NCBI GenBank assembly: GCA_040904565.1
Contig: JBBDTI010000014.1
Location: 45,180-55,602 of the forward strand
Reading direction: 5' to 3'
Source: Rhodothermales bacterium
GTDB taxonomy: Bacteria; Bacteroidota; Rhodothermia; Rhodothermales; VXPQ01
DNA length: 10,423 nucleotides
The translations under genes and the position numbers were made by a program. Positions 1 through 10,423 of this stretch are shown piece after piece; the first letter of the stretch is position 1, and each line of letters opens with the position of its first letter. Under the pieces are notes generated by a model that did no database searches, was not told the DNA's origin, and worked only from the letters and a program-made list of their open reading frames with translations.

Positions 1-1
1 T

Positions 2-94
2 TATGCGCTGTTTGATGGCCGCACTGGTAAACGGCTCGATCGACGCCTGACGTACGGCCTGAAAGTCGACTACTCCGCCTGCGGTCCCCCGTAG
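2..94 (+). CDS. Possible 3' end of a gene entering from the left edge (unknown product)
   Basis: Open frame YALFDGRTGKRLDRRLTYGLKVDYSACGPP ending in TAG at 92-94. No family recognised. Confidence 0.3.
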   Translation, partial: YALFDGRTGKRLDRRLTYGLKVDYSACGPP

Positions 95-473
95 GGCCAC
101 CATGGATTCCTGTAGGCGGGCGACTCGACCACTACCTCCCGGCCGTCCCGGCGATACGTCACTCTCGCCCGCACCCAGTGGTCGGTCTCCAGCATCGTCT
201 CGACGCGCAACTCGGCCGGCATCTCCGTCGCGTCGGCAAGGAGCAGCCGAGAAGATGTCAGGAAGCCGCTCGTAAAGGACGGGTCGATAGGACCATCGAG
301 CAGAGCGGCGCGAACGGACCGCGTCCGGCCTTCACATTTTCCAATCTACCATGCGGCCCGATCAATTCCCACGAAGGAGGACGATCGGGCTTGCCGCGTA
401 ACAAACAGGGCCAGGCGGCCACCCAACATAGAGATGCGGCATCTACGAAAGCATTTGCAGAAGACGATACGAC

Positions 474-1487
474 ATGGCGTTTCCGTTTCCGTTCCCCATC
501 CCGGCTGCGATCGTGCTCCTGTCGATGGCTGTGGGATGGATGGCTATCGCCGGGACGGTGGCCGGTCAAGACGAGGCCGTGCTGACTCCCGCAAAGGACA
601 ATACCCTATACCAGGAATCCGGCAGCCGGAGCAATGGCTCCGGTGAGTACCTCTACGTCGGCCGCACCTCAGGTTTTGACGGTACGCTTGCTCGTCGTGC
701 GCTCTTGAAGTTTGATCTGGAGCGGGCCATTCCGCGGGATGCCCGTATTCTGAACGTTACGCTCACATTCCATACGTCAGAGGCCCCAGTCGGTGGATCC
801 GGAACGGAAATCTTCGTCCTGCGCGTGACGAGAGACTGGGGCGAGAGCGCGTCAAACGCCGGAGACCGCGCCATAGAAGGAGCTCGAGCCCAGCAGGGCG
901 ACGCGACATGGACGCACGCGATCTTCGACGTAGCCACGTGGCAGAATGCGGGGGGAGACTTCGCCGCAGCGCCGAGTGCCAGCGTTTCGGTGGGGCGTCC
1001 GCTTACGCAATATGTGGTAAAATCGACGGAAGCACTCGAAAACGACGTGCAACTGTGGCTGGACGCCCCCGAGGCCAATCACGGATGGATATTGATCGGC
1101 GACGAAGTCAGAGAATCCACAACGAGAAGACTGAACAGCCGCTTTCATCGGGACGAACCGTCGCGGCCGCGAATGACGGTCATCTTTTCCGTCCCAACAT
1201 CTTCCGAGAGTCCGGCCCGGACGAGCGCCTTCGAGGTAGAGGGCATCGCTCCGAATCCTGTCGGGGCGTCGGGCACCATCCGGTACGTGCTGGACCGACC
1301 GCAGACCGTACGCTTCATCATCTACGACGTGACGGGACGACCCATTTACACGGCTACGCAACACGGTCGCGCCGGCGAGAATGGAATGAGGGTCGATACA
1401 GGCATACTCCCATCCGGACTCTACATCTACTGCCTCACGCCGGAGACTGGCTCGCGTACGTGCCGGACGATGACGCGCGTGCGATGA
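474..1487 (+). CDS. Secreted DNRLRE-domain-like protein with C-terminal T9SS (Por) sorting domain
   Basis: 337-aa ORF with an N-terminal hydrophobic signal peptide. TPAKDNTLYQ...GSGEYLYVG...RRALLKFDL and NHGWILIGDE...RPRMTV resemble DNRLRE-type domains. The C-terminal APNPV...IRYVL...VRFIIYDVTGR...LPSGLYIYCL...TMTRVR resembles a T9SS type-A sorting domain. Family calls are by motif recognition only. Confidence 0.75.
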   Translation: MAFPFPFPIPAAIVLLSMAVGWMAIAGTVAGQDEAVLTPAKDNTLYQESGSRSNGSGEYLYVGRTSGFDGTLARRALLKFDLERAIPRDARILNVTLTFHTSEAPVGGSGTEIFVLRVTRDWGESASNAGDRAIEGARAQQGDATWTHAIFDVATWQNAGGDFAAAPSASVSVGRPLTQYVVKSTEALENDVQLWLDAPEANHGWILIGDEVRESTTRRLNSRFHRDEPSRPRMTVIFSVPTSSESPARTSAFEVEGIAPNPVGASGTIRYVLDRPQTVRFIIYDVTGRPIYTATQHGRAGENGMRVDTGILPSGLYIYCLTPETGSRTCRTMTRVR

Positions 1488-1583
1488 CGCTGGGGAAAGC
1501 TGGCCGCCCAATGATCACCGTCGCCAAGTCTTCACCGTGGGAACGCCACCCCAGTATCGTCTCGGATCGGCGCTGCCGTATCG

Positions 1584-2297
1584 CTACAGCGAAAACACCC
1601 ATTCCGGCAGCATCCCTATCGCGACGGCCTCCAGGATCTTGTCGGCGCCGGTCAGCACCAGAAGCCCCAGAATCAAGAGCGTCCAGCCCAGCAGCTTCTT
1701 GCCGAGGCCGGATTTCGACATGAGCTCCGGCCGCCATTTCGCGAGTGCCTGTTTGGAGGCGACACCGGCCACGAGCAGGGTTCCCGCCGTCCCGATCCCG
1801 AAGGCCAGCATCACGATAAAGGCGATCCCCATGCTCTGTCCGAGCGACGCGAGGCCGATGGCGGCCCCGAGCGTCGGTCCCACGCAGGGAAGCCATACCA
1901 CCCCGAGCAGGGCCCCCACGCCGAACTGCGCGGCCGCCGATGTCTCCTGCGTCGAGCTGCCGATACGGAATCGGCCCGACAGCAGGGACAGGCGCACGGT
2001 GAGCCAGTTGCCCAGCGGCCTGACGAGCAGCGTCAGGGCGATCACTATCAGAAGCCCGGCGCCGAGATAGCGCACCAGCTCCGGATCCAGCCCCGTGTTC
2101 ACGAGCACGAACGTGAGCACCGTCCCGGCCACGGCGAACGAAACGCTGAGGCCCAGACCGAGCATCACCGGTCCCCACTTTCCACTGGACGCAGCCGAGG
2201 ACATCACGACGGGTACAAGCGGCCATACGCAGGGCGACAAAACGCCCAGGACGCCGGCCACGAAGGCCAGCGGAATCGATGCGAGCTCCAGACTCAT
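1584..2297 (-). CDS. ccdA: CcdA/DsbD-family transmembrane thiol-disulfide electron transporter
   Basis: 237-aa highly hydrophobic ORF with the two conserved Pro-Cys motifs (LSPCVWPLVP and WLPCVGPTLG). Start overlaps the upstream thioredoxin stop (ATGA, 2294-2297). Confidence 0.9.
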   Translation of the reverse strand: MSLELASIPLAFVAGVLGVLSPCVWPLVPVVMSSAASSGKWGPVMLGLGLSVSFAVAGTVLTFVLVNTGLDPELVRYLGAGLLIVIALTLLVRPLGNWLTVRLSLLSGRFRIGSSTQETSAAAQFGVGALLGVVWLPCVGPTLGAAIGLASLGQSMGIAFIVMLAFGIGTAGTLLVAGVASKQALAKWRPELMSKSGLGKKLLGWTLLILGLLVLTGADKILEAVAIGMLPEWVFSL

Positions 2298-2701
2298 GTC
2301 TGATCGGCCGCTTCATTCAGCGCTGCGAAGATCACGTCGCGGCTCGTTTCAGCCACGTTGAACCAGACCTGTTCCTCGCCTCGATAGAGGATGAGGGTAG
2401 ACTGACGCGGTGCGCGGAAGGCCCTGACCCACTCCTTCTGCTCGTCGAAATTGACCTGCAAGATGTGAAGCGGTACGTCGGGATGCTCTTCCAGATAGGC
2501 GTCGAGCACCTTCTGCTGCTGCGCGCACGTCGGGCACCAGTCGGCGAACACGTCGATCAATATCAGCGCACCCTCCGATTGAAGCTCCTCGAAGCGCTCT
2601 TCGGTAAAAGCCTCTTTTTCCTGCGACCAGGCTTGCTGCGCGGGAAACAGCAGCAGTCCGACGACCAGAAATGACACGGTGGTTGCGAGTACTCTTTTCA
2701 T
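2294..2701 (-). CDS. Exported thioredoxin-family protein
   Basis: 135 aa with a signal peptide (MKRVLATTVSFLVVGLLLFPAQQAWS) and a DVFADWCPTC active site. Coupled to ccdA. Confidence 0.88.
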   Translation of the reverse strand: MKRVLATTVSFLVVGLLLFPAQQAWSQEKEAFTEERFEELQSEGALILIDVFADWCPTCAQQQKVLDAYLEEHPDVPLHILQVNFDEQKEWVRAFRAPRQSTLILYRGEEQVWFNVAETSRDVIFAALNEAADQT

Positions 2702-2927
2702 GGTGGATCGGACCCGTATGGTGATCTACAAGAGCAAGATAGCGGAATTCGGACGCTCAACGGCGCACCGTGTATGTGTTGCAGCGATGACCTTCGTTAC
2801 ACGGTATGATCAGGTAGGCGGTGAACCGACGCGGTTGCGCGGCAGTGCGGAACGGCGCACCTTGGAAGACGGACTGGCCCCGTGCCTCCCCATCAACGTA
2901 CTGTCCTTACACCTCGAAACGTACCTA

Positions 2928-3485
2928 ATGGCCTGGATCGACGTCATCGACGAAAGCGGCGCTTCCGGCGAGCTCGAGGAAGCCTATCGGTCCATCACCG
3001 GCGCGAGGGGCAAGCTCTCCAACATCATGCGGGTCCACAGCCTGCATCCCGGAGCGATGCTCGCGCACATGGAGCTCTACCGGCAGCTGCTCTTCAGCCG
3101 ATCCGGACTCTCAAGAGCCGAGCGGGAGTTGATCGGCGTCGTGGTTTCCGCCCGCAACGCCTGTTCGTACTGCGTCCGGCATCACGCCGAAGCTCTCAGG
3201 GCGTACTGGAAGGACGCCGACCGCGTCCAGATGGCGATCGATAATTACGACGCGGCCGGACTCACCGACCGGCAGCGGGCGATGCTCGACTACGCGGTAC
3301 GGCTGACCGACGATCCCTCCGCGGTCTCGGAAGGGCACGTGGAGCAGCTCCGAGAGACGGGCCTTTCGGATCGGGACATTCTCGACGTCAATCTGATCGC
3401 GAGCTACTTCAATTTCGTAAACCGGATCGCGGAAGGCCTGGGGGTCACCTTTACGGATGATGAGGCCACGGGATTTCGCTACTGA
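2928..3485 (+). CDS. AhpD/carboxymuconolactone-decarboxylase-family peroxidase-related enzyme
   Basis: Start reassigned to ATG 2928 (MAWIDVIDE, 185 aa). Motifs ERELIGVVVSARNACSYCVRHH (CxYC) and YFNFVNRIA. Confidence 0.88.
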   Translation: MAWIDVIDESGASGELEEAYRSITGARGKLSNIMRVHSLHPGAMLAHMELYRQLLFSRSGLSRAERELIGVVVSARNACSYCVRHHAEALRAYWKDADRVQMAIDNYDAAGLTDRQRAMLDYAVRLTDDPSAVSEGHVEQLRETGLSDRDILDVNLIASYFNFVNRIAEGLGVTFTDDEATGFRY

Positions 3486-3936
3486 TGACGGTGCTGCTTG
3501 TGCTGCCTTGCGACCGTTTGTTGATCTCGCCGGCGGCCGTCCGGTCCTCGATCGCCTCGAGAATCGGGCATTCGCTCGTCGGCCCCTCGCCGCTGCACGC
3601 GTCGGCCAGACTCGTCAGGGCCGCCTCGATGCGCCGGAGATCGTCGATTTTCTCGCGCACGTCCACCAGTTTAGCGGTCGCCCTCGATCGCACGTCGCCG
3701 CAGTCCCCGTCCGGGTCGACCCGCAGCTCGAGGAGTTCTTCGATCTCACCCAGTGAGAAGCCGAGCTCCTGGGCCCGCTTGATGAAGCGGATGCGCTCGA
3801 CGTACTTCTCGTCGTAGATCCGGTAGTCACCGTCCGTACGCGGCGGCTCGGGGATCATCCCCCGCCGTTCATAATAGCGCACCGTTTCCCTGCTTACCCC
3901 CGACCTTTCGGCAACTTCTCCTCTGGTCATCGTCAT
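3451..3936 (-). CDS. merR: MerR-family divalent-metal-responsive regulator (Hg-MerR-like three-Cys pattern)
   Basis: N-terminal wHTH TRGEVAERSGVSRETVRYYERRGMI and RFIKRAQELGFSLGEIEELL. The Cys triad DCGD...ACSG...ECPIL is spaced +35 and +9, as for C82/C117/C126 of Tn501 MerR. PbrR-type regulators share similar spacing, so the metal is not certain. Start is 3936 or 3930. Confidence 0.85.
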   Translation of the reverse strand: MTMTRGEVAERSGVSRETVRYYERRGMIPEPPRTDGDYRIYDEKYVERIRFIKRAQELGFSLGEIEELLELRVDPDGDCGDVRSRATAKLVDVREKIDDLRRIEAALTSLADACSGEGPTSECPILEAIEDRTAAGEINKRSQGSTSSTVISSEIPWPHHP

Positions 3937-4035
3937 GGCGTTGCTACCTGTCGATTGCGATGCCTCATGCACTATCGATTCTGGGTGGAAAGGTTCGCTC
4001 CCGCGGCGCGTATGCGGGCGTACCGCGATCGTGGC

Positions 4036-4989
4036 TCAATTCACCGGGGTAAATTTTTGGATGCGGTCGTTCCCGAAATCCGCCACGTACAGGTTGCCGG
4101 CTTCGTCGAACGCGATATCTGCGGGCCGCTCGAACCGGCCTTCGCGGGAACCGTGCGAACCGAACGCCCCGATGAATTCACCATCTTGCGAAAAGACCTG
4201 TATGCGGTGATTGAAAAAATCCGCCACGTAGATCCGATCGTCGGGCCCGACCTCGACGGCCGTGGCCACGTTAAATCGGCCGTCGGAGGTGCCTGCTTCC
4301 GTCGTCGTTTCGGGCCGGATCCAAACCACCGTGCCGTCACCTTCCAACATCTGGATGCGATTGTTGTACGCGTCCGCCACCACAACGCGTCCGCCCGGCG
4401 CCAGGGCAACGTCGGTCGGATAGGTAAACTGTCCCGGTGCAGGGCCCTCCTCTCCGCCCCGCCCGAACGATCGGAAGGTCGTGCCCTCGGGACTCACGAC
4501 CTGGACGCGATGTTTGAAGAACTCCGCCACGTACACGTCACCATTTTCCGCGACGGCAACGCCGGCCGGCGCGTCGAAGGCATCATCGCCCCGACCCGCC
4601 CCTCCGATCGACCGGCCGGCGTCGCCATCCAGCGAGATAACATGTATCCGATCGTCGAGGTACGCCGGCACGTAGAGCCGCCCGTCATGCGCGTCCAGGT
4701 GCATCGGTCGTCTCAGACTGTCCCCTCCCACTGCGTTGAGAAAGCGCCCCTGCAAATCGAAAACCTGAATCCGATTGTTGCCCGTCTCGCTGACGAAGAG
4801 ACGTCCACCCGTTATAGCCAACCCGATCGGTTCGTCGAACTGCCCCGGCTCGGTCCCGGCTTCACCCCACGCGAGCTCGAACCGGTAGCCGGGATCGTTC
4901 GCACCATCCGACGGAGGCGATCCGCAGCCGACAAGCAGAAACGTAAACGCGAGTACCCGGAATAGACGAAGACTCGGCATGTGGATCAT
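4036..4989 (-). CDS. NHL-repeat six-bladed beta-propeller lipoprotein
   Basis: 317 aa with lipobox LLVGC. Six repeats of the F-x-x-P-x-G/D-V-A...VYVADF-x-N-x-RIQ-x-F type. Start overlaps the upstream stop (ATGA, 4986-4989). Confidence 0.9.
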   Translation of the reverse strand: MIHMPSLRLFRVLAFTFLLVGCGSPPSDGANDPGYRFELAWGEAGTEPGQFDEPIGLAITGGRLFVSETGNNRIQVFDLQGRFLNAVGGDSLRRPMHLDAHDGRLYVPAYLDDRIHVISLDGDAGRSIGGAGRGDDAFDAPAGVAVAENGDVYVAEFFKHRVQVVSPEGTTFRSFGRGGEEGPAPGQFTYPTDVALAPGGRVVVADAYNNRIQMLEGDGTVVWIRPETTTEAGTSDGRFNVATAVEVGPDDRIYVADFFNHRIQVFSQDGEFIGAFGSHGSREGRFERPADIAFDEAGNLYVADFGNDRIQKFTPVN

Positions 4990-5891
4990 ATATTCACCCT
5001 GACACTTACGATTCCGATGTACCTCGGCCCCATCCCATTCCCGTTCAGCTCACGAGCGACCGGCACCTGAAGCGCCCCTTCGAGCACGATTCTCCTCGTA
5101 ACGTATTGCAGTCCGGGCGCCCCGTACCACGTAATACCGCCGGTGTCGTCCATCTTGCTTCCATCGCTCACGTTTCTGCCGATCCCGATGAGGCTGGATT
5201 CGAGATTCGCGTAGAAGAAACCGGGAACGCCACGCGAGAGCGTACGGGGCCACACTCTCACTTTGAATGCGGCGTCCAGTCTAGACTCGTCGCCGAAATC
5301 GACCGGCCCGGCTGAACCGTTTCGCTGGAAACTCGAGGAAACGTCAAGCTGCCAGGCCAGCGTCTGCCACGTGAAGACGAGACCCAGGAACGGGTCCCAC
5401 GTGCCGGATCCGAGCTGAAGTGGAGCGGGCAGACGGCCGCGCACGTCGCGCACGTCATCCCGTCCGGTCGGCAGCTCGACGCCGGCCAGCGGAGCCAGGC
5501 GCATCGTGCGCCCCCTTGCGTTACGACGAAACGCCGTATATCGTGCGAAAAGACGGACATCTCCAATCCCTCTCGTGCTTCGAACGACGCGGCCGTCATC
5601 CGAATCGACGGCCAGGCTCTTGTCTAGGGTGGGAAGAACGCCGAAGACGGCCAGATACGGGCGCACTCCGTATACGCCGACGACGGGCGCGGCGAGCGTA
5701 GTCATGGCCCGGTTCATCTCTGTCGGGTCGTCCGTCGCCCGCATAATTTGAACCTGCATCCTGACGATGCCCTGGGCCCGGGCCACGGGCAGCGCCGTGT
5801 TGGTAGTGATCTGCGCGCGACTCGGCCGCGCGAAAAGTCCCAGCAGGCCGATGAGTACGGCGCAAGAAGTAATGGAGAGATCCGATTTCAT
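4986..5891 (-). CDS. Putative outer-membrane beta-barrel transporter (COG4313/Phenol_MetA_deg-like)
   Basis: Start reassigned to ATG 5891 (301 aa), giving a signal peptide ending PSRA-Q. Motifs GIGDVRLFARY, GVELPTG, LQLGSGTWD, PGLQY and QVPV, with alternating amphipathic strands and a terminal strand GIVSVRVNI. Confidence 0.7.
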   Translation of the reverse strand: MKSDLSITSCAVLIGLLGLFARPSRAQITTNTALPVARAQGIVRMQVQIMRATDDPTEMNRAMTTLAAPVVGVYGVRPYLAVFGVLPTLDKSLAVDSDDGRVVRSTRGIGDVRLFARYTAFRRNARGRTMRLAPLAGVELPTGRDDVRDVRGRLPAPLQLGSGTWDPFLGLVFTWQTLAWQLDVSSSFQRNGSAGPVDFGDESRLDAAFKVRVWPRTLSRGVPGFFYANLESSLIGIGRNVSDGSKMDDTGGITWYGAPGLQYVTRRIVLEGALQVPVARELNGNGMGPRYIGIVSVRVNI

Positions 5892-5949
5892 CTGGGGGAT
5901 TGTGGGGCTAAGAAGCGAGCACGTCACCAGATCGCTTGCGTGGTCCGAT

Positions 5950-6312
5950 CTAGTCCGCCGGAGTGCGCCATGTGATCGAACGGACGGTAAATCCCGCATC
6001 CGCCACCGCATCGCGTATCTGCTCTTCGGTGGGCAACGTCTCGTCCGCCAGCATCATTTCTATCGTGCCCTCTTCGATATGCACCTCAATGGCATCCACA
6101 CCCTCGAGCGCCATCAATTTCTTTTCGATGCCATACGCACAGAACGGACAGGCAAGCCCATCCACTTCCAGCGTCACATCCGGCTCGCTAGTGGCATTCC
6201 GTGCATTCTGTGCGTTCGCAGCCAACACCGGCAGCGAACCGATGGCAAGCATTCCGACAACGAGTGCGACGATCGGTAGACGGCACACGGTTCTTAGTCT
6301 GGCCTCGTTCAT
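5950..6312 (-). CDS. Exported heavy-metal-associated (HMA) domain protein, MerP/CopZ-like
   Basis: From ATG 6312 (120 aa): a signal peptide, then VTLEVDGLACPFCAYGIEKKL...IRDAVADAGF. Confidence 0.85.
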   Translation of the reverse strand: MNEARLRTVCRLPIVALVVGMLAIGSLPVLAANAQNARNATSEPDVTLEVDGLACPFCAYGIEKKLMALEGVDAIEVHIEEGTIEMMLADETLPTEEQIRDAVADAGFTVRSITWRTPAD

Positions 6313-6392
6313 CCTGCAGTCAGGCGTAAGCTTGATAGGTAGACAATGGGGGGCGAGAATCCGCTCAGCGGCAGGCGGTTGTTCCACGGCGA

Positions 6393-6659
6393 TCAGAGAG
6401 GTTGACCGATCCCCGCATCCAGGAGGGCTTCCTCGCTCACGCCTCGACCGTCACAGCACCCGGCCAGCTCTCCGTCGATGACGACGGCGGGCACGCTGCG
6501 AATCCCCAGCGCCGCGGCTCGGCGAGCGACCGCCTCGTCGGAAAGATTCAGTACGTCGATGTCGCACGAGTCGCAGGCTATGCGACGGACCATATCGACC
6601 GTCTGATCGCAAATCGGGCATCCGGCCGTGAAGATTTCTACGGTGCGCGTCTGACTCAT
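6393..6659 (-). CDS. Small Cys-rich thioredoxin/glutaredoxin-fold protein
   Basis: 88 aa with VEIFTAGCPIC and the cis-Pro motif SVPAVVIDG, plus extra CDSC and GCC. GGAG lies upstream of the start. Confidence 0.85.
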   Translation of the reverse strand: MSQTRTVEIFTAGCPICDQTVDMVRRIACDSCDIDVLNLSDEAVARRAAALGIRSVPAVVIDGELAGCCDGRGVSEEALLDAGIGQPL

Positions 6660-6705
6660 CACTCAGGCTCCATTCAATAAAATTCCTCCGTCGATTCGCG
6701 CCTTG

Positions 6706-6733
6706 TACGGCCTGTAGTACACTACAACGTTTC
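6706..6733 (-). promoter_or_regulatory. Candidate MerR operator/promoter
   Basis: Perfect dyad TGTAGT-AC-ACTACA at 6713-6726, within CTGTAG-TACA-CTACAA. It resembles the mer operator CCGTAC-N4-GTACGG and lies about 55 nt upstream of the first gene of the merR-containing cluster. Confidence 0.65.
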
Positions 6734-6837
6734 TTGCTTCATCGACAATTCACATAGAGGTGGCCCAAGGGACGGCGTGCGTGGGCGCCTATATCGCTTG
6801 GACGGATTCTCGCATCCTATAGAAATTAGAGACCGCT

Positions 6838-7428
6838 TCAGCGCTTGCTCACTACGACGACGTCGTCCGCGACCCGGGTCGTCGCATCGTCGCGAAGGAC
6901 GAGTCCGTGGCGCCGAAGCATCCACAATTCCGGTATGATCTCGGAGATGACTTCCCCGTCGTTGAAGATGCGCACGACCGAGCTTTCCGAGACGACGACG
7001 GCGACGGCGGAGGTGTATTTTGAAATGGATGCCCCCGCCATGTGGCGGCTTCCCAATCCCAGCGGCAGTTCGATCCCTCCGGAAGAGGCGTCAAAGTATC
7101 GGGCCGCCGACACGACGATGCCATCTCCGGAGACCACGAAGCCGCCGTCCAGCTGTGCGAGCTCCTTGATCGTTTCACGGCAGTTGGGGTCGGACAAGCT
7201 CCGGGCGGTCTCCGGGTGCCCGAGCAGCGGGTCCAGGATGAGGGCGCGCGAGCGGGTCATGACGCTTTCCACGTCTCCAATCACGAAAAGCGTCCCGATC
7301 TTTCGCCCCTCGCGCCCCTCGCGCGCGATTTCCACGGCCAGTACGAGCACTTCTTCCAGCGTCCCCGGATCGACGTAGCATTGCTGGCAGCAGACTTCTT
7401 CGAGTATTGCTTGCAAACGCTCGTGCAT
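6838..7428 (-). CDS. Stand-alone diadenylate cyclase (DAC/DisA_N domain), DacZ-like
   Basis: 196 aa with GREGRKIGTLFVIGD, KELAQLDGGFVV (DGA-motif variant), GLGSRHMAG (RHR-motif variant as in DacZ-type enzymes) and VVVSES. Confidence 0.85.
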   Translation of the reverse strand: MHERLQAILEEVCCQQCYVDPGTLEEVLVLAVEIAREGREGRKIGTLFVIGDVESVMTRSRALILDPLLGHPETARSLSDPNCRETIKELAQLDGGFVVSGDGIVVSAARYFDASSGGIELPLGLGSRHMAGASISKYTSAVAVVVSESSVVRIFNDGEVISEIIPELWMLRRHGLVLRDDATTRVADDVVVVSKR

Positions 7429-7644
7429 GGATGATCAACCAGAGTCAAGTTCGTTTGAGCTACCGTTCTATCTGTGGGACGCCGCTAAGGTGCTCGTCGT
7501 TACACGGCCGGTACGTACGAGCATTTCGTCAGCGTCGTGAGGTGAGCACCTGCTTCGCCGGCCGCTCCCAGCTCTTCGCGCCGCCGGATCCCTGGCGCAT
7601 CGGGTCCGTCCGGGCGTGACCCAGGAACCCACTCGATATCTAGG

Positions 7645-7700
7645 TATATAACTAATTACGTTATATAACAAACCTGATATATGACAAACTGATATTCGAC
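7645..7700 (+). promoter_or_regulatory. Candidate ArsR/SmtB operator region
   Basis: AT-rich patch in high-GC DNA. Perfect inverted repeat TATATAAC-N7-GTTATATA (7645-7667), plus related half-sites at 7662, 7678 and 7693, directly upstream of the arsR start. Confidence 0.7.
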
Positions 7701-7701
7701 T

Positions 7702-8109
7702 ATGCCCAATCGGGAGCTAACGGATCGAACCTGCATCCGCGTCGACGCTGATCCCGACAAGCTCGAGCATCTGCGCAAGAGCGTCATGGCGAATGACCGC
7801 CTCGTGGGGCTGGCCGCCTATATGTCGGCGGTCTCCAACGAAACGCGGCTGCGCATGCTTTACGTGCTCTGGGAAGCCGGCGAGCTGTGCGTCTGCGACC
7901 TCGCCGACATCTTCGGCATCAGCCAGCCGGCCGTCTCCCGGCATCTGAAAATTCTGCGGGAGAAAGCGCTGGTGGAGACGCGTCGTGACGCGCAGACTAT
8001 TTACTACCGCGTTTGCCGGGATAATCCGTTCGCGCAAATGCTCGTAGCCCTTTTCGAAGCGCAGGAGACGGATCGTATCACGCTCAATCTGAAGGATATC
8101 ACACAATGA
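7702..8109 (+). CDS. ArsR/SmtB-family metalloregulator heading the mer operon
   Basis: 135 aa with NETRLRML, ELCVCDLA (alpha3 metal-site motif), SQPAVSRHLKILR and RRDAQTIYY. ATGA overlap with the next gene (8106-8109). Confidence 0.92.
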   Translation: MPNRELTDRTCIRVDADPDKLEHLRKSVMANDRLVGLAAYMSAVSNETRLRMLYVLWEAGELCVCDLADIFGISQPAVSRHLKILREKALVETRRDAQTIYYRVCRDNPFAQMLVALFEAQETDRITLNLKDITQ

Positions 8110-8717
8110 ACACACCGGATGATCGCCCGACGAAAGTAGGCTTGCTGGCCGCCGTCGGCGCGGCCGTCGCCGCGTCGGTCTGCTGCATCGTACCGCTCGG
8201 ACTCGTATCGCTCGGCATCGGCGGCGCCTGGATCGGCACGCTTACGGCGCTCGAGCCGTTTCGACCGCTTTTCATCGCCACCGCCGTGGCAGCCCTAGGC
8301 TTCGCGGGGTATCACGAGTATCGCACCACGATGGCCCCTGATTGCGAGTGTGAGATCGGGATGCAGGATCGACTGCGCCGGTCGCTGCTCGTCGTTGGCA
8401 CCCTCGTCGTAGGCACGCTCATCGCCTCGCCGTGGCTCATCCAGGGTACGGCCTCGGCCGGGGAGCCGACGGTGGAGACGGTAGACGCAGCCGTCATGCA
8501 GGAAGTCGTTCTCGTTGTAGAAGGCATGACCTGTGCTAGCTGCAACATCACCGTCCGCAAGGCGCTCACGAATCTTGACGGCGTGCGCGAGGCCGAGGTC
8601 ACGTTCGAGCCCCCGCGGGCCGTCGTGCGCTTCGACGCCTCCAGGGTGAGCGTCGAGGAGCTGACGCGTGCCACGACCAACGTTGGTTATCCCTCAAGAC
8701 TGAAAACGTCCTCATGA
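8106..8717 (+). CDS. merTP: MerT-MerP fusion mercuric transporter
   Basis: 203 aa. TM1 AASVCCIVPL and GIGGAWIGTLTALEPFRPLF are MerT-like, followed by loop DCECE, a third TM helix and the HMA domain LVVEGMTCASC...TNVGYPS. Confidence 0.92.
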   Translation: MNTPDDRPTKVGLLAAVGAAVAASVCCIVPLGLVSLGIGGAWIGTLTALEPFRPLFIATAVAALGFAGYHEYRTTMAPDCECEIGMQDRLRRSLLVVGTLVVGTLIASPWLIQGTASAGEPTVETVDAAVMQEVVLVVEGMTCASCNITVRKALTNLDGVREAEVTFEPPRAVVRFDASRVSVEELTRATTNVGYPSRLKTSS

Positions 8718-10423
8718 AGTGGCCGAACTACCTTAAGAACAGGCTCGTCGTATTCGGCGGCCTGGGCACCGCGATCGCAGCGATCTGCTGCTTCACGCCG
8801 GTGCTGGTATGGGGCGCGGTAGCGCTTGGACTGGCGGGCATCGTGGCATATCTGGACTTCGTTCTGCTCCCTCTCCTCGCCGTCGCCCTCGTCGTCACGT
8901 ACGCGGGCATACGCCAGGTAAAGAAAGGTCACGGTGCCGGACGGAGCGAGGCGCCGTCGGTCCGCTCCACGCCCGCCACGCCATCCGGTAGTCCCGGCGA
9001 CGATCGGCAGGGCGAAGATCCTCCGTCAGAGACCTACGACCTCGTCGTGATCGGCGGTGGTTCGGCCGCGTTCGCGGCCGCTGTAAAGACGAGCGAGCTC
9101 GGCGGACGCGCCGTGATCGTCAACTCCGGTTTACCCATCGGAGGCACGTGCGTCAACGTCGGCTGCGTACCATCGAAAACGTTCGTCCGTGCGGGGGAGA
9201 GCGCCTACCGGGCCCGGCAGACGCCCTTCGACGGCATTCGGACGGAGGGCGGCGTGTCGGACTTCGGCGCCGTCAGCCGCCAGACGCAGGCGCTGGTACG
9301 ATCGCTGCGGCAGGAGAAATACGTGGACGTCGTCAGCGGCGACCCGAACGTAACGATCATAGAAGAACGGGCGCGCATCGAAGCGCCGCACGTCGTCGAG
9401 GTCAGCGGCCAACAGTTTCAGGCGCGCAATATATTGATCGCGACGGGCGCACGGACGTATGTTCCTGACATACCGGGACTCACCGACGCAGGCTATCTCA
9501 CGAACGAAGAGCTCTATTCGCTGGAGCGTCAGCCCGATCACCTGATCGTGCTGGGCGGGCGCTACGTCGCGCTCGAGAACGCGCAGGCGTTCGCTCGGCT
9601 CGGCAGCCGGGTCACCATCCTGCAGCGCTCCGACCGCATCCTGCCTTCTGAATCGGCAGATCTCACGGATGCGTTAACGATGTACCTCCGCGACGAGGGC
9701 ATCGAGGTTCGAACGGGCGTCACGACGCGGGCCGTCCGACGAGACGAAGGCGGTATCGTCGTCGAAATCGAAATGAACGGCGAAGAGCGGCTCGTCCGCG
9801 GCAGCCACCTCCTCCTGGCAACCGGACGGCAGGGCAACACGGACGATCTCGGGCTGGAAGCGCTCGGCATCGAGATAGGTCCACGCGGCTTTCTGCCCGT
9901 CGACGATGCACTAGGCACCGGCGCGGCGCACGTCTTCGGGGCTGGTGACGTAATCGGGGAGCCTATGTTCGTCTACACGGCAGCGTATGAGGGTGCGCTC
10001 GCCGCCCGGAACGCGATGGAAGACACGCAGGAAGCGCGAGATTACGCCGCGCTGCCATGGGTCGTCTTTACCGATCCCCAGCTGGCGGGCGTCGGACTCG
10101 ACGAGACGCAGGCCACGGAAGCGGGCATCGAGATCGACGTCGCCAAGATCTCGCTGGAGAACGTCCCCCGCAGTATCGCCGCGCGCGACACGCGGGGCTT
10201 CATCAAGCTGATACGCGACCGGGCCACCGACCGGCTCGTGGGTGCACGCATTCTCGCGCCGGAGGGCTCCGAGCTCCTCATGGAAGTCACGCTCGCCATC
10301 AAGCACGGCATCACGGTACGGGAGCTCACGGAATCGTTCCACCCCTACCTGACGCTCTCAGAAGGCATCAAGCTGGCCGCCATTTCCTTCAATAAAGACG
10401 TCAGGAAGCTGAGCTGCTGCGCG
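8714..10423 (+). CDS. merA: MerF-MerA fusion: mercuric reductase with N-terminal MerF membrane transporter (stop codon outside window)
   Basis: Hand translation from ATG 8714 is open for 570 codons to the window end. Residues 1-71 are MerF-like (GTAIAAICCFTPVLV...AYLDFVLLPLL), 72-107 are a linker. Then come YDLVVIGGGSAAFAAA, GGTCVNVGCVPSK (Cys codons 9149, 9164), RQEKY, GGRYVALE, ATGRQGN, AGDV, MFVYTAA, VVFTDPQ, FHPYLTLSEGIKLAA and the MerA-diagnostic terminus KLSCCA. Confidence 0.95.
   Translation, partial: MKWPNYLKNRLVVFGGLGTAIAAICCFTPVLVWGAVALGLAGIVAYLDFVLLPLLAVALVVTYAGIRQVKKGHGAGRSEAPSVRSTPATPSGSPGDDRQGEDPPSETYDLVVIGGGSAAFAAAVKTSELGGRAVIVNSGLPIGGTCVNVGCVPSKTFVRAGESAYRARQTPFDGIRTEGGVSDFGAVSRQTQALVRSLRQEKYVDVVSGDPNVTIIEERARIEAPHVVEVSGQQFQARNILIATGARTYVPDIPGLTDAGYLTNEELYSLERQPDHLIVLGGRYVALENAQAFARLGSRVTILQRSDRILPSESADLTDALTMYLRDEGIEVRTGVTTRAVRRDEGGIVVEIEMNGEERLVRGSHLLLATGRQGNTDDLGLEALGIEIGPRGFLPVDDALGTGAAHVFGAGDVIGEPMFVYTAAYEGALAARNAMEDTQEARDYAALPWVVFTDPQLAGVGLDETQATEAGIEIDVAKISLENVPRSIAARDTRGFIKLIRDRATDRLVGARILAPEGSELLMEVTLAIKHGITVRELTESFHPYLTLSEGIKLAAISFNKDVRKLSCCA

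Follow-up and report, generated by a model that had tools for sequence, protein, structure and literature searches.

The longest open reading frame at the end of this stretch of Rhodothermales DNA (10,423 nt; from here: the window) raises the question whether a mercuric reductase (MerA) is encoded as one polypeptide with the mercury transporter MerF, and what such a protein would do. MerA works as a homodimer and catalyzes the NADPH-dependent reduction of Hg(II). The path of Hg(II) from the membrane transporters to MerA has been argued from indirect evidence, with the N-terminal domain NmerA, small thiols and direct contact as candidates. A natural tie between transporter and reductase in place of NmerA would offer a ready-made test of this hand-off. 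The analysis reported here indicates that the fused gene is very probably real. On balance we favor its reading as a genuine, young fusion, confined to a single lineage and yielding a MerA tethered to the membrane, within the ArsR-controlled operon arsR-merTP-merF::merA.

All genes of this operon are located on the forward strand. The first one, at 7702..8109, encodes an ArsR/SmtB-family metalloregulator (Pfam HTH_5, 63.8 bits; NF033788, 92.3 bits versus a cut-off of 55), and its stop codon overlaps the start of merTP as ATGA at 8106–8109. The merTP gene (8106..8717) codes for 203 aa, in which an HMA domain resembling MerP is joined to the membrane transporter MerT (Pfam MerT, 83.4 bits; HMA, 47.5 bits); the NCBIfam model MerTP_fusion yielded 123 bits on this protein, under its cut-off of 180. 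A neighboring gene carries a T9SS tail which, like the names given to the nearest MerA homologs, points to a Rhodothermales-type bacterium as the probable host. The ATG of the merF::merA reading frame at 8714–8716 overlaps the merTP stop codon TGA at 8715–8717, as the first-pass annotation had described. From there, 570 codons follow without a stop (8714..10423) and the frame is open at its 3′ end, where the window coincides with the end of the contig (C14 in the source genome G000). The last residues are SCCAA or SCCAV in relatives, and SCCAT in one protein that is nearly identical. Because these proteins add one residue after SCCA, the fused reading frame has lost one codon and the stop codon at the contig end. 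The full-length near-identical fused protein, P0122, consists of 571 aa.

The same annotation had read this frame as a MerF domain, a linker and a MerA core and had proposed checking it with MerF and MerA profiles. The ORF scan together with the Pfam, NCBIfam and PDB matches bore this architecture out, and both halves scored above curated cut-offs. The MerF-type domain comprises aa 1–71 (8714..8926). It matched PF11431 (Transport_MerF) over aa 28–69 with 30.2 bits versus a cut-off of 24.3 (34.8 bits in the genome-wide profile search) and NF033565 (trans_MerF, NCBIfam) with 56.3 bits versus a cut-off of 50. Among solved structures, MerF 2m67/2moz aligned with aa 15–71 on chain residues 11–67 (E 1.5e-8), and 2lj2, 2h3o and 1waz were matched as well. 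The stand-alone MerF of a relative (G006) is 57% identical to the fused domain (47/82). In an alignment of 60 MerF sequences, the fusion kept all four invariant and all 11 nearly invariant columns. These include the CCFTP motif in helix 1 with the vicinal cysteine pair C25-C26 (8786..8791), in which C26 and P29 never vary and conservation is at least 90% for C25, F27 and T28; the LLP motif is present, too, and two hydrophobic helices are predicted. According to PMC5500634, the helix-1 vicinal cysteine pair of MerF is important for transport, and PMC5500634 and PMC5895735 describe the MerF cysteines as exposed to the cytoplasm.

The Kyte-Doolittle average over 19 residues exceeded 1.6 solely where centred on aa 18–60, which delineates one continuous hydrophobic block. 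AlphaFold2 modelled this block as two helices, aa 10–38 and 41–72, when 59 MerF homologs were supplied (pTM 0.38), and drew aa 17–71 as a single long helix when the alignment was without MerF homologs. There is no cysteine in aa 67–107, hence no second, C-terminal vicinal pair as in the canonical MerF of 81 aa. This absence had been recorded in the first-pass annotation and stands, but only one of the 59 closest MerF homologs has a CC in its tail and three have C-x(0-4)-C, so that lacking the pair is normal for this MerF subfamily and no result of the fusion.

The second half, aa 108–570 (9035..10423), is a MerA catalytic core. The NCBIfam equivalog model TIGR02053 (MerA) matched it from profile position 1 to 464 of 465 with 537.2 bits versus a cut-off of 454.45. 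Pfam assigned Pyr_redox_2 to aa 108–427 and Pyr_redox_dim to aa 448–555, and the solved MerA structures 5x1y (E 9.6e-110) and 1zk7 (E 2.2e-103) were matched. The nearest MerA proteins, P0002 and P0003, share 78% and 73% identity with the fused core. Conservation was judged from an alignment of 36 MerA sequences (A2) and a MerF-only alignment (A3); a mixed alignment of both families (A1), in which the short MerF sequences were misaligned with scattered identities of 17–31%, was set aside. The cysteines of the redox-active disulfide motif C146-V-N-V-G-C151 (9149..9166) are invariant in the 36 sequences and align to those of solved MerA. Equally invariant is the C-terminal vicinal pair C568-C569 (10415..10420), corresponding to the Hg(II)-acquiring MerA tail and matching the LSCCA ends of 5x1y and 1zk7. 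A2 likewise shows no variation at Y203 (in KY) and Y545 (in PYLT), which align to KY and PYLT of 1zk7; we take these conserved active-site tyrosines to be the counterparts of Tn501 Y194 and Y535. A Pfam search of the fused protein gave no match to an HMA/NmerA domain, in agreement with the initial reading of the sequence. A full-length model of this protein in the ESM Atlas has a pTM of 0.79. In the source genome, which is 94.9% complete, this is the sole gene passing the TIGR02053 cut-off (538 bits in the genome search); three non-MerA paralogs in the genome are without a C-terminal CC.

Both domains are connected by a linker of 36 residues (aa 72–107; 8927..9034), in which Pro, Ser and Gly occur six times each and Cys is absent. 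Structure models suggest that it is disordered between the helical N-terminus and the well-folded core: AlphaFold2 gave pLDDT values <50 over aa 70–102 and no secondary structure in the run without MerF homologs, and values of 57–67 with no structure after aa 75 in the run with them. The GC content by codon position is flat in the linker (0.75/0.75/0.69), compared with a third-position GC of 0.80 in both flanks, a difference that carries little meaning for a stretch rich in Pro, Gly, Ser and Ala. The BLASTP alignment to P0003 reached back to aa 70. We considered whether the linker is the remnant of an NmerA tail or linker by comparing 15 MerA N-terminal regions by shuffling. Only P0003 (30 of 2000 shuffles) and P0017 (86/2000) stood out individually, and the nearest relative, P0002, gave 1661/2000. 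After 15 comparisons, the apparent likeness to NmerA linkers does not stand out, and such an origin is not established.

The linker also bears on the possibility that MerA is additionally, or mainly, made alone from an internal start, which would give an ordinary soluble MerA. In the start-codon scan, the last in-frame ATG, GTG or TTG ahead of the linker is at 8843 (aa 44, within helix 2) and the next one at 9047 (aa 112, in the first Rossmann strand), as expected from the earlier claim that MerA is without an independent start in the linker. What could serve this purpose is the GTG at 9047 or a non-canonical codon such as ATC at 9050, both in frame just ahead of the GGGSAA loop. A start at 9047, however, would delete most of the first Rossmann β-strand (E106–114 in the model), and relatives begin their MerA 9 to 22 residues upstream of this strand. 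Together with the linker being devoid of canonical starts, this makes internal initiation highly improbable.

How the fused gene might have arisen can be seen from relatives in which the genes are separate. The order arsR-merTP-merF-merA with ATGA/GTGA overlaps, as found here, also occurs in L006, from the same family, and in L002–L005, from the same taxonomic order; the position of arsR as the first gene is common to L005 and L006. In all of L002–L006, merF ends in a stop codon, whereas here the frame runs on into MerA. The distance between the two genes differs among these loci: L002 to L004 have a gap or a small HMA gene ahead of an NmerA-merA, L005 has a gap of 190 nt, and in L006, located in the genome G006, merF and merA share 38 nt that are read in two different frames. 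Given this overlap in different frames, merely a small change would be needed for a fusion.

For the same reason, an artefact has to be weighed, namely that an assembly error or indel merged separate merF and merA genes in this metagenome-assembled genome. A one-base error in a layout like that of G006 could mimic a fusion, the assembly consists of 95 contigs and the gene is situated at a contig end. Yet no single indel would turn the frame back into two ordinary genes, because both other frames carry stops, and undoing one indel gives MerA no start codon and MerF no natural end. Moreover, P0121, a partial protein of 215 aa encoded on a different NCBI contig, has the identical junction, and so has P0122, from a Logan contig, which differs from the window protein at 8 of 570 residues, all outside the junction. 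Since the junction recurs in these two other assemblies, one of them with eight amino-acid differences elsewhere, we regard an artefact as unlikely, only slightly less so than internal initiation. With regard to full-length homologs, for which the first-pass annotation had proposed a search in independent genomes, two further assemblies thus share the junction, but all belong to one near-identical cluster: the fusion is known from three sequences within 90% identity, all from assemblies.

We next turned to the distribution of the fusion. Across the 868 genomes counted, each of the 84 other MerF matches stands alone, in an open frame of 43–205 codons. In a search with aa 1–100, in which 5819 candidates of 313–998 aa were scored, solely the window's own protein was obtained at E <= 0.1, a limit that MerF domains much below ~40% identity miss in this database of 5.8 billion sequences. 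An exhaustive search of cluster representatives with aa 1–107 returned proteins of 57–172 aa for 149 of the best 150 matches; a fusion grouped with ordinary MerA at the 50% identity level would escape it, and the window protein itself was not listed, so that the result applies to MerF-like representatives rather than to proteins at large. The one long match among these 150, P0260 (584 aa), was aligned in 7 stretches; this protein is trypsin-like and repetitive, and the match was rejected as spurious. Nucleotide motif scans were performed on contigs with the pattern CCFTP, a fixed 68 nt, the helix-2 Leu-Pro, 155–185 nt and GxGxAA. This pattern requires the first Cys to be encoded by TGC and admits a spacing range of 30 nt, such that other linker lengths or codons are missed; the scans exclude the window's own genome and recognize the downstream reductase by its motif alone. 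Public genome contigs gave 7 loci, in all of which merF stops before the second motif. Metagenome contigs gave 11 loci, and nine of them have such a stop. Of the other two, L028 matched by chance, and in L020 the frame is open to the contig end, yet the reductase motif is in another frame. Hence, none of the 18 loci from the two scans is an in-frame fusion. A tblastn search with aa 1–79 against 72,556 plasmids gave no match at E <= 1e-3, which is uninformative. In the ESM Atlas, the whole protein led to MerA clusters alone and aa 1–107 to stand-alone MerF of 69–80 aa (scores 0.83–0.85), with no fused cluster. Within the limits of these protein searches and motif scans, and with the 84 stand-alone MerF matches, the fusion is rare. 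In line with the suspicion that the architecture is uncharacterized, a literature search found no description of a MerF-MerA protein.

Rarity can be read in another way. The fusion may be real but recent and neutral or mildly harmful, with MerF as a passive anchor or with the linker cut by proteases to release a soluble MerA, and no channelling of mercury. A single cluster of three near-identical sequences is what one would expect for a very recent, possibly neutral event, and the stand-alone state of all 84 other MerF matches fits this as well. With its length, predicted disorder and lack of conservation, the linker is the type of segment that proteases cut. N-terminal modules have often been gained and lost in the MerA family, with at least 10 changes among the 71 rows of a tree of MerA cores; of the best 70 homologs, a motif search classed 35 as bearing NmerA and 34 as consisting of the core only. 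Against neutrality speak the retention of every conserved motif in both halves, the status of the gene as the sole merA of its genome and the two haplotypes with a common junction, although neutrality is still compatible with each of these observations. We consider this explanation unlikely, albeit clearly less so than an artefact or an internal start. A functional, membrane-tethered reductase appears to us the better reading and a reasonably likely one.

The functional fusion would have three parts. At its N-terminus, an Hg(II) transporter of the MerF type, with the Cys-Cys pair in helix 1, would span the inner membrane as two helices. It would be followed by ~36 disordered residues in the cytoplasm, which lead to a complete MerA core without NmerA. 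Both termini of MerF are cytoplasmic. With this topology, the reductase would be suspended on the cytoplasmic side of the membrane, and, MerA being a homodimer, two MerF hairpins would anchor each dimer beside MerTP. Hg(II) would be brought in by MerF and/or MerTP, and the mobile C-terminal tail of MerA with Cys568-Cys569 would capture it at the membrane. It would then pass to the redox pair Cys146/Cys151 and be reduced to Hg(0) by NADPH/FAD. A direct hand-off from the Cys pair of MerF to the C-terminal Cys pair of MerA is plausible, although we would place it somewhat below an even chance; this route and any fitness benefit are inferred.

PMC5895735 and PMC5500634 give the canonical route as MerT to NmerA to MerA. 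In the tree of 71 MerA cores, the window protein groups with two NmerA-bearing enzymes (SH-aLRT 99), and the tether would take over the role that the soluble NmerA has in these closest relatives. We tentatively suggest, with slightly more reserve than for the hand-off itself, that MerF has replaced the soluble NmerA, which would yield a single-chain import-and-reduce device in which Hg(II) that crosses the membrane on the MerF Cys pair goes directly to the C-terminal Cys tail of the tethered MerA dimer and is never free or bound to small thiols in the cytoplasm. If true, uptake and reduction would be coupled vectorially and this would be the first natural membrane-bound mercuric reductase. A self-contained reductase tethered to the membrane could also find use as a compact building block in strains for mercury bioremediation or biosensing. 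In addition, the fusion documents how adjacent, overlapping mer genes turn into one gene. The weight of these implications is limited by the origin of the fusion from a single lineage known from assemblies alone.

The comparison with known systems begins with NmerA-MerA (P0002, P0003 and 5x1y; 1zk7 represents the Tn501 core). The catalytic core is common to both, with 73–78% identity to P0002/P0003, and in both a flexible stretch of a few dozen residues connects an N-terminal Hg-handling module to the core. The difference lies in the module, which is the soluble GMTCxxC metal-binding domain in NmerA-MerA but the two-helix membrane transporter MerF here; therefore, the enzyme should be membrane-bound. 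Stand-alone MerF (2m67, 2moz, 2lj2, 2h3o, 1waz; NF033565) has the same CCFTP and LLP motifs, and its two hydrophobic helices are predicted for the fused domain. It is a short protein (57–172 aa in 149 of the best 150 matches), whereas here MerF continues into an enzyme of 463 aa. Other MerF proteins have acquired additional domains as well: P0128 at the N-terminus and P0223 at the C-terminus combine MerF with a small soluble domain of ~90–100 aa, which shows a weak, sub-threshold likeness to glutaredoxin/GST_N and is not MerA. As these two proteins show, MerF is compatible with a cytoplasmic domain at its N- or its C-terminus. Fusions between mercury-resistance functions are represented by MerTP (NF033556), encoded in the same operon, which joins a transporter to a periplasmic binding domain, and by the MerB-MerA protein MerBA, which joins the lyase to the reductase (PMC11227200). 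For such fusions, a faster hand-off has been proposed. MerTP, MerBA and the fusion reported here are alike in that consecutive steps of the mercury pathway are placed in one chain via a flexible loop. Neither MerTP nor MerBA, however, joins a transporter to the reductase, as the merF::merA fusion does.

The window forms the final 10.4 kb of contig C14 in a genome of 4.02 Mb (95 contigs, 94.9% complete, 1.3% contamination). ORF calls combined with Pfam/NCBIfam profiles define three translationally coupled genes on its + strand, encoding an ArsR/SmtB regulator (7702-8109), MerTP with a MerT and an HMA domain (8106-8717) and a 570-codon merF::merA frame that is open at the contig end (8714-10423). 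The start-stop overlap is ATGA at both junctions, including that between merTP and merF::merA noted in the first-pass annotation. Relatives end in ...SCCAA or ...SCCAV, and a near-identical 571-aa protein in ...SCCAT; therefore, the fused frame is short of its last codon and stop only.

The mer operon adjoins a metal/thiol gene cluster (1584-7428) located mostly on the - strand. A DsbD/CcdA-like membrane protein is encoded at 1584-2297, a thioredoxin-like protein at 2294-2701, an AhpD-like peroxidase-related protein at 2679-3485 (+) and a MerR-family metal regulator at 3451-3972 (TIGR02051 139 bits, under the cut-off of 150.85). The cluster also encodes an HMA-domain protein at 5950-6387 and, at 6393-6662, a small thioredoxin/glutaredoxin-like protein that contains a CPIC motif. 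A 341-aa ORF without any Pfam family at E ≤ 0.01 (4986-6011, -) is situated between an NHL-repeat beta-propeller protein (4036-4989) and this HMA protein. Divergent from the arsR-mer operon is a gene for a 196-aa stand-alone diadenylate-cyclase-domain protein (DAC/DisA_N, 67.3 bits; 6838-7428, -).

The proposed joining of a MerF-like domain and a MerA core in a single frame was borne out by Pfam, NCBIfam and solved-structure matches on both halves, with all profile scores over their cut-offs. Transport_MerF (Pfam) matched residues 28-69 with 30.2 bits (gathering score 24.3), and the NCBIfam equivalog trans_MerF scored 56.3 bits (cut-off 50) when the N-terminal 107 residues alone were the query. 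The solved MerF chains 2m67/2moz align to aa 15-71 (E 1.5e-8). When aligned with 59 close MerF homologues, the fusion matches every one of the four invariant columns (C26, P29, D48 and P53) and 11/11 nearly invariant ones. High hydropathy is restricted to window centres 18-60, and AlphaFold2 run on this alignment predicted helices at 10-38 and 41-72, with no structure in the tail beyond them (mean pLDDT 73.9, pTM 0.38). The second, C-terminal Cys pair is absent, as had been pointed out, but its loss cannot be ascribed to the fusion, since the tail after helix 2 contains CC in only 1/59 and C-x(0-4)-C in 3/59 of the closest homologues.

Residues 108-570 match the MerA equivalog TIGR02053 (537.2 bits, cut-off 454.45) and the solved MerA structures 5x1y (E 9.6e-110) and 1zk7 (E 2.2e-103), to which both the redox motif CVNVGC and the ...LSCCA C-terminus align. 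AlphaFold2 on a MerA alignment gave a well-folded core, while aa 70-102 had pLDDT < 50 and lacked secondary structure. A Pfam search reported no HMA/NmerA domain on the fused protein, and neither ATG, GTG nor TTG occurs in frame between 8843 and 9047, in agreement with the claims that NmerA and an independent MerA start are missing. The first-pass description is thus right in all checkable points. Both other frames contain stops across the 8843-9047 stretch. A single-base error does not account for this layout, because it would not uncover a MerA start codon.

At 90% identity the window's fused protein clusters with two others, each of the three coming from a different assembly: a 215-aa fragment on another NCBI contig (P0121) and a 571-aa protein on a Logan contig (P0122). 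Their MerF-linker-MerA junctions are identical to that of the window. P0122 differs from the window's protein at 8/570 residues, all away from the junction, at aa 218 and aa 526-564; hence, the junction is shared by two or more haplotypes and by two routes of assembly. As indirect evidence from assembled sequences of possibly related samples, this favours a genuine fusion.

Searches for a second fusion returned none. Among the best 120 full-length homologues from 5.8 billion cluster representatives, PF11431 matched only the window's own protein, which was also the only hit at E ≤ 0.1 when aa 1-100 were compared with proteins of 313-998 aa (5819 candidates scored). An exhaustive aa 1-107 search of 1.84 billion representatives, a library that conceals fusions clustering with ordinary MerA, gave 372 matches at E ≤ 0.001; of the best 150, 149 were 57-172 aa long and the remaining one was spurious. 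A DNA pattern combining MerF motifs with a GxGxAA loop 155-185 nt downstream matched 7 loci when run on 185,579 species genomes and a further 11 in a metagenome collection, with in-frame fusions in 0/18. Searches of the ESM Atlas turned up no fused cluster. The architecture is therefore at least very rare; given searches limited in sensitivity and linker length, uniqueness is not implied.

The Pfam MerF model was also searched against whole genomes, and the open frame around each match was read. Within the same family and order, MerF occurred in 7/61 genomes, the window's own included, in frames of 88-163 codons for the six others versus 615 for the window. An even sample of the phylum yielded 7/401 genomes, including the window's and one already counted (84-163 codons). 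In the phylum of an Oceanospirillaceae bacterium, 61/401 sampled genomes carried 71 matches (43-205 codons), and two further genomes had frames of 99 and 151 codons. None of the 84 other MerF matches in these samples was fused.

Operons of same-order relatives show the ancestral context of the fusion. In L002, L003 and L004, a gap or a small HMA gene separates merTP-merF from NmerA-merA; L005 and L006 have merTP-merF-merA with a core-only MerA, with a 190-nt gap in L005. In relative G033, the product of the gene between merF and NmerA-merA is 119 aa long, has an HMA domain and terminates in CC (L002:1040-1396, -). Several mer operons of same-class relatives (L008-L012, e.g. L012:1208-1414) carry between merTP and merF a small Cys-rich gene that ends in CC and belongs to the GDCCVxC family of domains (NF041374, 106.7 bits, cut-off 40), with no merA seen within ~3 kb; a similar frame follows merF at L007:1664-2119.

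In a quick maximum-likelihood tree of 71 MerA cores (the best 70 matches plus L006; by motif search 35 NmerA-bearing, 35 core-only and one MerF-bearing), the window groups with the NmerA-bearing P0002 and P0003 (SH-aLRT 99), as sister to P0002 (89). The BLASTP alignment of P0003 reaches back to aa 70 of the fusion; the likeness of the linker to NmerA linkers was not significant after multiple tests. Parsimony suggests that an NmerA-bearing merA once lay downstream of merF, as in L002-L004, and that a deletion joined MerF helix 2 to the NmerA linker. Alternatively, the fusion may have arisen when merF lost its stop in a core-only arrangement such as that of L006, from the same family, where the two genes share 38 nt but are read in different frames, one small change short of fusion.

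Both MerF Cys pairs face the cytoplasm, and Hg is handed from MerP to MerT, NmerA and the MerA active site, according to passages of PMC5500634 and PMC5895735. In the fusion, charged residues flank the predicted hairpin (K2, K8 and R10 at the N-terminus; R67, K70, K71 and R77 after helix 2), so both MerF ends should be cytoplasmic, and a tether of ~36 residues would then hold the MerA core within the cell. MerA is a homodimer; each dimer would therefore be held by two MerF hairpins, beside MerTP. At the membrane, its mobile Cys568/Cys569 C-terminal tail could take up Hg(II) from either Cys25/Cys26 of MerF or the CEC loop on the cytoplasmic side of MerT, and such collection would be the task of NmerA in the nearest relatives. 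In a genome profile search, merF::merA alone passed the cut-off for MerA, and the C-terminal CC is missing from three paralogues; any mercury reduction by this organism would probably depend on the fused protein. A flavoprotein disulfide-reductase homologue outside the window (C14:7159-8478; MerA model 256.7 bits), with two in-frame TGA codons, could be a pseudogene or selenoprotein.

Neither a MerF-MerA fusion nor a membrane-anchored MerA came up in full-text literature searches or in passages of the two large mer-operon surveys PMC3466566 and PMC8261052. The fusion offers a natural test of hand-off from transporter to reductase; it is confined to one lineage known from assemblies alone, and its expression and advantage are putative. 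Both parts are ordinary family members, and their join is new within the reach of these searches. Fusions already known within mer systems are NmerA-MerA, MerT-MerP, also present in the window's own operon, and MerB-MerA, as described in PMC11227200. In P0128 (172 aa) and P0223 (168 aa), MerF is joined to a soluble domain of ~90-100 aa instead of MerA; that domain, N-terminal in one protein and C-terminal in the other, has a YF.GCPN motif and a weak, sub-threshold glutaredoxin/GST_N likeness.
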